DNA from: Rhodospirillales bacterium
Lineage (GTDB): Bacteria; Pseudomonadota; Alphaproteobacteria; Rhodospirillales; 2-12-FULL-67-15
DNA: 64,000 nucleotides
Direction of reading: 5' to 3'
Assembly (NCBI GenBank): GCA_016872535.1
Contig: VGZQ01000002.1
Span: 9,514 to 73,513, forward strand
Part shown: positions 1 through 64,000 of the stretch, piece by piece
Layout of the letters: every line of letters starts with the position of its first letter
Position numbering within the stretch: position 1 is the stretch's first letter
The notes under the pieces: model-generated
Seen by the model: the letters and a program-made list of their open reading frames with translations, nothing else
The model's database searches: none
Told to the model about the DNA's origin: nothing
Program-made: the position numbers and the translations under genes

Positions 1-297
1 CTTGTGGCCGATGTAATGGAAATCGCCGACCAGCGGCACGGTGACGCCGCGTCGTTCGAGCAGCTCGCGAATGCGGGGCACGGCGCGGGCGCTTTCTTCG
101 CGATCGACCGTGACGCGCACGAGTTCGGAGCCGGCCCGCGCGAGGTCGGCGACCTGCGCCGCCGTCGCCTCGGCGTCGGCGGTGTCGGTATTGGTCATCG
201 ACTGGACGACGATGGGCGCGCCGCCGCCGACGATCACGCCGCCGACGGACACGGGAACGCTCTGACGCCGGACTCCCGGCTCGACCGTGCTGGACAT
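1..297 (-). CDS. ispG: 4-hydroxy-3-methylbut-2-en-1-yl diphosphate synthase, N-terminal part (runs off window)
   Basis: Not in ORF track. My manual translation from ATG at 297 gives [41 protein letters not shown]...GSELVRVTV...[12 protein letters not shown], the IspG N-terminal signature. Confidence 0.95.
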
Positions 298-357
298 GGA
301 AAAACCCGCTTCGACAGTTCGTTAAGTATCGCCTCTCGCAGGCCCGACCGCAATGGC

Positions 358-404
358 GCGCGCGGACACGTCCGCGCGCCCGATGCGGCGCCCCCTATGC
401 GGGG
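358..404 (+). repeat. Intergenic relative of the short palindromic element family
   Basis: GCGCGCGGA-cacg-TCCGCGCGC (9-bp stem, 358-379) followed by CCCCC-TATGC-GGGG (391-404); same two-part layout as the coding copies at 5516-5570 and 9986-10040. Confidence 0.6.
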
Positions 405-419
405 TCCGCGGGCGCGGTG

Positions 420-1526
420 CTATTCGGATACGGCGGTGCCTTGCTTAAGGCGTTCGGCGTCGAGCGCGATCGAACGTCGGACCGCGCCTTCGGGACCGAG
501 CGACGGTACGGCCGCGCCATCGACGCGGATCTCAAGCGCCCCGGCGTTGCCCGTGAGCAGGCTCAACCCCTCGCGATCGGGCGCCGTGTAGGTCTCGCCC
601 TCGCGCAAGAGCCGGGTGAGGAGAAGCTCGTTGGCGCCGCCGTCGCGCACCTGGATCCAGCTGTCGGCCTTGGCCAGCACCTCGATGCGCGGGCGTTTCG
701 GCTTTTCGGGCGGCGTTGCCGCCGGCGCCAAGGCCGCGATCGCCGTTTGTGTCGCCGTCGGAGCTGCCGCGGGTGGGAGCGAGGAAGCGGACGACGGGAC
801 CGGCACCGAGGCAGCCACGGACGGAGGCGCCGGAGTGAGCGTGGGTGCGGGCGCGGCGGCGGTCACGCTGGAAGGTGGGGCGGAAGGCGCAGACTGCGTA
901 TCGGCCTGTGCGCCGAACGACGAGGCCGCCGGCGGAGCCACCGATGTGACGATGGGCGAGGACACGACGACGGCAGGAAGCGCAGCCGCCGCCGGCGCCG
1001 GAAGAGACACCGGAGACTTGCTCTCGTTGATTGCAGGCAACGCGGTCGCGGTCGCGGCGGGCGGCGGAGCGGTCCGGCCGTCGTCGCGCGCGAGACGCTC
1101 CGGAACGGGCGAGACGCGCGCGATCGAATCGCCATCGCGCGACGTTCCCGCGAGATATGCGCCGTAGGCGACCGCCGCCACCACCAAGCCGACCATCACG
1201 ACCGCTCCGCTCGGCATCGAACTGTCGGACAGCGGCACCGGGAAAGACAACGGTGGTTTTGTGACGGCAATCTCCGTTTCCACGCGCAACCGACGAACTA
1301 CTTCCTCGCCGTCGAGCCCGAGATAGTTGGCGTAGGTGCGCACGAAGCCCAGCGCGTACGCCGGGCCGGGTAATTCGTTGAAGCGACCGGCTTCGATCGC
1401 CTCGAGGTGGCAGAGGCGAATGCGCAGCGCATCCGCGACCTGCGACAACTCCTCTCCGCAACGGACACGGCTTGCGCGCAACAACGCGCCGACGCCTTCA
1501 CCGCTCTTGGCTTTCGTTTCTTCCAT
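420..1526 (-). CDS. rodZ: RodZ-like helix-turn-helix / DUF4115 membrane protein
   Basis: N-terminal HTH (VGALLRASR...LRIRLCHLEAIEAG...YALGFVRTYANYLGLD), one TM segment, Pro/Ala linker, C-terminal SWIQVRD...GNAGALEI domain; adjacent to ispG. Start placed at ATG 1526 (track start 1583). Confidence 0.88.
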   Translation of the reverse strand: MEETKAKSGEGVGALLRASRVRCGEELSQVADALRIRLCHLEAIEAGRFNELPGPAYALGFVRTYANYLGLDGEEVVRRLRVETEIAVTKPPLSFPVPLSDSSMPSGAVVMVGLVVAAVAYGAYLAGTSRDGDSIARVSPVPERLARDDGRTAPPPAATATALPAINESKSPVSLPAPAAAALPAVVVSSPIVTSVAPPAASSFGAQADTQSAPSAPPSSVTAAAPAPTLTPAPPSVAASVPVPSSASSLPPAAAPTATQTAIAALAPAATPPEKPKRPRIEVLAKADSWIQVRDGGANELLLTRLLREGETYTAPDREGLSLLTGNAGALEIRVDGAAVPSLGPEGAVRRSIALDAERLKQGTAVSE

Positions 1527-1626
1527 CAGTCCGGCCAAAACGAGTTCTCCGTTTTCTCGCGCGCGGTGAAAGGAATTTTGCAAAAAAATCGAGTAATTTC
1601 AAGAGCAAATGGATTTTCGCCGAAAA

Positions 1627-3933
1627 TTACACCGCGAGCCCGCGCTGGCGCGCAAACCTTTCGAGCGCCGCGCGCGGCGGTTCCCGGCCGTCGCCGGTGA
1701 CGGTCTGCAGTAACGCCTTGACCTCGTTAAGGTTAACCGACCGGATCATGTCCTTGATGAGTCCGATCGCCGGCGGTGACATGGACAGGTCGCGAAAGCC
1801 CAAGCCGATCAAAGCCAGCGCCTCGAGCGGACGGCCGGCCATTTCTCCGCACAACCCCACCGGGCAGCCGGCGCGCCCGGCGCGCGCGACGATATCGCCG
1901 AGGCATGTAAGCACCGGAGGCGACAGGGGGTCGTAGCGTTCCGCCAATCCCGGCGCGGTACGGTCGCTGGCGAACAGAAATTGCAGGAGATCGTTGCTGC
2001 CGACGGAAACGAAATCCGCGCGCGCAAACAGAGCCTCCAGATCGAACAGCAGCGAGGGCACTTCGAGCATCGCGCCGACACGGAACGGTTCGGGAAGCCT
2101 TCGTCCGGCCTTGCGCTCGCGCGCGATCTCGCGTTCGAAGATCGCGCGCGCGGATTCGAATTCCTGAACCGTAGCGATCATCGGGAACATGACGCGCAAT
2201 TCGCTACCCGCCGCCGCCTGGATAAGCGCGCGCGCTTGCTGACGCAGGATCGCGGGCCGGTCGAACGCGACCCGGATCGCCCGCCAGCCCATCGCCGGAT
2301 TTTCTTCGCCCGCGCGGTCCCAATAGGGCGCCATTTTGTCGCCGCCGACGTCGAGCGTGCGAAAGACAACCGGTTTTCCCCTGGCCTGCTCGCGGACGCG
2401 CACGTAGAGATCGCGCTGGGCGGCGACATCGGGAAACGTCGGCCGGACCAGAAACGGAATCTCGGTGCGGTAGAGACCTACTCCGTCGGCGCCGAATTCG
2501 TGCATCAGGCTCATGTCGAGCAAAAGACCGGCGTTGATGTTGACCGCGATTCGCACTCCGTCACGGGTGACGGCGGGTTCGTCGCGTCGCTCGACGTAAC
2601 CGGCGCGCCGCTCGGCACCGGCGCGAATCGCGTCGCGGAACGCTTTTTTCACGTCCTCGCCGGGGCGAACGATCACCTGGGCGTTGTCGCCGTCGACCAC
2701 CACGTCGTCGCCCGGCTCGATCTCGGCGAGCGCGCGGGCGCAACGGCCGACGATCGGGATTTCGAGCGCGCGCGCGAGCAACGCGGCGTGCGACGTCGCC
2801 GAGCCTTCTTCCAGCACCACGCCGCGCAAACGGGCGGGATCGAAGTCGAGCAACTCGGCGGGTCCGAGCGCGCGGGCCACCAGCACAATGTGTTCGGGCA
2901 AGGCCGGACGCGGGCCGCCGTCGCGCCCGGGCGCGCCGTCGATCAGATGCTGGATCAGCCGGTTGGCGAGATCGTCGAAATCGTCCACCCGTTCGCGCAA
3001 ATAGGGATCGTCGACCTGGGCCAGTCGCGCGCGGATGTCGTTCTGGACCTTTTGCACCGCCGCTTCGGCGGTCAGGCCGCCGTCGATCGCCGCCTCGATC
3101 CGGCCGAGCCAACCGGCGTCCTCGGCGATCATCCGGTAGGTGTCGAGCACGTCGCGGTGCGCGCCGGCGGCTTTCAGTTTTCCCGCGCCGAACAGTTCGT
3201 CGAGAGCGCCGTGCATGTCGGCGAAGGCGCGCCCGAGCCGCTCGCGTTCGGCTGCCGGATCGTCGGCGACCATGCGATCGATGGCAAAGCGCGGGCGATG
3301 CAGAACTGCGGTGCCCAGGCCGACGCCGGGGGAAAGTCGCGTGCCGACGAGCCGTTGCGGCTTGGTCGCAATCACGCCCGCCTCGCGCGCGCCGGCCGCC
3401 TGACCGAAGCGCGCGCCCGCGATCATCTCGGCGAGCACCATGGCCACCGTCTGGAGGGTTTCCACTTCCTCGTCGGTGTAATGGCGCCGGGTCCGATTTT
3501 GGACCGCGACCACGCCGACGACAAAGCCGTCGCGCAGGATCGGCACGCCCATCATCGAGTGGTAGATTTCCTCGCCGGTTTCCGGTCGGTAGGCGAAATT
3601 GGGGTGGGCCTGGGCGTCGGCGAGCGCGAAAGGCCGCGCGCCGGCGGCGATATCCCCGACGATGCCCTCGCCCACCTTCAGCCGGGTCCGGTGCACCGCC
3701 TCGGGCTTCAAGCCCTGGGTCGCGAACAACTCCAACACGTCGCCCGGCCGGCGGACATAGATCGAACACACCTCGGCCACCATGTCGGCGGCGATCACGG
3801 CGACGAGCCGCTGAAGGCGGCTGCCGGCGTCGCCCGGCCCGGCCATAACGTCGCGCACGCGCGCAAGCAGGCGCCGCGACGCCGGTTGCGTCTTGGACGA
3901 ATGAAACGGCGGATGCGAATCGTGCGGGATCAT
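1627..3933 (-). CDS. ptsP: Phosphoenolpyruvate-protein phosphotransferase EI-Ntr (GAF domain + EI)
   Basis: N-terminal GAF (VCSIYV...LELFATQGL), TSHAA phospho-His motif, GVGLYRTE, FRTLDVGGDK, VGAMLEVP, SVGSNDLLQF. Confidence 0.96.
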   Translation of the reverse strand: MIPHDSHPPFHSSKTQPASRRLLARVRDVMAGPGDAGSRLQRLVAVIAADMVAEVCSIYVRRPGDVLELFATQGLKPEAVHRTRLKVGEGIVGDIAAGARPFALADAQAHPNFAYRPETGEEIYHSMMGVPILRDGFVVGVVAVQNRTRRHYTDEEVETLQTVAMVLAEMIAGARFGQAAGAREAGVIATKPQRLVGTRLSPGVGLGTAVLHRPRFAIDRMVADDPAAERERLGRAFADMHGALDELFGAGKLKAAGAHRDVLDTYRMIAEDAGWLGRIEAAIDGGLTAEAAVQKVQNDIRARLAQVDDPYLRERVDDFDDLANRLIQHLIDGAPGRDGGPRPALPEHIVLVARALGPAELLDFDPARLRGVVLEEGSATSHAALLARALEIPIVGRCARALAEIEPGDDVVVDGDNAQVIVRPGEDVKKAFRDAIRAGAERRAGYVERRDEPAVTRDGVRIAVNINAGLLLDMSLMHEFGADGVGLYRTEIPFLVRPTFPDVAAQRDLYVRVREQARGKPVVFRTLDVGGDKMAPYWDRAGEENPAMGWRAIRVAFDRPAILRQQARALIQAAAGSELRVMFPMIATVQEFESARAIFEREIARERKAGRRLPEPFRVGAMLEVPSLLFDLEALFARADFVSVGSNDLLQFLFASDRTAPGLAERYDPLSPPVLTCLGDIVARAGRAGCPVGLCGEMAGRPLEALALIGLGFRDLSMSPPAIGLIKDMIRSVNLNEVKALLQTVTGDGREPPRAALERFARQRGLAV

Positions 3934-3991
3934 GCTCGCGATCGCCTGAAATCCGGCGGGACCGCCCCTTTGCGATCCCTCCGCCGCCGCC

Positions 3992-5239
3992 TTAGTCGGC
4001 GTCGAGACCGTAGGCCGAATGCAGCGCGCGGACGGCGAGTTCGGTGTATTCCTCGGCGATCAGAACGCTGATCTTGATTTCCGACGTGGTGATCGCCTGG
4101 ATGTTGATGCCTTTCTCGGCGAGCGCGCGGAACATGCCGAGCGCGACGCCGGCGTGGCTGCGCATGCCGACGCCGATAACCGAGACTTTGACCACGTTCT
4201 TGTCTTGGATCAGCCCGGCGTAGCCGAGGTCCTTCTTGCGCGCCTCCAGGATGGCGACGGCGCGATCCAGGTCCGCCTTGGTCACGGTGAAGGTGAGATC
4301 CGTGGTCTTGCCGTCGGCGGAGACGTTCTGGACGATCACGTCGACGTTGACATTGGCGTCCGCGAGCGGGCCGAATACGGCCGCGGCCACGCCGGGTCGG
4401 TCGGCAACCGCCGCGAGCGTGATTTTCGCTTCATCGCGGCTGTAGGCGACGCCGCTGACCAGGGCTTTTTCCACGATTTCGTCCTCGTCCACCACCAGGG
4501 TTCCGGGCGCGTCGGAGAAACTCGACAGCACCTGCAGCCGGACGCCCTGCTTCATCGCCAGTTCGACCGAGCGCGTCTGCAGAACCTTCGCGCCGACCGA
4601 AGCCATTTCGAGCATTTCTTCGTAGGTGATTTTATCGAGCTTCCTCGCTTTGGCAACGATGCGCGGATCGGTGGTGTAAACCCCGTCCACGTCCGTATAA
4701 ATGTCGCAGCGGTCGGCCTTGAGCGCGGCCGCCAGCGCCACCGCGCTGGTGTCGGAGCCGCCGCGCCCGAGCGTGGTCACCCGCCCGTTTCGCGTCACGC
4801 CCTGAAAACCGGGCACGATCGGCACCTCGCCCGCGGCCATCGCCGCCAGCAAATCCTCGGCCGCGATCGAGTCGATGCGCGCCTTGCTATGGGCCTCGTC
4901 GCTCATGATCGGAATTTGCCAGGATAGCCAGGAGCGCGATTTAAGGCCGAGCGCTTGCAGCGCGAGCGCGGTCAGGCCCGTGGTCACCTGTTCGCCGGTT
5001 GCCACCACCACGTCGTATTCGCGATCGGCGGCGAGCGCCGCGCCGGGGTCGTGCGCCGCGCGACCGCGGAGTTCGTTGACCCAGGTGACCAGTTGGTTGG
5101 TGACCCCGGACATGGCCGAAACCACCACCGCAACCTCGTGACCGGCGTCGCGCTCGCGCTTGACGCGCGCGGCCACCGCCCGGATGCGCTCCAGGTCCGC
5201 GACCGAGGTGCCGCCGAATTTCATCACGATCCGCGCCAT
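3992..5239 (-). CDS. lysC: Aspartate kinase
   Basis: MARIVMKFGGTSV, TLGRGGSDTSAVA, DVDGVYTTDPR, two ACT domains ending TSEIKISVLI. Start at ATG 5239. Confidence 0.97.
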   Translation of the reverse strand: MARIVMKFGGTSVADLERIRAVAARVKRERDAGHEVAVVVSAMSGVTNQLVTWVNELRGRAAHDPGAALAADREYDVVVATGEQVTTGLTALALQALGLKSRSWLSWQIPIMSDEAHSKARIDSIAAEDLLAAMAAGEVPIVPGFQGVTRNGRVTTLGRGGSDTSAVALAAALKADRCDIYTDVDGVYTTDPRIVAKARKLDKITYEEMLEMASVGAKVLQTRSVELAMKQGVRLQVLSSFSDAPGTLVVDEDEIVEKALVSGVAYSRDEAKITLAAVADRPGVAAAVFGPLADANVNVDVIVQNVSADGKTTDLTFTVTKADLDRAVAILEARKKDLGYAGLIQDKNVVKVSVIGVGMRSHAGVALGMFRALAEKGINIQAITTSEIKISVLIAEEYTELAVRALHSAYGLDAD

Positions 5240-5286
5240 GGGAGCCTTTCGCTCGTGGATGCGGGTTGCGCCGTGGAAAGCGGGGT

Positions 5287-5315
5287 TACATACTCTGTCG
5301 GCACCCGACTGGCAA
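5287..5315 (-). promoter_or_regulatory. Candidate sigma70 promoter for lysC
   Basis: Minus strand TTGCCA-N17-TATGTA; the spacer holds a GTCGG-gtg-CCGAC inverted repeat. Pattern match only. Confidence 0.35.
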
Positions 5316-5324
5316 TAAGCCGAC

Positions 5325-6266
5325 ATGGCCGCTCCCCGCACCCGCTTGCGCCCGACGCCCCGGCGCTACCCCTCGACGCGAGACGAGGACGAAATCGCCC
5401 GCTTCGAGGCCGACGCCGGGGATTGGTGGCGATCCGACGGCGCCTTCGCGGCGCTGCACCGCCTCAACCCGGTCCGCATCGCCTTTATCCGCGACGCCGT
5501 CTTGGCGCACTTCGGGCGCTCCGGTAGGGGCGCGTCATCCAAATATGCGCGCGGGGATTCGCCCGCGCGCCCGTTGAAGGGCCTCGACGTGCTCGATGTC
5601 GGCTGCGGCGGCGGCATCGTGTGCGAGCCGCTCGCCCGGCTCGGCGCGCGCGTGACCGGGATCGACGCCGGCGCCGACAACGTGCGCGCAGCCGCCCTGC
5701 ACGCCCGCGCCTCGCGTCTCGACATCACCTATCGCACCGCCGCGCCCGAAGACTTGATTCGCGACAAGGCCCGCTTCGACGTCGTGCTCAACATGGAGGT
5801 GATCGAGCACGTCGCCGAGCCGGGCGCGTTCGTCGAAACCTGCGCCGCGCTGGTGCGGCCGGGCGGGCTGATGGTGCTCGCCACCCTCAACCGCACGCTG
5901 AAGTCGCTGCTGCTCGGCAAGATCGCGGCGGAATACGTGCTCGGCTGGATACCGCCCGGTACCCACGATTGGAGCAAGTTCGTCCGGCCGGACGAACTGG
6001 CGGGCATGCTTGCGAACGCGGGGTGCGTCGCCATCCGCCGGGCGGGTGTCGCGTTCGATCCGTGGCGGGGCGAATGGCGTCTCGCCGACGATCTCGGCGT
6101 CAATTACATGATGGCGGCGGCGAAAGAGAGAAAGCGCGATCCAGCGCGGCGGCGCGGGCCGGCGCGGCCTGTTCAGCTGTCGCGACGGGGACGGCCCGGC
6201 AGGGGAAAAACCTCAATGCCCTCGTCGTCGAGGCGGCGGGTGTCGTCCGGGCTGGCCTCGCCGTAG
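5325..6266 (+). CDS. ubiG: Ubiquinone biosynthesis O-methyltransferase, with 17-aa insertion and extended C-terminus
   Basis: EIARF...WW...LHRLNPVRIAFIR, VLDVGCGGG, EVIEHV, GTHDWSKF, NYMM; divergent from lysC as is usual in Alphaproteobacteria. Confidence 0.93.
   Translation: MAAPRTRLRPTPRRYPSTRDEDEIARFEADAGDWWRSDGAFAALHRLNPVRIAFIRDAVLAHFGRSGRGASSKYARGDSPARPLKGLDVLDVGCGGGIVCEPLARLGARVTGIDAGADNVRAAALHARASRLDITYRTAAPEDLIRDKARFDVVLNMEVIEHVAEPGAFVETCAALVRPGGLMVLATLNRTLKSLLLGKIAAEYVLGWIPPGTHDWSKFVRPDELAGMLANAGCVAIRRAGVAFDPWRGEWRLADDLGVNYMMAAAKERKRDPARRRGPARPVQLSRRGRPGRGKTSMPSSSRRRVSSGLASP
5516..5570 (-). repeat. Palindromic element inside ubiG (antisense orientation)
   Basis: GCGCGCGGG-GATTCG-CCCGCGCGC at 5547-5570. 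The reverse complement of 5516-5570 matches 9986-10040 at 47/55 positions without gaps (hand count). Confidence 0.85.
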
Positions 6267-6619
6267 ATGCCGCGCTCCGGCTTCTTTTCGCCGTAATGAA
6301 TGCGGCGGGCTTCCTCGGGAAAGGCGTCGCCGACGTAATCGCAGTTCTCCTCGACGTGACGGCGGATCTTGCCGAACGCCTCCGCCACTTTGCCGGCGAT
6401 GGTGTGGGCGGCGTCATCCTTGGACTCCACATCGCCGCGGCTTCCGACCACGCCCCTGCCGATGACGTTGGGCGCCATCGGCGCCTTGGCGATCTTGGTC
6501 GAGCCGCAAAACGGGCATTCGACCGCGCCCTTGCGATTCTGCGCCTCGAAGCCGGCGCTGCCCTTGAACCAGGCTTCGAACTCGTGATTTTTCGCGCAGC
6601 GGAGTTGATAAAGGATCAT
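6173..6619 (-). CDS. DUF1178 family protein
   Basis: MILYQLRC...HEFEAWF, CPFCGS, KAPMAP, DYVGDAFPEEARRIHYGE, IYGEAS, EGIEVFPLP. Confidence 0.92.
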   Translation of the reverse strand: MILYQLRCAKNHEFEAWFKGSAGFEAQNRKGAVECPFCGSTKIAKAPMAPNVIGRGVVGSRGDVESKDDAAHTIAGKVAEAFGKIRRHVEENCDYVGDAFPEEARRIHYGEKKPERGIYGEASPDDTRRLDDEGIEVFPLPGRPRRDS

Positions 6620-6702
6620 GGTCCGAAAACTTGGCATATCCGGGGGTGTTTTAAAATGGGAAATGTCCGGGACGCCGGAACGGATTTCCGACCATCACCG
6701 TG

Positions 6703-7830
6703 TCAGACGGCTCCGATCCACGCCATAAGGTCCCGCGCGCGGTGCTTCCATGTGTGATGTTGCGCCTGCCAAGCCCGACCGTTGGCCGCGATCCGCTCCG
6801 TCTCCCGATTGCGCGCGAGCCGACGGCCGATGTTGTCCGCCGCGTCGGCCATGTCGAGTCGAATAACCGCCTCCTCGGGGGCGTGCGCATCGAACCAGCG
6901 CGTCGGCACGGTCGCGGCCGCCGCGCCCGCGGCTTGGGCGTCGAATACCCGCTCGTGGGTTCCGTGAAATCCGGTGCAGGCGTTGAGCACGATCTTCGCG
7001 CGCGCCATCAACGCCTGAATCTCGTCCGCCGGACGCACGCCGAGAAAAACGAAACCGCAGTCCGCGTGACGCGCGGCAAACGCGTCCCATCCGCCCCCGG
7101 CCACGGTCACCGGCAGCCCTCGAAGCGACTCCAACAGTCGCCAGCGCGCATGGGCTCGCAAATAAACGTCGAGCGTCGCGAAGTACGGATGGATCGCGTA
7201 GGGGTTCCTGACATCGAGCCGGCCGCCGAGAATCTCTTCGATGGCCGCGGTCAACGGGCGCAGCGGCGCGGCGAGGTGGTTTTCGAGCACCGCGTTCAAT
7301 TCCGCGGCGACCTTGGCGCCGTGTCGGATCCAGCTTTCCCGCGTCCGTTCCGGATTCTCGCATCCGGTGGCCGGAAACAGGAGCGCAATGTCGCGCTCCG
7401 CCCACGGCCGGCCCGATCCCGGCTCGGCCGCGTGCGGCAAATGGCGAACCGCAATCGCCGGCGCGACGGCATGCCAATAGTCGAGATCGCAATCGGACAC
7501 CGTAGTGACGATCCGCCGTCGGATCGGAACCAAAACCTGATCGGCGTAGCCGACCAGCGGGTCGAAATAGATCGAAACCAACGGAAGCCCGATCCGGTCG
7601 AAGAGGTTGTTCTCGGCCCTGAGATCGAGACCGAGACCGGTCGCGCTGACGAAGAAATCCGCTTCGCCGCCTGCGACCGCCCGCCGCAACGTTTCGGCGA
7701 AGTCCGGCCGGCGAACGTCGAGCAGGGACGCACCCACGCCGCAAGCGGCGAGGCCCCGCGCCAATCCCGCCAGCATGCGTGCCACGTTGCCGTGGAGTAC
7801 GTCGCCGGTGAACAGTATGGCCTTCTTCAT
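6703..7830 (-). CDS. Glycosyltransferase-like protein (GT-B, CgeB/Glyco_trans_1_2-like C-terminus)
   Basis: C-terminal VTVAGGGW...MARAKIVLNACTGFHGTHERVFDAQAAGAA...HTWKHRA pattern. Start at ATG 7830. Confidence 0.65.
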   Translation of the reverse strand: MKKAILFTGDVLHGNVARMLAGLARGLAACGVGASLLDVRRPDFAETLRRAVAGGEADFFVSATGLGLDLRAENNLFDRIGLPLVSIYFDPLVGYADQVLVPIRRRIVTTVSDCDLDYWHAVAPAIAVRHLPHAAEPGSGRPWAERDIALLFPATGCENPERTRESWIRHGAKVAAELNAVLENHLAAPLRPLTAAIEEILGGRLDVRNPYAIHPYFATLDVYLRAHARWRLLESLRGLPVTVAGGGWDAFAARHADCGFVFLGVRPADEIQALMARAKIVLNACTGFHGTHERVFDAQAAGAAAATVPTRWFDAHAPEEAVIRLDMADAADNIGRRLARNRETERIAANGRAWQAQHHTWKHRARDLMAWIGAV

Positions 7831-7920
7831 TCGTAGGGTTTCGAACCGTGAACTCCGACCGTCGGGGAGTATATTCGGCGGCAGGCGAAATCGTGCATAA
7901 TGATGATGGTCCCGCCCGAC

Positions 7921-8604
7921 ATGATGCCCGAATCCGCAAAGACCGACGACGAGCTCCGCGCCCGCCACCTGCGCGTGGCCGAGCCGTCCCCCTGGGTCGC
8001 GCGTTTCGCCCACCTGGTTCCGGCCAAGGGCTTGGTGCTCGATCTCGCCTGCGGCGGCGGACGACACGCGCGCTATTTCGCCGGGCGCAGCCACCCGGTA
8101 GTGGCGCTCGACCGCGACACGACGGCGCTCAGGGAATCCGCTCCGGCCGGCGTCGAAATCCTCACCGCCGATCTCGAGAACGGCGCGCCGGTGTTCGATC
8201 CGCCCGGTCCGCTCGCCGGACGCGCGTTTGCCGGCATCGTTGTCGTCAATTATTTGTATCGCCCGCTTTTGCCCCGGCTACTCGCCCTGCTCAATCCCGG
8301 CGGCGCGTTGATCTACGAAACCTTCGCGCGCGGCAACGAACGCTTCACCCGGCCGCGCAATCCCGATCACCTGCTGAAGGCGGGCGAGCTGCTGGAATTC
8401 GCGCGCGGCAGGCTCCAGGTCGTCGCCTACGAGCACGGGATAGTCGAGGGCGATCCGATCCCCGGCGTCAAACAACGCCTCGCCGCCGTCAACGACCTCG
8501 GACGTTCGACCCGCGCGGCGGCGGGCGAATCCCTGCCGCCAAATGACAAAGGCCGCGAGGATTCGCTCGCGGCGGGCGAGCCGGAACCGCATCCGCTCGC
8601 TTAG
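7921..8604 (+). CDS. Class I SAM-dependent methyltransferase (TehB-like)
   Basis: PSPWV, VLDLACGGGRH, IVVVNYLYRPL, LIYETFARGNERFTRPRNPDHLLKAGELL. Alternative start at 7900. Confidence 0.85.
   Translation: MMPESAKTDDELRARHLRVAEPSPWVARFAHLVPAKGLVLDLACGGGRHARYFAGRSHPVVALDRDTTALRESAPAGVEILTADLENGAPVFDPPGPLAGRAFAGIVVVNYLYRPLLPRLLALLNPGGALIYETFARGNERFTRPRNPDHLLKAGELLEFARGRLQVVAYEHGIVEGDPIPGVKQRLAAVNDLGRSTRAAAGESLPPNDKGREDSLAAGEPEPHPLA
8517..8579 (+). repeat. Inverted doublet of CGAATC-loop hairpins inside the methyltransferase 3' end
   Basis: GGCGGCGGG-CGAATC-CCTGCCGCC (8517-8540) and GCCGCGAG-GATTCG-CTCGCGGC (8552-8573); 11-bp direct repeat GCGGCGGGCGA at 8518 and 8569, 51 nt apart. Confidence 0.75.
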
Positions 8605-9428
8605 GAAAACTCCCGATCGCTCGAAATCGCCGGCACCTTGGCGCGCGCCTCGGCAACGCGGGCCGGGTCGATGCGCGCGACCACTATGCCCGGCTCCTCG
8701 CCGCCGTCGGCGAGCACTTCGCCCCACGGATCGACGATCAGCGAATGGCCATAGGTCTTGCGCCCGTCCGCATGCTCGCCGCATTGGGCCGGAGCGAAGA
8801 CGAAGGTGCCGTTTTCGATCGCGCGCGCGCGCAGCAACACGTGCCAGTGCGCCCGTCCGGTCGGCCGGGTGAAGGCCGCCGGCACCGAAAAGAAGTCCGC
8901 GCCCCTTTTCGCCAGGGCGCGGTAGAGCTGCGGAAAGCGCATGTCGTAGCAGACGGTCATGCCGAGCCGCCCCCACGGCAGGTCCGCCGTCACCGCCCGA
9001 TCGCCGGGGCGATAAGTGCGCGATTCGTGGTAGCGCTCGCCCTCGCCCAGATCGACGTCGAACATGTGAATCTTGTCGTAGCGGGCGGCGACGGTTCCGT
9101 CGGGCGCAAGCAGGAACGAGCGGTTGGCGACGCGCTCCGGCTCGCTCTCGGTCTTGACCACCAGCGAGCCCGCGAGCAGCCACGCCCCGGTTTTGCGCGC
9201 AAGATCGCGAAACGCCGCCAATGCCGGGTCTTCCGCCTCGGGCCGCGCCTTGGCCAGCACGGCGTCGCGCTTCGGCTCCAGCATGTTGACGATTTCCGGC
9301 AGCAGAATGAAATCGGCGCCCCGGTCGCGCGCGCGTCGGACCAGATCGACGGCGACGGGGATATTAATGTCGGGTTCGCGCGCCGAGGTGATCTGTACGC
9401 AGGCGACGGTGAAAATTGCTCCGGGCAC
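8601..9428 (-). CDS. Carbon-nitrogen hydrolase (Nit1-like)
   Basis: LLPE, YDKIHMFDVD, GMTVCYDMRFP, VPAAFT, HWHVLLRARAIEN, TYGHSLIVDPWG (Glu-Lys-Cys triad). Confidence 0.95.
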   Translation of the reverse strand: MPGAIFTVACVQITSAREPDINIPVAVDLVRRARDRGADFILLPEIVNMLEPKRDAVLAKARPEAEDPALAAFRDLARKTGAWLLAGSLVVKTESEPERVANRSFLLAPDGTVAARYDKIHMFDVDLGEGERYHESRTYRPGDRAVTADLPWGRLGMTVCYDMRFPQLYRALAKRGADFFSVPAAFTRPTGRAHWHVLLRARAIENGTFVFAPAQCGEHADGRKTYGHSLIVDPWGEVLADGGEEPGIVVARIDPARVAEARAKVPAISSDREFS

Positions 9429-9444
9429 TTGGTCGGCCCTCGCC

Positions 9445-9708
9445 TCAGGCCGCGAGGCCCAACAGCGTATCGAGCTTGCCCTGGCGATCGAGGGCGTGGA
9501 GATCGTCGGACCCGCCGATGCTTTTGCCGTCGATGAAGATTTGCGGCACCGTGCGCCGGCCTTCCGCGCGCTTCAGCATTTCGTCGAGCTTGCCCGGCGT
9601 GACGTCCACCTCGTATTCGGTGTAGGCGACACCCTTCTTGTCGAGCAGCGCCTTAGCCCGCCGACAATAGGGGCAGAGCGCGGTGGTGTAGATTTCGATC
9701 TTGGGCAC
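9445..9708 (-). CDS. grxC: Glutaredoxin 3
   Basis: GTG start 9708; PKIEIYT..CPYC..AKALL...TVPQIFI..IGGSDDL. Confidence 0.95.
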   Translation of the reverse strand: MPKIEIYTTALCPYCRRAKALLDKKGVAYTEYEVDVTPGKLDEMLKRAEGRRTVPQIFIDGKSIGGSDDLHALDRQGKLDTLLGLAA

Positions 9709-9788
9709 GGTTTTCTCCTTCCGCTCGGTCGCTTGATATAGACCGGGCCCCCGCGCCAATCTAGGGGGGCCGGCCGCAGGAGCCCCCG

Positions 9789-10994
9789 ATGTCCAGCCGC
9801 CTCGTGATCGTTTTTTGCCTGGTTCTGCCGCTCGCCTGGACGGGCGCGGCTTTCGCCGATCCCGTGGTCGGGCCGAGGCCGCAGGCGGTGGACGATATCC
9901 CGAGCGAAGGCGCGCCCGGCCACCGGGTGGAAACCTGGATCGGGGGGCTGGAGGCGCCCTGGTCGCTCGCGTTTCTGCCCGACGCGCGCGCGGGCGAATC
10001 CCCGCGCGCATCATCGAATGATGGGCCCCTATCGGGGCGCGCCCTGGTCAGCGAGCGGCCGGGTCGTATCCGCCTGATCCAAAACGGCGCGCTAAGGCCC
10101 GAACCCTACGCCCGGATCGACGTCGCCACCGGCGGCGAAGGCGGCCTGATGGGCTTGGCGCTCCATCCCGATTTTCCGCGGGCACCTTTCGTCTACGTCA
10201 TGCACACCTATTTTCCGGGGCCGCTGCCGGCGTTCGCCCGCCGCAACAAGGTCATCCGCCTCCGCCATCTCGGCGATACGGGCGCGTTCGATCGCGTCGT
10301 GCTCGACGGCATTCCGGGCGCCCTCAACCACAACGGCGGGCGGATCGGCTTCGGCCCCGACCGCATGCTCTACGTAACGACCGGGGAAATCTACGAAGCG
10401 GAGCTGGCCCAGGACCCCGCTTCCCTCGCCGGAAAAATTCTGCGCGTCACCCCCGAAGGCGACGTTCCCGCCGACAATCCCATTTCCGGATCGCCGGTCT
10501 GGTCGCTCGGCCACCGCAACCCGCAAGGGCTCGCCTGGCAGCCGGCGAACGGGGACCTGTTCGCCTCCGAGCACGGACCGTCGGGCGAATTTGGCCTCGG
10601 CGGCCACGACGAAATCAACCTGATCCTCCGGGGAGCCAATTACGGCTGGCCGCGCGCCGTCGGCGCGCCGAACGTGGCGGCCTACCGCGATCCGCTGGTG
10701 GTCTGGAAGACGCCGACCACGCCGCCCTCGGGCATCGCCTTCTGGCGCGGCGATCTTTACGTCGCGACGCTCCGCAGCCAAGCGCTGATGCGCATCGCGC
10801 TCGCCCGCGCCGGAAACGATTACCGGATCACGCGCATCGAGCGCTGGTTCGCGCACGGTGACAATCGTCCCGGGCGGCTGCGCGACGCCGTCGCCGGGCC
10901 CGACGGGGCGCTGTACGTGCTCACCAACAACCGCGACGGCCGCGGGCGGCCGCGCGAGGGCGACGACCGGATTCTGAGAATCACTCGACCCTGA
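9789..10994 (+). CDS. PQQ-dependent sugar dehydrogenase family (GSDH) protein, exported, with 17-aa insertion
   Basis: Signal peptide; GLEAPWSLAFLPD, GEGGLMGLALHPDF, HNGGRIGFGPD, GKILR, GHRNPQGL, DEINLI..GANYGWP, GRLRDAVAGPDGALYVLT. Confidence 0.92.
   Translation: MSSRLVIVFCLVLPLAWTGAAFADPVVGPRPQAVDDIPSEGAPGHRVETWIGGLEAPWSLAFLPDARAGESPRASSNDGPLSGRALVSERPGRIRLIQNGALRPEPYARIDVATGGEGGLMGLALHPDFPRAPFVYVMHTYFPGPLPAFARRNKVIRLRHLGDTGAFDRVVLDGIPGALNHNGGRIGFGPDRMLYVTTGEIYEAELAQDPASLAGKILRVTPEGDVPADNPISGSPVWSLGHRNPQGLAWQPANGDLFASEHGPSGEFGLGGHDEINLILRGANYGWPRAVGAPNVAAYRDPLVVWKTPTTPPSGIAFWRGDLYVATLRSQALMRIALARAGNDYRITRIERWFAHGDNRPGRLRDAVAGPDGALYVLTNNRDGRGRPREGDDRILRITRP
9986..10042 (+). repeat. Palindromic element inside the GSDH gene (sense orientation)
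   Basis: GCGCGCGGG-CGAATC-CCCGCGCGC-ATCATCGAATGATGGGCCCCTATCGGGGCGC; GCGCGC direct repeat at 9986 and 10037, 51 nt apart. Confidence 0.85.
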
Positions 10995-11742
10995 TCACGC
11001 GGGCGAGCGTCAGCACGTCGACGGCGGAAGCGCCGGCGGCCATCAGCGCGCGGGCGCAGGCGTTGGCGGTCGCGCCGGTGGTCAGCACGTCGTCGATCAG
11101 CAGGATTCGCCGCCCGGCGACGCGGGCCTTTTCCGGCACCGCGATCGCGCCCCGGAGGTTGCGTTCGCGCGCCGACGGATTCAGTTTTCCCTGCGCGGGC
11201 GTGCGGCGGCGGCGCGCCAACAACCCGGCCTCGACCGGAATCCCCGTCCGTTCCCCGAGCGCGCGCGCGAGCAGCGCCGCCTGATTGTAGCGGCGCGCGA
11301 ACAACCGCGTCCAATGCAGCGGCACCGGCGCCAGCACGTCGGCGTCGGCCAGCAGTTCGGCGCCCGCGCGCTGCAACCAGGTGCCGAAGGCGGGCGCGGC
11401 GTCGGTGCGGTCCCCGTGCTTGAAGCCGAGAATCAGGCCCCGGCTTGCCTCGTCGTAGACGAACGCGGCCCGGGCGCGGGCGAACGCCGGCCGCTCGGCC
11501 GCGCACGCGCCGCAGAGCGCGCCGGGGCCCGGATCGGCCTCGAACGGAACGCCGCACGCTTCGCATACCGGCCGGGCGAGGAAACGAAGTCCGCGCCAGC
11601 AGTCCGCGCACAGCGCCTCGCTCTCCACCACCCGACCGCACACCAGGCAGCGCGGCGGCAGCAGCGCGTCGAGACCCCAGCGGATCGCCCGGGCGATCCC
11701 GCTGCCGGCGGCGTCGTGCACGGCAACCCTTTCTTGTGCCAT
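10981..11742 (-). CDS. comF: ComF family protein (double Zn ribbon + phosphoribosyltransferase)
   Basis: PPRCLVC, LCADC, CEACG, CGAC, PVPLHWTRLFARRYNQA, ILLIDDVLTTGAT. Confidence 0.93.
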   Translation of the reverse strand: MAQERVAVHDAAGSGIARAIRWGLDALLPPRCLVCGRVVESEALCADCWRGLRFLARPVCEACGVPFEADPGPGALCGACAAERPAFARARAAFVYDEASRGLILGFKHGDRTDAAPAFGTWLQRAGAELLADADVLAPVPLHWTRLFARRYNQAALLARALGERTGIPVEAGLLARRRRTPAQGKLNPSARERNLRGAIAVPEKARVAGRRILLIDDVLTTGATANACARALMAAGASAVDVLTLARVIRVE

Positions 11743-11753
11743 ATATAACGAGC

Positions 11754-12653
11754 ATGTCGGAAATACCCGTGGTCTTCAATCGCCGCGCCGTGCGCCGCCA
11801 CCGCGACCGCGCCGCCGCCCGCTTCGCCGAACACGACTTCCTGTTCCGCGAGGTGGCCGAGCGCCTGCTCGACCGCCTCGACGACGTGACCCGCGCCTTT
11901 CCGCTCGCCCTCGACCTCGGCTGCCGCGCGGGCGCTATCGGCCGGATGCTGGGCGGGCGGGGCAAGGTCGAAACCCTGATCCAGTGCGATCTGTCGGAGG
12001 CGATGGCGAATGCCGCGAGCGGCCTTGCCGCCGTCGCCGACGAGGAAGCCCTGCCGTTCGCGCCCGCAACCTTCGATCTGGTCTTAAGCGCGCTCGCGCT
12101 TCACTGGACCAACGACCTGCCCGGCGCGCTGCTGCAAATCCGGCGCGCCCTCAAGCCCGACGGCCTTTTCCTCGGCGCGCTGTTCGGCGCCGACACGCTG
12201 CAGGAGCTGCGCCGCGCGCTGACCGAAGCCGAATTGGAGGTCGCGGGCGGGGCCAGCCCCCGCGTCGCGCCGTTCGCCGACGTGCGCGATTTGGGCGCGC
12301 TGCTGCAGCGCGCGGGCTTCGCGCTGCCGGTCGTCGACCGCGACACGATCACCGTCTCCTACACCGACCCCCTGCGCCTGATGCGGGACTTGCGCGGCAT
12401 GGGCGAAGCCAATGCGGTCGCGGCGCGCCCCAAGCGGTTTTCGCGCCGTGCCCTGTTCGCCGCCGCGACCGAGCGTTATCTTCGCGTTTCGCGTGGCGCC
12501 GGGTCCGATGGCCGCGTGCCGGCGACCTTCCAGGTGATATTCCTGACCGCCTGGGCCCCGCACCCCGGCCAGCAACGGCCCTTGAAACCCGGCAGCGCCA
12601 CGACTCGCCTCGCCCAAGCCCTCGACGCCGAAACCCGGAACCCGCGCCGATGA
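11754..12653 (+). CDS. SAM-dependent methyltransferase (BioC/NDUFAF5-like)
   Basis: VFNRRAVRRHRDRAA, ALDLGCR, DEEALPF, LHWTNDLPG, TLQELR, PRVAPF, FALPVVD, LMRDLRGMGE, KPGSA; divergent from comF. Confidence 0.9.
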   Translation: MSEIPVVFNRRAVRRHRDRAAARFAEHDFLFREVAERLLDRLDDVTRAFPLALDLGCRAGAIGRMLGGRGKVETLIQCDLSEAMANAASGLAAVADEEALPFAPATFDLVLSALALHWTNDLPGALLQIRRALKPDGLFLGALFGADTLQELRRALTEAELEVAGGASPRVAPFADVRDLGALLQRAGFALPVVDRDTITVSYTDPLRLMRDLRGMGEANAVAARPKRFSRRALFAAATERYLRVSRGAGSDGRVPATFQVIFLTAWAPHPGQQRPLKPGSATTRLAQALDAETRNPRR

Positions 12654-13360
12654 AATTTCCGACGCCCCTGGTGCGCGGCACGCTGCTCAGGCGCTACAAG
12701 CGCTTCCTCGCCGATGTCGAACTCGACGGCCGCGGGACGGTGACCGCCCATTGCGCCAACCCGGGCTCGATGCTGAGCGTAAACGCGCCCGGCTCGGAGG
12801 TATGGCTCTCCCAATCTCCCGACCCCGCGCGCAAGCTCCGTTATTCGTGGGAGTTGATCCGGGTCGGCGACACGCTCGTCGGCATCAACACCCAGCATCC
12901 CAATCGGCTGGTGGAGGAGGCGATCCACTACAAAAAAATTCCCGAGCTCGCCGGGTACGCCGCCTTGCGCCGCGAGGTGCGCTACGGCACGAATTCGCGC
13001 ATCGACCTGCTGCTCGAAGATCCGCAGCGGCCTTCGTGCCACGTCGAGGTCAAGAACGTGACCATGAAACGCGACCTTGCGCCGTCCGCGCCGGCGGAGT
13101 TTCCCGATTCCCCGACCGCGCGCGGGAAAAAGCATCTCGATGAACTCGCCCGGGTGGCGGCCCGCGGCGGGCGGGCGGTGATGTTTTTTCTGGTCCAGCG
13201 CCAGGACGCCCGCGCCTTTGCCGTGGCCGCCGATATCGACCCGGCCTACGCCCGGGGGCTCGCCCGCGCCAAGGCCGAGGGCGTCGAGGTGCTGTGCTAC
13301 GGTTGCCGCGTGAGTCCACGCGAAATCCACCTCGCCGGCCCGCTTGTCATCGGACTTTAG
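12650..13360 (+). CDS. sfsA: Sugar fermentation stimulation protein SfsA
   Basis: ATGA overlap; RRYKRFLADV, AHCANPGSM, SRIDLLL, VEVKNV, AEFPDS.TARGKKHL.EL. Confidence 0.95.
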   Translation: MKFPTPLVRGTLLRRYKRFLADVELDGRGTVTAHCANPGSMLSVNAPGSEVWLSQSPDPARKLRYSWELIRVGDTLVGINTQHPNRLVEEAIHYKKIPELAGYAALRREVRYGTNSRIDLLLEDPQRPSCHVEVKNVTMKRDLAPSAPAEFPDSPTARGKKHLDELARVAARGGRAVMFFLVQRQDARAFAVAADIDPAYARGLARAKAEGVEVLCYGCRVSPREIHLAGPLVIGL

Positions 13361-13420
13361 CTTGCGATCCGGCTTTAGCTTGGGGGTCGCTCCGGGCATA
13401 ATGCGGGTTCGGGTCACGTC

Positions 13421-14257
13421 ATGAACAACAATATGGATTTCGGCGAACGGCAAAGCGCGCACCGCGCCCCCCGCCACGTCAAGATTCACGGGGCGGAGGA
13501 TTTCGCCGCCATGCGCAAGGCGGGAAGACTCGCCGCCGAGGTGCTCGACTTCGTCACCCCTTACGTCAAGCCCGGGGTAACGACCGAGGCGCTCGATCGC
13601 CTCTGCCACGATTTCATCGTCGGCGCGGGCGCCGTGCCGGCGCCGCTCAATTACCGCGGCTTTCCGAAATCCATCTGCGCGTCGGTCAACCACGTCGTCT
13701 GCCACGGCATTCCCGGTCCCAAGACGCTGGAGAACGGCGACATCGTCAACCTCGACATCACCGTGATCCTGGACGGCTGGTACGGCGACACCAGCCGCAT
13801 GTTCTATGTGGGCGAGGTGGGCGTGAAGGCGCGCAGGCTGGTGGAAGCGACCTTCGAGGCGATGTGGAAGGGGATCGAGGCCGTGCGGCCGGGAGCGACG
13901 CTCGGCGATATCGGCCACGCCATCCAGATGCACGCCGAGGCGCGGCGCTTTTCCGTGGTGCGCGATTTCTGCGGTCACGGCATCGGGCGCGTGTTTCACG
14001 ACGCGCCCAACATCATGCATTTCGGCAAACCCGGCGAAGGCCTGGTCTTGAAGGCCGGCATGTTCTTCACCATCGAGCCGATGATCAACGCCGGGCGCTT
14101 CGAGGTGAAGATCCTCGACGACGGCTGGACGGCGGTGACGCGCGATCGTTCGCTGTCGGCCCAGTTCGAGCACACCGTCGGCGTCAACGCCGACGGCTAT
14201 GAAGTGTTCACCCTGTCGCCCAGGGGCTGGCACCAACCGCCCTACCCCGCGCCTTGA
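13421..14257 (+). CDS. map: Methionine aminopeptidase type I
   Basis: GFPKSICASVNHVVCHGIP, DITVILDGWYGDTSR, CGHGIG, FFTIEPMIN, SAQFEHTVGV. Confidence 0.97.
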   Translation: MNNNMDFGERQSAHRAPRHVKIHGAEDFAAMRKAGRLAAEVLDFVTPYVKPGVTTEALDRLCHDFIVGAGAVPAPLNYRGFPKSICASVNHVVCHGIPGPKTLENGDIVNLDITVILDGWYGDTSRMFYVGEVGVKARRLVEATFEAMWKGIEAVRPGATLGDIGHAIQMHAEARRFSVVRDFCGHGIGRVFHDAPNIMHFGKPGEGLVLKAGMFFTIEPMINAGRFEVKILDDGWTAVTRDRSLSAQFEHTVGVNADGYEVFTLSPRGWHQPPYPAP

Positions 14258-14943
14258 CCGCGCCCGAGGGCAAATCCCCCCATGCCGGCCATCGCCGACG
14301 GCTGCGCGATCGATTCCTCAAGGGCGGCTCGGGCGCGCTTGCCGACTATGAATTGCTGGAATTGGTCCTCTGTCTCGCCCACCCGCGCGGCGACACCAAG
14401 CCGCTGGCCAAGCGCCTGATCGCCCGCTTCGGCTCGTTCGCCGCCGTGCTCGCCGCCGAATCCGAACGCGTCCGCGAGGTCGAGGGCGCCGGCGAGACCA
14501 CCGCCGCCGCTCTCGCCGTGGTGCGCGCGGCGGCCGAACGGCTGGCGCGCGAGGAGGCGATGGTCAAGCCCGTGCTGTCGTCCTGGCAGGCGCTGACCGA
14601 TTACCTGCGCGTCAGTATGGCGCGCGAAACCCGCGAGCAGTTCCGCGTGCTGTTCCTCAATCGCAAGAACATGCTGATCGCCGACGAGGTCCAGGGTCAG
14701 GGCACCATCGACCATACGCCCCTCTATCCGCGCGAGGTGGTCAAGCGCGCCCTCGAGCACGGCGCCGCCGCGCTCATCCTCGTCCACAACCATCCGAGCG
14801 GCGATCCGACGCCCTCCAAGGCCGACATCGCGATGACGCGCGAGGTCAAGGACGCCTGCGCCAAGCTCGGCATCGTGCTGCACGATCACCTGATCGTGTC
14901 GAAGCACGGCACGGCATCCCTGAAGTCGATGGGGATGTTGTAG
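14254..14943 (+). CDS. radC: RadC (UPF0758) JAB-domain protein
   Basis: HAGHRRRLRDRF, DYELLEL, EQFRVLFL, YPREVVKRAL, VHNHPSGDPTPS..D, LHDHLIV. Confidence 0.96.
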   Translation: MTAPEGKSPHAGHRRRLRDRFLKGGSGALADYELLELVLCLAHPRGDTKPLAKRLIARFGSFAAVLAAESERVREVEGAGETTAAALAVVRAAAERLAREEAMVKPVLSSWQALTDYLRVSMARETREQFRVLFLNRKNMLIADEVQGQGTIDHTPLYPREVVKRALEHGAAALILVHNHPSGDPTPSKADIAMTREVKDACAKLGIVLHDHLIVSKHGTASLKSMGML

Positions 14944-14946
14944 GAC

Positions 14947-15420
14947 TCAGGGCGCCCGTGGCGACCGGCGGGCCGCCCAAAAGCAGAACGCCGGAATGGC
15001 GATCCATTGCAATAACGGCGTAAGACCGGTCCCCCACGGCGGCACCACCGGCATCGCCTCGGCATAAGCCCAGCTTTGGCGCACCACGGTGTTGAGCCAT
15101 TCGCTGTAGATCGTGTAGGCGATTCCGGCGGTGACGGTCACGGCGGCGACCGTGCCGAACCGCTCCGCCGGCCAGCGGGACCGGCCGCACGCGACCAGCG
15201 CCAAGGCCAACGCCGCCGCCGCGATGCCGAGATCGCCGGCGGTGCAGTGAACGACCGCCCACGCCATTTCGCCGGGCGAGGCGGTCGTCCACAGAGTGTA
15301 GAGCGGCAGCTGCGCGGATTCCCAAACGAGATGGCCGACGGCCCCCGCCGCCAGATAGCGGCGGAAAGCCGCCAGCCAGTTCGCCGGCGAATCCAAAGTC
15401 GTCGCCATCCGTATCATCAA
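14947..15420 (-). CDS. Hypothetical multi-pass membrane protein
   Basis: About four hydrophobic segments; HLVWESAQLPLYTLW, VVHCTAGD, YSEWLN, SWAYAEAMPVVP..GTGLTPLLQW. Resembles uncharacterised proteins I associate with metal-resistance clusters. Confidence 0.7.
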   Translation of the reverse strand: MMIRMATTLDSPANWLAAFRRYLAAGAVGHLVWESAQLPLYTLWTTASPGEMAWAVVHCTAGDLGIAAAALALALVACGRSRWPAERFGTVAAVTVTAGIAYTIYSEWLNTVVRQSWAYAEAMPVVPPWGTGLTPLLQWIAIPAFCFWAARRSPRAP

Positions 15421-15435
15421 AGGCCTCCCGGCACT

Positions 15436-15891
15436 TCACCTTCCGATGTCGATCACGTGCTGAAAGGTTCCATCGGGAAGGCGAATATCGATTCGCCACC
15501 GCCCGGACATGGTGACCGGTCCCGTCGCGCGATACACGCCGGGCGCCAGATGTTCGACCGTCGCACGGGTTGGAGGCATCGCATGCCCGACCATTTCAAA
15601 ACCGACATCGACCCGGGCATCTTTCGGCATGGGGCCATTGTTTCGATCCTGGACCTGGAATTCGATGCGGACTATGCCCATCGGCGTCTCGATCAGGCGC
15701 CCGCGCACGGTCCACGCCGGGGTCCGCCCCTCGAAGGTGCCGGCGGCAGCAATGGTCCCGAGCGCTGGCGCGTTCGGCCGGCCGGCCGACGAACCGCTGC
15801 CGTCCCCGAAAAATAGGACAACGGCAAGAAAGCTTCCGGCCACCGCCAGAATTAATCCGAAGACGATGAAGAAGAACGCTCGCGACAGCAT
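15436..15891 (-). CDS. YtkA/FixH-like exported protein
   Basis: N-terminal TM anchor, then FEMVGHAMPP and GVYRA...MSGRWRIDI, typical of the YtkA-like Ig fold. Confidence 0.75.
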   Translation of the reverse strand: MLSRAFFFIVFGLILAVAGSFLAVVLFFGDGSGSSAGRPNAPALGTIAAAGTFEGRTPAWTVRGRLIETPMGIVRIEFQVQDRNNGPMPKDARVDVGFEMVGHAMPPTRATVEHLAPGVYRATGPVTMSGRWRIDIRLPDGTFQHVIDIGR

Positions 15892-15969
15892 TGGTCTACC
15901 CGCTCGCAATCTTTGCCGGATTCGGGGCCACCCGGCTATGGCCGCGTATCCGCGGGGTCGCGCCCGACC

Positions 15970-16767
15970 TCAAGGCGGCGCCGCCCACGCATTATCCTGT
16001 TGACCGGATTTTCCCAGGCACTCGTAACGCCAGATCGCCGCCGGCGGCAAGTTCAGCCATATATGGTCCGCACGGATGACTTTCAATTTCAGCCGCCGAA
16101 TGATCGGTTCGGAAACCGGCGGAAACGGGCCATATGTAAACTGGATGAACGGTCCTTCGGTCGCCATCAACCGAAAAGCGGATTTCAGGATCGCGCCCTG
16201 CTGACGGATGCTCATGAACAAAAACGGCAGACTGGACACGACGGCGGCAGCCCGGGTCACGCCTGCCTCCCGTGCAATCTTCCCGAGTCGCGACGCGTTG
16301 CTTTCGACGACATGAGCCCCTCGGAAACGGCGGCGCAGATGTTCCGCCATGCGACTGTCGAACTCCACGATCAACATCCGCTCCGGCCGAACGCCGGAAT
16401 TGATGAGTGCTTCCGTCACCGACCCCGTTCCGGCGCCCAATTCGACGATCGTGCCCCTGGTTCGCCCGTCGATCTGCCGCGCCAGCGCCTCGGCGAGCGG
16501 ACGGCCGCTGGGTAAGACCGAGCCCGTGCGCAGCGGGTTGCGGAACCAGCGGGACAAGAACAGCCAAGCCGGAACGGCCAGATCGGTCATCACGCCGTTT
16601 CGAACCGACGCCAGCGGCATTCCATCGACAGCTTGCGCCGTCATGTCTTGTACTCGACGGTCGTAATCATGTCGGCCGCCATGTGGCGCGGGTTGTGGTA
16701 ATGGAGCGCCCGGTGCCGCGGTAGCAACGGGCGAGGCCAAGAACTGAGGGCGGGAAAGCGTGGTCAT
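15970..16767 (-). CDS. pmtA: Phospholipid N-methyltransferase-like protein (rhizobial PmtA type) with N-terminal extension
   Basis: FLSRWFRNPLRTGSVLPSG, IVELGAGTGSVT, VVSSLPF, FIQFTYG, WLNLPPAAIWRY; GGGAG SD upstream of ATG 16767. Confidence 0.75.
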   Translation of the reverse strand: MTTLSRPQFLASPVATAAPGAPLPQPAPHGGRHDYDRRVQDMTAQAVDGMPLASVRNGVMTDLAVPAWLFLSRWFRNPLRTGSVLPSGRPLAEALARQIDGRTRGTIVELGAGTGSVTEALINSGVRPERMLIVEFDSRMAEHLRRRFRGAHVVESNASRLGKIAREAGVTRAAAVVSSLPFLFMSIRQQGAILKSAFRLMATEGPFIQFTYGPFPPVSEPIIRRLKLKVIRADHIWLNLPPAAIWRYECLGKSGQQDNAWAAPP

Positions 16768-16844
16768 GACAAAACTCCCAGCTGTTAAGAACGGCGCCAC
16801 CGGCCGACGCCGATGGCGCCCGACACCATGCGGCGCCGGTTCAA

Positions 16845-17225
16845 TCAGTCCTGGGTCGTAAGTTTGGGAGGTCGGTATTCGGGGTGGACGATCCGCGCTG
16901 GTCCAAGATCGATGGCCGCCCACCGCACGACGCCCGCTTCGTCGTCGGACACGACCGCACTTGCGCGCGGCGGTCCGGCAAACGAGCAGTGGGCGCTGGC
17001 TTCGCACTGCTGGACGATGTTGTGGCTGTTTTTGGGCAAATCGTGGTCACTCGATCCGGCAACGCCGATGACAGCCATCCTGCTCGCATCCGCTTGGGCG
17101 GACGAAAGGTGGCCGTAATGAAGGAGAACGCCGAACGCAACCAGCAGACCCATAACGGCGCCAAGCCAACGCCCCCGCGCCGGCCAGCAACCGCGTCGCC
17201 TCCTGTCGTCGTCTCCGCCCGTCAC
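16845..17225 (-). CDS. Small exported-type leader ORF 3 (CxxxxxC, C-terminal PEYRPPK); candidate stalling uORF
   Basis: GTG start; basic N-terminus plus hydrophobic segment, QQCEASAHCSF, ends HPEYRPPKLTTQD, 77 nt before pmtA. Confidence 0.6.
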   Translation of the reverse strand: MTGGDDDRRRRGCWPARGRWLGAVMGLLVAFGVLLHYGHLSSAQADASRMAVIGVAGSSDHDLPKNSHNIVQQCEASAHCSFAGPPRASAVVSDDEAGVVRWAAIDLGPARIVHPEYRPPKLTTQD

Positions 17226-17454
17226 GTCCCGATCCCTTACGTCCGCCGATCTCGGATGTGCCCCGGAAAACCCTTACGATGGTGACATCCCGCAGTCAAA
17301 ATATATCCCTGGGCCCGACGCAAATCGAGAGCCTCCGTTTACTTCCATATGCCGTGGGGCGTGTGGCTCCGTTGATCTCGCGAATTGCGAAACCACACCC
17401 CCGACTTGCCGCCGGATTTAGTCCACGATCGATATCAACCGGCGTCGCAGATCC

Positions 17455-18003
17455 TCATTGCTTGGGCATGCCCGGCATGGGTGCCGCCCCGGACCCTTGC
17501 CCCATACCCTGACCTGGCCCCATTCCTGACCCGGGCCCCATACCCTGTCCCATGCCTTGGCCCATCGTGCCCTGGCCCTGGGGCATCGATCCGCCGCCCA
17601 TCATTCCCCCGCCCATATGGCCGGGCGGCATCATTCCGGGTTGCATCATTCCCTGGCCCGTCATACCCCCGCCGCCGGGCGCCGCCGCGCCGGGCTGAAT
17701 GGCGACGCCGAGCTTGTCGAGAGTCGCCTTGTCGGGCTCGCCGGTGACGGGCAGATGGTGCTGCGACTGGTACTTGCGGACCGCCTCGCGCGTCGCGCCG
17801 TCGAGCACGCCATCGGTCTTGACCGCGATCCCTTGCTTGTTGAGCGCCTCCTGCAGCGCCTTGATGGTGGCCGAAGAAAGCCCCGAAGGCGCGGTTGGCG
17901 CCGGCGCCTGGGCGAAAACGGGAACCGGCGTCCCTCCGGTCACTCCGGCCGCCAGCACAACGGCCGCAATCGCAATCAAACGCGGGATCATCGAAGTCTT
18001 CAT
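17455..18003 (-). CDS. Exported peptidoglycan-binding domain protein with Met/Gly/Gln-rich tail
   Basis: Signal peptide; IKALQEALNKQG..DGVLDGATREAVRKYQSQHHLPVTGEPDKATL (PG_binding_1); tail of GM(G/P)QG repeats; AAGGA SD. Confidence 0.85.
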   Translation of the reverse strand: MKTSMIPRLIAIAAVVLAAGVTGGTPVPVFAQAPAPTAPSGLSSATIKALQEALNKQGIAVKTDGVLDGATREAVRKYQSQHHLPVTGEPDKATLDKLGVAIQPGAAAPGGGGMTGQGMMQPGMMPPGHMGGGMMGGGSMPQGQGTMGQGMGQGMGPGSGMGPGQGMGQGSGAAPMPGMPKQ

Positions 18004-18056
18004 GGCACGTTTCCTTTCATGGTTGGCGAAAATCCCCTCCAGGCACGCACACGACC

Positions 18057-18767
18057 TCAAAACCAGAATCGCACGCCGGCGACGACCGAGCGGTTGTCCG
18101 CCCGGTTCCCCTCTTCGCGCGCGTAGTCGGCGGCCTGGCCGAGCTTCCGCTCCCAATGGAAGCCGACGTAAGGCGCAAATTCGCGGACGATTTCGTAACG
18201 CAAGCGCAGGCCGGCGCTGACTGAATCGACGCCGGAGCCGACGTGACGCTCCTTGACGCTTTGCACCGCCAAATTGATCTCGGCGCTCGGTTGCAGGATC
18301 AATTTCTGGGTGACGAGCCAGTCGGTCTCGCCCTTGAGCCGGGCCGACACCTCGCCCTCATGGCTGACGAAGGCCGCGGCGTCGACCTCGATCATGTATG
18401 GCGCCGTTCCTTGCGCGCCGAACACGGCGAAGGTGCGATCGGGGTCCGGCTTGATGTCCTGGCGCAAACCCACCACCGCGTCGAAAAAATCCGAGACTCG
18501 GCGGCTGTAGAGAAGCTGGAATTCCCCTTTTTCCAGTTTGCCGTCGTTGGGCTTTTCGCCTTCGGCCTTGATTCGAATCTTGTCGTCGTCGGTGCCGATC
18601 CAGCCTTCGGCGTCCCAGGCGAGATTGTCCTTGCCGGTGCCGCTCCGGTATTCGAGCTGCTCGGCCTGAACGAACGTAAATATCTGTCCGGGCTCGGCGG
18701 CATCCACCGGCGACACGGACAAGGGCGCGACGATCACGGCGGCGAGCAAACGGTACATTTTCGTCAT
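18057..18767 (-). CDS. copB: Copper resistance protein B (outer-membrane barrel)
   Basis: EQLEYR, WDAEGWIG.D.DK, QLLYSR, FDAVVGLRQD, GLRLRYEIVREFAPYVG, GVRFWF; ATGA overlap with the copA stop. Confidence 0.93.
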   Translation of the reverse strand: MTKMYRLLAAVIVAPLSVSPVDAAEPGQIFTFVQAEQLEYRSGTGKDNLAWDAEGWIGTDDDKIRIKAEGEKPNDGKLEKGEFQLLYSRRVSDFFDAVVGLRQDIKPDPDRTFAVFGAQGTAPYMIEVDAAAFVSHEGEVSARLKGETDWLVTQKLILQPSAEINLAVQSVKERHVGSGVDSVSAGLRLRYEIVREFAPYVGFHWERKLGQAADYAREEGNRADNRSVVAGVRFWF

Positions 18768-20482
18768 GTGCTCGCCCCCTTCGGCCCAACAATGAAGCGA
18801 GTCATCATCCCCGATGCCATGTGGTACATGAGGTGGCAATGGAACGGCCAATCGCCCGGTTCGTCGGCGGTGAGCAGGGCCGAGACTTCTTGCCCCGGCG
18901 GCACGACGACCACGTGCTTGAGCGGCCGGCGGTCGGTTTGCCCGTTCTCCACCTCGACGAACATCCCGTGCAGGTGCATCGGGTGCGCCATCATGGTTTC
19001 GTTGACGAACTTGATCCGCACCCGTTCGCCGTATTTGACGCGGATCGGTTCTTCCTTGCCGAACGGGCGGCCGTTCAGGTTCCACATGTAGCGATCCATG
19101 ATCCCGGTGAGGCGGACCTCAATCTCCTGGCTCGGTTCGCGCGCGTCCGCGTTCTTAGCCGCCGAACGGAGATCGGCGTAGGCGAGCGCCTTCTGGCCCG
19201 GCGGCGTCGCGGCATCCGCCCAGCCGAATGGCCGCTTGCCGCTGGCGTCTTGGGTCGTTGGCATGGCGCCGTGCCCCATGGCCGAATGGTCCATCCCGGG
19301 CATGGACATCTTGCTGTGGTCCATGCCGGACATGGCGCCGCCTTGGCCCATCGCCCCATGGCCCATCGCCGAGTGATCCATACCGGCATGCGCCGCACCC
19401 ATGTCGGCCATGCTGAGGATGGTGCGCGGGCGCTGTTCGGGGATCGCCCCTTCCATCCCTTCGCGGGGCGCGAGCGTCGCCCGGGCATAGCCCGAACGGT
19501 CGATCGGCTCGGCGAAGACGGTAAAGGCCTTGTCCTCGCGCGGCAGCACGATCACGTCGTAGGTCTCGCCGACGCCGAAGCGGAACTCGTCGACGCGGAC
19601 CGGCTGGACGTTCTGGCCGTCCGCCGCAACCACCGTCATCGGCAAGCCCGGAATCCGCACGTCGAAGAAGCTCATGGCCGAGGCGTTGATGAAGCGCAGC
19701 CTGACCCGCTCGCCCGGCTTGAACAGCGCCGTCCAGTTGTCGCGAGGGCCCTTTCCGTTGACCAGAAAAGCGTAGCCGGTGACGTCGGCAAGATCGGTCG
19801 GGTCCATCCGCATTTCGCCCCATTCGAGGCGGTCCTTGAGCGCGGCGCCGAAGCCGTCGCGGTCCGCGTCGCGGAAAAAGTCGACCAGCGTCCGCTTGCC
19901 CCGGTTGTAATACCCGGCGTTGGCCTTGAGCTTGGCCATCACCCGCATCGGGTCTTCCTGGGTATGGTCGGAAAGCGCCACCACATAGTCGCGGTCGGCG
20001 CGGACGGGATCGCGGCCCCGGGGCTCGATCACGATTCCCCCGTACATGCCGGCCTGCTCCTGCAAGCCGGAATGGCTGTGGTACCAATAGGTGCCGCTCT
20101 GGCGGAGCTTGAAGCGGTAGGTGAAGGTCTCGCCCGGCGGGATCGGAGCAAATCCGTTGAATCCCGGCGCGCCGTCCATGTCGCCGTCGAGCAGCAGCCC
20201 GTGCCAGTGGATCGAGGTCGATTCCTTGAGACGGTTGGTGGCCTGGATGGTCACTTCTTCGCCTTCGCGCCAGCGCAACGTCGGCGCCGGAACCGAACCG
20301 CCCATCATGACAGCGTTGCTCTCGATTCCGTCGACGACGATCCGGCCCGCCTCGACGGCAATCGCGTATTCTTTCGTCGCCGAGGCGAAGCTGATCCGGC
20401 CGGGATAGACGGCGACGAGGCCGGCCGCGCCGGCGAGCTTGAGCGCGTTCCGCCGGGAAAGGCCGTGAAGATCGGTGGACAT
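18764..20482 (-). CDS. copA: Copper resistance multicopper oxidase (Tat-exported)
   Basis: SRRNALK Tat motif, SIHWHG, YWYHSHS, MDHSxM repeats, HPMHLHG, HCHLMYHMASGM. Confidence 0.96.
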   Translation of the reverse strand: MSTDLHGLSRRNALKLAGAAGLVAVYPGRISFASATKEYAIAVEAGRIVVDGIESNAVMMGGSVPAPTLRWREGEEVTIQATNRLKESTSIHWHGLLLDGDMDGAPGFNGFAPIPPGETFTYRFKLRQSGTYWYHSHSGLQEQAGMYGGIVIEPRGRDPVRADRDYVVALSDHTQEDPMRVMAKLKANAGYYNRGKRTLVDFFRDADRDGFGAALKDRLEWGEMRMDPTDLADVTGYAFLVNGKGPRDNWTALFKPGERVRLRFINASAMSFFDVRIPGLPMTVVAADGQNVQPVRVDEFRFGVGETYDVIVLPREDKAFTVFAEPIDRSGYARATLAPREGMEGAIPEQRPRTILSMADMGAAHAGMDHSAMGHGAMGQGGAMSGMDHSKMSMPGMDHSAMGHGAMPTTQDASGKRPFGWADAATPPGQKALAYADLRSAAKNADAREPSQEIEVRLTGIMDRYMWNLNGRPFGKEEPIRVKYGERVRIKFVNETMMAHPMHLHGMFVEVENGQTDRRPLKHVVVVPPGQEVSALLTADEPGDWPFHCHLMYHMASGMMTRFIVGPKGAST

Positions 20483-20496
20483 GGCGCGATCCCTCC

Positions 20497-21042
20497 TCAC
20501 CATCCGCCGCTAAAGTCGAGCTTGCCGACCATGCCCGCCTCGTAATGGCCGGGAATGGTGCAGGCGAATTCGAGTTCTATCGCCTTGGAGAATTTCCAGA
20601 CCAGCTCGGCCTGCTTGCCCGGCTCAACCAGCACGCTGCCGGTTTCCGGGCCGTGGTCGTGCGCGGCCATGCCCATCTTGGCGTGGTCCATCTTCATCAT
20701 GTCCTTGTTGATCCCGGTCGCCGTAATCATGCCGTGGTCCATCATCATCTTCATCATGTCCTGGTGTTTGGCGTGGTCGTTGGGCTGGCCGAGCGCGAAC
20801 TCGTGCAAAAGATCGCCCTTGTTGACGATGACGAAGCGGACCGTCTCGCCCGCCTTCACGGCGACGGTTTCCGGTTCGTAAAGATTGTCCTTCATGATGA
20901 TGGTGACGGTGCGGGTCGTGGACGTGGCTTTGGCCACTTCGCCGAAGGGGTGTTTCTGGGCCGGGCCGGCGAGGGCGGCGCCGGCCCCAAGCGTTATGAG
21001 GCCGAAAACGGCGGCGACGAAACTTGAGCGAATCATATGCAT
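20497..21042 (-). CDS. Cupredoxin (CopI-like) with Met/His-rich insert
   Basis: Signal peptide; LLHEF, HQDMMKMMMDHGM...MMKMDHAKMGMAAHDHG, FACTIPGHYEAGM type-1 copper loop. Confidence 0.92.
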   Translation of the reverse strand: MHMIRSSFVAAVFGLITLGAGAALAGPAQKHPFGEVAKATSTTRTVTIIMKDNLYEPETVAVKAGETVRFVIVNKGDLLHEFALGQPNDHAKHQDMMKMMMDHGMITATGINKDMMKMDHAKMGMAAHDHGPETGSVLVEPGKQAELVWKFSKAIELEFACTIPGHYEAGMVGKLDFSGGW

Positions 21043-21156
21043 GACGCGTGCAATCCTTGTCTGGTGTTGAAGTCGAACGGATGGCGCTCACGCGCGAGCT
21101 GCGGCCCGGCCGTTCAAGCCCGGCACGGCTAAAGACGCGCGAAGAGCGGATTTAGA
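21043..21156 (-). promoter_or_regulatory. 114-nt structured leader, copy A (between uORF stop and cupredoxin ATG)
   Basis: 108/114 identical to 23330-23443 (hand count); contains GAACGG/CCGTTC and GCTC/GAGC nested stems and the SD AAGGA. Confidence 0.8.
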
Positions 21157-21504
21157 TCAGGAAGCGCGCGGAGGGCGCAGCGGCGGCGCGGACGAGCCGA
21201 GCGGAACGAAGGTGTCGGGCGCCAGCACCGAAACGGTGGCTGGCGCGCGGAGGACGGTTCCGGACGGAATCGGCGTCACGGCCGAAAACGAGCAGCCGGG
21301 CGGGCAGCAGCGGTCGATGCCGCCAGCAGAGTTTTCGTCGCACGAACCCAGCAGGGCTTCGGCATCGCTCCCGACGTGCGCGGACGCGGAAACTATCGGC
21401 GAGCCTGCCGTTTCGTGCCCGGGCGCGGCAACGCCGGCCAAGCCCCACAGCAGGGTCGCGGCGACCGCAAAGGCGGAAACGATTTTACGGAACCGGCGCG
21501 ACAC
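21157..21504 (-). CDS. Small exported-type leader ORF 2 (CC-x3-C, C-terminal PPLRPPRAS); CutF/CruR-like candidate
   Basis: GAGGA SD then GTG 21504; MSRRFRKIVSAFAVAATLLWGLAG signal-like N-terminus, DRCCPPGCSF, SSAPPLRPPRAS. Confidence 0.75.
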   Translation of the reverse strand: MSRRFRKIVSAFAVAATLLWGLAGVAAPGHETAGSPIVSASAHVGSDAEALLGSCDENSAGGIDRCCPPGCSFSAVTPIPSGTVLRAPATVSVLAPDTFVPLGSSAPPLRPPRAS

Positions 21505-21668
21505 GCAAATATTTCCTCGGACGTTCCTCGCCCACGAGCGGGCGAGAGGCGTGGATAGCAAAAGCGGATTCTAAAGACAAGCCGAAAAAGGGCCATCTTC
21601 AATCACAAGCGCGAAATCCGTATTCCCGCCAAAAACTGTTTCCCATTGCAAACTCCATGGTCTTCGTC

Positions 21669-23261
21669 TCACGTCCTCACGGCGCGAAGGGTCGCCCAGA
21701 GGGCGGCGGCAAAGCCGAGAACGCCGAGCAGCGGCACGTCGGCATAGTCGCCGAAGACGTGAGGGCCGATGTCGTACTGGAGGAGCAAGGAAGAAGCGAC
21801 GAATAAACCCATCGACACCAGCGCGAACGCCACCCGCCGGCCGCCGCGCTCCACGGCGTCCTCGACGCGATCGATACCGTGAAGACGCAAGCCGAACTCC
21901 GGTCTTCCTCCTTCGCCCTGGAGCCGGTGGAGCCAGGCGCCAAGCAGCGCCGGTAAATCCTCCGCGGTCATTGCGGCTTCGCTCTTCAGCCGCTCCATCT
22001 TGCCGGTGCTCTGCGATTGCCGGAGGGTAGTCTCGAATATCTTTTCGCCCTTGGCCAACAGTTCCTTGACGAGGATGTATTCGGGATCGAGGCTTCGTAC
22101 CGTGCTTTCGATCAGAAACATGGTGCGCAAAAGGACGAGCAGATTAGGCGGAATGGTCACACTTTCGCCGCGCCCGATCCGCAAGATTTGCAGAAAGGCC
22201 TGGGCGATCGACAGATCGTTGAGCGGCAACGCGGCGTAATCGGCCATGATCTCGTCGAAGGCGCGCCGGAATTCCGCGCGATCGACCGCCGCGTCGATCA
22301 CGCCGAGGGCAATCGCCGTGTCGAGCAGCCAAGCCGAGTCTTGATGGGCGAATGCCTGCGTGAACAGCGCAAGATTTCGACGCGTTGCGCGGTCGAGATA
22401 GCCGGTCAGACCGAAATCGTGAAAGCAGATGCGTCCCGAGTTCATGATAAACAAATTGCCCGGGTGCGGATCGCCGTGGAAGACGCCGAGCACGAAGAAC
22501 TGGTGGAGATAGGCGTCAACGAAATTATCGGCCAAGCGCCGTCTGTCTTCGTCGTTAATCGGATCGTCAACGCGGCGGCCACTGCTCATCTCCTGCACCA
22601 GGACTGACTCGGCGCCGAGTCCGTCGATCACTGTCGGTACATGCACCGTCTTCCAATCCTTGAAGGCCTCCTTGAAACGCCGGGCGTTGCGTGCCTCCCG
22701 CCGGAAGTCGGTCTCGTTGCGGAGATTGGTCCAGGTCTCCTCCACCAGGCGAAGCGGGTGGTAGCGGCGGAGACGAGGGGCCAGAAGTTCAGTCGCGCGC
22801 GCGAACATCCGCAGCATGCGCATGTCCCGGCGGATTTGATCCTGAATCCCCGGTCTGCGCACTTTGACGACCACCATCCGTCCGTCGTGGAGGCGTGCTT
22901 TGTGCGCCTGCGCGATGGAAGCGGCGGCGAAGGGGACCGGATCGAATTCCGCAAACAACTCGGCGATCGGCCGGCCGAGCGCCGTTTCGATCTCGCGTAT
23001 CGCCTTCGCGGCGGGAAAAGGATTTACATGCTCATGAAACCGTTGCAGAGCCTTGATGTAGTGGTCCGGCAGCATTTCCTGGTGCAAGCTCAGGATTTGG
23101 CCGAACTTGACGAACGTCGTGCCAAGCCGTTCGAGGGTCACGGCGAATCGCTCCGCCAGCGTCGGCAAACGCCGGGGACGAAACAGGTACAGATAGAGGG
23201 CGTGAACCGCGAAATTCGCCGCCGCGAACCCAACGCGCAGCAACCGGCCGATAAACATCAT
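21669..23261 (-). CDS. ABC1/UbiB/AarF family atypical kinase
   Basis: LERLGTTFVKFGQILS, FAAASIAQAHKA, VVVKVRRPG, DFRREA, VFHGDPHPGNL, HDFG, C-terminal TM helices. Start re-placed at ATG 23261. Confidence 0.9.
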   Translation of the reverse strand: MMFIGRLLRVGFAAANFAVHALYLYLFRPRRLPTLAERFAVTLERLGTTFVKFGQILSLHQEMLPDHYIKALQRFHEHVNPFPAAKAIREIETALGRPIAELFAEFDPVPFAAASIAQAHKARLHDGRMVVVKVRRPGIQDQIRRDMRMLRMFARATELLAPRLRRYHPLRLVEETWTNLRNETDFRREARNARRFKEAFKDWKTVHVPTVIDGLGAESVLVQEMSSGRRVDDPINDEDRRRLADNFVDAYLHQFFVLGVFHGDPHPGNLFIMNSGRICFHDFGLTGYLDRATRRNLALFTQAFAHQDSAWLLDTAIALGVIDAAVDRAEFRRAFDEIMADYAALPLNDLSIAQAFLQILRIGRGESVTIPPNLLVLLRTMFLIESTVRSLDPEYILVKELLAKGEKIFETTLRQSQSTGKMERLKSEAAMTAEDLPALLGAWLHRLQGEGGRPEFGLRLHGIDRVEDAVERGGRRVAFALVSMGLFVASSLLLQYDIGPHVFGDYADVPLLGVLGFAAALWATLRAVRT

Positions 23262-23329
23262 TTCATGGCATCCATGTCTGCAGGGGAAGCATCCGATTGA
23301 AAGGTGAACTTCGAGCGGATCGTACGCAT
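23258..23329 (-). CDS. 23-aa mini-ORF MRTIRSKFTFQSDASPADMDAMK, putative translational coupler
   Basis: ATG at the same position as the cupredoxin ATG in leader copy A; first codons resemble MHMIRSSF; its TGA overlaps the kinase ATG (ATGA). Confidence 0.55.
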   Translation of the reverse strand: MRTIRSKFTFQSDASPADMDAMK

Positions 23330-23443
23330 GACGCGTGCAATCCTTGTCTGGTGTTGAAGTCGAACGGATGGCGCTCGCGCGCGAGCTGCGGCCCGGCCGT
23401 TCAAGCCCGGCGCGGCTCAAGACGCGCGCAAAACGGATTTAGA
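23330..23443 (-). promoter_or_regulatory. 114-nt structured leader, copy B
   Basis: Direct repeat of 21043-21156, same length, 6 substitutions. Confidence 0.8.
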
Positions 23444-23830
23444 TCAGGAAACGCGCGGAGGACGCAAAGGCGGCGCGGATGAGCGGAGCGGAACGAAAGC
23501 GTCCGGCGTCAGGGCTGGAATGCCGGATGATTCGTGAAAAACGATTCCCGAAGGTGCGGCTGTCATCGCCGAAAAGGCGCATTCCGGCGGACAGCAGCGG
23601 TCGAATCCGCCGCCGTAACCGTGGAGGGAATTTCGGTCGCACGAACCCGGGGCGGCGTCGACGACGTGTCCGCCTTGCGCGGACGCAGCGATTCCGCCGG
23701 TCGACGCTATCATCGGCGAACCCGTCATTTCGTGTCCTGGAACAACTGCGCCTGCGAATCCCCAAAGCAAGGTCGCAGTGACCGCGAACATGGAAACGAT
23801 TCGCCGGATTTGGCGCGGCAGACGGATCAA
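23444..23830 (-). CDS. Small exported-type leader ORF 1 (CC-x3-C, C-terminal PPLRPPRVS); paralog of leader ORF 2
   Basis: GGAGAG SD then TTG 23830; RRIVSMFAVTATLLWGFAG, DRCCPPECAF, SSAPPLRPPRVS. Confidence 0.75.
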   Translation of the reverse strand: MIRLPRQIRRIVSMFAVTATLLWGFAGAVVPGHEMTGSPMIASTGGIAASAQGGHVVDAAPGSCDRNSLHGYGGGFDRCCPPECAFSAMTAAPSGIVFHESSGIPALTPDAFVPLRSSAPPLRPPRVS

Positions 23831-23912
23831 CTTTCTCTCCGGGACTTGCCCTCGATCATGAAATGACGGACGTTGCGTTCTGTCAAGCGCGCCCGCGAAG
23901 GACAGCCGCAAG

Positions 23913-24575
23913 ATGAGCAAATTCACCCGCCTCGACGAACGCCTGCACGATTACCTGGTCGCGGTCGGGACGCGCGAGCATCCCGCCCTCGCGCGTCTTC
24001 GCGCCGAAACTGCGACCATGCCCAAGGCGGGCATGCAGATTTCCCCCGATCAGGGGGCGTTCATGCAATTTCTCGTGCGGTCACTCGGCGCGCGGGCGTG
24101 CCTCGAAATCGGCGTGTTCACCGGCTACAGCTCGCTGGCGGTCGCGCTGGCGCTGCCCGCCGACGGGCGGCTCACCGCCCTCGACGCGAACGCCGAATGG
24201 ACCGCCGTCGCCAGGCGCTATTGGGCCGAAGCCGGCGTCGCCGACAAGATCGAGTTTCGCCTCGGCCCGGCGGCCGGCTCCCTCGACGCCCTTCTCGCCG
24301 AAGGTCGCGCCGGAACGTACGACTTCGCCTTCATCGACGCCGACAAGGAAAACTACGAGCCGTACTTCGAGCGCTGCCTCGCGCTCGTGCGTCCGGGCGG
24401 CGTGATCGCCGCCGACAACGTGCTGTGGGACGGCGCGGTGATCGATCCCAAGGATACCGACGCGGATACCGAGGCGATCCGCGCTTTCAACCGCGCCCGC
24501 CACATCGACGAGCGCATCGATCTCTGCCTGGTGCCGATCGCCGACGGGCTTACGCTTGCCCGCAAGCGCGGCTGA
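23913..24575 (+). CDS. O-methyltransferase (Methyltransf_3, caffeoyl-CoA OMT/MdmC-like)
   Basis: MQISPDQG, LEIGVFTGYSSL, YDFAFIDADKENY, GGVIAADNVLWDG, PIADGLTLARK. Confidence 0.93.
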   Translation: MSKFTRLDERLHDYLVAVGTREHPALARLRAETATMPKAGMQISPDQGAFMQFLVRSLGARACLEIGVFTGYSSLAVALALPADGRLTALDANAEWTAVARRYWAEAGVADKIEFRLGPAAGSLDALLAEGRAGTYDFAFIDADKENYEPYFERCLALVRPGGVIAADNVLWDGAVIDPKDTDADTEAIRAFNRARHIDERIDLCLVPIADGLTLARKRG

Positions 24576-24601
24576 TCGCCGAGGATCGCTTAATCACTTG
24601 A

Positions 24602-25603
24602 TCACTTCGGCGCGAATTCGGGAAAGGCGCGCCTCAGGTTGCGCTCGATGCGCTCGCGCACCGGAAGCTCGGGCTCGACCGGGACGAATTCCTGGCCGGT
24701 CATCTGCTCGTAAAGGCGCACGTACTTGGCGCTGAACTCGGCGAGCGTCGCGGGCGGAATTTCGGGGATCGGCTCCTTGTAGGGATCGCAGCGCGCCGCG
24801 ATCCAAAGTCTCAGGAATTCCTTGTCGAGGCTGTCGGGTTCGAGGCCCTGGTCCGCGCGCTCGGGATAGGTGGCGGCGATCCAGTAACGGCTGGAATCGG
24901 GCGTGTGAATTTCGTCGGCGACGCGCAGCCTTCCTTCGCGGTCGAGGCCGAATTCGTACTTGGTGTCGACCAGGATCAACCCTTGCGCGGCGGCGAGATC
25001 CCGCCCGCGCCGGAACAGCGCCATGCCTAAGCGCTCGATCTCGCGCCAGCGATCGGCGGGCACCAGGCCGCGCGCGACGATCTCGGCGGCGGTGATCGGC
25101 ACGTCGTGGGCGGTCGCGCCTTTGTCCGTGGTGGCGCCCTTGGTGGTCGGCGTGATCAGGGTCGCGGACAGGCGCTGGTTCTTGCGCATGCCGTCGGGAA
25201 GCCGGTGGCCGTAAACGACGCGCGCGCCCGTCGCGTATTGGGTCCAGATGCTGGTCGAGGTCGCGCCGGTGAGATAATCGCGCACCACCACCTCGACCGG
25301 GATCATGTCGAGCTTGATCCCGACCGTCACGTTCGGGTCCGGGTAGGCGAGCACGTGGCTCGGGCAGACGTCGGCGGTGGCGTCGAACCAATAGCGCGCC
25401 GTTTGCGTCAGCACTTGGCCCTTGAACGGAACCGCCGCCAACACCTGATCGAACGCCGACTGGCGGTCGGTCGCGATCATGATCCGCCGGCCGTCGGGCA
25501 GGTCGTAGGAATCGCGTACCTTGCCGCGCTGGAAATTGGGCAGCCACGGAAAGTGAGCGTCGGTCAGACAGCGGCCGAGGCTGTTCAAGTAATCGATCAC
25601 CAT
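24602..25603 (-). CDS. purC: SAICAR synthase, long (Ade1/plant-like) family
   Basis: RGKVRD, TDRQSAFD, PFKGQVL, IPVEVVVRDYLTG, LVDTKYEFG, ADEIHTPDSSRYW, LDKEFLR. Confidence 0.92.
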   Translation of the reverse strand: MVIDYLNSLGRCLTDAHFPWLPNFQRGKVRDSYDLPDGRRIMIATDRQSAFDQVLAAVPFKGQVLTQTARYWFDATADVCPSHVLAYPDPNVTVGIKLDMIPVEVVVRDYLTGATSTSIWTQYATGARVVYGHRLPDGMRKNQRLSATLITPTTKGATTDKGATAHDVPITAAEIVARGLVPADRWREIERLGMALFRRGRDLAAAQGLILVDTKYEFGLDREGRLRVADEIHTPDSSRYWIAATYPERADQGLEPDSLDKEFLRLWIAARCDPYKEPIPEIPPATLAEFSAKYVRLYEQMTGQEFVPVEPELPVRERIERNLRRAFPEFAPK

Positions 25604-25667
25604 GCGCGCTCCCGAACCTATTTCCCCTGTTGCCCCGCTCGGGCCCGACCGCTAGCTTCCGCCGATC

Positions 25668-26897
25668 ATGCCCGCTTTGACCCGCACGCTCGCGGCTCGC
25701 GTGTTCGTGCCTTTCGCGGTCGGCTATTTCCTTTCCTACCTGGGCCGGGTTGTCAACGCCGTGCTGGCGCCGCGCCTGATGGCCGAATTCGATCTCGGCG
25801 CGGCCGATCTCGGCTTTTTGACCAGCGTCTATTTCCTGGCCTTCGCCGCGTTCCAACTGCCGCTCGGCATCCTGCTCGACCGCTTCGGGCCGAAGCGGGT
25901 CGAAGCGGCGTTGATCCTGGTCGCGGCCCTCGGCGCCTTCGGATTTGGGATGGCGGGCGGGCTGGCCGGGCTCGTTTCGGGTCGCGCCCTGATGGGGCTC
26001 GGCGTTTCCGCTTGCCTGGTGGCGCCCTTCACCGCCTACCGCATCTGGTTTCCGGCCGCACGGGTGCCGCTCGCCAACGGCCTCCTGATGTCGTGCGGCG
26101 GCCTCGGCGCCATCGCCGGCACCGTGCCGGTCGAGGTGACGCTCGGATTCGTCGGCTGGCGCGGCGTGCTGATGCTTTATGCGCTGGCCATCGTCGCCGC
26201 CGCGGCCCTGATCTACCTTGTCGTTCCCGACGACGGCCGAACCGGCAAGCCGCCGCCGCTCGCCCGCCAGTTGCGCGAGCTGGTCGGCATCCTGCGCGAT
26301 CCCTTGTTCGTGCGCGTGGTCGGCTCGACCGCGTTGATCCAGGGATCGTTCATCGGCCTGCAGAGCCTGTGGGTCGGCCCGTGGCTCGCGGACGTCGCCG
26401 GGCTCAAGGGCCCGGCCGTCGCCGATTATCTGCTCTGGATCGCGCTCGGCATGACCTCGGGCTACGCCGCCATGGGCGCGATCGCCGACCGGCTGGCGCG
26501 CCTCGGCATCGCCGCGCACACGGTCGCGCTGGCGGCGACCGTCGGCCTGCTCGCGACCCAGGGCGCCATCGTCCTGCTGCCGCCCGCCGAGGCGGCGCCG
26601 CTCTGGGTCCTGTTCACGTTCCTCGGCGCATCGAACGTGTTGTGGTATTCGGCGTTCTACCAGAGCTTTCCGCTCGAGATGGCCGGCCGCGCCGCGACCG
26701 CGTTCAACGTCTCGGTTTTTCTCGGAACCTTCGCCTGCCAGTGGGGCGTCGGCGTGGTGGTCGATTTCTGGCCGCGCGGCGCGGACGGATCGTATCCGCC
26801 GGAAGCCTATCGTGCCGCGTTCGCGGCGCTGCTCGCGGCCCAAACCGCCGGACTTGCCTGGTACATGCTCAAACGCCGGGCGAAATTTCGCACCTGA
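25668..26897 (+). CDS. MFS transporter
   Basis: About 12 hydrophobic segments; motif A GILLDRFGPKRV. Confidence 0.9.
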   Translation: MPALTRTLAARVFVPFAVGYFLSYLGRVVNAVLAPRLMAEFDLGAADLGFLTSVYFLAFAAFQLPLGILLDRFGPKRVEAALILVAALGAFGFGMAGGLAGLVSGRALMGLGVSACLVAPFTAYRIWFPAARVPLANGLLMSCGGLGAIAGTVPVEVTLGFVGWRGVLMLYALAIVAAAALIYLVVPDDGRTGKPPPLARQLRELVGILRDPLFVRVVGSTALIQGSFIGLQSLWVGPWLADVAGLKGPAVADYLLWIALGMTSGYAAMGAIADRLARLGIAAHTVALAATVGLLATQGAIVLLPPAEAAPLWVLFTFLGASNVLWYSAFYQSFPLEMAGRAATAFNVSVFLGTFACQWGVGVVVDFWPRGADGSYPPEAYRAAFAALLAAQTAGLAWYMLKRRAKFRT

Positions 26898-26898
26898 A

Positions 26899-27903
26899 TC
26901 AGGGCAGCGTCAGCGGCGCGGTCGCCGGTCCGTCCGCCTCGAAGCCCTGGACCCAAAGCGTGCCGCGCCGAGCGTTGGCGACCACCGCCGCCCGCGTGGT
27001 GCGGTTGAGGATCGGCGCGGTCAGCCATGCGAAGCCGTCGGGCGCGCGGCGATGGATTTCGGCCAGCGTTCGCGCGCGCTTGACGCTGTCGGCCCCCCGC
27101 GCGCGGCCCGGCCGGTGGAATCCCTGCCAATGGTTGGCGGAACACGCGGGCGATTCGCGCACGCTCGCGCCCGTTTCGGTGCGCTCGATCACGCAGCCTT
27201 GGTCCGGCTCCGCGCCGCTCAGGACGAAGATCGCGGGCAGGCACATGGGCGTTTCGACGAGCTGGGCGCGTGCTTCGGCGTAAGTACGGCAGGTATCGAA
27301 CACGCGCCGCAACAGATGCGCGGGCGGAAGCTGGCCGCGCGCCGCGAGGCGGATGCGCGTGACCGCCCAATCGAGCCAACAGGAAGGCGTGTAGCGCGGC
27401 ATCGGCGCCTGATTGAGCGCGGCGGCGAATCGGCCGGGCGCCATCGCGGTGGCGATGCCGGCGAATCCGGGCCACGTGACGTTCAGGTAATCCCCGGCCG
27501 CGCCCGACTGCCGGGCGACCACCAGGGCGCGGCCGAGACCGTCGAGCGGCCAGTCGAGGGTGCGCAGCATCCGGTTGCCGGCACCCGAAGGATCGGGCGC
27601 GACGCCGCTGGTGCAGGTCCATTCGTAGGAGAGGTTGAGAAGATGCGCGCCCGCGCGCCCCAAGCGCGCGGCGACCGTGTCGATCTCCGGCAGGTAGGGA
27701 TTGTTCGCGCGCATCAGCCATTGTCGCGAAAGCGCGTCGCCGAGGCGAAGCGGGATCCGGCCGTAGCGCGTTTCGGCCGAGGCGAGAATCAGGGCCAACC
27801 GCTCGGGCGCGGAGGCGGCGAGCGCGTCGGCGCCGCCGCCGCCGATATCGAAAACCGGAATCGGTGCCGGAAGTTTGGAGACGAAAGCGAAACTGTCGTG
27901 CAT
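26899..27903 (-). CDS. Ntn-hydrolase, acid ceramidase / C45 acyltransferase-like
   Basis: LNLSYEWT-CTS (candidate autocleavage Cys nucleophile), RTLDWP, WPGFAG..TAMAPGRFAAALNQ, ANHW. Confidence 0.7.
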   Translation of the reverse strand: MHDSFAFVSKLPAPIPVFDIGGGGADALAASAPERLALILASAETRYGRIPLRLGDALSRQWLMRANNPYLPEIDTVAARLGRAGAHLLNLSYEWTCTSGVAPDPSGAGNRMLRTLDWPLDGLGRALVVARQSGAAGDYLNVTWPGFAGIATAMAPGRFAAALNQAPMPRYTPSCWLDWAVTRIRLAARGQLPPAHLLRRVFDTCRTYAEARAQLVETPMCLPAIFVLSGAEPDQGCVIERTETGASVRESPACSANHWQGFHRPGRARGADSVKRARTLAEIHRRAPDGFAWLTAPILNRTTRAAVVANARRGTLWVQGFEADGPATAPLTLP

Positions 27904-28001
27904 GCGTGATCCGAGCGACGGAGCATCCGGGAAAGGCCGATTTCCTCCGCCGGGGATATGTTCTAGGATGTTCCCCCTGCCGAATCCAGGACGCCGTTCC
28001 G

Positions 28002-29339
<1,338 letters not shown>

Positions 29340-29675
29340 TTACTTCTTGCCCTGGTCCCTGGCGACCTGCTCGAGGGCGACGGCGTGGCAACGCCGCATT
29401 TCCTTCTCCACCTCGGCGCGGACGAGGGTGATGTTCCGCGCTTCCGCGTCCTTCATGATCTTGTCGAGAAGGTCGTCGTGCCCGGGCTTATCCAGATCGG
29501 CGATCGCCAGTTCCTTGCCGTAGGCCTGGCGCTGGTCGGCGGACATGCCGAACCTTTCGCCCACCCATTCCGCCAGCATCTTGTTGCCGCGCGAGGTGGC
29601 CTTGAATTTCAACTCCTCGTCGAGCTTGAATTTCGCCTCAAAACCCTTTTCGCGTTCGTTGAAGACATCGGCCAT
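29340..29675 (-). CDS. DUF1476 (ATPase inhibitor zeta subunit) family protein
   Basis: FNEREKGFEAKFKLDEELKFKA..RGNKML..W. Confidence 0.9.
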   Translation of the reverse strand: MADVFNEREKGFEAKFKLDEELKFKATSRGNKMLAEWVGERFGMSADQRQAYGKELAIADLDKPGHDDLLDKIMKDAEARNITLVRAEVEKEMRRCHAVALEQVARDQGKK

Positions 29676-29786
29676 CGGCTGCTCCGGTCAAAAGTTGGGG
29701 GCGTTCGGGCGCCGGAAATGTATGGTGGACGGCCGCGGCTTGCAACGGCCATGGCACGAGCGCGCCTTCGGACATAACATTCCGCC

Positions 29787-30533
29787 ATGTGCACCGTCGT
29801 CGTCCTCTTCCGCCCCGGCCACGCCTGGCCGCTGATCCTTGCCGCGAACCGCGACGAGATGATCGATCGGCCGTGGCGCGCGCCCGGCCGCCACTGGCCC
29901 GACCGACCGCGCGTGGTCGCGGGCCAAGACCAACTCGCGGGCGGAACCTGGCTCGGGCGCAACGACGAAGGCGTCGTCGCCGGGATCCTCAACCGGCCGG
30001 GCTCCCTCGGACCCGAAAAGGGCAAGCGGAGCCGGGGCGAGTTGCCGCTCGCGGCGCTCGACCGCGCCGACGCGCGTGCCGCCGCCGACGCGCTCGCCCG
30101 CGTCGATCCCGGCGCCTACCGTACGTTCAACATGGTCGTCGCCGACCGCCGATCCGCGTTCTGGCTGCGGCGCGCCGACGAAACCGACATGATCGAATCG
30201 TTTCCGATGCCGGAAGGGCTGTCGATGATCACCGCCCACGATCGCAACGATTCCGCGTCGGCCCGCATCCGGCATTATCTGCCGCTGTTCGCCGAGGCGA
30301 CCCCGCCCGATCCCGGCGCGGGCGACTGGGCGGATTGGCGGGCGCTGCTGGCGAGCGGCGAGACGGCGCCCGGCGCGGGCCCGCGCGAGGCGATGTTCAT
30401 CGCGCCCGATCGCGGCTACGGCACCGTGTCGTCCTCGCTCGTCGCGCTGCCCGCGAACGCCGATGCCGGTCCGGTCTGGCTGTTCGCGCCGGGCTTTCCG
30501 AATCCCGCGCCGTTCGCGCCCGTGGCGGCGTAG
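29787..30533 (+). CDS. NRDE/TANGO2 family protein
   Basis: MCT start, LILAANRDE...[25 protein letters not shown]. Confidence 0.92.
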
Positions 30534-30663
30534 GCCCGGCCGCCAAAAACCCGCGGAAACGGCGCGGAATCGAGATAACGCGGACCATTTGTTTTCGCGG
30601 GGACCCCCTGCTATACCAACCTCGTTCAGCCGCGATTTCCGCCTCCCCAACCCCGGCCGACCC

Positions 30664-31428
30664 ATGACCCGGCGCAGACGCATCTATGAGGGCAAGGCCA
30701 AGGTCCTGTTCGAAGGACCCGAGCCCGGAACCCTGGTCCAGTACTTCAAGGACGACACCGCCGTCGAAGGCGACGACAAGACCTCGGTCGTCACCGGCAA
30801 GGGCGTCCTCAACAACCGGATTTCCGAATACCTGATGACGCGCTTGAACGAAATCGGCGTGCCGACCCACTTCGTCCGCCGCCTCAACATGCGCGAGCAA
30901 TTGGTGCGCGAGGCCGAAATCATTCCGATCCAGGTGGTGGTGCGCAACGCCGCCGCCGGATCGCTCGCCCAGCGCTTCGGCATCGCCGAGGGCACGGCGC
31001 TGCCGCGCTCGATCGTCGAATTCTACTACAAGGCCGAAAACGGCCAGCGGCCGATGGTGTCGGAAGAACACATCACCGCCTTCGGTTGGGCCGCGCCCGA
31101 GGATCTGGACGAGATGATGAATCTCGCGCTCAGGGTCAACGACTTTCTCTCCGGGTTGTTCCTCGGCATCGGCCTCAGGCTGGTCGACTTCAAGGTCGAA
31201 TTCGGGCGCTTGTGGGAAAACGATTACATGCGGATCGTGCTCGCCGACGAAATCAGCCCGGACAATTGCCGGCTGTGGGACATCAAGACCAGCGAGCGGT
31301 TCGACCGCGACCGGGTGATCCGCGGCCAGGGCCCGGTCGAGGAAGTCTATCAGGAAGTCGCCCGCCGGCTCGGCATCCTGCCCGAGGGCGGCCCGCGCGA
31401 CCTCAAGGGCCCCAAGGTGATGCAGTAG
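30664..31428 (+). CDS. purC: PurC homologue (bacterial short family) with substituted catalytic-site motifs
   Basis: [44 protein letters not shown]; located directly before purS. Confidence 0.9.
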
Positions 31429-31456
31429 CCCTCTAAAATAAGAAAGAGCCAGCGTC

Positions 31457-31699
31457 TTGAAGGCCCGCATCCACGTCACGCTCAAGAACGGCGTCCTCGA
31501 TCCGCAAGGCAAGGCGATCGGGCACGCGCTCGCCGGCCTCGGCTTCGCCGGCATCGGCGAAGTGCGCCAGGGCAAGTTCATCGAGCTGGAATTGGCCGAG
31601 CGCGACAAAAATCGCGCGCGCGAATCGGTCGACGCCATGTGCCGCAAGCTGCTCGCCAACACCGTGATCGAGAACTACACGATCGAGATCGCCGACTGA
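31457..31699 (+). CDS. purS: FGAM synthase subunit PurS
   Basis: TTG start; [30 protein letters not shown]. Confidence 0.96.
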
Positions 31700-32388
31700 T
31701 GCGCGCCGCCGTCATCGTCTTTCCCGGCTCCAACTGCGACCGCGACGTCCAGGTCGCGCTCGCGCAGAGCATGGGCCGGGAGCCGGCGATGGTCTGGCAC
31801 CGCGAAACCGAGCTGCCCCGGGTCGACCTGATCGTGCTCCCCGGCGGCTTTTCCTACGGCGACTATCTCAGGAGCGGCGCCATGGCCGCGCGTTCGCCGG
31901 TGATGCGCGAAGTGATCGCCCGCGCCGAAAAGGGCGTACCGGTGCTCGGCATCTGCAACGGATTCCAGGTGCTGACCGAAACCGGGCTCCTGCCCGGCGC
32001 CCTGATGCGCAACGCCGGCCTGAAGTTCATCTGCCGCGACGTGTGGCTGAAGGTGGAGACCGCCGACAGCGTTTTCACCGGCGGCTACGCCAGGGATCAG
32101 GTGATCCGCATCCCGGTCGCCCACGCCGACGGCAACTATTTCGCCGACGCCGAGACCTTGAAGCGGCTGGAGGCCGAAGGCCGGATCGCGTTCCGCTATT
32201 GCGACGACCGCGGCCGCGTCACCGCGGAGGCCAACATCAACGGCAGCCTCGGCAACATCGCCGGTATCCTGAGCGAAAAGCGCAACGTGCTCGGCCTGAT
32301 GCCGCACCCCGAGCGGCTGGCCGATCCGGAACTCGGCGGCACCGACGGGCGCGCCATGTTCGACCATTTCATCCGCGTTCTGCACTGA
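31699..32388 (+). CDS. purQ: FGAM synthase glutaminase subunit PurQ
   Basis: TGATG overlap; [34 protein letters not shown]. Confidence 0.97.
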
Positions 32389-32411
32389 TCGCGCCCCGCC
32401 GGAGAGTCGCC

Positions 32412-33143
32412 TTGCTGATCCCGCTGCACGACGAGAACCCGCTCCGCCACATCCGTTTCCAGTACGTCACGGTCGCGATCATCGCCGTGTGCGTCGCGGT
32501 GTTTCTCTACCAATCGACGCTGGACGTCCGCGCTGAGCGGGTGTTCGTGATGAGCTATGGCGCGATTCCGGCGGCCGTGTTCGGCCTCGCCGAGCGCGGG
32601 GCTGAGATCTCGGCGATCCCGCCGTCCGTCACGCTTCTCACCAGCATGTTTCTGCACGGCGGCTTCATGCACCTCGCCGGCAACATGCTGTTCCTGTGGG
32701 TGCTCGGCGACAACGTCGAGGACGCCATGGGCCACGCGCGCTACGTCGCGTTCTATCTGTTGTCGGGCCTCGCCGCGGCGCTGGCGCACGCCGGGCTCGA
32801 TCCCGTCTCCAAGATTCCGATGATCGGGGCAAGCGGCGCGATCTCCGGCGTCATCGGCGCCTACTTGATTCTGCACCCCAAGGCGCCGATCAAGACTCTC
32901 GTTCTGCGCATGATCGTTTATCTCCCGGCCTGGGTGGTGCTGGGCCTCTGGTTCGCGTTCCAGCTGATCAACGTGGCGATGACGCCGAAGGGCGCGGGCG
33001 GCGTCGCGTGGTGGGCGCACATCGGCGGCTTCGTCGCCGGTGCGATCCTGATTTTCCTGTTCCGCAAGCGCGACGTGACGCTGTTCGACCGCGGCTACGT
33101 GCCGAAATCACGCCGCCGTTCCATCATTCCCAATTCGGAGTAG
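32412..33143 (+). CDS. Rhomboid family intramembrane serine protease
   Basis: [51 protein letters not shown]. Confidence 0.93.
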
Positions 33144-33148
33144 CGCGG

Positions 33149-35344
<2,196 letters not shown>

Positions 35345-35366
35345 CGACACTTCGAGGTTGACGTTC

Positions 35367-35600
35367 ATGCCGATGGCGGCGTTCGAAATCGAGCGGTTGA
35401 TCAAGCAAGGCATCCCCGACGCCAAGGTCACGATCGAGGATTTGCGCGGCGACGGCGACCATTACGCCGCCCGGGTCGAATCCGCGGCCTTCAAGGGCAA
35501 GTCGCGGGTGCAACAGCACCAACTCGTCTATCAGGCGCTGCAGGGCCGCATGGGCGGGGCGTTGCACGCGCTGCAACTGACCACCGTCGCCCCGGATTGA
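35367..35600 (+). CDS. bolA: BolA family protein
   Basis: IEDLRGDGDHY, FKGKSRVQQHQLVY, LHALQL. Confidence 0.93.
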   Translation: MPMAAFEIERLIKQGIPDAKVTIEDLRGDGDHYAARVESAAFKGKSRVQQHQLVYQALQGRMGGALHALQLTTVAPD

Positions 35601-35645
35601 CGTTCGACCGGATTCGAGAATCGACGCAACGCAAAGGAACCGCAC

Positions 35646-35984
35646 ATGAGCGAACCCGCCGTCTTCGCCCGCATCCGCGAAGAGATCGCCGAAAACCCCG
35701 TCACCCTTTTCATGAAGGGTTCGCCGATCTTTCCCCAATGCGGATTTTCCGCCGCCGTGGTCGGCGTCCTCAGCCACATGAACGTCAAGTTCAAGGGCAT
35801 CGACGTGCTCTCCGACCAGGATATCCGCGAGGGCATCAAGGCCTTCTCCAACTGGCCGACCATTCCGCAGCTCTACGTCAAGGGCGAGTTCGTCGGCGGC
35901 TGCGACATCGTGCGCGAAATGTACCAGTCGGGCGAACTGCAGAAGCTGCTCAAGGACAAGGGCGTGCCGTTCGCCGACGCGTGA
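35646..35984 (+). CDS. grxD: Monothiol glutaredoxin Grx4
   Basis: LFMKG..FPQCGFS, WPTIPQLYVKGEFVGGCDI. Confidence 0.96.
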   Translation: MSEPAVFARIREEIAENPVTLFMKGSPIFPQCGFSAAVVGVLSHMNVKFKGIDVLSDQDIREGIKAFSNWPTIPQLYVKGEFVGGCDIVREMYQSGELQKLLKDKGVPFADA

Positions 35985-36013
35985 GTCCGTCCGACGCGAG
36001 CGCGCGTGGACAT

Positions 36014-36045
36014 AGGGCCCGGGGGAACTCCCGCGGCCCTTTTTT
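36014..36045 (+). terminator. Rho-independent terminator after grxD
   Basis: AGGGCC-CGGGGGAACTCCCG-C-GGCCCT followed by a T run. Confidence 0.75.
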
Positions 36046-36258
36046 CCGGGCATAACGGCGGTTTTCCGCTAGTCGGAAATCGCCCCGAGTGCTATACAGC
36101 CACCCCACGAGTGCGCCGGACGATTCCATCCGGGCGCGACGGTTGCCGCCACACGGCGGCCTTCGCCGCTACCTTCGTCGCCCCCGCATTCACGCTTTCA
36201 CATGGCACGGCTTTGAAACCGACCTGACGGTCGGTTTTGTTCCATTTGGAGGATTTGC

Positions 36259-38556
36259 GTGGCGGCGGAAATTGGGTCTTTCGGTTATCGGCGGCGGCTG
36301 GCCAGTATTTTTCCGTTTCTGGAATGGCTGCCGCTCGTCAACCGCCGCACCATGACGGCGGACTTGAGCGCCGGGTTGACCGGCGCGATCGTCGTCCTGC
36401 CGCAGGGCGTGGCGTTCGCCACCATCGCCGGCATGCCGCCGGAATACGGGCTCTACGCCGGGATCGTGCCGGCCATCGTCGCGGCGATGTTCGGTTCCTC
36501 CTGGCACCTGGTGTCGGGCCCGACCACCGCGGCCTCGATCGTTCTCTATTCGTCGCTCAGCGTCATGGCCACCCCGGGCACGACGGACTACGTACAGCTG
36601 GCCATCACGCTCGCCTTCATGGTCGGCGTGCTCGAAATCGTCATGGGGGTGTTCCGGCTCGGCGCATTGGTCAATTTCATTTCCCATTCGGTGGTGATCG
36701 GCTTCACCGCCGGCGCCGGCATTCTGATCGCCGCCAACCAAGCCAAGAACTTCTTCGGCCTGTCGATCCCGCGGGGCGCGTCGTTCCACGACGTCGCCGT
36801 CTACCTGTTCGAGCACATCGACGAAAGCTCCCTGGCGGTGACGACGGTCAGCGTCGTCACCCTGCTGACCGGAATCGTCGCCCGGCGACTGATCCCCCGC
36901 GTTCCCTACATGCTGGTGGCGATCGTCGTCGGCAGCCTGGTCGGCCTGGTTCTCGAGTTCGGTCTCGGCGCGGCGATCCCGATGGTCGGGGCGTTGCCTT
37001 CGCACCTGCCGCCGTTGTCGATGCCGGATTTCTCGATGCAGAAGATGCGCGATCTGGCGCCGACCGCGCTCGCGGTCACCCTGTTCGCGCTGACCGAGGC
37101 GATTTCGATCTCGCGCGCGCTGGCGGTGCGCAGCGGCCAGCACATCAGCAGCAACCAGGAATTCATCGGCCAGGGACTTTCCAACATCGCTGGAAGCTTT
37201 TTTTCCGCTTACGTCGCGACCGGTTCCTTCAACCGCAGCGGCCTCAACTACGACGCGGGCGCGCGCACGCCGTTGGCGGCGATGATCGGGGGAGCGGCGT
37301 TGCTTGCCGTCCTCGTCCTGGTCGCGCCGCTGGTCGCGTATCTTCCCGACGCGGCGATGGCGGGCATCCTGTTTTTGGTCGCCTGGGGGCTGATCGACTT
37401 CAAGCATATCGCCCAGATCGCCCGCACCAGCCGTTCGGAAACCGCCGTGCTCGCGGTTACGTTCGTCGCCACGCTCTTGTTCCCGCTCGAATTCGCCATC
37501 CTCGCCGGCGTTCTGTTGTCGCTGCTGCTTTATCTCAACCGCACCTCGCACCCGACCATCCTGTCGCGGGTTCCCGACCCCGCGGCGGAAAGGCGGAAGT
37601 TCACCTCCGCCCACCAATTGCCCGAATGCCCGCAAGTCAAGATTTTGCGCATCGACGGCTCGTTGTTCTTCGGCGCGGTCAACTATTTCCAGGAAACCCT
37701 GCGCGCCTACGAACGCAAGCAGCCCGAGCAGAAGCACGTCGCGTTGTTCATGTCGGGGGTCAACTTCACCGACGTCGCCGGCGCCGAGGCGTTGGCCCAG
37801 GCGGCGCGCCGGCAACGGGATCGCGGCGGCGGGCTTTACCTCATCAACACCAAGGAAGCGGTTTTGTCCCGCCTGCGCCGCGGCCGCTACATCGACGAGA
37901 TCGGCGCCGGCAACATCTTCGCCTCGAAAACCGAGGCGTTTGCGACCATCTACCGTAGCCTCGACCGGCCGACGTGCCAGGCCTGCCGCGCGCGCATTTT
38001 CAGGGAATGCTTGGACGAATACGGCAAGCCCGAGCCGTTGCCCGAGGCGCCCCGCGTCTTCCCCGAGCTCGCCGAGGGCAAGGCGCCGAAGCGCATTCTC
38101 GCGGTGCCCGCCCTCGATTTGGGCGATCACGCGCTCGCCGAATACGCCTGGGCGCTGGCGCAATCGCGCGGCGCCAAGCTCGCCTTCGGCCATGTCGCCG
38201 AGTGGGAGCCGGGACTCGGGTTCGAAAGCTACCTGACCCCGGCCGAGGTCGAGAAAAAGCTGGAGGAGATCGTGCGCCGCAAGCTTGCCGACCTGGCGGC
38301 CGAAGTCGGCGCGATGGAAGCGGAAACCCTGGTCGCGTTCCCCGGCTGGGATCGCGGTCTCGCCGATTTGGCGCGCGCCTGGAAACCCGACCTGGTGATC
38401 GTGCCGTCGAACAAGAGCCACGACCTCTCGGGCGGCGGCCGCCTGGTGGTGCGCGACTGGGAATGCGACGCGGTCATCTTCCGGGTGCCGTGGTTCGGGG
38501 CGCTCGGCCGCGCGATGAAGTCCCTATGGGCCGATCCCGACGGCAGCGCGCGTTGA
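36259..38556 (+). CDS. SulP/SLC26 anion transporter with STAS domain and extra C-terminal USP-like domain
   Basis: DLSAGLTGAIVVLPQGVAFA, GLYA, GPT, NQEFIGQG, GSFNRS, STAS (LRIDGSLFFGA..NFTDVAG), CQAC...IFREC, then about 150 extra aa. Confidence 0.92.
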   Translation: MAAEIGSFGYRRRLASIFPFLEWLPLVNRRTMTADLSAGLTGAIVVLPQGVAFATIAGMPPEYGLYAGIVPAIVAAMFGSSWHLVSGPTTAASIVLYSSLSVMATPGTTDYVQLAITLAFMVGVLEIVMGVFRLGALVNFISHSVVIGFTAGAGILIAANQAKNFFGLSIPRGASFHDVAVYLFEHIDESSLAVTTVSVVTLLTGIVARRLIPRVPYMLVAIVVGSLVGLVLEFGLGAAIPMVGALPSHLPPLSMPDFSMQKMRDLAPTALAVTLFALTEAISISRALAVRSGQHISSNQEFIGQGLSNIAGSFFSAYVATGSFNRSGLNYDAGARTPLAAMIGGAALLAVLVLVAPLVAYLPDAAMAGILFLVAWGLIDFKHIAQIARTSRSETAVLAVTFVATLLFPLEFAILAGVLLSLLLYLNRTSHPTILSRVPDPAAERRKFTSAHQLPECPQVKILRIDGSLFFGAVNYFQETLRAYERKQPEQKHVALFMSGVNFTDVAGAEALAQAARRQRDRGGGLYLINTKEAVLSRLRRGRYIDEIGAGNIFASKTEAFATIYRSLDRPTCQACRARIFRECLDEYGKPEPLPEAPRVFPELAEGKAPKRILAVPALDLGDHALAEYAWALAQSRGAKLAFGHVAEWEPGLGFESYLTPAEVEKKLEEIVRRKLADLAAEVGAMEAETLVAFPGWDRGLADLARAWKPDLVIVPSNKSHDLSGGGRLVVRDWECDAVIFRVPWFGALGRAMKSLWADPDGSAR

Positions 38557-38570
38557 CCCCCGTACCGATG

Positions 38571-38601
38571 AAAAAGGGCCGCGAGTTTCCTCGCGGCCCT
38601 T
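38571..38601 (-). terminator. Rho-independent terminator of rpsD (possibly bidirectional)
   Basis: AAGGGCCGCGAG-loop4-CTCGCGGCCCTT, with a U run on the minus strand. Confidence 0.85.
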
Positions 38602-38623
38602 CGTCGTTCGGCGGATACGGCGA

Positions 38624-39241
38624 TCAGCGCGAATAGAATTCGACCACCAGGTTCGGCTCCATCTGCACCGGGTACGGCACGTCGCCGAATTTGGGCGTGC
38701 GCACGAAGGTGCCTTTCATGGCCGAATGATCGACCTGGAGGTAATCGGGCACGTCGCGTTCGGCGAGCTGGACGGACGCCAGCACCGAGGCGAGCTGCTT
38801 GGACGATTCCTTGAGTTCGATGGTGTCGCCGTCCTTGACCAGATAGGACGGGATGTTGACCCGCCGGCCGTTGACCTTGACGTGGCCGTGGTTGACGAAC
38901 TGGCGCGCGGCGAAAACGGTGGGCACGAACTTCATGCGGTAGACGACCGCGTCGAGGCGCCGTTCCAGGAGCCCGATCAGATGTTCGGAGGTGTCGCCCT
39001 TCCGGCGCGCGGCTTCGGCGTAATAGCGGCGGAACTGGCGCTCGCCGATATTGCCGTAATAGCCCTTCAATTTTTGTTTGGCGCGCAGCTGGGTGCCGAA
39101 GTCGGACGGCTTGCGGCCGCGCCGCTGGCCATGCTGGCCGGGGCCGTATTCGCGAACGTTGAGGGGACTTTTCGGCCGACCCCAGAGATTGGCGTTGAGG
39201 CGGCGATTGATCTTGTACTTGGACTCGGCGCGTTTGGTCAT
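38624..39241 (-). CDS. rpsD: 30S ribosomal protein S4
   Basis: [55 protein letters not shown]. Confidence 0.98.
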
Positions 39242-39358
39242 GTGACTCGGTTTCCCGTTGGTTGTTGTCCCGATAGGCCCCGGCGCGAAATTCCCGGCCG
39301 GGGCGTGGCTGCGGCCAACGAAGGGCCGGGCCCGCGTTCTCGGAAATCAAGGGGCGGC

Positions 39359-39386
39359 AGTATAGGCGCGCGCGCGCGCCTGTCAA
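39359..39386 (-). promoter_or_regulatory. sigma70 promoter of rpsD
   Basis: Minus strand TTGACA-GGCGCGCGCGCGCGCC(16)-TATACT, about 117 nt upstream of the ATG. Confidence 0.8.
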
Positions 39387-39407
39387 ACGCCGCAAGCCAC
39401 TGGAATC

Positions 39408-39971
39408 TCAGGTCGATTCCAGCTCGCTGTCCCAATAGAGGAAGTCGCGCCAGCTTTCGTGCAGGTAGTTGGGCGGGAAACCCCGGCCGTTTTCCTGCAA
39501 CTCGACGTTGGTCGGCGCGTACGGTTTGCGCCGGAGCGCGAGCCCGACCTCGTTCGGCAGGCGGCGGCCCTTGGTCATGTTGCACGGCTCGCACGCGGTC
39601 ACCACGTTCGACCAGACCGTGCGGCCGCCGCGCGAGCGCGGCACCACGTGGTCGAAGGTCAGGTGTTCGGTCGGAAAATGGCCGCCGCAGTACTGGCAGC
39701 GGAACCGGTCGCGCAGGAATACGTTGAACCGGGTGAACGCCGGCCGGCGCGAGACGGGCACGAATTCCTTGAGCGCGATCACGCTCGGCAACTGGATGCG
39801 CGCGCTCGGCGAGCGCACGACGCGGTCGTATTCGGAAATCACGCTGACGCGGTCGAGAAACACGGCCTTGACCGAATCCTGCCACGACCACAGCGACAAC
39901 GGGAAATAGCTGAGCGGCCGAAAGTCGGCGTTCAACACCAAGGCCGGGAAACTGTTGACGGCGATACTCAC
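39408..39971 (-). CDS. HNH endonuclease family protein (conserved alphaproteobacterial type)
   Basis: PALVLNADFRPLSYFPLSLW, PAFTRFNVFLRD, CQYCG, LTFDHVVPRSRGG, NVVTACEPCN. Confidence 0.93.
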   Translation of the reverse strand: MSIAVNSFPALVLNADFRPLSYFPLSLWSWQDSVKAVFLDRVSVISEYDRVVRSPSARIQLPSVIALKEFVPVSRRPAFTRFNVFLRDRFRCQYCGGHFPTEHLTFDHVVPRSRGGRTVWSNVVTACEPCNMTKGRRLPNEVGLALRRKPYAPTNVELQENGRGFPPNYLHESWRDFLYWDSELEST

Positions 39972-40043
39972 GTTGAACTCCCGCTCAGCATCCGGGGCAT
40001 ACTACAGGATGGCGGGGTGGTTGCAAATCGGAGCGGCGAGGGT

Positions 40044-40715
40044 TTACCGGCCGTCCGGGCGAAGGGTTTGCCGGAGAAATTCCTGGGCCAGTTTGATCCC
40101 TTCCTCGTCGATGCCGTGGGCCAGTCCGGGGCGCGTGTGGGCGCGCACCGCGACCTTGTTCGCCTCGAGCGCCTTCTTGGCGTGGTCGAGGGACTGCACG
40201 GGCACGATGGCGTCGGCGTCGCCGTGGACCAGCAATACCGGCGGGCGCGAGCGCAATTCGGTAGCGAGCGAATCGTCCCCGACCAGCATGCCCGAAAAGC
40301 CGACGATCCCGGCCAAGGTTTTCGCGCGGCGGAGCCCGACGTAGAGCGCCATCATGGTGCCTTGCGAAAAGCCGATCAGGGCCATGTCCTTGTCTTCGAG
40401 CCCGAAGACAGCGAGCAGATGGTCGATGAAATGGTCGAGGATCGGCGCCGCGGCCCGGGTGCCCTTGAGCCGCGCCTCGGGCCCGAAATCGCTGAGGCTG
40501 AACCACTGATAGCCGTAGGGCGCCATGTCGAACCGTTGCGGCGCGTTGGGGGAAAAGAACGCGGCTTCGGGCAACACCTGCTGAAAGAAGGGCGCGAGCC
40601 CGATCAGGTCATTGCCGTCGGCGCCGACGCCGTGCAGCAACAACACCAACTGGCGCGGCGGCCCGCCGGCGGCGGGCGGCAACGTCGGACCGGACAGCAA
40701 GGGAAGCTCGGGCAT
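40044..40715 (-). CDS. Phospholipase/carboxylesterase (alpha/beta hydrolase)
   Basis: LLHGVGADG.DL, YQWF, GFSQG, VHGDADAIVP, HGI. Confidence 0.92.
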   Translation of the reverse strand: MPELPLLSGPTLPPAAGGPPRQLVLLLHGVGADGNDLIGLAPFFQQVLPEAAFFSPNAPQRFDMAPYGYQWFSLSDFGPEARLKGTRAAAPILDHFIDHLLAVFGLEDKDMALIGFSQGTMMALYVGLRRAKTLAGIVGFSGMLVGDDSLATELRSRPPVLLVHGDADAIVPVQSLDHAKKALEANKVAVRAHTRPGLAHGIDEEGIKLAQEFLRQTLRPDGR

Positions 40716-40770
40716 GAACGAAGTGGTAGCCAATTTGGCCCGCTTCTGCCATCCCTTCCGGCGAGGAATC

Positions 40771-41607
40771 ATGACCATCGTCACCCGATTCGCGCCGAGC
40801 CCGACCGGCCTTTTGCACCTCGGCCACGCTTTCGCCGCCCTGTTCGCCGAAGCGCGCGCGCGCGAAGTGGGCGGGCGGTTCCTGCTCCGGATCGAGGACA
40901 TCGACCCGATCCGCTGCCGGCCCGAATTCGAGGCGGCGTTGGTGCAAGACCTGGCCTGGCTCGGGCTCGTTTGGGAAGAGCCGGTGCGGCGGCAATCGGA
41001 ACGCATGGCCGACTACCGCGCCGCGCTGGCCCGCCTCGAATCCGAAGGGCTCGTCTATCCCTGCTTCTGCACCCGGCGCGAGATCGCGGCGGAGATCGCG
41101 GCCGCCGCCGAGGCCCCTCACGGTCCCGACGGGCCGGTCTATCCCGGCATCTGCCGCGCGCTGACCGAGGCGGAACGGCGCGAACGGATCGCGACTGGAG
41201 TTCCGTTCGCGCTCCGGCTCGACATGGCCGAGGCGCTGCGCCGCGCGGGTCCGCTCGCCTGGACCGACCGCGCGCGCGGGCCGCAGGACGCGCGCCCCGA
41301 AATTTTCGGCGACGTGGTGCTGGCGCGCAAGGACACGCCCGCCAGCTATCACCTCGCCGTCACCGTCGACGACGCGCGCCAAGGCGTGACGCTGGTGACC
41401 CGGGGCGAGGACCTGTTCGCCGCCACCCACGTGCACCGTCTGTTGCAGGCGCTGCTCGGGTTGCCGGCGCCCGCGTATTTCCACCATCGGCTGCTGGTCG
41501 GCGCCGATGGGCAACGCTTCGCCAAGCGCGACCGGTCGCTCACCCTGCGCGCCCTGCGCGAAGCCGGGCACACGCCGGCGGAAGTGCGGACGATGGCGGG
41601 GTTTTGA
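40771..41607 (+). CDS. gluQ: Glutamyl-queuosine tRNA(Asp) synthetase
   Basis: RFAPSPTGLLHLGH, LRIEDID, YPCFCTR, YHLAVTVDD, VTRGEDL, RFAKRD; no anticodon-binding domain. Confidence 0.93.
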   Translation: MTIVTRFAPSPTGLLHLGHAFAALFAEARAREVGGRFLLRIEDIDPIRCRPEFEAALVQDLAWLGLVWEEPVRRQSERMADYRAALARLESEGLVYPCFCTRREIAAEIAAAAEAPHGPDGPVYPGICRALTEAERRERIATGVPFALRLDMAEALRRAGPLAWTDRARGPQDARPEIFGDVVLARKDTPASYHLAVTVDDARQGVTLVTRGEDLFAATHVHRLLQALLGLPAPAYFHHRLLVGADGQRFAKRDRSLTLRALREAGHTPAEVRTMAGF

Positions 41608-41691
41608 CGGAACTACGGCAAGCAAAGTAAATTCACGCAATAGGCGATTTTAGTGGTGATAATCCCTATCCTTTTAACCGAATAATTATGA

Positions 41692-41913
41692 GCGGTAGAA
41701 AATTCAAGCTCGAGCCGGTCGCGGCTTCGTTTCCAGGTGTTGAAACGAGACGACTTCCGCTGCCGCGCGTGCGGCGCCAACCCACCAACCTCGCCGGGAC
41801 TTCGCCTGCATGTTGACCACATCGTGCCATGGAGCAAAGGCGGAGAAACCATAATGGACAATCTCCAAACCCTTTGCGAACGGTGCAACTTGGGCAAGAG
41901 CAATACGCTTTAA
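41692..41913 (+). pseudogene. HNH endonuclease domain remnant (5' truncated or very short ORF)
   Basis: Not in ORF track. The frame reads RLRFQVLKRDDFRCRACG...LHVDHIVPWSKGGETIMDNLQTLCERCNLGKSN*; in-frame TGA at 41689-41691 upstream; only GTG 41737 or TTG 41740 could serve as start. Confidence 0.75.
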
Positions 41914-41955
41914 CGGGCTATCGCCGCCAAGCTAAGCGGTTGCGCCTTTGTCGGC

Positions 41956-41986
41956 TTGAATAATTATGTGAAATAACACATAATTA
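41956..41986 (+). promoter_or_regulatory. Promoter and inverted-repeat operator of the TA operon
   Basis: TTGAAT-N17-CATAAT overlapped by TAATTATGTG-aaataa-CACATAATTA (10-bp arms, 41961-41986). Confidence 0.75.
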
Positions 41987-41992
41987 AACATA

Positions 41993-42361
41993 ATGCGGGA
42001 CTACGCCGAACCGAAGCCGTTGATTTGGCGCGCGACCTCGAAGGCGGACTTCATGGCTTTTCCGGCGACCGTGCAACGCGAGATGGGATACGCGCTCTTT
42101 CTCGCACAAATGGGCAAGCGTCATCCGATCATGGCGAAGACGCTGAAAGGCTTTGGCGGCGGCACGGTGATGGAGGTCAGGGAGAGCCATCAGGGTGACG
42201 CATATCGCGCCGTTTATACGGTGCGACATGCCGATGCAATCTATGTCCTTCATGCCTTTCAAAAGAAGTCGAAGAAGGGCGTTGCGACGCCGAAGGCCGA
42301 CATGGCGCTGGTCCGAAAGCGATGGGCCGATCTGATCGCAGACATGGAGAAGCGAAGATGA
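41993..42361 (+). CDS. RelE/HigB-like type II toxin (Gp49/DUF891 type)
   Basis: FP..VQREMGYALFLAQMG, LKGFGGGTVMEV, YRAVY.VR...IYVLHAFQKKSK.G..TP; toxin precedes antitoxin. Confidence 0.88.
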   Translation: MRDYAEPKPLIWRATSKADFMAFPATVQREMGYALFLAQMGKRHPIMAKTLKGFGGGTVMEVRESHQGDAYRAVYTVRHADAIYVLHAFQKKSKKGVATPKADMALVRKRWADLIADMEKRR

Positions 42362-42699
42362 CCCGAATTCCCACGGCGAAAGACCCGACTCGGAACGTCT
42401 GGCTGCAGCTCGGGCTGCCCGACGCCGAAGAGCATTATCTCAAGGCTGAGTTGGTTTTTAGGCTCGACAAAACGATCAAGGTCCTCGGCCTGACGCAGCA
42501 TGCGGCGGCGCGTAGGCTCCGTACCACCCAACCCGAGTTGTCGAAGATTCTCCGGGGTAAGTTTTCCGAAGTTTCCCTGGAACGACTGATGCGTTTCCTG
42601 ACGGCCTTGGGTCAACGCATCGAAATCAAGATTGGTGCGGCAAAGAAAGGCGAACCCGGCGAAGTGGTGATCGGAGATATTCGCCGACGCGCGGCTTGA
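42358..42699 (+). CDS. HigA-like XRE/HTH antitoxin
   Basis: ATGA overlap; NVWLQLGLPDAEE..LKAEL, LTQHAAARRL.TTQPELSKILRGK...SLERLMRFL. Confidence 0.9.
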   Translation: MTRIPTAKDPTRNVWLQLGLPDAEEHYLKAELVFRLDKTIKVLGLTQHAAARRLRTTQPELSKILRGKFSEVSLERLMRFLTALGQRIEIKIGAAKKGEPGEVVIGDIRRRAA

Positions 42700-43494
42700 T
42701 TATCGCGTTGGCGTGAACTGCTCGGGGTGACTGGCGTCGATCATCGGACCGTCCTTGAAGCGCAGCCAGCCGCGCACCTCGACCCGTTCGCCTTTGAATG
42801 TCAGCGGATCGACTCCGGCCGCGCGAAAGAGCTTGAGCGCCGCGCCGTCGAGCCGGACGGTGAAATCGGTCCGCCAATCGGGACCGAAGTTGAGGAACAC
42901 CGCGTTCTTGACCTTGACCGCGTCGACCACGGTCCCGGCGACGATCTGGAAAGTATCGAGATCGCCCTTGAGTCCTTCGGGCGCGCGCACCGCATAGAAC
43001 GGGTGCGCCCAGATGCCGCGCCGCGCGGCGCGCGCCTCGGCCTCCAGGGCGTACATTTCGGCGGCGCGCGCGCGGTTGTCGGGAAACGTATAGACCCGGG
43101 CCTGGCCCTGCCTCAGCATTTCGCCCTGCACCCACAAGCCGTCGGCGCGATGGAGGTGTGCCAGCACGCGGCCGTGGCGGTCTCGGTTGGCGCCACCGTG
43201 GCGAAGGATCACGCGCTGACCGACCACGAGCGCGGCGACGGCGCGCTTCGAGTCTTCCGCCAACGGCCAGTCCTTGAAGTTCCTGCGGCCGAGGGCGAGT
43301 TTCGGCGCCTGCAGACCGACCAGGCGCACCTCGCGCCCGTCGGCGAGAAGGACCGTATCGCCGTCCACCGCCTCGCGCACGATTTCCTCGCCGCCCGCGA
43401 CCAAATCTTCGCCGGCGCGCGCGTCCGCGAACGGAAGCGCCGCCGCGACCAAGGCGAGAACGGCAACGAGCGCAAATAACCATCGGCGCGACAT
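42700..43494 (-). CDS. Exported thermonuclease (SNase) family protein
   Basis: Signal peptide; AVDGDT, VRLVGLQAP, DRHGRVLAH, QGEML..GQARVY, EAEARAARRGIW. Confidence 0.9.
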   Translation of the reverse strand: MSRRWLFALVAVLALVAAALPFADARAGEDLVAGGEEIVREAVDGDTVLLADGREVRLVGLQAPKLALGRRNFKDWPLAEDSKRAVAALVVGQRVILRHGGANRDRHGRVLAHLHRADGLWVQGEMLRQGQARVYTFPDNRARAAEMYALEAEARAARRGIWAHPFYAVRAPEGLKGDLDTFQIVAGTVVDAVKVKNAVFLNFGPDWRTDFTVRLDGAALKLFRAAGVDPLTFKGERVEVRGWLRFKDGPMIDASHPEQFTPTR

Positions 43495-43668
43495 GGATAG
43501 ATCGTAGCTCGCCCGGGCCCGAGCGCAACACGGCGGATGTAACCAATCGCTAACCATCGACGGTGATTTTCGTGGATCGATTCCATTATTCCGCCATAAT
43601 CCCGGGCCATTATCGGGCTAGCGGCGCTCACGCCATTGCCCGCCGCCGCCCATCGCTTCGTTGTCGCC

Positions 43669-44697
43669 ATGCCTGGTCCGTTGCCGATCCGTCTTTCGAT
43701 CCTGCTCGCGGCGCTCGCGATCGCGCCCGGCGTCGCGCGCGCGGAGATGGCCATCCCGAACGGCACCTGGACGCTGCTGATGGAAAACGACCGCTTCGCG
43801 GATACCGACCGGCATTACACCCACGGCACCCGGCTCGCCTGGGTGTCGGACAAGACCGGCACCGGACCCGGTTGGGTGCGCGACCTGTTGGGCCGAGCCT
43901 ATCCCTTCGCCGACGTGCGCGGCGGGCGGATCGGCTTCGCCCTCGGCCAGAACATCTACACGCCCGAAAACATTTCGCGCAGCGACCTGATCGTCAACGA
44001 CCGGCCCTACGCCGGCTGGCTCTACGGCGCGGCCTCCGTGCACGCCGAGACGCGGCAGAACCTGCTCGGCCGGAAGCTCGACGTGCTCGACACCGTCGAG
44101 ATGCAGCTCGGCATGATCGGGCCGCTGTCGCTCGCCGAGCCGACCCAGAAAACGGTGCACGAACTGATCGACACCACCCGGCCGCGCGGCTGGAGCCACC
44201 AGCTCGACACCGAGCCGGGCATCGCGCTGCTCGCCGAGCGCAAATGGCGCACGCCGGAAACGAAACTCGGCGCGGGCAGAATCGCGTTCGACGTCATTCC
44301 CCATCTCGGCGCGGCGCTCGGCAACGTCTATACCCACGTCAACGCCGGGGCGATGGCGCGTATCGGGCGCAACCTCGCCTTCGATTACGGTCCGCCCCAT
44401 ATCCAACCGGCGCTGTCGGGGTTGGAGGCGATCGATTCGGGAGGCGAGGTCGGCTGGTACCTGTTCGCCGGCGTCGAGGGCCGCGCGGTCGGGCGCAATA
44501 TCTTTCTCGACGGCAACACGTTTTCCGACAGCCACAGCGTCGATAAGCACACCCTGGTCGGCGATTTTCAGGTCGGCGCCGCGCTCGTCGCCGGGCGCTT
44601 CCGTATCGCCTACACCCACGTGTTCCGGACCCGCGAATTCGAAAACCAGAACGAACCCGACCGGTTCGGCGCCGTCAGCATCTCCGCCCGATTCTGA
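43669..44697 (+). CDS. Lipid A deacylase LpxR family outer-membrane protein
   Basis: Signal peptide; MENDRF..TDRHYTHG, GQNIYTP, RPYAGWL, GWSHQL, RNIFLDGNTF, C-terminal Phe. Confidence 0.88.
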   Translation: MPGPLPIRLSILLAALAIAPGVARAEMAIPNGTWTLLMENDRFADTDRHYTHGTRLAWVSDKTGTGPGWVRDLLGRAYPFADVRGGRIGFALGQNIYTPENISRSDLIVNDRPYAGWLYGAASVHAETRQNLLGRKLDVLDTVEMQLGMIGPLSLAEPTQKTVHELIDTTRPRGWSHQLDTEPGIALLAERKWRTPETKLGAGRIAFDVIPHLGAALGNVYTHVNAGAMARIGRNLAFDYGPPHIQPALSGLEAIDSGGEVGWYLFAGVEGRAVGRNIFLDGNTFSDSHSVDKHTLVGDFQVGAALVAGRFRIAYTHVFRTREFENQNEPDRFGAVSISARF

Positions 44698-44734
44698 TTG
44701 CGCCCTGCCCGACGGTGCGGATTAAATTGGAGCC

Positions 44735-46225
44735 ATGCCCGGACCCCTTTCCCGCGTCGCTTTCGCCTTCGTTCTCGCCGGCGCGCTCGCGCCGCTCGCG
44801 GCCTGCACCGTCAATCCCGCGACCGGGCAGCAGAGCTTCACCGGCTTCATGTCGGAAAGCGAAGAGCTGCGCGTCGGCGCCCAGGAGCATCCCAAGATCC
44901 TGCGCGAATTCGGCGGCGCCTACGACAATCCGGCGCTCGCCGATTACGTGCGGCGGGTCGGGGAATCGCTCGTGCGCGTCTCGGAAACGCCGAACCTTCG
45001 CTATACTTTCACTGTTCTCAATGACGACAAGGTCAACGCCTTCGCGCTGCCCGGCGGTTACGTCTACATCACCCGCGGCCTGCTCGCGCTCGCCGAAAAC
45101 GAAGCCGAAATGGCGGGGGTGCTCGCCCACGAAATCGGCCATGTGGTCGCCCGCCACACCGCCCAGCGCTACAGCCAGGCGATGGCCGCCAACATCGGCC
45201 TGACCGTCCTCGGCGTGCTCGGTCAGGCCGCCGGCGTGCCGGGCGCCGCCTCCGACCTCGCCCAATTCGGCGCCGCCGCCGCGCTGCAAAGCTATTCGCG
45301 CGAGCAGGAATTGGAATCGGACATGCTCGCGGTCCGCTACATGGTCCGGACCGGCTACGCGCCCGGGGCCATGAACAGCTTCTTCCGCAAGATGGAGGCC
45401 AACGACCGCCTGCTGGCCGAACTGGAAGGGCGGCCCGGCGGCGACGACCGCTACAACATCATGTCGACGCACCCGCGCACGTCGCAGCGCATCGACCAGG
45501 CGATCGCGCTGGCCCAGGTCAATTCGGCGCCCGGTCTCCGTTACGAACGCAAGGCCTTCCTCGACCGCATCGACGGCATGACCTTCGGCGACGATCCCCG
45601 CCAGGGTATCCGGCGCGGCCGCGAGTTCGTTCACCCCGAACTGCGCTTCCGCTTCACCGTGCCGCAGGGGTTCGCGCTGTTCAACTCGCCGCGCCAGGTG
45701 ATCGCGCGCGGGCCGCAGCAATCGCTGATCGTTTTCGACATGGAATCCGAAGCCAAGGCGCGCGCCGCCGGCCCGCTCGACCGCTACCTGACCCACGAGT
45801 GGGGCGCGCGGTTCGCGCTGCGCGACGTCGAACCCATTACCGTCAACGGCCTGTCCGGCGCGACCGGCCGGACGCGGGTGCAAACCCGGAACGGCGTGAT
45901 GGACCTGCGCCTGGTGGCCATGCGCGCGGACGCGGCGCGGATCTATCGCATGGTGTTCGTGACGCCGCCCCGGTTGACCGATTCGCTCCGCACCGAGTTG
46001 CAGCGCACCACCTATTCGTTTCGCCTGTTGACGCCGGCCGAGGCGGCGGGGGTCAAGCCGCTGCGCATCGCCCTGGTTACCGCCAAGGCGGGCGACACCG
46101 CCGAATCGCTCGCGGCGCGCATGCCGTTCCCGGACCACAGGCTCGAATGGTTCGAGACCCTGAACGGCCTCGCCCGCGGGCAACCGCTGGTGCCGGGCGA
46201 AACCTTCAAGACGGTCGTCGAATAA
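44735..46225 (+). CDS. M48 family Zn metalloprotease lipoprotein with C-terminal LysM-like region
   Basis: Lipobox LAAC; VNAFALPGG, LAHEIGH, YSREQELESD, STHP, GDTAESLA. Confidence 0.9.
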   Translation: MPGPLSRVAFAFVLAGALAPLAACTVNPATGQQSFTGFMSESEELRVGAQEHPKILREFGGAYDNPALADYVRRVGESLVRVSETPNLRYTFTVLNDDKVNAFALPGGYVYITRGLLALAENEAEMAGVLAHEIGHVVARHTAQRYSQAMAANIGLTVLGVLGQAAGVPGAASDLAQFGAAAALQSYSREQELESDMLAVRYMVRTGYAPGAMNSFFRKMEANDRLLAELEGRPGGDDRYNIMSTHPRTSQRIDQAIALAQVNSAPGLRYERKAFLDRIDGMTFGDDPRQGIRRGREFVHPELRFRFTVPQGFALFNSPRQVIARGPQQSLIVFDMESEAKARAAGPLDRYLTHEWGARFALRDVEPITVNGLSGATGRTRVQTRNGVMDLRLVAMRADAARIYRMVFVTPPRLTDSLRTELQRTTYSFRLLTPAEAAGVKPLRIALVTAKAGDTAESLAARMPFPDHRLEWFETLNGLARGQPLVPGETFKTVVE

Positions 46226-46238
46226 GGAAAGCCCGGAC

Positions 46239-46859
46239 ATGGATCTATTGATCGAGGGTTACCGCCGCTTTCGCGCCCGCACCTGGGACCGCCAGCGAAC
46301 CCGCTTCCGGGCGCTCGCCGACAGCGGCCAACGGCCGCAAGCCCTCGTCGTCGCCTGCGCCGATTCGCGGGTCGATCCGCAAATGATCTTCGATGCCGCG
46401 CCGGGAGAGCTGTTCGTCGTCCGCAACGTCGCCAACCTCGTGCCCCCCTATATGCCGGACAAGAAGCTGCACGGCACCAGCGCCGCGCTCGAATTCGGCG
46501 TTCGTGCCCTCGCCGTTCCGAATTTGATCGTGATCGGCCACGCCATGTGCGGGGGCATCCAGGCGCTGCTTCAGGGGGCGCCGAAGGAAACGCCCGATTT
46601 CGTCGAATCCTGGGTGGCGATCGCCGATCCGGCGCGCCAAGCGGTCAGCCAAACGCCGGCGGCCGACCGCCAACAGGCCTGCGAACACGAAGCCATCCGG
46701 TTGTCGCTCAGAAATCTCGACACGTTCCCGTGGATTCGGGACAGGGTCGCCGCCGGCCGGCTGCGACTCGACGGTTATTACTTCGATATCCGTTCGGGGA
46801 TTCTGATGCGCCTCGGCGCCGACGGCGTTTTCGCGCCCGTCCCCATAGACGCCGAATAA
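46239..46859 (+). CDS. Beta-class carbonic anhydrase
   Basis: ACADSRV, FVVRNVANLVPP, GHAMCGG. Confidence 0.95.
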   Translation: MDLLIEGYRRFRARTWDRQRTRFRALADSGQRPQALVVACADSRVDPQMIFDAAPGELFVVRNVANLVPPYMPDKKLHGTSAALEFGVRALAVPNLIVIGHAMCGGIQALLQGAPKETPDFVESWVAIADPARQAVSQTPAADRQQACEHEAIRLSLRNLDTFPWIRDRVAAGRLRLDGYYFDIRSGILMRLGADGVFAPVPIDAE

Positions 46860-46862
46860 CGC

Positions 46863-47498
46863 TTACGTTCCGGCGAGCAGGTTTTCCAGCTTCTGGGTCG
46901 CCTGGGCGACGTCGACGCGCTCGACCGCCGCCAATTCGGCGGCGAGGCGGTCGCGCGCGGCCTCGTAGATCTGCCGCTCGCTGAACGACTGGTCGGGCTG
47001 GCCGACGTTGCGGTGCAAATCGCGCACCACCTCGGCGATGGCGATGGGATCGCCGGAATTGATCTTGGCCTCGTACTCCTGGGCGCGGCGGCTCCACATG
47101 GTGCGCTTGACGCGGGCGCGACCCTTGAGGGTGGCCAGCGCGGCTTCCATGTGCTTGCGCGAGCTCAATTTGCGCAGCCCCGAGGTCGCGACCTTGACGA
47201 TCGGAACCTTGAGCGTCATGCGGTCGCGTTCGAAGGAAATCACGAACAGTTCCAGCTTGTGGCCGGCGATTTCCTGCGCCTGGATTTCCTGGATCAAGCC
47301 GACGCCATGGGTCGGATAGACCACGTGATCGCCGACCTTGAACAGGATGTCGGCCTTTTTGACCGGCGTCTTGCTCGCGGCCTTGGCCGCGGGAGCGGCC
47401 GGTTTTGCCGGCGCGGCCTTCGTCCGGGCCGGGGCGGGCTTGGCTTTGGTTTTCGCTGCCGGCTTGGATGCCTTCGCGGGTTTTTTCTTGGTCGTCAT
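46863..47498 (-). CDS. carD: CarD/CdnL family transcription factor with Lys/Ala/Pro-rich N-extension
   Basis: FKVGDHVVYPTHGVG, MWSRRAQEYEAKINSGD, EQ/ERQIYEAA; start at ATG 47498. Confidence 0.93.
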   Translation of the reverse strand: MTTKKKPAKASKPAAKTKAKPAPARTKAAPAKPAAPAAKAASKTPVKKADILFKVGDHVVYPTHGVGLIQEIQAQEIAGHKLELFVISFERDRMTLKVPIVKVATSGLRKLSSRKHMEAALATLKGRARVKRTMWSRRAQEYEAKINSGDPIAIAEVVRDLHRNVGQPDQSFSERQIYEAARDRLAAELAAVERVDVAQATQKLENLLAGT

Positions 47499-47664
47499 GG
47501 ATCGGAACGGTGGGTGGAGGGGGCGCTCAGGCTGCTCGTAAAAACAACGCCTTCCGGCGAGAAACCGGTCGGCGTCCAAAGCGGACGCTATCACATTTTC
47601 AAGCCGAAATACAGGGCGAGCGGGGAAAAACGCGCCGCGACGCAACGCGCAAGCGATGGATGCG

Positions 47665-48000
47665 TCAGGCCTTCTTGCCCGGATTGGGGCTGAAGTATTG
47701 CGCCTTGTCTTTCTTGTCTTTCCACTCGTCCGCGTCGGCCGGTGGCGTTCCCTTGCGGGTGATGTTGGGCCACTTGGTCGAGTATTCGCGGTTGATCTCC
47801 AGCCACTTGTCGATTCCCTTTTCGGTGTCGGGAACGATGGCCTCGACCGGGCATTCGGGCTCGCATACCCCGCAGTCGATGCATTCGTCGGGATGGATGA
47901 CCAGGAAGTTCTCGCCCTCGTAGAAGCAGTCGACGGGGCAAACCTCGACGCAATCCTGCAATTTGCACCTGATGCAGCTTTCGGTGACGACGTAAGTCAT
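47665..48000 (-). CDS. fdxA: Ferredoxin ([3Fe-4S]/[4Fe-4S] FdI type)
   Basis: [41 protein letters not shown]. Confidence 0.96.
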
Positions 48001-48149
48001 GCGCTAGTTGTCCTTCACAAGGCCCCTCCCGCGGGCGCGCAGCGCCCGGACGGCGCGCCTTGCTATCACATCCGCCCGGACCGGGACAACCCCGATGGCC
48101 CGCGGAATGCGCGCCGCGCATGGGAGCACTGCCGAAGGGCGGGGCCCGC

Positions 48150-48461
48150 TTATTCCTTATTCCTGGCCGGGGCATCCGGCGCGGCCGGCGCGATCTCCTG
48201 GTACATGGCGGCGGCCTCGGCCGCCGGGCCCCGGCGGGTACCCAGTCCCCGAATGCGGACGACGCGCAGTCGTCCGCCGACGACGAACGTGAGCACATCG
48301 CCTTCCTTGATCGCATGGCTGGCCTTGGCGATGGACGCCGCGTTGACCCGCATGCGGCCGGCCGAGCAATAATGGGCGGCGGCCGTACGGCTTTTGAACA
48401 AGCGCGCGAACCACAGCCACTGATCGATCCGGCGCGTCGAAGCGGACTTGGTCTCGACCAC
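48150..48461 (-). CDS. hslR: RNA-binding S4 domain protein (Hsp15)
   Basis: RIDQWLWFARLFKSR, GTRRGPAAEA. Confidence 0.88.
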   Translation of the reverse strand: MVETKSASTRRIDQWLWFARLFKSRTAAAHYCSAGRMRVNAASIAKASHAIKEGDVLTFVVGGRLRVVRIRGLGTRRGPAAEAAAMYQEIAPAAPDAPARNKE

Positions 48462-48464
48462 GTT

Positions 48465-51044
48465 TCAACGCCGCCGGGGGCGCGCTTTGTCGCGGGCGCT
48501 TTTGTCGAGGAACGCCTCGAGCACCGCGAAGGGAGAATCCCGGTCCCGAGTCCGATGCCGTCCGCGCGACGGCGGAAGGGTTTCCCGCGCCCGGCGCCGG
48601 CGGCGGGGTTGCCACAACGTCTTCTCGCCCTGCCCGACCGGCTCGAAGCCGAGCGCGCCGAGTACGGCGGCGATCTCGCGCGGGCCGCAACCGGGAAGCT
48701 CGGGCCAATCGGACGGCGGCGCGAACGGACCCTGTTTCGCCAGCGACCACGCGCGCGCCGCCGCCCGTTCGAGCGCGTCCGCGCGGACGGCGATCGGTCC
48801 CAAGACGCGGAACCCGACCGCTTCGAGGAAATCGGGCGGCGCGGAGGATGCGTCTTCGCGCCGCAGCCACGTCCGGCCGGGCAACGGCGCGGATGGCGGC
48901 ATGGGCGACGAAACGGCCTGGCCCTTCGCGGCGGCCCACAGGCGGGCGCGCAGGTCGATGGCCGCCGGCTTGAGCAGCGCCGGCATGAAAACGCTTTCGC
49001 GTCCGATGACGATTCCGCGCCGCGCCAGCCAGCGGCGCTCGTCGCGGGTCAACACCGCGATCTGCGCCTCGGCGAGCCCGCGCGGCATCGTGCCGAACCC
49101 TTCGGCGAGCCGAAACACGAGGCCGCGCAACGCGCCGCCCGACGCCGCCTCGTGCGCGGCGAACAACGGCGCGAAAACCCGTTGCGCCGCGCCCTTGGCC
49201 CAGTCGACCAGGCGGCGCCGGATGCGCTCGCGCTCGCCGCCTTCGAGCAGCTCGCTCGCGATCACCGCGATCTGCGGCGCGTAGGGGCCGGCGCCGGGCG
49301 CGAGGCGGGCGACGTCGGCGCCGCGCCAGAGGACGCCGCCGCCCGCGCCGAAGGCGAAGGCGTCGTCGTCGGACTGCTCGAGCGCGCGCACGCGCGCGGC
49401 CGCCTCGCCGCGCAACGCCCGCGTCACCGCGGACGCGATCGCCCGTTCCGCGCCGCCCGGCCGCGAATCCGCCGCCGCGCCGGATTCGGCGACGAACCGG
49501 AAACCTTCGAGCCGTCCGACCGCTTCGCCTTCGACCGTCACGCGGCCGTCGCGCGCGACCGCCGCGATGAAGGCGCGGCTGTCCCGGAGCCGGCTCACCA
49601 GCAACGCGGCGCGCCGATCCACGAACCGTTGGGTCAGCCGCTCGTGCAGCGCGTCGGAAAGCCGGTCCTCGACCAGGCGCGCGCGGTCCCGCCAATGGAC
49701 CGGATCGGCGAGCCAGCCGGCCTGGTAGGCGACATAGGTCCACGTCCGGATGTTGGCGATGCGCTGGATCAGCGTTTCCATGTCGCCGTCGGTGCGGTCG
49801 ATGCGGGCGATCTGGTCGGCGACCCAGTCGGCGGGCAACCGTTCTTCCGGTCCAACCAGATGGAGGAACAAGCGTTTCAAAAAACGCGCGTGCGCCTCGC
49901 TCATCACCTTGCGGAAATCCGGCACCTGGCAGACCGCCCACAGCAGCCGCACGCGATCCTCGGCATCGGCGGCGCGCACGATGTCGGGGTCCTTGCCGAG
50001 GACGGCGAAGGCGAGCTCGTCCTGCGCTTCGCGCGCGCGGCGCAGGCCGGACAACGGGGGCGGCAAGGTCAATCCGCGTTGCAATCCGGCGAGCGAGCCG
50101 AAATCGAGGTCCGGATTGCGCCAATAGAGGAACTCCAGGGGATCGAAGCGGTGATTTTCGATCCGCTCGACCATTTCCCCGTCGAGCGGGCCGACGTCGG
50201 CGGTCGTGCCGAACGTGCCGTCGTTCATGTGGCGGCCGGCCCGCCCGGCGGTTTGGGCCAACTCGGCGGCGCCGAGGGTGCGCCAACCGCGGCCGTCGAA
50301 CTTGCGCAACCCCGCGAACGCGACATGGTCGATATCCATGTTGAGGCCCATGCCGATCGCGTCGGTCGCGACCAGGTAGTCGACGTCGCCGGCCTGATAC
50401 ATGGCGACCTGCGCGTTGCGGGTTCGCGGGCTGAGCGCCCCGAGCACGACCGCCGCCCCGCCCCGGGTGCGCCGCACCAGTTCGGCGATGGCGTAGACCT
50501 CGGCGGCGGAGAACGCCACCACCGCGCTGCGCGGGGCCAAGCGCGCGATCTTGCGGCTGCCGGTGTAGGCGAGCGTCGAAAAACGCCGGCGCGGCGCCAC
50601 CTCGGCCCGCGGCGCCAGCCGGCGCAGCAACGGGCGGATCGTTTCCGCGCCCATGACCATGGTTTCCGAGATCCCGCGCGCGTGCAGCAGGCGATCGGTG
50701 AAGACATGGCCGCGGTCGGGATCGGCGCACATCTGGATTTCGTCGACGGCAAGAAAATCGAACGGCCGGTCGAGCGGCATCGATTCGACGGTGCAGACGA
50801 AATAGCGCGCCCCCGGCGGCACGATCTTTTCCTCGCCGGTGACCAGGGCGACTTGCGCCTTGCCCTTGAGCGCCACCGCGCGGTCGTAGTTCTCGCGCGC
50901 GAGCAGGCGGAGCGGAAAACCGATGACCCCGGTCGGATGGGCGAGCATCCGCTCGAGCGCAAGGTGGGTCTTGCCGGTGTTGGTCGGCCCCAACACCGCG
51001 GTGATCCGGCCCGCCTCGGGCCGCGCGCCGTCCGCGAACGCCAT
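48465..51044 (-). CDS. SUV3/MgpS-like ATP-dependent helicase
   Basis: LGPTNTGKT, PLRLLARE, VDEIQ, ATDAIGMGLN, QTAGRAGR, DALHERLTQRFVDRR. Confidence 0.93.
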   Translation of the reverse strand: MAFADGARPEAGRITAVLGPTNTGKTHLALERMLAHPTGVIGFPLRLLARENYDRAVALKGKAQVALVTGEEKIVPPGARYFVCTVESMPLDRPFDFLAVDEIQMCADPDRGHVFTDRLLHARGISETMVMGAETIRPLLRRLAPRAEVAPRRRFSTLAYTGSRKIARLAPRSAVVAFSAAEVYAIAELVRRTRGGAAVVLGALSPRTRNAQVAMYQAGDVDYLVATDAIGMGLNMDIDHVAFAGLRKFDGRGWRTLGAAELAQTAGRAGRHMNDGTFGTTADVGPLDGEMVERIENHRFDPLEFLYWRNPDLDFGSLAGLQRGLTLPPPLSGLRRAREAQDELAFAVLGKDPDIVRAADAEDRVRLLWAVCQVPDFRKVMSEAHARFLKRLFLHLVGPEERLPADWVADQIARIDRTDGDMETLIQRIANIRTWTYVAYQAGWLADPVHWRDRARLVEDRLSDALHERLTQRFVDRRAALLVSRLRDSRAFIAAVARDGRVTVEGEAVGRLEGFRFVAESGAAADSRPGGAERAIASAVTRALRGEAAARVRALEQSDDDAFAFGAGGGVLWRGADVARLAPGAGPYAPQIAVIASELLEGGERERIRRRLVDWAKGAAQRVFAPLFAAHEAASGGALRGLVFRLAEGFGTMPRGLAEAQIAVLTRDERRWLARRGIVIGRESVFMPALLKPAAIDLRARLWAAAKGQAVSSPMPPSAPLPGRTWLRREDASSAPPDFLEAVGFRVLGPIAVRADALERAAARAWSLAKQGPFAPPSDWPELPGCGPREIAAVLGALGFEPVGQGEKTLWQPRRRRRARETLPPSRGRHRTRDRDSPFAVLEAFLDKSARDKARPRRR

Positions 51045-51108
51045 GGGCGAACCATCCGGTTTCGGGCGTACGATGACAAGGGGACAAGAGACCTCGGCCG
51101 GAACGGTA

Positions 51109-51163
51109 TTGACGACGGGAATGGGGCCGGTTAAATAATATCGACTCGATATTATTTAACCGG
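51109..51163 (+). promoter_or_regulatory. Promoter overlapped by a 37-bp palindrome (candidate operator)
   Basis: TTGACG(51109)-N17-TAAATA(51132); CCGGTTAAATAATATCGA-C-TCGATATTATTTAACCGG at 51127-51163. Confidence 0.8.
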
Positions 51164-51173
51164 AGGCTCCCTC

Positions 51174-51662
51174 ATGACCATCACCACCCGATTCGCCAGC
51201 CGTTTGGCGGTTGTCGCCGCTCTTGCCGTCGCCGGCGCGGCCGCCGCCGAATCCCCCGTTCCCTATCCCGACGGCTACCGCGCTTGGCGCCATATCAAGT
51301 CCATGGTCATCCTGCCCGGCCATCCGCTCGCCGACCCGTTCGCCGGCGTCCATCACGTCTATGGCAACGACAAGGCGCTCCAGGGCCTTGCCGGCGGCGC
51401 ATACGCCGACGGTGCCGTGTTCGTGTTCGATCTGCTCGAAGGCGGGGTCAAGGACAACGCCGTGGTCGAAGGCCCGCGCAAGCTGATCGGCGTCATGCAT
51501 CGCAACGCCAAGGCCTATGCCGCGACCGGCGGCTGGGGCTTCGAGGGATTCGCCGGGGACGCGCGCGACAAGCGCTTGGCATCGGACGGCGGCAAGTCGT
51601 GCTTCGCCTGCCACGAACAGCAGAAGGCGAAGGCGTTCGTGTTTACCGAAAACCGGAAATAA
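51174..51662 (+). CDS. Cytochrome P460 / c'-beta family periplasmic heme protein
   Basis: Signal peptide; YPDGYRAW.H, GVHHVYGN, DGAVFVFDL, GGWGFEGF, C-terminal CFACH heme motif. Confidence 0.88.
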   Translation: MTITTRFASRLAVVAALAVAGAAAAESPVPYPDGYRAWRHIKSMVILPGHPLADPFAGVHHVYGNDKALQGLAGGAYADGAVFVFDLLEGGVKDNAVVEGPRKLIGVMHRNAKAYAATGGWGFEGFAGDARDKRLASDGGKSCFACHEQQKAKAFVFTENRK

Positions 51663-51750
51663 GTTGCGATTGATTTCCGCTTTTCTCCTCCATGAGGTAA
51701 CGTTAATGTAAACGGAGACGACGCCAATATAAGTTCCCAGGAAACCGACG

Positions 51751-52344
51751 GTGTCCCAGCAAGCCGCATCACCGGCCGCGCATCGAATCGCCGCGTTGAT
51801 CGAACGCCTGTCCCGGCTCGGGCGCATGGAGCGGTTTCGCCGCGGCCTTAACCCCGCGCAATGTGACGCGCTCAATTACATTGCCGTCGCCAACCGCTAT
51901 TCGCGCAACCCGAGCGCGTTGGCCGATTTTCTCGGCTCGACGCGGGGTACCGTGTCGCAAACCCTGATTGCCCTCGAGCGCAAGGGGCTGATCGCGCGGC
52001 GTTCGGATGCCCGCGATGGGCGCGGCGTGACCCTCGAACTGACCCGCGCCGGACGGGCTCGACTCGAGAACGGGGATCAGTGTCCGGTCGACCGGGCCGC
52101 GCGCGCGCTCGCCGGCGCCGATCAGGCCGAACTCGCGGACCTGCTGGCCGCGATGCTGGGCCAGGCGCAACGGCAAAACAACTTCCGCACGTTCGGCATG
52201 TGCCGAACCTGCGTTCACTTCCGGCGCAACGGCGCGGACGGCGCCGAAGGCGGTCCGCATTTGTGCGGCTTGACCCGCGAACCCTTGAGCGATTCCGACT
52301 CGTTGCTGATCTGCCGCGAACACATTCCGCCGCAAGCGGCATAG
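51751..52344 (+). CDS. MarR family regulator with Cys-rich C-terminal extension
   Basis: LNPAQ..ALNY...NRYSRNPSALADFLGSTRGTVSQT..LERKGL..R..D.RDGR...L.LT..G; tail CRTC...CGLT...ICREH. Confidence 0.9.
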   Translation: MSQQAASPAAHRIAALIERLSRLGRMERFRRGLNPAQCDALNYIAVANRYSRNPSALADFLGSTRGTVSQTLIALERKGLIARRSDARDGRGVTLELTRAGRARLENGDQCPVDRAARALAGADQAELADLLAAMLGQAQRQNNFRTFGMCRTCVHFRRNGADGAEGGPHLCGLTREPLSDSDSLLICREHIPPQAA

Positions 52345-52349
52345 GTTTC

Positions 52350-53141
52350 TTACCGCCCGAGGTGGCGGCGTTCGTCCTCGCTCTTGTCCCGGATCATCGG
52401 CACGAAGGCGACCGGCAGCTTGTTTTCGCACGCGAGCTTGCCGTTATCGCCCTTGACGCATCGCTGCAACGATTGCGGCTCCCATTGCCGGCCGAGCGGA
52501 ATCACCAACCGGCCGCCCGGCTTGAGTTGTTCGACCAGGGTTTCGGGGATCCGCTCCGGCGCGGCGGTGACGATGATGGCGTCGAACGGCGCCGCCTCGG
52601 GCCAGCCCTTGAAGCCGTCCCCGATCCGCACCTGGACGTTGCCGTATCCCAGGTCCTCCAGCCGCCGCTCGGCGGCGCGGCCCAACGCCTCCACGATTTC
52701 GACGGTGTAGACCTCGCGCGCCAGTTCCGCCAACACCGCCGCCTGATAACCGGAGCCGGCGCCGATTTCCAGCACCCGGTCGGCCGGATCGAGATCGAGC
52801 AGCTCGGTCATCAGCGCGACGATGAACGGCTGCGAGATGGTCTGCCCGTGCCCGATCGGACGCGGCCGGTTGAGGTAGGCGTAAGGCGCTTCCGCCTCCG
52901 GCACGAAGCGGTGCCGCTCGACCTTGGCCATCGCCGCCCACACGCGCGGCGACAGATCGCGTCGGCCGGTCCAGGACGCGGTCTCGGCGGTATCCGCCCG
53001 GATCGCCTCCAGCATCGCCTGATGTTGCTTGGTCATCGGATGGGCCCCGGGGGCGCCGGCCGGGTCGTTTTGTCCGCGCGCCGGCATAACGGCCGATGCC
53101 GCCAGCGCCACGCCGACGAGTGTCGCACGGATCGTATTCAT
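52350..53141 (-). CDS. pcm: Protein-L-isoaspartate O-methyltransferase
   Basis: VERHRFVP, IGHGQTISQP, VLEIGAGSGYQAA, GDGFKGWPEAAPFDAIIVTAA, LKPGGRLVIP, FVPM. Confidence 0.93.
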   Translation of the reverse strand: MNTIRATLVGVALAASAVMPARGQNDPAGAPGAHPMTKQHQAMLEAIRADTAETASWTGRRDLSPRVWAAMAKVERHRFVPEAEAPYAYLNRPRPIGHGQTISQPFIVALMTELLDLDPADRVLEIGAGSGYQAAVLAELAREVYTVEIVEALGRAAERRLEDLGYGNVQVRIGDGFKGWPEAAPFDAIIVTAAPERIPETLVEQLKPGGRLVIPLGRQWEPQSLQRCVKGDNGKLACENKLPVAFVPMIRDKSEDERRHLGR

Positions 53142-53211
53142 CGGAAACGGGATAGCCCGGAAAGCGCCGCAGGGCCCGGGCCCCGATTATCCCCGGAAAT
53201 GCGGCCGGCCG

Positions 53212-53958
53212 CTAGCGGTTCGACGCCAGACGCGCCGCGCCGAGGATGCGTCCCGTCGCCTGCGACTGGACGAGGACGGCGATCCCGCGACCGCCGGCCG
53301 CGTCGGCCACCGCGTCCGGCACGCGCTGGGCGACCGCGTCGCCGTTCCAGTTGCCGATCAGATCGAACCGGCGCACGACGTTGCGGTTGACGATCGTCCG
53401 GCCCTTGTTTTCGCCGCGCGCGACCGCCGTCTGGTGGCGTTCGTCGAACGCGACGAGCCAGATGGACGCGTCCTCGGCCGCGACGCCCGATGCGCCCGCC
53501 GCCCCGACCCGAACGGCGAGTCCGCCGGCCTCCCGCGCCAGCGCGATGTCGAGACTCGGCAACGCCCGGGCGCTTTTGATCCGCTCCGCCACTTCGCCCC
53601 GCTTCGATCCCACCGTCTGATAGGCGCCGTGGATGACCATCTGCGGCGTGTACACGTAGCGGATGTTGAAATGTTTCTGATACTGGCGCTGCCGCTCCGT
53701 ATAGGCCGGGTCGGCGAACGGGTCCTTCCAGCCGATGTAATCCCAATAATCGACGTGCAACGACAGCGCCAGCAGATCGCTCCGTTCGGCGAGCTGGCCG
53801 AGGTATTCGTCGGCGGGCGGGCAGGAGGAGCACCCTTGCGACGTGAACAACTCGACGACCGTCAGCCGCTCGCCGCCGCGCGCATCGGCGGAAACGAACG
53901 CGGCGATCAGCGCCAACGTCGCCATCCAAGCCGCGCGAAAGGACTGTCCGTGAACCAC
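53212..53958 (-). CDS. DUF1223 thioredoxin-like exported protein
   Basis: VVELFTSQGCSSCPPAD, LHVDYWDYIGWKD, YTPQMVI, RGENKGR. Confidence 0.93.
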   Translation of the reverse strand: MVHGQSFRAAWMATLALIAAFVSADARGGERLTVVELFTSQGCSSCPPADEYLGQLAERSDLLALSLHVDYWDYIGWKDPFADPAYTERQRQYQKHFNIRYVYTPQMVIHGAYQTVGSKRGEVAERIKSARALPSLDIALAREAGGLAVRVGAAGASGVAAEDASIWLVAFDERHQTAVARGENKGRTIVNRNVVRRFDLIGNWNGDAVAQRVPDAVADAAGGRGIAVLVQSQATGRILGAARLASNR

Positions 53959-54017
53959 GCCGAAATCCTAGTTGGCCGCCGGTCGCCGGGCGAATCACGA
54001 CGCGGTGAGAACGGCCC

Positions 54018-56702
<2,685 letters not shown>

Positions 56703-56911
56703 GGATGTCTCCTTGGCGTCGGGTCGGGCGCGCGGCAGGGCGCCCGCGGTTCCCATCGGATCGGGGCTCTTTATATCATACGGTCCCGGGAATGCGCGCC
56801 CCCCGCCCGCGATCCGGGGGACTTGAGTGCCCCAATCTTCTGGGTTTTACTAGGCGAACGAATACGAGGCGCCGTCTATAAAATAATGCGCCCCTGGGAG
56901 AGCCGAGCGTC

Positions 56912-58876
56912 ATGACCGTGCCCGCCGACGTGCCCGCGGCCGATCTCGACACCTTGCCCAAATGGCTGCTGGAAAACGCCCGGCGCCGCGGCGACCGCCC
57001 GGCCTTTCGCGAGAAGGACTATGGCATCTGGCAGCAGCGGACCTGGGCCGAGGCGGCGGACGAAGTCCGCGATTTCGCCTGCGGCTTGGCCGCGCTCGGC
57101 CTCAAGCCGGGCGACAAGATCACCACCGTCGGCGACAACCGCCCGAGACTCTACTGGGCGGTGGTCGCCGCGCAGGCGGTCGGCGGCATTCCGGTGCCGG
57201 TCTATCAGGATTCGGTCGCGGCCGAGATGGGCAAGGTGCTCATCCACGCCGGGGTCCGTTTCGCCGTCGCCGAAAACCAGGAGCAGGTGGACAAGCTGAT
57301 CGACATCAAGGCCACCTGCCCGAGCCTCGAATTGATCGTCTACAGCGACCCGCGCGGCCTCAAGCATTACCCGCAGGCCTACCTCAAGTCCTACGACGAG
57401 GTGCAGGAAATGGGGCGCGCCTTCGCCAAGGCCAACCCGACTTTCTTCGCCGACGGCGTCGCCAAGGGCCGCGGCGGCGACATCGCATTGATCGCCTACA
57501 CCTCGGGCACCACCGGCCAGTCGAAGGGCGTGGTGCTGACGTTCGCCAACCTGATCGAAACCGCGCTCAGCGCCGCGCGCATGGACAAGCTCGGCGACGA
57601 CGAGGAGATGCTCTCCTACCTGCCGATGGCCTGGATCGGCGACATCATCTTCTCGCTCGGGCAAAGCTACGTCTGCGGCTTCTGCATCAGTTGCCCGGAA
57701 AGCGCCGCGACCGTGCTTACCGACATGCGCGAAATCGGGCCGACCTACTTTTTCGCGCCGCCCCGCATCTTCGAGAGCATCCTGACCACGGTGATGATCC
57801 GCATCGAGGACGCGAGCGCGATCAAGCGCGCGATTTTCCATTATTTCATGGACGTCGCCCGCCGCGTCGGCGCCGACGTTCTCGACCGCAAGCCGGTGCC
57901 GTTGTGGGACCGGTTGAACTACGCGCTCGGCGAAATCCTGGTCTACGGTCCGCTGCGCAACGTGCTCGGCTTTTCCCGCATCCGGCTCGCCTACACGGCG
58001 GGCGAGGCGATCGGGCCGGACATCTTCCGCTTCTACCGTTCGCTCGGCGTCAACATCAAACAGCTTTACGGCTCGACCGAGGCCTCGGTGTTCGTCACCG
58101 TCCAGCCCGACGGCCGCATCAAGCCCGAATCGGTCGGCGTGCCGGTGCCGGGCGTCGAACTGCGCATCGCCGAGTCGGGCGAGGTGCTGTTCCGCAGCCC
58201 GGGCGTGTTCCATTCGTATTACAAGAACGAGGACGCGACCCGCGCGACCAAGACGCCCGACGGCTGGGTGCTGACGGGCGACGCCGGCTTTCTCGACGAC
58301 GACGGGCAGTTGCACATCATCGACCGGGCCAAGGACGTGGGCCGGATGAAGGCGGGCGGCCTGTTCGCGCCCAAGTACATCGAGAACAAGCTCAAGTTCT
58401 TCCCCTACATCAAGGAAGCGGTCACGTTCGGCGACGGCCGCGATTACGTCGCCGCGTTCATCAACATCGACCTGGCGGCGGTCGGCAACTGGGCGGAACG
58501 GCGCGGCCTCGCCTATTCCGGCTACGCCGACCTCGCCCAGCAGCCGGCGGTGCTCGAACTGCTCGACGACTGCGTGCGCAAGGTGAACGCCGACCTCGCG
58601 GCCGAAACCCGCCTCGCCGGGTCGCAGATCCGGCGCTATCTGGTGCTGCACAAGGAGCTCGACGCCGACGACGGCGAATTGACCCGCACGCGCAAGGTGC
58701 GCCGCGGCTTCATCGCCGAAAAGTACGCGCCGCTGGTGGACGCCCTCTATTCGAACCGCGACCGCTGTTCGGTCGAGGCCGAAGTCACCTTCGAGGACGG
58801 CCGCAAGGGCAAGATCAGCGCCGAGCTGACGATCCGCGACGTGCCGACGGTCGAACCGTTGCGCAAGGCCGGGTGA
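56912..58876 (+). CDS. AMP-binding long-chain acyl-CoA synthetase-like protein
   Basis: YTSGTTGQSKGV, SYLPMAW, YGSTE, TGDAG, IIDRAKD, ELTRTRKVRR. Confidence 0.93.
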   Translation: MTVPADVPAADLDTLPKWLLENARRRGDRPAFREKDYGIWQQRTWAEAADEVRDFACGLAALGLKPGDKITTVGDNRPRLYWAVVAAQAVGGIPVPVYQDSVAAEMGKVLIHAGVRFAVAENQEQVDKLIDIKATCPSLELIVYSDPRGLKHYPQAYLKSYDEVQEMGRAFAKANPTFFADGVAKGRGGDIALIAYTSGTTGQSKGVVLTFANLIETALSAARMDKLGDDEEMLSYLPMAWIGDIIFSLGQSYVCGFCISCPESAATVLTDMREIGPTYFFAPPRIFESILTTVMIRIEDASAIKRAIFHYFMDVARRVGADVLDRKPVPLWDRLNYALGEILVYGPLRNVLGFSRIRLAYTAGEAIGPDIFRFYRSLGVNIKQLYGSTEASVFVTVQPDGRIKPESVGVPVPGVELRIAESGEVLFRSPGVFHSYYKNEDATRATKTPDGWVLTGDAGFLDDDGQLHIIDRAKDVGRMKAGGLFAPKYIENKLKFFPYIKEAVTFGDGRDYVAAFINIDLAAVGNWAERRGLAYSGYADLAQQPAVLELLDDCVRKVNADLAAETRLAGSQIRRYLVLHKELDADDGELTRTRKVRRGFIAEKYAPLVDALYSNRDRCSVEAEVTFEDGRKGKISAELTIRDVPTVEPLRKAG

Positions 58877-58881
58877 GCGCG

Positions 58882-59670
58882 ATGGAACGCCTGAGCAGGA
58901 TCGGCGACGCGGTTCTGACGCTGGACAACATCAGCCTCGCGTTCGGCGGCGTCAAGGCGCTGACCGACGTGAGCTTCGCGGTGCGCGCGCACGAGATTCT
59001 CGCCATCATCGGGCCCAACGGCGCGGGCAAAAGCTCGATGCTCAACGTCATCAACGGCTTTTATCATCCGCAGCAGGGCACCATCACCTTCGAGGGCAGG
59101 CCCCGCAAGCGGATGGAGCCGCACGAGGCCGCCACCCACGGCATCGCCCGCACCTTCCAGAACATCGCGCTGTTCAAGGGCATGAGCACGCTCGACAACA
59201 TCATGACCGGGCGCAACACCAAGATGAAACGGAACCTGCTCTGGCAGGCGCTCTACTACGGGCCCGCCCTCCAGGAGGAGGTCGAGCACCGCGCCGTGTG
59301 CGAGAAGATCATCGACTTCCTCGAAATCGAATCGATCCGCAAGACGCCCGTGGGCAAGCTCCCCTACGGCTTGCAGAAGCGGGTCGAATTGGGCCGCGCG
59401 CTCGCCGCCGAGCCGACCCTTCTCCTGCTCGACGAGCCGATGGCCGGCATGAACCTCGAGGAAAAGCAGGACATGTGCCGCTTCATCCTCGACGTCAACG
59501 ACGAATTCGGCACCACCATCGTCCTGATCGAGCACGACATGGGCGTGGTGATGGACATTTCCGACCGGGTGGTGGTGCTCGACTACGGCCGCAAGATCGC
59601 CGAAGGCACCCCCGACCAGGTGCGCGCCAACCAGGACGTGATCGACGCCTACCTCGGCGTTTCCCACTGA
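58882..59670 (+). CDS. ABC transporter ATP-binding protein (LivG-like)
   Basis: GPNGAGKS, RTFQN, LPYGLQKRVELGRAL, LLLDEP, IEHDM. Confidence 0.95.
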   Translation: MERLSRIGDAVLTLDNISLAFGGVKALTDVSFAVRAHEILAIIGPNGAGKSSMLNVINGFYHPQQGTITFEGRPRKRMEPHEAATHGIARTFQNIALFKGMSTLDNIMTGRNTKMKRNLLWQALYYGPALQEEVEHRAVCEKIIDFLEIESIRKTPVGKLPYGLQKRVELGRALAAEPTLLLLDEPMAGMNLEEKQDMCRFILDVNDEFGTTIVLIEHDMGVVMDISDRVVVLDYGRKIAEGTPDQVRANQDVIDAYLGVSH

Positions 59671-59691
59671 GGACCGCAACGGACATCGGCC

Positions 59692-60579
59692 ATGGACATC
59701 CTGTTTTTCTTCGAGGTTCTGATCGGCGGCCTTCTCTCCGGCACCATGTATTCGCTGGTGGCGCTCGGGTTCGTCCTGATCTTCAAGGCCTCCGGCGTGT
59801 TCAACTTCGCGCAAGGCACCATGGTCCTGTTCGCGGCGTTGACCTTCGTGCGCCTGGTCGAAATGGGCTGGAACTTCTGGCTCGCCATCGCCGCCACTTT
59901 CGCCGCCATGGTCGCGCTGGCGTTCGCGGTCGAGCGGTTCGTGCTCCGCCCGATGATCAATCAGCCGCTCATCATCCTGTTCATGGCGACCATCGGCATC
60001 ACCTTCTTCCTCGAGGGCTTCACCCAGACGGTCTGGGACAGCGACGTGCACCGGCTCGACCTCGGCATCAAGGACACGCCGTGGGAAATCAAGGGCATGC
60101 TGATCAGCCAGTTCGACGTGTTCGCCGCCGTCGCCGCCGGTTCCATGGTCGCGGCGCTGGCCGTTTTCTTCAACAAGACCCGGATCGGGCGCGCGCTGCG
60201 CGCGGTCGCCGACGACCACCAGGCGGCGATGTCGGTCGGCATTCCGCTGCAGCACATTTGGGTGGTGGTGTGGACCGCCGCCGGGGTGGTCGCCCTGGTC
60301 GCCGGGCTGTTGTGGGGCGCGCGGCTCGGCGTGCAGTTCTCGATCACCATCGTCGCCCTGAAGGCGCTGCCGGTGCTGATCCTCGGCGGCTTCACCTCGG
60401 TGCCGGGCGCGATCATCGGCGGCCTGATCATCGGCGCCGGCGAAAAGCTGGCCGAAGTCTACATCGGCCCGTTGGTCGGCGGCGCGATCGAGAACTGGTT
60501 CCCCTACATGCTCGCCATGGTCTTCCTGCTGTTCCGGCCGCAGGGATTGTTCGGCGAGAAGATCATCGAACGGGTGTGA
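59692..60579 (+). CDS. ABC transporter permease (LivH-like)
   Basis: YSLVALGFVLIFKASGVFNFAQG, GRALRAVADD, ILGGF.SVPGAIIGG. Confidence 0.94.
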   Translation: MDILFFFEVLIGGLLSGTMYSLVALGFVLIFKASGVFNFAQGTMVLFAALTFVRLVEMGWNFWLAIAATFAAMVALAFAVERFVLRPMINQPLIILFMATIGITFFLEGFTQTVWDSDVHRLDLGIKDTPWEIKGMLISQFDVFAAVAAGSMVAALAVFFNKTRIGRALRAVADDHQAAMSVGIPLQHIWVVVWTAAGVVALVAGLLWGARLGVQFSITIVALKALPVLILGGFTSVPGAIIGGLIIGAGEKLAEVYIGPLVGGAIENWFPYMLAMVFLLFRPQGLFGEKIIERV

Positions 60580-60582
60580 ACG

Positions 60583-61650
60583 ATGTTTTACCGCGAAGCG
60601 GGGCTGTTCAAGACCACCTACCCGGCGGACCAGGCGATCTTTCCCCTGCCGCTCGACCGCTGGGGCATGGCGGGCGTGCTGGTCGTCGCCTACGCCGTCA
60701 TCCCGGTCGTCGCCGACGATTACTGGCTGCGCTCGATTTTGATCCCGTTCCTGATCTACTCGCTCGGCGCCATCGGCCTCAATATTCTCACCGGCTACGC
60801 CGGGCAGTTGAGTCTCGGCACCGCCGGGTTCATGGCGGTCGGCGCGTTCGCCGCCTATAACTTTTCGATCCGCCTGCCGGAAGTCCCCTTGCTCGTCAAC
60901 TTTGCCCTGTCCGGCCTCATCACCGCCGGCGTCGGCGTGCTGTTCGGCATTCCGTCGCTCCGCATCAAGGGGTTTTATCTCGCGGTCGCGACCCTGGCGG
61001 CGCAGTTCTTCCTGGTCTGGCTGTTCACCCGGGTCGGCTGGTTCACCAACTACTCGCCCTCCGGCGTCATCACCGCGCCGCCGATGCAGGTGTTCGGCAT
61101 TCCGATCGACAGTTCGGTCAGCCGCTATCTCTTCACCCTGTCGGTGGTCGCGGTGCTCGCGCTCGCCGCCAAGAACATGGTGCGCGGCAACATCGGGCGC
61201 AAATGGATGGCGATCCGCGACATGGACATCGCCGCCGAGATCATCGGCATTTCCCCGCTCGGCGCCAAGCTCTCGGCCTTCGCGGTCAGTTCGTTCTACT
61301 GCGGCGTCGCCGGCGCCCTGTGGGCCTACCTGTACCTCGGCACGGTCGAGCCCGACGCGTTCGGAATCGACCGCTCGTTCCAGTTCCTGTTCATGATCAT
61401 CATCGGCGGGCTGGGATCGATCCTGGGATCGTTCCTCGGCGCCGGTTTCATCGTCCTGCTGCCGATCCTGATCACCAACGTCGGCTACCTGGCGACCGGC
61501 GGGTCGCTGCCGGCGCACGTGGTCACCCACACCCAGTACATGATCTTCGGCGCGCTGATCGTGTTCTTCCTGATCGTCGAGCCGCACGGCCTCGCGCGGC
61601 TGTGGCAGATCGCCAAGGAGAAACTGCGGCTTTGGCCCTTCCCGTACTGA
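60583..61650 (+). CDS. ABC transporter permease (LivM-like)
   Basis: GLNILTGYAGQLSLG, LRIKGFYLAVATLA, GRKWMAIRD, MIIIGGLGSILG. Confidence 0.94.
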   Translation: MFYREAGLFKTTYPADQAIFPLPLDRWGMAGVLVVAYAVIPVVADDYWLRSILIPFLIYSLGAIGLNILTGYAGQLSLGTAGFMAVGAFAAYNFSIRLPEVPLLVNFALSGLITAGVGVLFGIPSLRIKGFYLAVATLAAQFFLVWLFTRVGWFTNYSPSGVITAPPMQVFGIPIDSSVSRYLFTLSVVAVLALAAKNMVRGNIGRKWMAIRDMDIAAEIIGISPLGAKLSAFAVSSFYCGVAGALWAYLYLGTVEPDAFGIDRSFQFLFMIIIGGLGSILGSFLGAGFIVLLPILITNVGYLATGGSLPAHVVTHTQYMIFGALIVFFLIVEPHGLARLWQIAKEKLRLWPFPY

Positions 61651-61737
61651 TTGCGGGGAGATCGGCCCGCATGTTAGATTTGAGTCAACACCAAAAAACG
61701 AAACACGCGTCCGTGTTCACACCCTAGGGAGGATCCC

Positions 61738-63066
61738 ATGAACCTGAAGAAGCTTGCCTTGAATCTCGCCGGCGCCGCCGCGGTGGCGGCGTTCGCCGCG
61801 ACGCCGGCTCTGGCGCAAAACGAGCAATTCATTCCGGTGACCACCTACGACACCGGACCGTTCGCGGTGAACGGCCAGCCGTTCATGGACGGCTTCGTCG
61901 ACTACTTCAAGATGATCAACGCCCGCGACGGCGGCGTCGGCGGCGTCAAGCTGGTTTGGGAGGAATGCGAAACCGAATACAAGCCCGACCGCTTCGTCGA
62001 ATGCTACGAGAAGCTGAAGAAGAAGGGCCCGACCGGCGCGGCGGTGTTCAATCCGCTCGGCACCGGCCTGACCTACGCGGTGATCGACCGCGCCGCGGTC
62101 GACAAGGTTCCGGTCATCTCCATGGGCTACGGCCGCACCGACGCGACCGACGGCCGCGTGTTCCCCTACATCTTCCCGCTGATCACCAACTACTGGTCGC
62201 AGAGCACCACCAAGATCAAGTTCATCGGCCAACAATTGGGCGGCATGGACAAGCTCAAGGGCAAGAAGATCGCCAACCTCTACCACGACTCGGCCTACGG
62301 CAAGGAAACGCTGCCGATCCTCGAGGAGCAGGCGAAGAAATACGGCTTCGAGCTCAAGTCCTATGCCGTCGGCGGCGCGGCCATGACCGACCAGACTGCG
62401 ATCTGGCAGCAGATCCGCCAATACCGGCCCGACTTCGTGATCGTGCGCGGCTGGGGCGTGATGAACAAGGTGGCGATCGAAACCGCCGCCCGCATGGCGA
62501 TCCCGCGCGAGAAGCTGATCGGCGTGTGGTGGAGCTGCGCCGAGCAGGACACCGTGCCCGCCGGCGACGCCGCCGCCAACTACATCTGCGCCAGCTTCCA
62601 CGGCGCGGGCAAGGATTACCCGGTGGTGCAAGATGTTCTCAAACACGTCTACGCCAAGAAGGAAGGCGCCGGACCCGAAGCCGCCGTCGGCACCATCATG
62701 TGGAATCGCGGCCTGGTGAACGCCATCCTGGTGGTGGAAGCCATCAAGAAGGCGCAGGGCAAGTTCGGCAAGAAGCCGCTCACCGGCGAGCAGGTCCGTT
62801 GGGGCATCGAAAACCTCGACCTCACCAACGACTACATCAAGTCGATCGGCGCGACCGGCTTGGTGCCGCCGATGAAGGTCACCTGCAACGACCACGAGGG
62901 CTCGGGCCGCGCCCGCTTCGTGCAGTGGACCGGCAAGGAATGGAAGAACGTTTCCGATTGGATCGATTCCGACCAGTCCCTGGTGCGGCCGATGATCGAG
63001 GCGTCATCGATGCAGTACGCCAAGGAGAAGAACATCACGCCGCGCGACTGCTCGAAGGAGATGTAA
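61738..63066 (+). CDS. ABC transporter substrate-binding protein (LIV/type I periplasmic fold)
   Basis: GGAGG SD; signal peptide; INARDGGVGGV, ECETEY, MGYGR, HDSAYGKE, GWGVMN, CNDHEG. Confidence 0.94.
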   Translation: MNLKKLALNLAGAAAVAAFAATPALAQNEQFIPVTTYDTGPFAVNGQPFMDGFVDYFKMINARDGGVGGVKLVWEECETEYKPDRFVECYEKLKKKGPTGAAVFNPLGTGLTYAVIDRAAVDKVPVISMGYGRTDATDGRVFPYIFPLITNYWSQSTTKIKFIGQQLGGMDKLKGKKIANLYHDSAYGKETLPILEEQAKKYGFELKSYAVGGAAMTDQTAIWQQIRQYRPDFVIVRGWGVMNKVAIETAARMAIPREKLIGVWWSCAEQDTVPAGDAAANYICASFHGAGKDYPVVQDVLKHVYAKKEGAGPEAAVGTIMWNRGLVNAILVVEAIKKAQGKFGKKPLTGEQVRWGIENLDLTNDYIKSIGATGLVPPMKVTCNDHEGSGRARFVQWTGKEWKNVSDWIDSDQSLVRPMIEASSMQYAKEKNITPRDCSKEM

Positions 63067-63101
63067 GCGCGCGCGATACGCATCGAACGCGCGGGGACGC
63101 C

Positions 63102-63911
63102 GTGACCACCGGGGCCTTGCTCGACGTCAACAACGTCGAGGTCATCTACGATCACGTGATCCTGGTGCTGAAAGGCGTTTCGCTCCGGGTTCCCGAGGGG
63201 GGCATCGTCGCCCTCCTCGGGGCCAACGGCGCGGGCAAGACCACCACCCTCAAGGCCGTCTCCAACCTGCTCAAGGCCGAGCGCGGCGAGGTGACCAAGG
63301 GCGGCATCTCGTTTCGCGGCGAGCGCATCGACCGCCTGACACCGACCGATCTCGTCAAGCGCGGCGTCATCCAGGTGATGGAAGGACGCCACTGCTTCGA
63401 ACACCTGACGGTCGAGGAAAACCTCCTCACCGGCGCCTACACCCGCCGCGACGGCGGCGCCGCGATAAGGGACAGCCTCGAAAAGGTCTATCACTATTTT
63501 CCCCGCCTGAAGGAGCGGCGCGACGCCCAGGCCGGCTACACCTCGGGCGGCGAACAGCAGATGACCGCCATCGGACGCGCGCTGATGGCGAACCCGAAAA
63601 TGATCCTGCTCGACGAGCCTTCCATGGGCCTCGCGCCGCAGTTGGTCGGGGAAATCTTCGAAATCGTCGAGCGCCTCAACCGCGACGAAAAGGTGAGCAT
63701 CCTGCTCGCCGAGCAGAACACCCGCATCGCGCTCAAGTACGCGACCTACGGCTACATCCTGGAAAACGGCCGCGTGGTGATGGACGGCGACGCGGCGCAA
63801 TTGCGCGAGAACGAGGACGTCAAGGAATTCTACCTCGGCTTCGGCGGCGGCGAGCGCAAAAGCTTCCGCGACGTCAAGCACTACCGCCGTCGCAAGCGCT
63901 GGCTGTCGTAA
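63102..63911 (+). CDS. ABC transporter ATP-binding protein (LivF-like)
   Basis: GTG start; GANGAGKTT, TSGGEQQM, LLDEPSMGLAP, AEQN, DVKEFYLG. Confidence 0.94.
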   Translation: MTTGALLDVNNVEVIYDHVILVLKGVSLRVPEGGIVALLGANGAGKTTTLKAVSNLLKAERGEVTKGGISFRGERIDRLTPTDLVKRGVIQVMEGRHCFEHLTVEENLLTGAYTRRDGGAAIRDSLEKVYHYFPRLKERRDAQAGYTSGGEQQMTAIGRALMANPKMILLDEPSMGLAPQLVGEIFEIVERLNRDEKVSILLAEQNTRIALKYATYGYILENGRVVMDGDAAQLRENEDVKEFYLGFGGGERKSFRDVKHYRRRKRWLS

Positions 63912-63921
63912 GGCGCGCGCC

Positions 63922-64000
63922 ATGTCCGCCGCGCCCGCCGGCCGTTACTACGATTCCCTCGAAACCCGCGACCCCGAGCGGCGCGAGCGCGACCAGTTCG
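63922..64000 (+). CDS. Probable phenylacetate-CoA ligase family protein, N-terminus (runs off window)
   Basis: MSAAPAGRYYDSLETRDPERRERDQF; the YDxLETRDP start and cluster position fit this family. Only 26 codons are visible. Confidence 0.6.
   Translation, partial: MSAAPAGRYYDSLETRDPERRERDQF

Follow-up and report, generated by a model that had tools for sequence, protein, structure and literature searches.

How the same short palindromic sequence comes to lie in frame within two unrelated protein-coding genes is the question raised by this locus. The genes, both on the plus strand of the 64,000 nt stretch of DNA analysed here (the window), are ubiG (5325–6266; TIGR01983, 2.3e-76) and a gene for a PQQ-dependent glucose/sorbosone dehydrogenase (GSDH; 9789–10994; PF07995, 1.6e-72). 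When 9986–10040 on the plus strand is aligned with the reverse complement of 5516–5570, 47 of 55 positions are identical without gaps, and the repeat finder pairs the two copies over 59 nt at 85 %. An exact 24-mer, GCGCGCGGGCGAATCCCCGCGCGC, is common to 5547–5570 (minus strand) and 9986–10009 (plus strand), confirming the original prediction that the two copies are built on one core. The direct repeats 51 nt apart that it had described are also present, as GCGCGC at 9986 and again at 10037 in the GSDH gene, and as the pair GGGCGC/GCGCGC, with a 5/6 match, flanking the ubiG copy.

Copy 1, a 51 nt net insertion in ubiG, occupies 5516–5571 on the minus strand (nhmmer family profile, model positions 2–54, E=4.9e-12). 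Its hairpin 1 (5547–5570, minus strand), defined by the exact 24-mer and the fold, has a 9 bp stem, GCGCGCGGG/CCCGCGCGC, closed by the loop CGAATC, and its hairpin 2 (5516–5533, minus strand), defined by the fold and the family alignment, is GCGCCCC-TACC-GGAGCGC with one stem mismatch. Copy 2, likewise a 51 nt net insertion, lies at 9986–10041 on the plus strand of the GSDH gene (model positions 3–55, E=1.6e-13) and consists of hairpin 1 (9986–10009; exact 24-mer and fold), the linker ATCATCGAATGAT (10010–10022; fold and family alignment), and hairpin 2, GCCCC-TATC-GGGGC (10025–10038; fold), all on the plus strand. This linker exceeds the canonical AT-rich linker by 3 nt and can itself fold into a small hairpin. 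In the frames of their host genes, copy 1 reads (R)SGRGASSKYARGDSPA(R) and copy 2 reads (A)RAGESPRASSNDGPLSG(R), the peptides originally given.

The consensus of the family to which these copies belong is GCGCGCGGG-CGAATC-CCCGCGCGC (hairpin 1, 24 nt), an AT-rich linker of about 10 nt, and GCGCCCC-TAYC-GGGGCGC (hairpin 2, 18 nt), with a G+C content above 75 % in the stems. Position-specific counts and an alignment of 97 sequences place the 5′ end at GG before GCGCGCGGG and the 3′ end at GGGGCGCGC. The canonical unit is 48 nt, or 16 codons; hence, the length of 51 nt first proposed holds for both window copies, which are a variant, but not for the family. The consensus folds as two hairpins, with z=-4.9 for RNA and z=-4.3 for DNA, and in both the minimum free energy and centroid structures these are independent, their loops being different and their inner stems GGG/CCC in one and CCC/GGG in the other. 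Though 95 % of cells in the alignment are paired, there are just 5 double changes and the stems are nearly invariant, so covariation is uninformative. In 5300–10300, no Rfam family matches any part of the element at E≤1, and none reaches its gathering score in the whole window; a literature search with the core sequence found no description of the element. Two weak Rfam matches in 5300–10300 lie elsewhere in ubiG and are far under their gathering scores.

Copies were found via an exact 20-mer from hairpin 1, and the copy number is thus that of copies retaining this core. The 20-mer is present at at least 120 loci in public genome contigs, where four related MAGs supply nearly all matches among those listed, and at at least 112 loci in public metagenome contigs. 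A profile search recovered at least 187 distinct full-length copies, and the repeat is indeed multi-copy. At least 60 copies consist of hairpin 1 only, doublets are also present, as are tandem arrays whose period is exactly 48, and variants of 75 nt are nested insertions. The hosts are a few uncultured, free-living, high-GC alphaproteobacteria from freshwater and groundwater. IMG/VR phage sequences gave two partial matches, to hairpin 1 only, which are uninformative for phage carriage.

With a genome of about 68 % G+C that is rich in GCGC, and with fragmentary MAG assemblies, chance low-complexity similarity or an assembly artefact might be suspected. However, 0.01 matches to the shared 24-mer are expected from dinucleotide shuffles and 2 were observed, a number reached in 0 of 100 shuffles, and the identical 48 nt unit, complete with AT-rich linker and hairpin 2, recurs in independent NCBI, JGI and ENA assemblies. 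Matches to the 20-mer in other taxa (Streptomyces, Saccharopolyspora, Pseudomonas and others) were set aside as chance, the linker and hairpin 2 being absent from them. The explanation by chance or artefact is refuted on these three counts and its probability is practically nil. We consider it likely that the window copies are two members of a REP-like family of selfish DNA repeats, dispersed and non-autonomous.

At least 35 of the 187 copies (≥19 %) are in frame inside genes, with coding context assigned by a GC3/ORF heuristic and no gene finder, and Pfam domains span the insert in 17 of 20 host ORFs tested. The host genes include those for MutS, RecG, MetH, CobD, MnmA, LysA, AsnB, Ada/Ogt, an M24 peptidase, Ldh_2, DAO and a Mur ligase. 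All 35 in-frame copies have lengths divisible by 3 (48 nt in 30, 51 nt in three and 75 nt in two), whereas 17 of the 152 copies elsewhere do not (Fisher p=0.046), and insertion in frame, in both orientations and in unrelated genes, had been predicted. The consensus is free of stops in three of the six frames, and just two frames account for 30 of the 35 in-frame copies. Although 96 % of non-coding copies are open in frame -b, a single in-frame copy uses it (p=8e-5). The skew exceeds what stop codons explain and could reflect peptide selection or a target-phase preference.

In the plus orientation the element encodes RAGESPRAxxDAPLSGR and in the minus orientation RPDRGASxxARGDSPAR. As these peptides are unrelated and coding copies show no extra conservation, coding and non-coding copies being equally near the consensus, conservation is, on the sequences compared, at the level of DNA rather than of peptide, as originally proposed. 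The opposite reading, that the inserted residues form a functional module, for instance a loop for binding or regulation, under selection at the protein level, with the similarity in DNA as a by-product, could draw on the skew towards two readings, both hydrophilic, and on the superficial likeness of the RGD-containing reading, ARGDSPAR, to an adhesion motif. It is very unlikely, as the same UbiG loop holds unrelated peptides from the two orientations, the element DNA is found at least as often outside genes as within them (152 of 187 copies), close orthologues work without the inserted residues, the proteins that carry it are unrelated enzymes of cytoplasm and periplasm, and disorder is predicted for the inserts.

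Because the in-frame copies keep the reading frame, they are presumably translated through, giving loops of 16–17 residues rich in Gly, Pro, Ser and Arg that are predicted to be disordered. The size of about 50 nt, the 5′ GC-rich hairpin and the matching GCGC-containing codons on either side do recall elements that leave the protein unchanged, either by excision in the manner of an intron or by ribosome bypass, as with T4 gene 60 and the mitochondrial 'byp' elements. However, neither process would need intragenic copies to be in frame, stop-free and multiples of 3, as all of them are. Among the first 102 copies, 10 are in a context that is coding on both sides but not continuous, and none of these involves the same gene in the same frame such that bypass would be needed. 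An internal stop is present in one case only (L073), which resembles the end of a gene with the stop supplied by the element, and the window copies have no stop codon after a take-off codon. Excision or bypass is therefore extremely improbable.

The insert in UbiG falls between the N-terminal helix and strand β-1, directly before the SAM-binding motif VLDVGCGGG, and it splits the match to E. coli UbiG (4KDC) in two; the AlphaFold model has pLDDT<50 at residues 67–78, which cover the insert. In GSDH, alignment with 2ISM places the insert in the LPDG turn between two propeller β-strands, the model has pLDDT<50 at residues 67–81, between strands 57–62 and 84–89, and the Pfam match begins only past the insert. 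Hence, both inserts are predicted to occupy low-confidence loops between secondary structure elements, which supports the earlier suggestion that the element adds surface loops. Alignment with orthologues also revealed the clean indels of 17 codons that had been anticipated. The syntenic UbiG of L007, a genome about 87 % identical, reads HFGRPLKG without the 17 codons, and the copy 1 site is empty there (a 51 nt gap), while 27 of 30 GSDH orthologues, and also PDB 2ISM, have LPDG-RALVSERPG or a close variant with a 17-residue gap at the insert.

Nine orthologous pairs of filled and empty sites were compared, and in seven the net gain is exactly 48 or 51 nt; the remaining two (L041 and L106) align less cleanly. 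Three of these sites are polymorphic between the window and the genome about 87 % identical to it. Empty target sites in the window include one in the GSDH gene itself (10802–10811, plus strand; ..IALARAG^NDY..), where the L007 and L029 orthologues carry a 48 nt copy, one at 33101–33116 (minus strand), where L058 and L049 have a 48 nt copy at the orthologous position, and one at 9150–9159 (minus strand) in a CN-hydrolase gene (8601–9428, minus strand), which is filled in L072 and for which the empty allele in L029 reads GTGCGCGCGGACGA. The UbiG loop holds a minus-orientation element in the window and in L124 and a plus-orientation element in L122 (frame b) and L123 (frame c), and is empty in L007, P0002, P0006 and P0016. 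As orientation or frame differs among the window and L124, L122, and L123, these sequences indicate that the site has been struck at least three times independently and in both orientations. GSDH has been struck at three different sites across relatives. Distant orthologues have no inserts and the inserts are therefore the derived state. Judged from these alleles, the element is mobile, as had been predicted, or at least indel-polymorphic.

How new copies arise may be approached from the junctions. In the sequence logo, the left boundary is sharp and the right flank fades gradually and recapitulates GCGCGCGGGCGAA. The 10 nt past non-tandem copies share 4.23 matches with element positions 9–18, compared with 3.06 in controls (p=2e-14), and the empty alleles of the nine pairs contain GGGCGA, CGCGCCGG, GCGCGCGGACGA or GGGGCGAATCGG. 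The junctions thus bear microhomology to the element's own 5′ end, in the form of a repeat of variable length, from about 4 to 13 nt, though such repeats are partly expected by chance in sequence this GC-rich and only nine filled/empty pairs are involved. New copies arise at the DNA level and land at GCGC-centred sites resembling the 5′ end of the element, each event adding exactly one unit. As the mechanism, we tentatively favour copying from existing copies or tandem arrays, guided by hairpins and microhomology, rather than the action of a dedicated transposase of the RAYT type.

A classical REP or REPIN would instead be mobilised in trans by a RAYT or an IS200/IS605-type TnpA that recognises the hairpins on single-stranded DNA and inserts beside a GCGC target. 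The short, GC-rich hairpins at high copy, as singlets (the hairpin-1-only copies), doublets and arrays, the insertion next to a short specific sequence and the intragenic REPs documented elsewhere (PMC3733652) all fit this explanation. It is nonetheless doubtful. The GTAG/CGTC tag is absent from both ends of both hairpins, GTAG being present only within the hairpin 2 loop of the TACC variant, and the two hairpins are not inverted copies and do not form the single long hairpin of a REPIN. Copies outside genes among the first 102 show no bias of position or orientation, with 31 downstream of a gene (adjacent to its 3′ end) versus 35 upstream (adjacent to its 5′ end), and the variable junction homology, up to about 13 nt, differs from what a fixed cleavage site predicts. 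The transposase flanked by the same hairpin (RAYT, IS200/605 or HUH) that the original prediction had proposed to look for was not found: a phmmer search with E. coli RayT, a single distant seed, gave no homologue at E≤10 among 11,668 six-frame ORFs near more than 250 copies, in 0.89 + 0.73 Mb (about 1.6 Mb) around the copies, a part of each genome, and none of the inverted copy pairs 1–3 kb apart that were listed suggests a flanked transposase.

A more specific and speculative reading, which we regard as rather unlikely, is that the element is no usual transposon but a self-seeding unit of 16 codons for whose spread no dedicated transposase is needed. A 3′ end that has stalled or broken, and that has short homology (a few bases) to GCGCGCGGGCGAA, which corresponds to the codons for Arg-Ala-Gly-Glu, would prime on an existing copy or tandem array, copy exactly one 48 nt period and then return to the original template. 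Self-seeding would account for the exact gain of one period, the variable length of the junction homology and the repeated independent strikes on the same loops and, if true, would mean a continuous supply of new disordered loops in the essential enzymes of a free-living bacterium.

By whatever route copies arise, survival within genes would depend on a unit that is a multiple of three and on a consensus that is free of stops in three of six frames, so that insertion into permissive surface loops of essential proteins would not be lethal, and purifying selection would remove the remaining insertions. The UbiG and GSDH inserts are most probably passengers, neutral or nearly so, and not functional modules. 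All of the checkable statements made about the repeat at the outset were borne out and the interpretation is supported, with three corrections.

To our knowledge, the Rickettsia palindromic elements (RPEs) are essentially the sole thoroughly studied case of gene-dwelling selfish DNA, other reports being confined to scattered intragenic REPs. The present element would be a second dense intragenic system, in free-living high-GC bacteria and with a unit of only 16 codons. Filled and empty alleles in close relatives, and loops struck independently in both orientations, are natural replicates with which to ask how random loops of 16 residues are accommodated by essential enzymes like UbiG, MutS, RecG and MetH, whether an insert ever acquires a function, and by what means a hairpin repeat spreads without an evident RAYT. 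Gene callers and domain models would read the inserts as split or lengthened domains, as in the GSDH Pfam match and the UbiG–4KDC match.

Several known systems invite comparison. The very small dispersed repeats of cyanobacteria, described by Elhai and colleagues in Genome Research in 2008, a study to which PMC3116915 and PMC3733652 both refer, are reportedly mobile and hairpin-forming and insert into genes and into each other. The present element nests too, as in the 75 nt variants, but the sequence families and hosts differ. The enterobacterial RU, ERIC and YPAL sequences, which are mobile and occasionally lie within genes (Delihas 2007, PMC2759123), are, like the element, small non-autonomous repeats with open frames that create new peptide segments there. 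However, they are MITE-like units of 100–170 bp with terminal inverted repeats, and their intragenic copies are rare exceptions. MITEs have IS-derived terminal inverted repeats of 15–30 bp, a length of 70–300 bp and a target-site duplication of fixed length, whereas the termini here share only GCGCGC, the unit is 48 nt and the junction repeat varies. The mobile GC clusters of yeast mitochondria, the 'byp' elements and the T4 gene 60 bypass are GC-rich hairpin inserts of about 30–55 nt in coding sequence (10.1101/2022.08.31.505936), but the ribosome skips them and the frame need not be kept, whereas every intragenic copy of the element keeps it and is presumably translated.

REP, BIME and REPIN elements are associated with RAYT transposases (Bertels & Rainey 2011, PMC3116915; PMC3733652). 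Like REPs, which are GC-rich stem-loops of 20–40 bp, the element is a short, GC-rich, imperfect palindrome in many copies that occurs as singlets, doublets and clusters with some copies inside ORFs, and DNA repair genes host both (MutS, RecG and Ada/Ogt for the element; uvrA, uvrB, recB and dnaE2 for REPs). Unlike REPs, it has no GTAG/CGTC tag, its dissimilar hairpins are not a REPIN inverted pair, and it has neither a predominantly extragenic, downstream-enriched placement nor any preference for the 3′ side of genes. Intragenic REPs encode 20–30 residues, whereas the length here is fixed at 16 codons and the intragenic share (≥19 %) is much larger.

The RPEs (RPE-1 to RPE-10) are dispersed and geneless, are often in frame in housekeeping genes, where they are translated into additional peptide segments and tolerated at the protein surface, and their transposase is not known (PMC10969869, PMC3733652). 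The element resembles them in being dispersed, palindromic, geneless, in frame in many unrelated housekeeping genes and tolerated at surface positions. RPEs are about 100–150 bp long, AT-rich and confined to obligate intracellular Rickettsia, whereas the element is 48 nt, with GC-rich stems, two separate short hairpins and arrays of period 48, in free-living hosts, and the two would not be expected to be related in sequence. The Rickettsia precedent first invoked therefore stands as an analogy but was too narrow, as in-frame intragenic REPs are known from several free-living bacteria, Opitutus terrae, Thauera, Xanthomonas and others (Di Nocera et al. 2013, PMC3733652). Hence, while the phenomenon is already known from RPEs and intragenic REPs, the present family and its 16-codon architecture appear undescribed, and the element may best be viewed as a GC-rich, free-living analogue of the RPEs, set apart from membership by size, composition and host.

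The two copies of the palindromic element in the window, at 5516–5570 on the minus strand and 9986–10040 on the plus strand, are identical at 47 of 55 positions without gaps, reproducing the similarity on which the original prediction was based, and a repeat finder lengthens the pair to 59 nt at 85 % identity. Common to both is an exact 24-mer, GCGCGCGGGCGAATCCCCGCGCGC, which occurs only these two times in the 64 kb and is expected 0.01 times in dinucleotide-preserving shuffles. The host ORFs encode UbiG (5325–6266; TIGR01983, E=2.3e-76) and a PQQ-dependent glucose/sorbosone dehydrogenase, GSDH (9789–10994; PF07995, E=1.6e-72). Translation confirmed the insert peptides that had been claimed, SGRGASSKYARGDSPAR and ARAGESPRASSNDGPLS, and the GCGCGC sequences flanking the GSDH copy are indeed exactly 51 nt apart.

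An exact scan with the inner 20-mer, using one genome per species (GTDB), returned at least 120 loci, and a scan of JGI metagenomes with the same 20-mer at least 112. Lake-water metagenomes of the Ga0194120–Ga0194132 series are among the sources of contigs with the element. About 100 of the 120 loci listed come from four MAGs, namely CAYPQV01 ('uncultured Hyphomicrobiales'), MIAC01 (Rhodospirillales bacterium RIFCSPLOWO2_12_FULL_67_15), CAYIQU01 and SHWG01 (Rhodospirillales, Lake Baikal deep water). Contig 1 of CAYPQV01 is syntenic with the window at 86–90 % identity, and MIAC01 and CAYIQU01 match at 78 % and 71 % identity, so the carriers belong to one clade. Single 20-mer matches in other phyla were rejected as, among the matches listed, nothing of the element extended past the 20-mer.

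A profile search of all retrieved DNA found at least 187 distinct full-length copies, bearing out the proposal of a multi-copy repeat. The length proposed for the element, 51 nt, holds for the window copies, but these are variants with a longer linker; 147 of the 187 copies listed are exactly 48 nt long, and this is the canonical length of the family. The consensus, gg-GCGCGCGGG CGAATC CCCGCGCGC - ATTAAATGAT - GCGCCCC TA(T/C)C GGGGCGC - gc, folds into two independent hairpins with an AT-rich linker between them (z-score against shuffles –4.9 as RNA and –4.3 as DNA), and hairpin 1 also occurs alone in at least 60 copies. Six of the loci retrieved (L132:13079–13338, L176:6750–6995, L194:1038–1153, L020, L023 and L038) contain head-to-tail arrays whose period is exactly 48 nt. 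The arrays in L132, L176 and L194 have from three to at least six units; that in L176, which appears to lie between two genes, has four reading frames open through all five units. Some copies carry nested inserts (L026:1181–1260, L202 at about 3491, L047, L071 and L119), such as a 27-nt piece within the hairpin-1 loop that gives a 75-nt in-frame element (RAGESSC.GTP.GVTRA..) or an additional CCCCGC-CTCC-GCGGGG hairpin within hairpin 2, and their sequences suggest that the clade may harbour more families of tiny repeats.

Filled and empty orthologous sites were compared flank to flank in nine pairs. In seven of them the filled allele exceeds the empty one by exactly 48 nt (by 51 in the case of the window UbiG copy and in that of L033), and the remaining two, L041 and L106, give less clean alignments. 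The window and the CAYPQV genome differ in occupancy at three sites. At the UbiG site the window has the element and the syntenic CAYPQV01 contig (L007) lacks it, reading CAT TTC GGT CGC CCG TTG (HFGRPL); at a second GSDH site (10802–10811, ..IALARAG^NDY..) the window lacks it and L007 and L029 have it; and a third site (33101–33116) is empty in the window and filled in L058 and L049. In the protein alignments, the insert is cleanly absent from the UbiG orthologues P0002, P0006 and P0016, and LPDG-RALVSERPG, or a sequence close to it, is found in 27 of 30 GSDH orthologues, among them those of distant taxa and of cultured Stella. The GSDH position occupied in the window (site 1) is filled only there and in P0121 and P0127, two more GSDH sites are occupied by the element in relatives, and PDB 2ISM aligns to the window GSDH with a 17-residue gap at the insert. 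As orthologues and 2ISM lack them, the inserts are the derived state, and the clean 17-residue indels that were predicted are found in both proteins.

DNA was retrieved for the UbiG loop of four relatives. The window copy and that of L124, which has 15 extra nt, are in the minus orientation, L122 has a 48-nt copy in the plus orientation in frame b, L123 a 51-nt copy in the plus orientation in frame c, and L007 is without the element. These sequences represent at least three independent insertions, a few nt apart. Other in-frame inserts were seen in GSDH orthologues (P0124, P0128, P0123; L007:5940–6027), namely one of 11 residues (AASESSRPSIS-type) after WFA, and an unrelated one of 26 residues at exactly site 1 in the CAYPQV lineage. 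P0121, 99 % identical to window 9789–10994, is labelled 'Acidimicrobiia bacterium' at NCBI; its close relatives are all alphaproteobacterial MAGs and its contig is probably mis-binned.

AlphaFold models GSDH with a mean pLDDT of 81; residues 67–81 fall below 50 and lie between strands 57–62 and 84–89, at the LPDG turn of a propeller blade. In the model of UbiG (mean pLDDT 74), residues 67–78 fall below 50 and lie between helix 42–63 and strand 88–92, just ahead of the SAM-binding VLDVGCGGG motif; the structure of E. coli UbiG, 4KDC, aligns on either side of the insert and not through it. Because of this low confidence between regular elements, both window inserts are predicted to extend loops at turns and to be disordered, in agreement with the surface loops originally envisaged.

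A C-terminal tail of about 37 residues in UbiG is also disordered (pLDDT <50 at 277–313; window 6130–6266, the 3′ end of the gene), and its sequence, ..KTSMPSSSRRRASS.VASP, is kept across relatives. The tail is antisense to the 3′ end of a convergent DUF1178 gene (6173–6637, minus strand; overlap 94 nt), the overlap is likewise called in L122, L123 and L124, and the conservation of the tail probably reflects the DUF1178 frame. The adjacent 1.28 kb (6644–7926) is missing from the otherwise syntenic CAYPQV01 contig, and Pfam gives no match for its long ORFs (6695–7939, minus; 6700–7836, plus). The window also contains a direct repeat of about 400 nt (20990–21420 and 23277–23720; 83 % identity overall, >95 % over about 160 nt), one copy directly upstream of a cupredoxin gene (20497–21042, minus) and the other directly upstream of an ABC1/UbiB-type kinase gene (21669–23420, minus). 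It has no Rfam match and an ordinary folding energy (z=0.26), and may be a shared promoter or leader.

Copies were called coding when the GC3/GC2 frame criterion was satisfied and the frame was unbroken through the element. At least 35 of the 187 copies listed are in-frame within genes, a lower bound since the criterion misses known copies close to the ends of genes (L029 twice, L007 and L058). In 17 of 20 host ORFs outside the window, a Pfam domain spans the insert and is about 16 residues longer than the profile; the hosts are MutS, RecG, MetH, CobD, MnmA, LysA, asparagine synthase, Ada/Ogt, M24 aminopeptidase, Ldh_2, DAO, two Ala_racemase_N proteins, GT2, Mur ligase, a TPR protein and DUF2125. 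Every one of the 35 in-frame copies is a multiple of three nucleotides long (48 nt in 30, 51 in three and 75 in two), against 17 of the remaining 152 that are not (Fisher p=0.046). The canonical length is 48 nt whatever the context, so a length divisible by three is intrinsic to the element and does not belong to the survivors alone. By the same criterion, 13 of the 60 solo copies of hairpin 1 (24 nt, 8 codons) are in-frame within genes and read RAGESPRA or ARGDSPAR; examples are L137:5716, L231:6756, L031:5856 and L072:2909.

Three frames of the consensus are without stops. Coding copies use frame +b (RAGESPRAxxDAPLSGR) 18 times, –a (RPDRGASxxARGDSPAR) 12 times, +c (ARANPRAHxMRPYRG) three times, and –b and +a once each. 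Frame –b, although open in 96 % of the non-coding copies, has just this one coding use (p=8e-5), so more than stop codons must shape frame usage; the skew could come from selection favouring hydrophilic peptides or from a preferred codon phase of GCGCGCGG-like targets. Copies in a coding context do not lie nearer the consensus than the rest and the two peptides are unrelated, hence conservation is at the nucleic-acid level, as had been argued from the window pair. Same-gene copies with stops or frame shifts were sought, and none was found that would need bypass or splicing.

In the family alignment the left boundary of the element is sharp, and the right flank fades over some 10 nt, echoing the element's own start, GCGCGCGGGCGAA. 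The 10 nt 3′ of non-tandem copies match element positions 9–18 at 4.23 of 10 positions, compared to 3.06 of 10 for the sequence after GGCGCGC elsewhere (p=2e-14). Empty alleles hold pieces of the element-start motif: GGGCGA in UbiG, CGCGCCGG at GSDH site 2, GCGCGCGGACGA in the CN hydrolase of L029 and GGGGCGAATCGG in L112. New copies might be made from existing ones, guided by the hairpin and by microhomology, with no transposase involved. Such copying explains four features more easily than would a transposase with fixed cleavage: the junction homology varies in length, each gain is exactly one period, tandem arrays show the same period and look-alike sites have been struck repeatedly. Mobilization by a REP-associated tyrosine transposase (RAYT), which the original prediction had suggested looking for, appears somewhat less likely, given that the element is without GTAG/CGTC tags and that a search of 1.6 Mb surrounding the copies, in incomplete genomes and with one seed protein, turned up no RayT homologue. 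With genomes of this completeness and a single seed, transposase-free copying is favoured by a small margin, as a tentative reading.

No Rfam family matches the element, and its core sequence occurs in no paper of the library searched. The GTAG and CGTC tags define REP superfamilies (PMC3733652), and the element differs from REPs and REPINs in its lack of the tag, of the inverted doublet and of the position downstream of genes, and from MITEs in lacking TIRs, their size and a fixed TSD. In-frame palindromic repeats are established for the RPEs of Rickettsia (PMC3733652; PMC10969869), from which the element is far removed in size and composition. Di Nocera et al. described GTAG- and CGTC-tagged REPs within genes of Opitutus, Thauera, Xanthomonas and others, repair genes being notable among the hosts (PMC3733652), and Delihas described enterobacterial repeats within genes (PMC2759123). 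Natural pairs of filled and empty alleles and the hint of an unusual mode of spread add to the interest of this family, a second case of selfish DNA that lies densely within essential genes and is open to experiment, and one that works like the RPEs, the intragenic REPs and the intragenic enterobacterial repeats.

What the first reader, a model, noticed from the sequence alone, without database searches (positions are those of the whole stretch)
8517..8579. Third 51-nt in-frame module: inverted pair of CGAATC-loop hairpins with an 11-bp direct repeat
Seen: hairpin 8517-8540 (loop CGAATC) and hairpin 8552-8573 (loop GATTCG, its reverse complement), with GCGGCGGGCGA repeated at 8518 and 8569, again 51 nt apart. 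The protein reads AAGE-SLPPNDKGREDSL-AAGE. The stems differ from the ubiG/GSDH copies but loop and module length are kept. The second stem (GCCGCGAG/CTCGCGGC) equals the stem of the rpsD terminator (38578-38597). Inference: a BIME-like doublet of the same family, possibly related to local terminator hairpins and able to affect transcription at this convergent gene end.
Basis: partly seen in the sequence, partly recalled or inferred. Interest (0 to 1): 0.65.

Follow-up and report, generated by a model that had tools for sequence, protein, structure and literature searches.

The report
In-frame hairpin repeat inside methyltransferase gene
A 57-base, two-hairpin repeat from a family with well over a hundred copies in a few uncultured freshwater alphaproteobacteria sits in frame near the end of a methyltransferase gene and adds 18 amino acids. 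Repeats of this sort inside genes are already known (Rickettsia RPEs, intragenic REPs), so this is a new family, not a new phenomenon.

Summary
Window 8517-8573 holds two GC-rich hairpins whose loops, CGAATC and GATTCG, are reverse complements, and an 11-nt direct repeat lies 51 nt apart. Shuffled sequence almost never gives such hairpins.

It is an insertion. All 24 orthologues aligned lack these residues, and a syntenic relative has the empty site. The net gain is 54 nt (18 codons), not 51.

The stretch does not match the 51-nt ubiG/GSDH type (T1). It is a near-exact member of a sister subtype (T2): GGCGGCGGG-CGAATC-CCCGCCGCC, an 11-nt AT-rich spacer, then GCCGCGAG-GATTCG-CTCGCGGC. About 17 independent T2 copies turned up in related MAGs and metagenomes. 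Several sit in frame in dnaX, glyQ, rlmJ and other genes. T1 has about 90-100 copies in four related MAGs.

Best reading: a REP/BIME-like, RPE-like non-autonomous repeat, tolerated in a poorly modelled C-terminal tail.

- The link to the rpsD terminator is probably coincidence.
- A terminator-like hairpin plus T-run faces the convergent nitrilase-family gene, but no RNA data could be found.

Verdict: new member of a known kind, moderate-to-low interest.

The parts
8517..8573 (+). T2 repeat element, 57 nt: hairpin 1, 11-nt A-rich spacer, hairpin 2. Read in frame as AAAGESLPPNDKGREDSLAA.
   Evidence: It differs from the T2 consensus at one hairpin base, C>T at 8534; the spacer varies between copies. 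T2 copies are at L015, L056, L066, L083, L110 and L114-L142. It is absent from the syntenic relative L001-L003 and from the 24 orthologues aligned.
8517..8540 (+). Hairpin 1: GGCGGCGGG CGAATC CCTGCCGCC. The loop carries a GANTC site (GAATC).
   Evidence: In other strains 8534 is C, the consensus base that pairs perfectly, and 8521 is G or A.
8541..8551 (+). Spacer AAATGACAAAG, A-rich on the sense strand of the host gene.
   Evidence: The spacer varies between copies. It is A>T on the host gene's sense strand in both orientations.
8552..8573 (+). Hairpin 2: GCCGCGAG GATTCG CTCGCGGC, with a GANTC site (GATTC). On the minus strand it is followed by CTTTGTCATT, which looks like a terminator.
   Evidence: The exact 22-mer was found in 31 metagenome stretches. 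It did not vary among the strains seen.
8569..8579 (+). Second copy of the 11-nt direct repeat GCGGCGGGCGA (first copy 8518-8528). It is the last 5 nt of the element plus 6 nt of flank.
   Evidence: The flank bases GGCGA are ancestral, present in L001. The right flank of T2 copies has the weak consensus gGcgGgcg, which restarts the element's 5' arm.
7900..8604 (+). Host gene: class I SAM-dependent methyltransferase-like protein, 234 aa. Orthologues are 202-227 aa.
   Evidence: In the AF2 model residues 178-234 have pLDDT below 50.
8601..9428 (-). Convergent carbon-nitrogen hydrolase gene. Its 3' end overlaps the host gene by 4 nt. The element lies 27-83 nt downstream of its stop on the minus strand.
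   Evidence: L001 has the same 4-nt overlap.
5516..5570 (+). T1 element, copy A, in frame in ubiG. Net +51 nt, read as SGRGASSKYARGDSPAR.
   Evidence: 48 bits against the T1 profile.
9986..10040 (-). T1 element, copy B, in frame in the GSDH gene. Net +51 nt, read as ARAGESPRASSNDGPLS.
   Evidence: 53 bits.
38578..38597 (.). rpsD-side intrinsic-terminator hairpin GCCGCGAG TTTC CTCGCGGC. It shares the stem only and is judged unrelated.

Best explanation
Window 8517-8573 is one copy of a short, non-autonomous palindromic repeat of the REP/BIME kind.

The family has at least two subtypes.
- T1: GCGCCCC-GRTA-GGGGCGC, an AT-rich spacer of about 10 nt, then GCGCGCGGG-GATTCG-CCCGCGCGC.
- T2: GGCGGCGGG-CGAATC-CCCGCCGCC, an 11-nt AT-rich spacer, then GCCGCGAG-GATTCG-CTCGCGGC.
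The subtypes share the invariant GATTCG loop, while the stems differ by compensating changes.

Shown here. A T2 copy entered the 3' part of a methyltransferase gene after this lineage split from its closest sampled relative. The element's length keeps the reading frame and this frame has no stop, so it is translated as 18 extra residues. These lie between the catalytic core and the conserved GEPEPHPL end, in a tail that is poorly modelled and probably flexible. The copy is present in all sampled strains of this species-level population and is slowly picking up point changes in hairpin 1.

Inferred. The copies are spread in trans by an enzyme that recognises the hairpin and its loop on single-stranded DNA. 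A Y1/HUH transposase of the RAYT or IS200/IS605 type is the obvious candidate, but none was found. Intragenic copies survive only where the frame stays open and the protein tolerates a hydrophilic loop. Any effect on transcription of the convergent gene is a by-product.
For: - Insertion. The 24 orthologues aligned read ...R-(E/D)D-GEPEPHPL without the 18 residues. Syntenic contigs L001-L003 have the empty site, a 54-nt gap. The same contigs also lack the ubiG and GSDH copies.
- Dispersed family. The exact T2 hairpins with an 11-nt spacer recur in other loci of two related MAGs and in 31 metagenome stretches.
- The T1 core gave 104 stretches in one-genome-per-species contigs. Nearly all lie in four related MAGs.
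- In frame in real genes. T2 lies in dnaX (between the lid domain and domain III), glyQ (C-terminal end), rlmJ, a dienelactone hydrolase, a MotB-like gene and a TPR-methyltransferase gene. Orthologues P0023 and P0025 of this same methyltransferase carry independent insertions at another site.
- By codon-position GC, 14 of 24 T2 copies and 34 of 97 T1 copies lie in coding frames. Only 3 of 24 and 23 of 97 have no open coding-like frame.
- Frame constraint. T1 spacers in internal coding copies are 10 or 13 nt in 28 of 29 cases. Lengths of 11 and 12 nt occur only outside that class.
- Hairpin selection at family level. 7 of 9 stem pairs show double changes under an invariant loop. The two-hairpin DNA fold has z about -4.4.
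- Tolerance. The AF2 model gives pLDDT below 50 for residues 178-234.
- Fixed but drifting. Strains differ at 8521, 8534, 8536 and 8547, and no contig skips the element.
Against: - No transposase was identified. ORFs between inverted copies and beside arrays are all housekeeping genes. tblastn with E. coli RayT against the 1.05 Mb held found nothing.
- T2 carries neither the GTAG nor the CGTC tag of the two large REP superfamilies.
- No target-site duplication or exact insertion boundary could be defined. The element is 57 nt and the net gain is 54 nt.
- A same-site T1 copy in GSDH of three lineages differs at 0-2 of 52 positions while its flanks differ by 12-24%. This means selection, gene conversion or re-insertion, so the family is not simply decaying junk.
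- The coding and non-coding classes rest on a codon-position GC heuristic. About 40% of T1 copies fall in ambiguous classes.
Confidence: 0.85

Rival explanations
1. Co-opted transcription element. The copy acts as an intrinsic terminator or a 3' stabilising hairpin for the convergent C-N hydrolase mRNA (minus strand), or it stops antisense read-through into the methyltransferase gene. This would be why it is kept.
For: - On the minus strand, hairpin 8573-8552 is followed by CTTTGTCATT and passes the consensus terminator scan, 27 nt past the hydrolase stop.
- The two genes overlap by 4 nt, so there is no intergenic room for a terminator.
- Intragenic copies of both subtypes are T-rich on the antisense strand.
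- Classical REPs cluster after the 3' ends of convergent genes (PMC3733652).
Against: - The relative with the empty site has the same 4-nt overlap and no terminator-like site there, so none is required.
- The scan found 4 sites where shuffles give 1.8 +/- 1.4, which is weak.
- The T-run has only 5 T in 8.
- The spacer asymmetry holds for copies deep inside genes too. Amino-acid or stop-codon constraints explain it equally well.
- No RNA data exist for this stretch.
Confidence: 0.12
2. Adaptive protein module. The 18 residues were selected for what they do in the protein, for example as a linker or an interaction motif, and the DNA hairpins are incidental.
For: - The insert is fixed in every strain sampled.
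- The same peptide types recur in many proteins.
Against: - The same DNA is read in two to three different frames and on both strands, giving unrelated peptides: AAAGESPPP..REDSLAA, AASESSRQ..KGGGDSPAA and others.
- It also occurs outside genes.
- Conservation is at the DNA level. The hairpins are near-identical while the spacer, the middle of the peptide, is free to vary.
- The host proteins are unrelated.
- The region is modelled with low confidence.
Confidence: 0.03
3. Local origin. The structure arose in place, either by a 51-nt tandem duplication (hence the 11-nt direct repeat) or by a templated quasi-palindrome mutation that used the ancestral CGC GAG GAT codons.
For: - An 11-nt direct repeat lies 51 nt apart.
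- The motif GAGGAT (Glu-Asp) inside hairpin 2 mimics the ancestral ED codons of the orthologues.
Against: - Near-identical 57-nt elements, GAGGAT included, lie in unrelated genes of other genomes.
- The interior has no similarity to the flanking ancestral sequence.
- The left copy of the 11-mer is the conserved arm and loop of the family hairpin, not a piece of the target.
Confidence: 0.01

Closest known systems
REP / BIME elements of Enterobacteria and REPINs of Pseudomonas (REP-RAYT systems; PMC3116915, PMC3733652)
   Same: - Short GC-rich imperfect palindromes in about a hundred copies or more per genome.
- Units paired in inverted orientation around a short linker (T2).
- Tandem arrays in which neighbouring units share an arm, with a T1 period of about 46-52 nt.
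- Lineage-restricted distribution, with the sequence conserved across related species.
   Different: - T2 has no GTAG or CGTC end tag.
- No RAYT gene was found in the sequence that could be searched.
- A large share of the copies lie inside genes rather than between them.
- The two T2 arms are only 78% complementary, and as DNA they fold as two separate hairpins.
Rickettsia palindromic elements (RPEs; cited in PMC3733652 and PMC10969869)
   Same: - Palindromic repeats inserted in frame into unrelated housekeeping genes and translated as extra peptide segments.
- Both orientations are used.
- The host is an alphaproteobacterium.
   Different: - RPEs are about 100-150 bp and occur in obligate intracellular bacteria. 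These elements are 52-57 nt and occur in free-living lake and groundwater bacteria.
- Sequence relatedness to RPEs was not tested.
Intragenic GTAG/CGTC REPs (Di Nocera, De Gregorio and Rocco 2013, PMC3733652)
   Same: - REP monomers and dimers that encode about 20-30 residues inside ORFs, including replication and repair genes. Here dnaX is one host.
- Many lie at ORF ends.
   Different: - A different sequence family without the defining tags (T2).
- The intragenic share appears much higher here.
[quoted passage not shown]
   Same: A small alphaproteobacterial repeat that carries GANTC (CcrM) sites. Here every GATTCG/CGAATC loop contains one.
   Different: - CIR is reported as strictly intergenic, whereas this family is often intragenic.
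- No sequence comparison was made.
- Neither methylation nor the presence of CcrM was tested here.
Rho-independent terminators
   Same: A GC-rich 8-bp stem and 6-nt loop followed by a T-rich tract on the minus strand.
   Different: - The hairpin lies inside a coding sequence.
- The T tract is weak.
- It belongs to a dispersed repeat.
- The relative without it has no terminator at that place.

Membership tests
REP (repetitive palindromic element) | Short imperfect palindrome, highly repeated and dispersed in the genome of a lineage | tested here: met
   The T1 core gave 104 stretches, nearly all in four related MAGs. There are about 17 independent T2 copies. Hairpin folds have z about -4.4. The census of this genome itself was not possible.
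REP (GTAG or CGTC superfamilies, PMC3733652) | GTAG or CGTC tetranucleotide at one end of the palindrome | tested here: not met
   The T2 57-mer contains no GTAG, CTAC, CGTC or GACG (read directly from the sequence). T1 has GTAG in 32 of 85 copies, ATAG in the rest, and it sits in the loop and stem of hairpin 1, not at an end.
REP-RAYT / REPtron | A Y1 (HUH) tyrosine transposase gene flanked by inverted REPs in the same genome | tested here: inconclusive
   ORFs between inverted copies and next to arrays are housekeeping genes. tblastn with E. coli RayT against the 1.05 Mb held gave no hit.
BIME | Two REPs in inverted orientation separated by a short linker, also found in tandem arrays | tested here: met
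   The two T2 loops are reverse complements (CGAATC and GATTCG) around an 11-nt linker. Arrays occur at L020, L035 and L103 (T1) and at L133 and L135 (a 77-nt-period variant).
BIME | Binding by IHF, gyrase or Pol I | not testable with these tools
   This needs biochemistry.
REPIN | The two inverted REPs pair into one long hairpin that is the mobile unit | tested here: inconclusive
   The arms are 78% complementary. The RNA minimum-energy fold with flanks is one long hairpin. The DNA minimum-energy fold of the 57-mer is two separate hairpins.
RPE-like behaviour (in-frame intragenic palindromic repeat) | Inserted in frame in functional genes and absent from orthologues | tested here: met
RPE (Rickettsia families RPE-1 to RPE-10) | Sequence homology to an RPE family; length about 100-150 bp | not tested
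   No RPE sequence was compared. The length, 52-57 nt, differs.
MITE | Terminal inverted repeats derived from an IS element, plus a target-site duplication | tested here: inconclusive
   The ends are the hairpin arms. Flank conservation fades within about 4 nt. No clean duplication shows at the three sites with known empty alleles.
Intrinsic terminator | GC-rich hairpin followed by a U tract, with transcript 3' ends there | tested here: inconclusive
   The minus strand meets the consensus pattern. No RNA runs are available. The site is absent in the relative with the empty allele.

The most novel reading that the evidence does not exclude
The family may be a maintained system adapted to living inside coding sequence, not passive junk.
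- Its invariant hairpin loops are CcrM methylation sites (GANTC), a motif this genome otherwise avoids: 177 seen against 319 expected.
- The hairpins at one site of the GSDH gene stay unchanged in three lineages while the flanking codons diverge by 12-24%.
- That copy is missing, with the reading frame intact, from the window's lineage, which would fit seamless excision.
- The spacers are biased by strand relative to the host gene.

On this reading, a dedicated enzyme that recognises hairpins, possibly sensitive to methylation or the cell cycle, inserts and removes units whose length keeps the frame. These units would act as protein loops and as antisense terminators in free-living alphaproteobacteria.
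Probability: 0.12. Interest if true: 0.6.

Novelty: new member of a known kind. Interest (0 to 1): 0.35.

Why it matters
This adds an RPE-like case of palindromic repeats written in frame into housekeeping genes, in free-living, uncultured freshwater alphaproteobacteria. The host genes include dnaX, glyQ, rlmJ, ubiG and this methyltransferase.

For annotation, it explains lineage-specific 16-18-residue inserts and odd C-terminal extensions in these MAGs, and warns against reading them as functional motifs.

The family gives a compact data set for asking how such elements stay compatible with coding sequence. It has two subtypes with one loop, a length that keeps the frame, a strand-biased spacer and known empty and filled sites. 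It also lets one ask whether a GANTC loop ties the elements to CcrM methylation.

Tried and rejected
I used pattern scans of the public collections instead.
- T1 sequence profile (nhmmer). It finds the ubiG and GSDH copies but not this one (E about 1). I first took C for a decayed or de novo copy. I dropped that when near-exact T2 copies turned up.
- Two-insertion model. Aligning the internal Glu-Asp (GAGGAT) with the ancestral ED codons suggested a 42-nt plus a 12-nt insertion. I dropped it because GAGGAT is part of the conserved T2 hairpin elsewhere.
- Target-site duplication and exact boundaries. These could not be resolved.
- RAYT/REPtron search. No Y1 transposase turned up among ORFs between inverted pairs or beside arrays. 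tblastn with E. coli RayT was also negative. This is inconclusive, because only about 1 Mb of fragments was available.
- Rfam at gathering thresholds gave no family in the window.
- RNA evidence. No RNA run holds the region.
- Presence/absence polymorphism. No contig in four other metagenome runs skips the element.
- rpsD terminator kinship. Rejected as a coincidence of a common GC-rich 8-mer.

Full report
**What is there.** Window 8517-8573 lies in the last 90 nt of a plus-strand ORF (7900-8604, 234 aa). The ORF encodes a class I SAM-methyltransferase-like protein with weak Pfam matches. Its stop overlaps by 4 nt the stop of a convergent carbon-nitrogen hydrolase gene (8601-9428, minus strand).

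- Hairpin 1: GGCGGCGGG/CGAATC/CCTGCCGCC, with one G-T mismatch at 8534.
- An 11-nt spacer, AAATGACAAAG.
- Hairpin 2: GCCGCGAG/GATTCG/CTCGCGGC, a perfect stem.
- GCGGCGGGCGA at 8518 and 8569.

Three perfect hairpins with stems of at least 8 bp on this loop occur in the window, against 0.01 expected from dinucleotide shuffles. As DNA the 57-mer folds into the two hairpins (z = -4.4). As RNA with flanks, one long hairpin is slightly preferred.

**It is an insertion.** The 24 orthologues I aligned, from about 5,000 relatives, are 202-227 aa long. They read ...NDLGxSxR-(E/D)D-GEPEPHPL, whereas the window reads R-AAAGESLPPNDKGREDSLAA-GEPEPHPLA.

Three metagenome contigs (L001-L003) come from the closest sampled relative, 81% identical in protein (BLASTP). 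Their genes run in the same order, except that they lack the glycosyltransferase gene noted below. They show a clean 54-nt gap here. The same contigs also lack the 51-nt inserts in ubiG and GSDH. So all three window copies post-date that split.

All seven members of the 90% protein cluster carry the insert. So do contigs from lake, biofilm, sediment and groundwater runs, and none of these skips it.

**Which family.** The ubiG (5516-5570, +) and GSDH (9986-10040, -) copies share a perfect 26-mer. Scanning one genome per species with its 22-nt core gave 104 stretches. Nearly all lie in four MAGs labelled Rhodospirillales or Hyphomicrobiales, with single stray matches in three other genomes (Streptomyces, a Myxococcales MAG, a Solirubrobacteraceae MAG).

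Their consensus, T1, is GCGCCCCGRTAGGGGCGC, then ATCATTTAAT, then GCGCGCGGGGATTCGCCCGCGCGC. That is two hairpins around an AT-rich spacer, sometimes in arrays whose units share an arm.

A profile of T1 does not detect the finding (E about 1). However, tabulating every hairpin with a GATTCG loop in the fetched DNA showed that both of its stems recur. They recur together, as GGCGGCGGGCGAATCCCCGCCGCC, 11 nt, then GCCGCGAGGATTCGCTCGCGGC, in other loci of the same MAGs. A metagenome scan with hairpin 2 added 31 stretches.

The window copy differs from this T2 consensus by one hairpin base, 8534 C>T; the spacer varies between copies. Other strains still have C at 8534. The internal GAGGAT (Glu-Asp) therefore belongs to the element and is not the ancestral ED codon pair.

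Its left copy is the conserved left arm and loop of the element. Its right copy is the element's last 5 nt plus an ancestral GGCGA in the flank. Right flanks of T2 copies tend weakly to restart the left arm (gGcgGgcg).

**Behaviour of the family.** A codon-position GC test was calibrated on the known genes of the window. By this test, 34 of 97 T1 copies and 14 of 24 T2 copies lie inside, or at the 3' end of, coding frames. Only 23 and 3 copies respectively have no open coding-like frame. The rest are ambiguous.

Pfam confirms T2 copies in real genes:
- dnaX, between the lid domain and domain III;
- glyQ, at the C-terminal end;
- rlmJ;
- a dienelactone hydrolase;
- a MotB-like protein;
- a TPR-methyltransferase linker.

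Orthologues P0023 and P0025 of this same methyltransferase carry independent inserts at another site.

Two frames dominate for each subtype. For T2 they are AAAGESPPP....REDSLAA on one strand and AASESSRQ..KGGGDSPAA on the other. In internal coding T1 copies the spacer is 10 or 13 nt in 28 of 29 cases. Lengths of 11 and 12 nt appear only outside that class.

The spacer is A-rich on the sense strand of the host gene whichever way the element points (T2 p = 0.002; T1 p = 0.003 to 4e-5). Some T2 rows are the same locus in different strains. Counted by hand as independent loci, the split is 5 against 5 with no overlap.

Across subtypes, 7 of 9 stem pairs show double changes under an invariant loop. 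That set was pre-filtered for pairing, so only the co-variation counts as evidence, not the percentage paired.

**How it most likely works.** What is shown is a dispersed, structured repeat that arrived here recently. It keeps the frame open and lies in a tail that AF2 models with pLDDT below 50 (residues 178-234, shallow alignment).

What is inferred is mobilisation in trans by an enzyme that reads the hairpin and loop on single-stranded DNA, as RAYTs do for REPs and REPINs (PMC3116915). I could not find such a gene:
- ORFs between inverted copies and beside arrays are housekeeping genes.
- E. coli RayT gives no tblastn hit in the 1.05 Mb held.

**Transcription idea.** On the minus strand, hairpin 2 is followed by CTTTGTCATT, 27 nt after the hydrolase stop, and it passes a consensus terminator scan. 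The relative with the empty site has the same 4-nt gene overlap and no such site. The T-rich antisense spacer is a general property of intragenic copies. No RNA run holds the region. I treat a terminator or stabiliser role as possible but unshown.

The rpsD hairpin (38578-38597) shares only an 8-mer that occurs 10 and 12 times on the two strands of the window. It has a different loop, so I take it as coincidence.

**Observations that complicate "junk".** A T1 copy at one site of the GSDH 3' part is present in L001, L009 and L027. It differs at 0-2 of 52 positions while the flanks differ by 12-24% (P = 1e-4 to 2e-3). It is missing from the window, with the reading frame intact. Selection on the hairpins, gene conversion, repeated insertion at a preferred target, or precise excision could each explain this.

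The invariant loop contains GANTC, the CcrM site of Alphaproteobacteria. That motif is strongly avoided in this window, 177 against 319 +/- 16, as reported for alphaproteobacteria that encode CcrM (PMC3973325).

**Comparison and verdict.** In-frame palindromic repeats are known: the RPEs of Rickettsia, and intragenic GTAG/CGTC REPs in several phyla, often as dimers encoding 20-30 residues (PMC3733652, PMC10969869). This family works like those and like BIME doublets. It lacks the GTAG/CGTC tags, and a RAYT has not been shown, so I do not file it in those named superfamilies.

It is a new member of a known kind. Interest is moderate to low. A small chance remains that the family is a maintained, methylation-linked system.

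Noticed in passing
L001 7577-7630 and 7677-7698; L009 6789-6842; L027 486-540; window about 10814-10855: GSDH of three related lineages carries a T1 copy at one site. L001 also has a solo GCCGCGAG-GATTCG-CTCGCGGC hairpin. The element differs at 0-2 of 52 positions while the flanks differ by 12-24%. The window lacks it, with the reading frame intact. Possible explanations are a precise loss, or repeated gain at a preferred target.
   Followed up: partly
L110 3062-3118 (protein P0023); protein P0025: Orthologues of the same methyltransferase in other lineages carry independent inserts at a second site, after DKDTAA. One is a T2 copy read on the other strand (AASESSRHVYKGGGDSPA). The other is a longer composite variant with an extra hairpin.
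   Followed up: partly
whole window: GANTC (the CcrM site) is strongly under-represented: 177 sites against 319 +/- 16 in shuffles. Yet every GATTCG/CGAATC loop of the repeat family carries one, and each T2 copy adds two sites 34 nt apart.
   Followed up: partly
L021, L025, L057, L093, L094; L113, L133, L135: Composite relatives of the family exist. One type has an extra hairpin (GCACGCC..GGCGTGAC) between the two usual ones. Another has a longer left hairpin and forms arrays with a 77-nt period between an aminotransferase gene and a homoserine dehydrogenase gene.
   Followed up: no
window 358-404: An intergenic stretch, GCGCGCGGACACGTCCGCGCGC...GCCCCCTATGCGGGG, looks like a degenerate relative of T1 with a different loop. 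It is not detected by the T1 profile.
   Followed up: no
window 6703-8094 (-) compared with L001: The glycosyltransferase gene between DUF1178 and the methyltransferase is present in the window, L108 and L110. It is absent from the closest relative, L001, where DUF1178 is followed directly by the methyltransferase.
   Followed up: no
window 7900-8604; contig L139: NCBI names the protein of a 43,554-nt contig that matches the window across the repeat (8534 T included) as 'Acidimicrobiia bacterium' (MBM3732354.1). Its orthologues, its gene order and the repeat-bearing MAGs are all Rhodospirillales/Hyphomicrobiales-like. This is probably a binning or labelling error.
   Followed up: no
window 5325-6266 and L001 3482-4384: The ubiG ORF overlaps the convergent DUF1178 gene by about 94 nt both in the window and in the relative. 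The long Arg-rich UbiG tail is therefore conserved, not an assembly error of this window.
   Followed up: no

Follow-up and report, generated by a model that had tools for sequence, protein, structure and literature searches.

CutF is encoded in the cutFOG operon of Rhodobacter capsulatus (PMC9973294, PMC8456105, bioRxiv 10.1101/2025.02.05.636593), and CruR (Bp2923) of Bordetella pertussis is the prototype of DUF2946 (PMC9426467); the mechanisms of both have been established experimentally (PMC9973294; PMC9426467; bioRxiv 10.1101/2025.02.05.636593). Three small ORFs in the 64-kb stretch of DNA analyzed here (the window), designated ORF1, ORF2, and ORF3, resemble CutF in being small first genes whose products combine a Sec-type (signal-like) N-terminus with Cys and C-terminal proline motifs. 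CutF is located upstream of a Tat-exported multicopper oxidase, and relatives of ORF3 lie 82 nt upstream of such an oxidase; a next gene whose Shine-Dalgarno is hidden by RNA structure and action in cis only are further likenesses, predicted and proposed, respectively, for the window. The motifs themselves differ: CutF combines CXXXC with PEPEGPPPRL, whose PPP run is needed together with EF-P, whereas the window ORFs carry C-x4-C or C-x5-C and R-P-P. CutF is also described as a DUF2946 member, and its stem-loop is intergenic, unlike the anti-Shine-Dalgarno of one of the two leader families described below (family B), which lies inside the last leader codons. The other family (family A) departs from CutF in its spacer of ∼115 nt, where the Shine-Dalgarno lies outside a long hairpin.

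CruR shares with the window ORFs a strictly conserved distance from the Cys motif to the proline motif, with RAPP three residues from the end, as well as a long spacer (162 nt in CruR), a C>G tract at the ORF end, and a position as first gene of copper-related operons. It differs in having CXXC, RAPP, and 45 residues between them, compared with C-x4-C or C-x5-C, RPP, and 38 or 37 residues here, and it is functional without its signal peptide. Copper relieves the CruR arrest and, via Rho, turns off an uptake transporter, whereas the resistance genes found here would be expected to turn on. CopL of Xanthomonas and Stenotrophomonas (cited in PMC9973294 and PMC9426467) is a small ORF with Cys residues that immediately precedes copA-copB and is required in cis for copper-induced expression. 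In the window, the first regulated gene of the corresponding operon is a CopI-type cupredoxin rather than the copA of the cited CopL systems. More distant parallels are SecM-secA and TnaC-tnaA (summarized in bioRxiv 10.1101/2025.02.05.636593), in which a C-terminal arrest sequence holds the ribosome at the end of the leader ORF; SecM arrest melts a structure that hides a Shine-Dalgarno, and TnaC arrest blocks Rho. Their signals, secretion force and tryptophan, are different, and neither has a sequence relationship to the window leaders.

Three small ORFs with a fixed Cys-to-R-P-P distance

A sequence-only reading of this DNA had proposed three leader-like ORFs of common architecture, and all three were recovered on the minus strand with the signal-like N-terminus, Cys pair, and C-terminal PP that it described; the N-termini were called signal-like by a hydrophobicity heuristic alone. 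ORF1 (23444–23830, 128 aa) starts with TTG at 23830 just downstream of GGAGAG, contains CCPPEC at 23579–23596, and ends in PPLRPPRVS, with R-P-P at 23456–23464 followed by three codons and a stop. ORF2 (21157–21504, 115 aa) starts with GTG at 21504 behind GAGGAA, contains CCPPGC at 21292–21309, and ends in PPLRPPRAS, with R-P-P at 21169–21177 again followed by three codons and a stop. ORF3 (16845–17225, 126 aa) starts with GTG at 17225 behind AAGGGA and contains CEASAHC at 16986–17006; its C-terminus is PEYRPPKLTTQD, with R-P-P at 16866–16874 and putative anti-Shine-Dalgarno codons at ∼16851–16871.

Homologues found elsewhere place the ORFs in two rare families, A (ORF1 and ORF2) and B (ORF3). 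The 12 members of family A are 30–86% identical and share the invariant residues C66, C71, F73, A75, and R110-P111-P112, in a layout of C-x4-C, 38 residues, R-P-P, three residues, and stop. The distance from the second Cys to R-P-P is 38 residues in 11 of the 12 members, despite length changes elsewhere in the protein, and PP is followed by exactly three residues and a stop in 11/12. In family B, CEASAHC is separated from R-P-P by 37 residues (4/4 proteins measured). The last 60 nt of the leader are 85–97% identical between loci whose leader bodies are 64–67% identical, and the codons for APPLRPPR vary synonymously within family A (CGT/CGC/CGG; CCT/CCC/CCG/CCA; TTG/CTG/CTT/CTC). Distant members of the leader families also contain His-rich tracts. 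The body of ORF1 is 81–85% identical in nucleotide sequence to the leaders of the related loci L002 and L013; its Cys motif has Glu where all other family-A members have Gly, its codon-position GC is flat, and it may be decaying. Membership in DUF2946 was not borne out, as Pfam gives no match for any window ORF, although one family-A relative (P0006) aligns across the whole DUF2946 profile with E = 0.007, below the gathering score. A tblastn search for CopL similarity, with ORF2 and ORF3 against 72,556 plasmids, gave no match.

The region contains many overlapping spurious ORFs, and the GC3 of ORF1, ORF2, and ORF3 is uninformative and not gene-like, as would be seen if they were chance open frames in GC-rich DNA. 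A rule-based scan of all six-frame ORFs of 60–170 aa in the 64 kb, which required an N-terminus both basic and hydrophobic, a motif of Cys or His residues, and PP within the last 15 residues, matched these three ORFs and no other. The residue-specific conservation among homologues, coupled with synonymous codon variation, rules out the chance-frame explanation, whose probability we regard as negligible, and indicates that the three ORFs are real conserved genes.

Downstream genes and their rearrangements

The genes behind the leaders are those named in the sequence-only reading: an ABC1/UbiB kinase (ORF1), a cupredoxin-copA-copB-PG-binding set (ORF2), and a PmtA-like methyltransferase followed by a YtkA-like and a membrane protein (ORF3). 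Tabulation of homologue neighbors showed that the leader is always the first gene with copper genes downstream, at a leader-to-copper-gene distance of 109–117 nt in family A and 77–82 nt in family B. Nor was a copper-responsive regulator found nearby: MerR, CsoR, response-regulator, and histidine-kinase domains are absent from the 30 window ORFs scanned, and no such domain was found within 10 kb on either side of the locus in the closest relative. The proposal of a single regulatory block fails, however; the cassettes form distinct transcription units, three in all, and a conserved putative promoter precedes each of them. The ORF1 promoter-like element (TTGACA-17 nt-TTTCAT, 23858–23886, minus strand) lies in an 82-nt divergent region shared with a Methyltransf_3 gene and is kept upstream of the leader in L002, L013, and L006. 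The ORF2 element (TTGTCT-17 nt-TATCCA, 21552–21580, minus strand) is followed by a 5′-UTR hairpin (21527–21546, minus strand), an arrangement kept in L007, L008, and L009. For ORF3 the element is TTGACT-17 nt-TAAGGG (17271–17299, minus strand), and TTGAC(G/T)-17 nt-TAAGAA/TAAAAA is conserved at the corresponding position in L001, L014, and L015. The promoter function of all three is putative.

ORF2 heads the canonical, ancestral copI-copA-copB operon (17455–21042, minus strand). It consists of a copI-like cupredoxin gene (20497–21042), whose best score is to the NCBIfam CopI model but below the cut-off, the multicopper oxidase gene copA (18764–20503), copB (18057–18767), and a gene for a PG_binding_1 protein with a Met/Gly-rich tail (17455–18003). 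L002, L004, L006, L011, and L013 have an identical gene order behind the leader.

The distances from leader stop to next ATG that had been read from the sequence, 114, 114, and 77 nt for ORF1, ORF2, and ORF3, are correct, but behind ORF1 and ORF3 this ATG is not the original start of the kinase or the methyltransferase. The ATG 114 nt past ORF1, at 23329, opens a 23-codon relic ORF (23258–23329, minus strand; MRTIRSKFTFQSDASPADMDAMK followed by a stop) whose first eight codons copy the start of copI. The kinase (21669–23261, minus strand, 530 aa; PF03109, E = 1e-67) is assigned the ATG at 23261, because its homologues are 529–534 aa long, and the TGA of the relic ORF overlaps this ATG (ATGA). 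Spacers 1 and 2 are 94.7% identical, compared with 64% for the bodies of ORF1 and ORF2. Among all relatives recovered, the leader-kinase arrangement occurs in this genome only; L006, L002, L004, and L013 have a single leader and lack the kinase. A cop locus also houses the closest kinase homologue (74% identity), which comes immediately behind the PG-binding gene there. The kinase is not an ancestral dedicated target but came to lie behind ORF1 through a rearrangement that copied the leader 3′ end, the spacer, and eight copI codons. ORF1 itself has kept the ancestral promoter and is followed by the converted copy of the spacer and copI codons; the latter open the relic ORF, ATGA-coupled to an acquired UbiB-like kinase.

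Behind ORF3, the ATG at 77 nt (16767) is the start of a deleted multicopper-oxidase gene, and the methyltransferase has its own ATG at 16644. The module that follows (14947–16644, minus strand) encodes the PmtA/OlsG-like methyltransferase (15970–16644), a YtkA/FixH-like protein (15436–15909), and a conserved membrane protein of 157 aa (14947–15420), which forms the end of the cop locus in L002 and L010. The oxidase relic (16645–16767, minus strand) was recognized by collinearity with L001, where an intact 502-aa oxidase precedes the methyltransferase and YtkA-like genes. The relic is collinear with L001 4181–4365 and again from L001 5741 onwards; ∼21 codons remain from the oxidase start, including a degenerate Tat signal (SRPQFL), and the remainder of the relic, beyond a deletion junction at ∼16705–16711, is oxidase 3′-end sequence in another frame, fused in frame to the methyltransferase. 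Family-B relatives of ORF3 head a multicopper oxidase. The methyltransferase does not qualify as an ancestral dedicated target: it directly adjoins ORF3 only because the intervening oxidase was deleted. The same deletion is found in L006 and has therefore persisted. The ancestral target of ORF3 would have been the oxidase, followed by the methyltransferase and YtkA-like genes, and the loss of the oxidase would leave the ORF3 cassette feeding the methyltransferase directly. Through three independent rearrangements, the leader has stayed linked in cis to its spacer and to the opening codons of the gene that follows.

Spacer structure and the proposed mode of action

Spacer 3 (16768–16844, minus strand, 77 nt) contains GC-rich hairpins with an MFE z-score of −2.2 to −2.3. 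Its GGGAG Shine-Dalgarno (16775–16779) has the final ORF3 codons as its predicted pairing partner, the probability of pairing with the last 30 nt of the leader being 0.89. All five family-B sequences give this pairing at predicted probabilities of 0.89–0.98, with MFE z-scores of −1.7 to −2.7. When a ribosome footprint at R-P-P was masked, three sequences showed an increase in the unpaired Shine-Dalgarno fraction from 0.00–0.01 to 0.28–0.32, and L006 showed one from 0.12 to 0.51; for ORF3 of the window the fraction was unchanged (0.13 vs 0.14). Spacers 1 (23330–23443) and 2 (21043–21156), both 114 nt on the minus strand, contain long hairpins at 23377–23429 and 21085–21148, respectively, each followed by a C-rich tract; AAGGA is the Shine-Dalgarno in spacer 1 and that of copI in spacer 2. 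All 11 family-A loci have a spacer of 109–117 nt with a 50–68-nt hairpin at the same position, though of differing sequence. In stability, the hairpins of spacers 1 and 2 do not exceed shuffled sequences (z = −0.55 and −1.43). Only ∼6 of the 11 family-A sequences are predicted to pair their Shine-Dalgarno with the leader end; this pairing outperforms shuffles in L012 and the two window copies alone, and footprint masking relieves it in neither window copy. CutF-type unmasking of the Shine-Dalgarno is plausible for ORF3, whereas folding does not consistently support it for ORF1 and ORF2.

From the anatomy, conservation, fixed spacing, rearrangements, and predicted RNA pairing described above, we infer metal sensing, ribosome arrest, and a regulatory output for the three ORFs. 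The best explanation, which we consider moderately probable, is that they are cis-acting metal-sensing leader peptides of the CutF/CruR type, most likely for copper, each behind its own promoter; they probably sense copper during their synthesis, stall the ribosome, and switch on the next gene. The nascent leader would be targeted by its basic and hydrophobic N-terminus. With the ribosome at R-P-P, the Cys pair would be exactly 38 (ORF1, ORF2) or 37 (ORF3) residues back and would thus be positioned at the ribosomal tunnel exit or slightly outside it, where bound metal could alter the duration of the arrest. The arrested ribosome would cover the last leader codons. In ORF3 these codons are the predicted partner of the following gene's Shine-Dalgarno, and arrest would therefore free it for translation. 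For ORF1 and ORF2, arrest may open long-range pairing across the conserved hairpin or may keep Rho off C-rich RNA, the CruR-like, Rho-dependent route being equally open. In silico, the translational-attenuation reading of the locus is supported by the CutF/CruR architecture, the operon-first position ahead of conserved structured spacers, and the lack of a copper-responsive transcription factor among the ORFs scanned; a one-block regulon and ancestral, dedicated kinase and methyltransferase targets are not supported.

One alternative keeps the same sensor but gives ORF1 and ORF2 a transcriptional output, with Rho-dependent termination in the 114-nt spacer as in CruR and TnaC. A ribosome at R-P-P would shield the C-rich leader end and block Rho loading, its release would let Rho terminate before copI, and the role of the hairpin would be pausing or spacing. 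In 11/11 family-A loci, a C>G tract (+20 to +40%) spans approximately the last 100 nt of the leader to just past its stop, and most of these loci have a second tract after the hairpin. The long spacer resembles that of CruR and not most CutF-like spacers, R-P-P plus three residues and a stop reproduces the CruR geometry, and folding of the window copies gives no support for Shine-Dalgarno unmasking. However, Pro, Ala, and Ser codons by themselves would produce a C>G bias, and the free RNA leaves only a minor part of the Shine-Dalgarno unpaired (0.00–0.39), which hints at a translational layer. Moreover, CruR turns genes off with copper and a resistance operon should turn on, so the model needs copper-enhanced arrest, as in CutF; we hold it to be possible but rather doubtful. 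Much less probable is a role in trans, in which the small proteins would be exported and persist as stable copper binders, such as chaperones or buffers, would have no nascent-chain role, and would precede the cop genes as ordinary operon members. Such a function would fit the signal-like N-terminus, the conserved Cys, and the His-rich tracts, and CutF was itself originally conjectured to be a chaperone; but the extreme C-terminus is the most conserved part and its distance from the Cys pair is fixed while the remaining mature region varies freely. Spacer length and hairpin are conserved as well, leader, spacer, and first codons have moved together through three rearrangements, and CutF and, as cited, CopL do not act in trans.

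A further alternative concerns the new targets. The copI and ancestral oxidase leaders would be functional, but recombination and deletion would have left the ORF1-kinase and ORF3-methyltransferase links as neutral scars. Kinase expression would then be minimal or depend on signals of its own, with ORF1 decaying as a duplicate and no copper regulon extending to a kinase. This has a substantial chance of being correct, albeit short of even. The restriction of the ORF1-kinase arrangement to this genome, and the Gly-to-Glu change and flat GC3 of ORF1, point in this direction, as do three substitutions in copy 1 that strengthen a local hairpin burying the Shine-Dalgarno and AUG of the relic ORF. 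GC3 is also lower in the kinase (0.76) and methyltransferase (0.70) than in copI/copA (0.84–0.86), which suggests acquired DNA. On the other hand, ORF1 keeps every invariant residue other than that Gly and the exact 38-residue spacing, and the ATGA overlap is a classic coupling arrangement. The cop-locus position of the closest kinase homologue, the persistence of the oxidase deletion, and the presence of the methyltransferase and YtkA-like genes in the oxidase operon of L001 likewise argue for functional links.

Under the favored explanation, cis-acting copper-sensing arrest leaders, this locus holds members of two rare leader families of the CutF/CruR kind, and the kinase and methyltransferase lie behind them as products of rearrangement.

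Candidate leader ORFs, their downstream genes, and their conservation

Three small minus-strand ORFs resembling metal-sensing leaders each head a different gene module. ORF1 (23444–23830, minus) starts with TTG behind the Shine-Dalgarno-like sequence GGAGAG and contains the Cys motif CCPPEC; ORF2 (21157–21504, minus) starts with GTG behind GAGGAA and contains CCPPGC; and ORF3 (16845–17225, minus) starts with GTG behind AAGGGA and contains CEASAHC. The coordinates, Cys motifs, R-P-P codons, and gaps of 114, 114, and 77 nt to the next start codon that had been read from the sequence were re-derived and are all correct. A six-frame scan for ORFs of 60–170 aa with a basic plus hydrophobic N-terminus, a Cys/His motif, and PP within the last 15 residues, essentially the published CutF-like criteria (PMC9973294), recovered all three ORFs and no other in 64 kb. 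Signal-like N-termini were judged by a heuristic of hydrophobicity and charge; GC3 was uninformative as coding evidence for the short ORFs.

The proposed identities of the downstream genes agree with Pfam and NCBIfam matches. The module behind ORF1 encodes an ABC1/UbiB kinase (PF03109, 1e-67), and the ORF2 module encodes CopA (TIGR01480, 1e-215) and CopB (PF05275); further module genes encode a PG_binding_1 protein, a PmtA/OlsG-like methyltransferase, a YtkA/FixH-like protein, and a membrane protein. The first gene behind ORF2 is best described as CopI-like, since it aligns with NF051440 over its full length (residues 4–177 against profile positions 3–178 of 180) at 205.8 bits, below the cut-off of 280; neither NF051440 nor NF047895 in NCBIfam reached its cut-off score, and the Pfam Cupredoxin_1 and Copper-bind models both scored above theirs. 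The PG_binding_1 protein (17455–18003, minus) carries at its C-terminus a long tail rich in Met and Gly (MGQGMGQGMGPGSGMGPGQGMGQG...PGMPKQ) resembling methionine-rich copper-binding tracts, and the protein is conserved in four loci from other sequences (L002, L006, L010, and L017). Elsewhere in the window, 51174–51662 (plus) codes for a member of the cytochrome P460 family (PF16694, 3e-28). A Gp49-like ORF of the HigB toxin type (41993–42361, plus) and an HNH endonuclease ORF (39408–39971, minus) stand among housekeeping genes (rpsD and genes for glutaredoxin, a BolA-like protein, and a class I tRNA-synthetase-domain protein) and may represent a small mobile or toxin-antitoxin insertion.

All three ORFs are genuine genes: ORF1, ORF2, and their relatives form family A, and ORF3 and its relatives form family B. 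Both families are rare. For family A, a word-indexed search returned six relatives, and no more than 5–6 further members came from searching 1.84 billion cluster representatives with a profile; one member was found in JGI metagenomes and none in 185,579 GTDB species-representative genomes, and tblastn of ORF2 and ORF3 against 72,556 plasmids gave nothing. Among the 12 family-A members, which are 30–86% identical, C66, C71, F73, A75, and R110-P111-P112 are invariant, and A-P-P-L ahead of R-P-P and the R and S that follow it are almost so. The codons for A-P-P-L-R-P-P-R vary synonymously among loci, and the leader's final 60 nt remain 85–97% identical even where the bodies are only 64–67% identical; the synonymous variation and the conserved 3′ end together point to selection on the leader peptide itself. 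The three relatives of ORF3 found for family B all contain CEASAHCSFAGPP and (E/D)YRPPKLPI. In both families R-P-P is invariant, and all members have a 15-residue hydrophobic core (mean Kyte-Doolittle 1.9–2.6) after 2–6 basic residues. The invariant Cys pair is C-x4-C in family A and C-x5-C (CEASAHC) in family B. Most family-A members read CCPxGC and so also contain CXXXC, but in three relatives (P0012–P0014) Ser or Gly replaces the second Cys of CCPxGC. His-rich tracts precede the Cys motif in distant members.

In 11 of the 12 family-A members, 38 residues separate the second Cys from R-P-P even though indels occur elsewhere; each of the four family-B proteins that were measured has 37. Only three residues stand between PP and the stop codon in 11 of 12 members of family A; in family B, R-P-P is followed by four or six. 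The Cys pair, a C-S-F motif, and R-P-P coincide in an alignment of the two profiles with only one-residue gaps. A single homologous family was nevertheless rejected, as the profile-profile probability was just 3–5% and not significant, and A and B are treated as two families with the same geometry. Leader bodies within family A fall into two old allelic types of 64–67% nucleotide identity (window 21217–21504 and 23504–23830; L002, L006, and L013), yet genomes with the two types carry copI genes that are 90–97% identical. The N-terminal two-thirds of the leader evolves, or is exchanged, much faster than its surroundings.

To our knowledge, the CutF leader of Rhodobacter capsulatus and the CruR leader of Bordetella pertussis are the only two copper-sensing arrest-peptide leaders studied experimentally, and they behave in opposite ways. 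Both have a Cys pair, with the spacing CXXC in CruR and CXXXC in CutF, unlike the C-x4-C and C-x5-C found here. CutF combines its pair with PEPEGPPPRL, in place of which families A and B have R-P-P; CruR has RAPP near its stop codon, and the arrest-like R-P-P of the present families likewise lies a few residues from the stop. The distance between Cys and arrest motif is 45 in CruR and is similarly fixed here, but at 38 and 37. Membership in DUF2946, raised for a profile check by the sequence-only reading, was not borne out: ORF1, ORF2, and ORF3 have no match to Pfam PF11162 at E ≤ 1, and a wider Pfam and NCBIfam search gave no meaningful match for any of them. Only P0006 among the 12 family-A members matches DUF2946 (E = 0.007, profile positions 3–115 of 117), at a sub-threshold 17.5 bits against a gathering score of 23.7 bits, and no family-B member does so. 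Families A and B, which share the architecture and spacing logic of CutF and CruR and not their motif details, are treated as divergent relatives or analogues and not as demonstrable members.

Copper-responsive arrest-peptide leaders are already established as a class. The CruR leader was described in 2022 (PMC9426467) and CutF in 2021–2025 (PMC9973294; bioRxiv 10.1101/2025.02.05.636593), and a survey listed 5,334 CutF-like proteins, which fall into 29 clusters and precede many metal genes (PMC9973294). What is new here are two families outside the Pfam model (although the published list of 5,334 may include them), the R-P-P motif with its exact 37/38-residue spacing, the conserved hairpin-bearing spacer of ∼115 nt, a CopI-type cupredoxin as first target, and a three-cassette locus in which a kinase and a methyltransferase were placed behind sensors by rearrangements. 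The text of the CutF-like and CruR papers makes no mention of kinases or methyltransferases as neighbors, and a literature search for UbiB within cop operons returned nothing.

Putative promoters, spacer RNAs, and predicted outputs

Tabulation of the neighbors of homologues, a check proposed with the sequence-only reading, supports a link to copper genes: family-A leaders precede CopI-like genes, and the family-B leader of L001 precedes an oxidase gene. A CopI-like cupredoxin gene comes next after the leader in L002, L004, L006, L008, L011, and L013, and the ORF after the leader in L007, L009, and L012 likewise translates to a CopI-like protein. copA is next after copI in L002, L004, L006, and L011, the loci whose contigs extend that far. 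The family-A leader is the first gene of its unit in every locus.

Each cassette has its own putative promoter-like element conserved across loci: TTGACA-17-TTTCAT for ORF1 (also upstream of the leader in L002, L013, and L006), TTGTCT-17-TATCCA with a 5′-UTR hairpin for ORF2 (also in L007–L009), and TTGACT-17-TAAGGG for ORF3 (also in L001, L014, and L015). These proposals rest on cross-locus conservation; a consensus scan returned no sigma-70-type site at a strict threshold, and its ten terminator-like sites, none within a spacer, correspond to the chance rate. MerR-type promoters typically have a spacing of 19–20 nt; the 17-nt hexamer spacing here is ordinary and not of that type. The initial reading had found no copper regulator gene in the block. 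Likewise, none of the 30 window ORFs scanned carries a MerR, CsoR, response-regulator, or histidine-kinase domain, nor was any of these domains present within 10 kb of the L006 locus. An imperfect inverted repeat, TGACAGA-N8-TCCGTCA (23864–23886, minus), lies across the -35 hexamer and spacer of the ORF1 promoter, within an 82-nt divergent region common to ORF1 and a Methyltransf_3 gene; its L006 counterpart is TGACATA-N8-CCTGTCA, and the repeat might serve as operator to a regulator encoded elsewhere.

The family-A spacer, from leader stop to the next ATG, is 109–117 nt long in all 11 loci. It consists of a 9–18-nt linker, an extended hairpin of 50–68 nt (-23 to -44 kcal/mol), a C-rich tract, AAGGA, and the ATG; the sequence of the apical stem varies by locus. 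Against dinucleotide shuffles, the hairpin scores z = -1.4 to -3.7 in nine of 11 loci, and the two hairpins of the window are weaker (z = -0.55 and -1.43). The hairpins were taken from folding of each sequence separately, as the inner hairpin has diverged too far for alignment and MAFFT with RNAalifold therefore recovered the outer GC helix only. No Rfam family reached its gathering score in the window, the sole weak match being a chance CRISPR-DR16 hit inside the kinase gene. The window copies have TTGAAC in their hairpin loop, but this was rejected as an intra-spacer promoter because other loci do not conserve it, and intrinsic terminators were rejected because the hairpins lack a trailing U-run.

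Family-B spacers are 77–82 nt long. In all five distinct sequences the Shine-Dalgarno sequence is predicted to pair with the leader's final 30 nt (probability 0.89–0.98), and the MFE z-scores of the region are -1.7 to -2.7. Its partner in L001, L014, and L015 is AAACUCC, the three codons directly after R-P-P. In the lineage of the window and L006 the leader C-terminus has become KLTTQD and the Shine-Dalgarno sequence has changed from UAGGAG to UGGGAG, with pairing retained via CCCAG/CUGGG and CUCCCA/UGGGAG.

In the CutF mechanism, an arrested ribosome opens an RNA structure that masks the Shine-Dalgarno sequence ahead of the following gene; in the CruR mechanism, a Rho-dependent terminator with a rut site occupies the ORF end and the spacer. 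A ribosome arrested at R-P-P in a family-B leader would cover the anti-Shine-Dalgarno codons. When such a ribosome was simulated, the unpaired Shine-Dalgarno fraction rose from 0.01 in the free RNA to 0.32 in L001, from 0.00 to 0.32 in L014, from 0.01 to 0.28 in L015, and from 0.12 to 0.51 in L006. The Shine-Dalgarno sequence was thus opened in four of the five family-B sequences but not in the window's own, where the fraction went from 0.13 to 0.14. In family A, if the P site holds the codon for the second Pro, the footprint, extending ∼14 nt downstream, would span the last three codons up to the stop; the predicted coverage in both families agrees with the logic of CutF and CruR. Masking by the ribosome was there predicted without consistent opening, and the Shine-Dalgarno sequences of both window copies remained paired. 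Pairing between leader end and Shine-Dalgarno sequence is predicted in ∼6 of 11 family-A sequences; the window copies and L012 are the only ones in which it exceeds that of shuffles. A C>G tract (+20 to +40%) is present at the leader 3′ end in every family-A locus and would permit Rho-dependent control of the CruR kind. For ORF3 the more probable output is Shine-Dalgarno unmasking, and ORF1 and ORF2 may act by either long-range unmasking or Rho-dependent attenuation. Equilibrium folding represents only crudely what is a co-transcriptional process coupled to the ribosome. Taken together, we conclude that ORF1, ORF2, and ORF3 are probably copper-sensing arrest leaders that act in cis.

Rearrangements that produced the three modules

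The gene order in L002 and L004 (Methyltransf_3 gene, leader, copI, copA, copB, PG-binding gene, the gene for a 150-aa membrane protein, radC, and map) is the ancestral state. L006, the closest relative, with a copI 97% identical in nucleotide sequence to that of the window, has one leader of the ORF2 type and the ORF3 module, and lacks both the kinase and a second leader. In the window and L006, the ORF3 module is inserted between the PG-binding gene and the gene for the terminal membrane protein, a protein of ∼150–160 aa without a Pfam family that closes the cop locus in every relative (14947–15420, minus, in the window; L002 9143–9595; L010 2303–2791). The YtkA-like gene is intact in the window (15436–15909) and shortened to 92 aa in L006 (15573–15851).

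The ORF3 module bears the trace of a deletion. In L001 a gene for a 502-aa Tat-exported multicopper oxidase begins 82 nt behind an ORF3 homologue and is followed by the methyltransferase and a YtkA-like gene. The window matches L001 collinearly over the end of the leader, the spacer, and the first ∼21 codons of the oxidase; at a junction at ∼16705–16711 it then skips to a point ∼70 nt ahead of the oxidase stop. What remains of the oxidase start includes a degenerate Tat signal (SRPQFL) and reads in frame into the methyltransferase, whose own ATG is at 16644. L006 has the same oxidase deletion.

ORF1 lies behind the ancestral promoter and has a body of the L002/L013 type (81–85% identical). Its spacer is 94.7% identical to that of ORF2 in the same genome, as compared with 73% between the ORF2 and L006 spacers. 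A recent tandem duplication of the two leaders was considered and rejected, because their bodies are of two old allelic types, that of ORF1 grouping with L002 and L013 and that of ORF2 with L006. Their near-identity is limited to the leader 3′ end, the whole spacer, and the first 8 copI codons, which points to gene conversion or recombination. The 8 copied codons open a 23-codon relic ORF (23258–23329, minus) whose TGA overlaps the kinase ATG. Relative to the copy on the ORF2 side, the copy on the ORF1 side has three changes within 23305–23342 (minus; CAT to CGT, ATG to ACG, and ATT to ATC) that strengthen a local hairpin, in which the Shine-Dalgarno and AUG region of the relic ORF pairs with relic codons 2–4 (Shine-Dalgarno-downstream probability 0.74).

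A further rearrangement is seen in L010 (1367–2276), where copI-copA-copB has been deleted and the PG-binding protein has become joined to the signal peptide of CopI, with the distance to the leader remaining at 109 nt. This is a third independent rearrangement to have kept leader, spacer, and first codons joined, and the three cases point to this unit as the functional module.

The base composition of the kinase and methyltransferase genes differs from that of their neighbors, with GC3 of 0.76 and 0.70, respectively, as compared with 0.84–0.86 for copI and copA. Over the ORF1-kinase (21669–23830) and ORF3-methyltransferase (15970–17225) modules GC3 is 0.64–0.76, and the GC content of the window falls to 0.61 at 22–24 kb. 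The lower GC3 and the GC dip suggest horizontal acquisition of both modules. The nearest homologue of the kinase, at 74% identity, is in L017 (1–2471), directly after the PG-binding gene of a cop locus; a C-terminal copB fragment follows, and then a small signal-bearing Cys-rich ORF containing DDCCAHEPSCD that is cut by the contig end. The GTDB scan returned no kinase of this type. Kinases of this subfamily may be carried repeatedly by cop loci.

The sequence-only reading had described the locus as a regulon of repeated translational-attenuation cassettes reaching to a kinase and a lipid methyltransferase. This interpretation is supported in part: its arrest-leader architecture stands, and the putative extension to these two genes is best read as the outcome of duplication or conversion plus deletion.

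Consequences of a possible portable sensor

It is possible, though we consider it unlikely, that leader, spacer, and first codons form a portable sensor cassette that recombination shifts ahead of new genes, and that it has brought the kinase, via the coupled relic ORF, and, through a deletion, the PmtA/OlsG-like lipid methyltransferase under purely nascent-peptide copper control. If so, copper stress would be linked to quinone or membrane-lipid remodeling without a copper-sensing transcription factor, and the recurrence of the kinase subfamily in the L017 cop locus would be functional and not accidental. If the links to the kinase and methyltransferase are non-functional, the locus is still a useful warning for annotation: the apparent first genes of two modules are relics of deleted or duplicated copper genes. 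The exact 37/38-residue spacing offers a direct test of the distance from the peptidyl-transferase center that the sensing motif needs. With two cassette types and three target modules in one locus, and un-rearranged states in relatives, the region is a natural experiment, and its rearrangements show one way in which such regulons can gain genes.

Follow-up and report, generated by a model that had tools for sequence, protein, structure and literature searches.

A CutF-like leader peptide ahead of a deleted Tat multicopper oxidase and a probable fusion of the oxidase start to a PmtA-like methyltransferase

The window, a stretch of 64 kb from a Rhodospirillales bacterium to which all coordinates refer, carries on its minus strand a small open reading frame (ORF3) that is followed by genes for a methyltransferase, a YtkA-like protein and a membrane protein. 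Our analysis indicates that ORF3 is probably the CutF-like leader of a Tat multicopper oxidase (MCO), that the body of this oxidase has been deleted and that its relic start now most likely drives translation of a methyltransferase fusion. The preliminary description of the locus had presented the leader as a device that controls the methyltransferase. A different history emerges from the related loci, as the ancestral target in five lineages appears to be the Tat multicopper oxidase. The features on which the argument rests are the following.

16845-17225, minus strand: ORF3, CutF-like leader and candidate exported copper-sensor peptide of 126 aa, GTG start at 17225
17091-17225, minus strand: signal-peptide-like N-terminus of ORF3, residues 1-45, assigned by eye and conserved in homologs
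16980-17006, minus strand: Cys motif of ORF3, C74-EASAH-C80-SF (C-x5-C followed by SF), a candidate metal site from homolog alignments
16863-16874, minus strand: RPPK codons of ORF3 (CGA CCT CCC AAA), a candidate stalling site, read directly
16851-16865, minus strand: anti-SD segments of the predicted minimum free energy (MFE) fold, AAACU (16865-16861) and CCCAG (16855-16851)
16789-16842, minus strand: predicted GC-rich intergenic hairpins enclosed by the anti-SD:SD helix, kept in five lineages with compensatory changes in four pairs
16775-16780, minus strand: UGGGAG, the SD 7 nt upstream of ATG 16767, the relic start of the oxidase
16708-16767, minus strand: 5' remnant of the deleted Tat MCO gene, the ATG and 19 further codons (MTTLSRPQFLASPVATAAPG), aligned to positions 4303-4365 of the related locus L001
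16705-16711, minus strand: deletion junction, defined by the overlap of blastn blocks
16641-16711, minus strand: relic oxidase 3' end, closing with HYHNPRHMAADMITTVEYKT and a stop in the old frame and with PLPQPAPHGGRHDYDRRVQD in the fusion frame
15970-16644, minus strand: PmtA-like class I SAM methyltransferase, 224 aa in its native form, with an ATG that overlaps the stop of the relic oxidase (ATGA)
15436-15909, minus strand: YtkA/FixH-like protein (Pfam YtkA, 1.9e-7) that carries a TM segment at its N-terminus and the motif M-x-GH-x-M
14947-15420, minus strand: membrane protein of 157 aa with no Pfam or NCBIfam family match, which the cluster does not always include

Loss of the oxidase and the fused reading frame

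A comparison with L001 by blastn showed two collinear blocks, in which window positions 17195-16705 correspond to L001 3876-4365 and window positions 16711-15423 to L001 5741-7037. The intact 502-aa MCO of L001, whose start lies at 4303-4365, sits between these blocks. About 1375 nt of oxidase sequence is missing from the window; the loss took place between imperfect direct repeats about 17 nt long, and the remnants amount to 20 N-terminal and about 24 C-terminal codons. The twin-arginine motif has decayed from SRRQFL to SRPQFL (RR to RP), and in the old frame HYH stands in place of the HCH copper ligand. Neither the three cupredoxin domains with copper ligands nor the intact twin-arginine signal that define a Tat-MCO was found in the window; judged by these remnants, the oxidase is a relic and not a gene. 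That the deletion might be an artefact of assembly was weighed and rejected, as the identical sequence (100%) is present in seven independent metagenome contigs.

Because the oxidase body has been deleted, the left-over oxidase start now reads into the methyltransferase. The open frame back to ATG 16767 yields a methyltransferase form of 265 aa, so that the N-terminal extension of roughly 55 aa noted earlier in front of a PmtA core does exist as an open reading frame. It does not represent a domain. The deletion joined 20 oxidase codons and an out-of-frame oxidase 3' end to the enzyme, and the extension is therefore best read as a fossil: the first 41 residues are oxidase-derived, and the PmtA and OlsG models match the 265-aa ORF only from residue 68-70 onwards. 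In the second half of the extension GC3 is 0.33 in the fusion frame versus 0.85 in the old MCO frame.

The relatives show the arrangement from which the window departs. Their gene order is leader, Tat MCO, methyltransferase (with ATGA overlap) and YtkA-like gene; the gene next to the leader is an MCO in L001, L012, L018, L050 and L051, with a spacer of 75-83 nt and a Tat motif in several. By its gene order, this leader-MCO arrangement is a cutF-cutO-type module. The YtkA-like gene lies 3' of the methyltransferase in L001, L014, L015 and L018, and the earlier reading of a YtkA-like protein and then a membrane protein after the methyltransferase is confirmed for the window. The membrane protein has 58% identity to the product of an L014 gene, which is on the opposite strand there. 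In L051, a 304-aa ORF after a shortened oxidase was examined as a possible methyltransferase and is not one.

The MCO was also lost independently in L011 and L014, in both cases with an in-frame fusion. All three deletions, that of the window included, have kept the leader, the SD and the ATG, in frame into the methyltransferase, and a degenerate Tat motif is seen both in the window (RP) and in L014 (HRRFS). One repeat-mediated junction is common to the window and L011; as the junction repeat fixes the frame, their in-frame outcome is no independent evidence of selection, and counting the two as separate signs of it was rejected.

The methyltransferase itself is a diverged paralog of the S-type phospholipid N-methyltransferases. 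Its SAM motif is intact (VELGAGTG, GxGxG). In the comparison with the NCBIfam equivalog models for PmtA and OlsG it scored far below the cut-offs, with 99.1 bits versus 250 for NF045881 and 81.5 versus 350 for NF041658. It falls in a clade of its own, apart from PmtA (52-75% identity), whose genes are linked to an MCO and a YtkA-like gene. The homologs at 44-48% identity are found in housekeeping or lipid contexts, such as dnaK-dnaJ-MTase-pyrF or beside plsY. The dnaK-dnaJ-MTase synteny is seen here, and the pmtA of Bradyrhizobium presumably also lies downstream of dnaKJ, a position that a literature search did not confirm. The only relative in the PDB is PmtA of Agrobacterium tumefaciens, the S-type enzyme of entries 9KO3 and 9KO5 (PMC12139422), which shares the fold family (9KO3, E 7e-18, residues 37-207 aligned to 4-171). 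Where that enzyme has its membrane-binding helix, the window protein has a hydrophobic and basic N-terminal segment, WLFLSRWFRNP. The conserved linkage of oxidase, methyltransferase and YtkA-like gene hints at a copper-related role for this PmtA paralog.

Masking of the SD and the choice of start

Direct reading places GGGAG, part of a strong SD (UGGGAG), 7 nt before ATG 16767. The spacer between the ORF3 stop and this ATG is 77 nt long, and it is GC-rich and self-complementary as described before, with nested hairpins, an MFE of -52 kcal/mol and a modest z of -1.95 versus shuffles. The same 77 nt had been given as the distance between the hexamers CUCCCA (16870-16865, within the RPPK codons at 16874-16863) and UGGGAG (16780-16775); these are indeed complementary and lie 84 nt apart. 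In the predicted ensemble of the window the G's of the SD are paired with a probability of about 1.0. Their main partner, in 73-75% of the ensemble, is CCCA (16855-16852), together with AAACU (16865-16861). Folding thus upholds the masking of the SD, whereas the proposed CUCCCA:UGGGAG register takes up a minority of about 24% and, at -50.9 kcal/mol, lies 1.1 above the MFE of -52.0.

A comparison of the relatives showed where the family keeps its anti-SD. Instead of the RPP codons themselves, as proposed at first, the codons directly 3' of Pro-Pro are used, with AAACUCC:GGAGUUU as the family-wide pairing, and the closing helix found by RNAalifold in five lineages pairs CAAACUCC with GGAG-UUUG. 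In the corresponding position, distant members have GGUUUC:GAGACC and CUCCUC:GAUGGAG instead, with predicted covariation in L018 and L050. The predicted masking of the SD by codons adjoining the Pro-Pro site is, on this comparative evidence, conserved and covarying across the leader family. Against the proposed unmasking, the SD re-pairs in silico with downstream coding sequence in the modelled ribosome footprint. A promoter scan found no promoter, and the terminator-like hairpins are weak only.

We consider it unlikely that leader, stem-loop and relic start are a decaying, non-functional fossil and that the 224-aa enzyme is made from ATG 16644, independently of ORF3 and copper. It is true that in every assembly the gene callers settle on the 224-aa form, that the GC3 of the extension is non-coding-like, that the Tat motif has decayed and that the canonical anti-SD of the window is weakened (AAACUUA versus AAACUCC in the family), the ORF3 tail after Pro-Pro reading KLTTQD where the relatives have KLPI. 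However, ORF3 is intact and has every family-invariant residue, and new pairs keep the SD completely masked, namely CCCAG:CUGGG, which require the change in the ORF3 tail together with an A-to-G change in the SD. Moreover, a weak GAG is all that precedes ATG 16644, which hence has no usable SD, whereas the relic ATG has GGGAG at 7 nt, and L014 lacks any native methyltransferase start. Since the frame is open from 16767, ribosomes that start there must read into the enzyme. Because the native ATG has no good SD and formerly needed translational coupling, it is most likely that the methyltransferase, and via it the YtkA-like gene, would be translated from the relic start as the 265-aa fusion, with leader control inherited. 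The retention of leader, SD and ATG in frame in three oxidase deletions, with the native start lost in L014, makes translation from the leader-controlled start plausible; such control of the methyltransferase would be a plausible, accidental inheritance.

Very improbable is the original model in its literal form, in which the RPP codons are the anti-SD, the 55-aa extension is a genuine domain and the system evolved for metal-inducible methylation of PE to PC. The 6-bp CUCCCA complement exists and claims its share of the ensemble, and the pairing is created by two changes specific to the window, a T in the wobble position of the Pro codon and a G within UGGGAG. Both strands of the 64-kb window together have 14 copies of CTCCCA, a number below that of shuffles, and a copy would fall within about 100 nt of any given SD with a chance of roughly 1%, so that the complement is not compelling alone. 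The relatives have G or C as the last base of their first Pro codon and UAGGAG as SD, and the pairing is therefore not conserved; it is absent from all of them. In addition, the extension is derived from the oxidase, the ancestral target in five lineages is the MCO and the methyltransferase does not come near the equivalog cut-offs of PmtA and OlsG.

The leader family and its likeness to CutF

ORF3 is preceded by AAGGGA, 7 nt 5' of the GTG at 17225, and ends at the stop 16847-16845. Its homologs share 59-65% identity over the whole length; since this identity includes the N-terminus, the 77-aa call of the gene finders (P0001) is too short. The N-terminus, as read by eye and conserved in homologs, consists of a basic part (RRRR..RGRW), a 15-residue hydrophobic stretch (LGAVMGLLVAFGVLL) and then SSAQA|DA. 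C74, C80 and F82 are invariant in three homolog alignments (A1, A5 and A6); H79 lies inside the C74-x5-C80 motif, and the spacing of this candidate metal site is unlike that of CutF. R118, P119, P120 and K121 are invariant in alignment A5. The protein ends with YRPPK, five further codons and the stop, which puts P119-P120 six residues from the C-terminus. As read from the sequence, the signal-like N-terminus, the Cys motif, a Pro-Pro within 10 residues of the end, the short structured spacer and the masked SD support the assignment of ORF3 to the CutF-type exported arrest-peptide leaders.

A profile search collected 62 representative clusters of the leader family, with members of about 110-135 aa. 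Pro-Pro is invariant in all 51 aligned members, 4-8 residues before the stop, and both Cys are at least 90% conserved among them. That ORF3 is instead a stable copper-binding protein of the periplasm or membrane (a chaperone or buffer) without a regulatory role, the Pro-Pro and the RNA structure being incidental, is scarcely credible: its 126 aa, signal-like N-terminus, conserved Cys/His and copper cluster setting would suit such a protein, whereas a Pro-Pro that is invariant in 51 members and keeps a fixed, short distance to the stop, the constant spacer to the next gene (75-83 nt), the covarying SD pairing and the fact that the closest analogue, CutF, is undetectable as mature protein (PMC9973294) argue against it.

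The relation to the Pfam family of CutF, DUF2946 (PF11162), is less clear. The model did not match ORF1, ORF2 or ORF3 at E <= 10, ORF3 and its paralogs had no match in scans against Pfam and NCBIfam, and a six-frame search of the own genome with the DUF2946 HMM found two sub-threshold matches elsewhere, with ORF1-3 unmatched. Among the 51 family members it matched one, weakly (E 0.006). A comparison of the family with 25 true DUF2946 proteins by hhalign gave a probability of 83% over 12 columns only, around the Cys motif. With DUF2946 missing the ORF3 family and the hhalign match limited to these columns, homology of ORF3 and CutF is unproven and the likeness is perhaps architectural. True DUF2946 proteins end in RAPP, the ORF3 family in RPP(K/R). 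Scans of the genome and metagenome contig sets with back-translated patterns from the ORF3-family alignment found no relatives, and a search for ORF3 in 60 relatives' genomes gave one weak match only, containing a stop.

CutF, the leader of the cutFOG operon of R. capsulatus, ends in GPPPRL (Ozturk et al., mBio 2023, PMC9973294; bioRxiv 10.1101/2025.02.05.636593). Like ORF3, it is a small (<150 aa) peptide of the exported type (for ORF3 a prediction) with a Cys motif, and GPPPRL-stop resembles YRPPKL..stop in having consecutive Pro, a basic residue and a Leu near the stop. Both are followed by a short spacer in which a stem-loop (in silico for ORF3) masks the SD of the next gene, which for CutF and for the relatives of ORF3 is a Tat multicopper oxidase. 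Unlike CutF, ORF3 has no DUF2946 match, a C-x5-C(SF) instead of a CxxxC motif, RPP instead of PPP, and the anti-SD within its own last codons. Furthermore, the oxidase of the window is deleted and the controlled start fused to the methyltransferase, with this enzyme and the YtkA-like gene as neighbours in place of a CutG-type chaperone. CopL of Xanthomonas and Stenotrophomonas and CruR of Bordetella pertussis (bp2923) are cis-acting upstream ORFs with copper-dependent expression of the next gene (PMC9426467). They are like ORF3 in features, namely Cys/His motifs and Pro-rich ends; CruR differs in its Rho-dependent termination, its independence of a signal sequence and its 162-nt spacer, and CopL in preceding copA. 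SecM, MifM, VemP and the RAPP-type ApdA/ApdP share with the proposed ORF3 a C-terminal arrest motif, a coupling to nascent-chain export and the unmasking of an SD by stalling, yet they monitor the export machinery and not metal. By analogy with these systems, we consider the ORF3 family a member of the known CutF-like class and not a new mechanism.

A proposed copper switch and its inheritance

By analogy with CutF of R. capsulatus, the codons beside Pro-Pro would pair in the resting mRNA with the SD of the next cistron, across the GC-rich hairpins. Copper would bind the emerging peptide in the periplasm and lengthen the pause of the ribosome at Pro-Pro; the paused ribosome would cover the anti-SD, thereby freeing the SD for downstream initiation. 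As the related loci show, the device belongs to a Tat-exported CutO-like oxidase, followed by the translationally coupled PmtA-like methyltransferase and the YtkA-like protein. In the window, the oxidase body was lost when about 1.37 kb was deleted between short, imperfect repeats; the SD and the ATG with its 20 codons stayed behind, joined in frame to the methyltransferase via the out-of-frame oxidase 3' end.

For annotation, the lessons are that the methyltransferase extension should not be taken for a domain and that ORF3 is longer than called. The leader family appears as a rare sequence family that is missed by the Pfam DUF2946 model, with its RPP(K/R) end, its C-x4/5-C motif and its 62 clusters. 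It would extend the CutF-type switch, in which an exported nascent peptide senses copper, to a family across which masking of the SD is maintained by covariation. The window would also represent a natural re-use of a regulatory cassette, in which the regulated gene is deleted and its start codon serves as an adaptor that passes control on to the next gene. A recurrent, adaptive loss of the oxidase, by which at least three lineages re-aimed a translational switch for periplasmic copper at a PmtA-like methyltransferase and its YtkA-like partner, is a tentative and rather doubtful extension of this reading. If it were true, head-group methylation of membrane lipids would be directly copper-inducible, which would give CutF-type sensors an undescribed output and the PmtA paralog a role in copper stress.

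The leader family and its likeness to CutF

The small leader gene ORF3 lies downstream of genes for a Met-rich PG-binding protein, copB, a copA-type multicopper oxidase (MCO) and a cupredoxin. It precedes a frame that stays open for 265 codons, from ATG 16767 to 15970 on the minus strand. The features considered here are the following.

23444-23926, minus: ORF1, ORF3-like paralog with CCPPxCxFSA and C-terminal APPLRPPR(A/V)S
21157-21561, minus: ORF2, ORF3-like paralog with CCPPxCxFSA and C-terminal APPLRPPR(A/V)S
17225 (GTG) to 16847-16845 (TGA), minus: ORF3, 126 aa
16874-16863, minus: RPPK codons CGA CCT CCC AAA, read directly
16779-16775, minus: GGGAG, 7 nt ahead of ATG 16767
16767, minus: downstream ATG, 77 nt past the ORF3 stop
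15436-15909, minus: YtkA/FixH-like gene, downstream of the methyltransferase
14947-15420, minus: membrane protein of 157 aa, past the YtkA-like gene

Gene callers place the ORF3 start too late (77 aa, P0001); the 126-aa form is the correct one, since its N-terminus is conserved in homologs. This N-terminus is basic and then hydrophobic, closing with SSAQA|DA, and is followed by a Cys motif (C74-EASAH-C80-SF) and the C-terminal end YRPPKLTTQD. ORF1, ORF2 and ORF3 have an invariant GS.D, two Cys, F and RPP in common; ORF1 and ORF2 sit upstream of the cupredoxin-copA-copB block and of an ABC1/UbiB kinase.

A search with a profile built from ORF3, its homologs and the two paralogs yielded 62 representative clusters of ~110-135 aa. 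Among the 51 that were aligned, the N-terminus is basic and hydrophobic, of RRW type; two Cys are shared by at least 90% (H-C-x4/5-C-S/P-F/L), and PP, usually as RPP(K/R)L, is invariant 4-8 residues ahead of the stop. The next gene encodes an MCO, 75-83 nt downstream, in all five further lineages examined (relatives' loci L001, L012/L013, L018, L050 and L051-53), with Tat signals visible in several of them. At L051-L053 (~4046-6081) this MCO has only 368 aa, with Cu-oxidase_3 and Cu-oxidase present and the third domain absent, and is possibly a further oxidase that is split or in decay. The 304-aa ORF without a family that comes after it was considered as a methyltransferase and rejected.

The anatomy of ORF3 is that of CutF, the copper-sensing leader of the Rhodobacter capsulatus cutFOG operon, which combines a Sec signal with a CxxxC motif and carries GPPPRL at its C-terminus; the SD of cutO is shielded by a stem-loop, and copper on the exported nascent chain prolongs stalling, so that the SD opens (PMC9973294; bioRxiv 10.1101/2025.02.05.636593). 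The Pfam family DUF2946 had no match to ORF1, ORF2 or ORF3 and a weak one in a single member of the 51, and hhalign of the leader family against 25 true DUF2946 proteins aligned just 12 columns, at the Cys motif. The true DUF2946 proteins compared end in RAPP. In nearly all those of this bacterial class (L022-L049), RAPP or RGPP stands 2-6 residues ahead of the stop; they also have ICT..G and CP(L/F)C motifs in common. RAPP is the reported arrest motif of ApdA/ApdP-type peptides. By analogy, ORF3 would thus work like CutF, being CutF-like by rule-based criteria; the two may or may not be homologous.

A deleted oxidase ahead of the methyltransferase

Relatives of ORF3 are few (4 clusters). At L001, one of them, an intact Tat MCO of 502 aa (MTTLSRRQFL...) begins 82 nt past the ORF3 homolog; the methyltransferase comes directly after this MCO, its ATG overlapping the MCO stop (ATGA), and the YtkA-like gene after that. 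By blastn, positions 17195-16705 correspond to L001 3876-4365 and 16711-15423 to 5741-7037; therefore ~1375 nt of the oxidase are absent from the window, the junction lying within a short imperfect direct repeat. The 5' remnant consists of the SD, the ATG and 20 codons, in which the twin-arginine SRRQFL has become SRPQFL. The 3' remnant comprises the last ~24 codons, whose old frame still ends in ...HYHNPRHMAADMITTVEYKT* (relic ORF 16641-16727, minus), and is read out of that frame from ATG 16767, by chance in the frame of the methyltransferase. The N-terminal extension that the preliminary description had ascribed to the enzyme is thus an oxidase fossil, as confirmed by a GC3 in its second half of 0.33 in the fusion frame versus 0.85 in the old oxidase frame (0.71-0.86 in real genes here). 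The 1.9 kb at 15400-17300 are 100% identical in seven independent metagenome contigs (L004-L010), which shows the deletion to be genuine and to have reached fixation in this population. The contigs come from separate runs and projects (two JGI metagenomes, at least four SRA runs), and this points to a population that is highly clonal and widely sampled.

The PmtA and OlsG models match the 265-codon frame only from residue 68-70, with scores far under the cut-offs (99.1 versus 250 bits; 81.5 versus 350), and the start chosen by gene callers for the methyltransferase is ATG 16644 (224 aa, P0005). Its sole relative of solved structure is A. tumefaciens PmtA (9KO3, E 7e-18). Homologs that share 44-48% identity with it are found in dnaK-dnaJ-MTase-pyrF-dapB clusters or adjoining plsY, contexts in keeping with a housekeeping role in phospholipid methylation; it is the clade at 52-75% identity that is linked to an oxidase and a YtkA-like gene. 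At E <= 0.001 neither a second PmtA-like copy nor a dnaKJ-linked housekeeping copy was found in the window's own genome (96.7% complete). The order of methyltransferase, YtkA-like gene and membrane protein was as previously described. A 58%-identical homolog of the membrane protein in another relative, L014 (3617-4084, minus), is on the opposite strand and comes after a TlpA-like redoxin and a 152-aa gene, both absent from the window; the 3' end of the cluster is rearranged between the two.

Predicted masking of the Shine-Dalgarno site

The preliminary description had proposed that CUCCCA in the RPPK codons pairs with the methyltransferase SD, UGGGAG. Both hexamers are present (16870-16865 and 16780-16775) and mutually complementary; they lie 84 nt apart, 77 nt being the length from stop codon to start codon. 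The window has 14 copies of CTCCCA, fewer than shuffles do, and finding one no further than ~100 nt from a particular SD is a ~1% event, hence little proof by itself. The region 16885-16750 folds at -52 kcal/mol (z = -1.95), with the G's of the SD paired at a probability of ~1.0 in the predicted ensemble. Their main predicted partners are CCCA (16855-16852, 73-75%) together with AAACU (16865-16861); pairing with the RPP codons accounts for ~24% of the ensemble and is 1.1 kcal/mol costlier. It is window-specific as well, as in the relatives the first Pro codon has a final G or C and the SD is UAGGAG.

What is shared is a related arrangement. In the RNAalifold prediction for five lineages, the closing helix is formed by CAAACUCC, the Lys-Leu-Pro codons directly after PP, with GGAG-UUUG, the SD and its spacer, and surrounds conserved hairpins with some compensatory changes. 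At the more distant L018 and L050 equivalent positions pair via GGUUUC:GAGACC and CUCCUC:GAUGGAG, that is, by differing sequences. L051 fits more poorly, its post-PP codons being predicted to pair just upstream of the SD and not with the SD itself. On these models, masking of the next SD by codons just 3' of PP appears, for most of the lineages examined, to be conserved through covariation. The canonical anti-SD of the window is weakened to AAACUUA, and a new pairing, CCCAG:CUGGG, arose from ACC CAG in the diverged tail together with the change of the SD to CUGGGAG, which suggests that masking has persisted.

Independent oxidase losses and possible leader control of the methyltransferase

The oxidase was also lost in two other lineages. 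The deletion of L011 has the same length and repeat as that of the window, yet its junction flanks are 89-91% identical to L001 versus only 77-79% to the window, and it is therefore an independent event. At L014 the junctions differ: ~1327 nt are lost within the oxidase, and a second loss of ~129 nt removed the oxidase end and the first ~20 methyltransferase codons. In each of the three deletion forms the leader is retained together with its structured spacer, SD and ATG, and the ATG is in frame with the methyltransferase; at L014 the enzyme has no other start. The native methyltransferase ATG of the window, which formerly relied on ATGA coupling, has just a weak GAG upstream. Both the window (RP) and L014 (HRRFS) have a broken Tat motif, which fits cytoplasmic retention, as a SAM-dependent enzyme must stay in the cytoplasm. 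Given the in-frame fusions, the missing alternative start, the weak native site and the broken Tat motif, it is plausible, and slightly favoured, that leader control passed to the methyltransferase, although the outcomes in the window and L011 were fixed by the same repeat and carry small statistical weight. The observation of the preliminary description is confirmed in part, and its reading supported in part: leader control of the methyltransferase keeps its plausibility, but not with the RPP codons as a conserved anti-SD.

Judged by its likeness to CutF, ORF3 would add a rare new member to the CutF-like class, which is already known. The twist is the loss of the regulated oxidase, by deletion here and by independent deletions elsewhere, with a fossil start codon left behind that feeds a putative PmtA-like methyltransferase.
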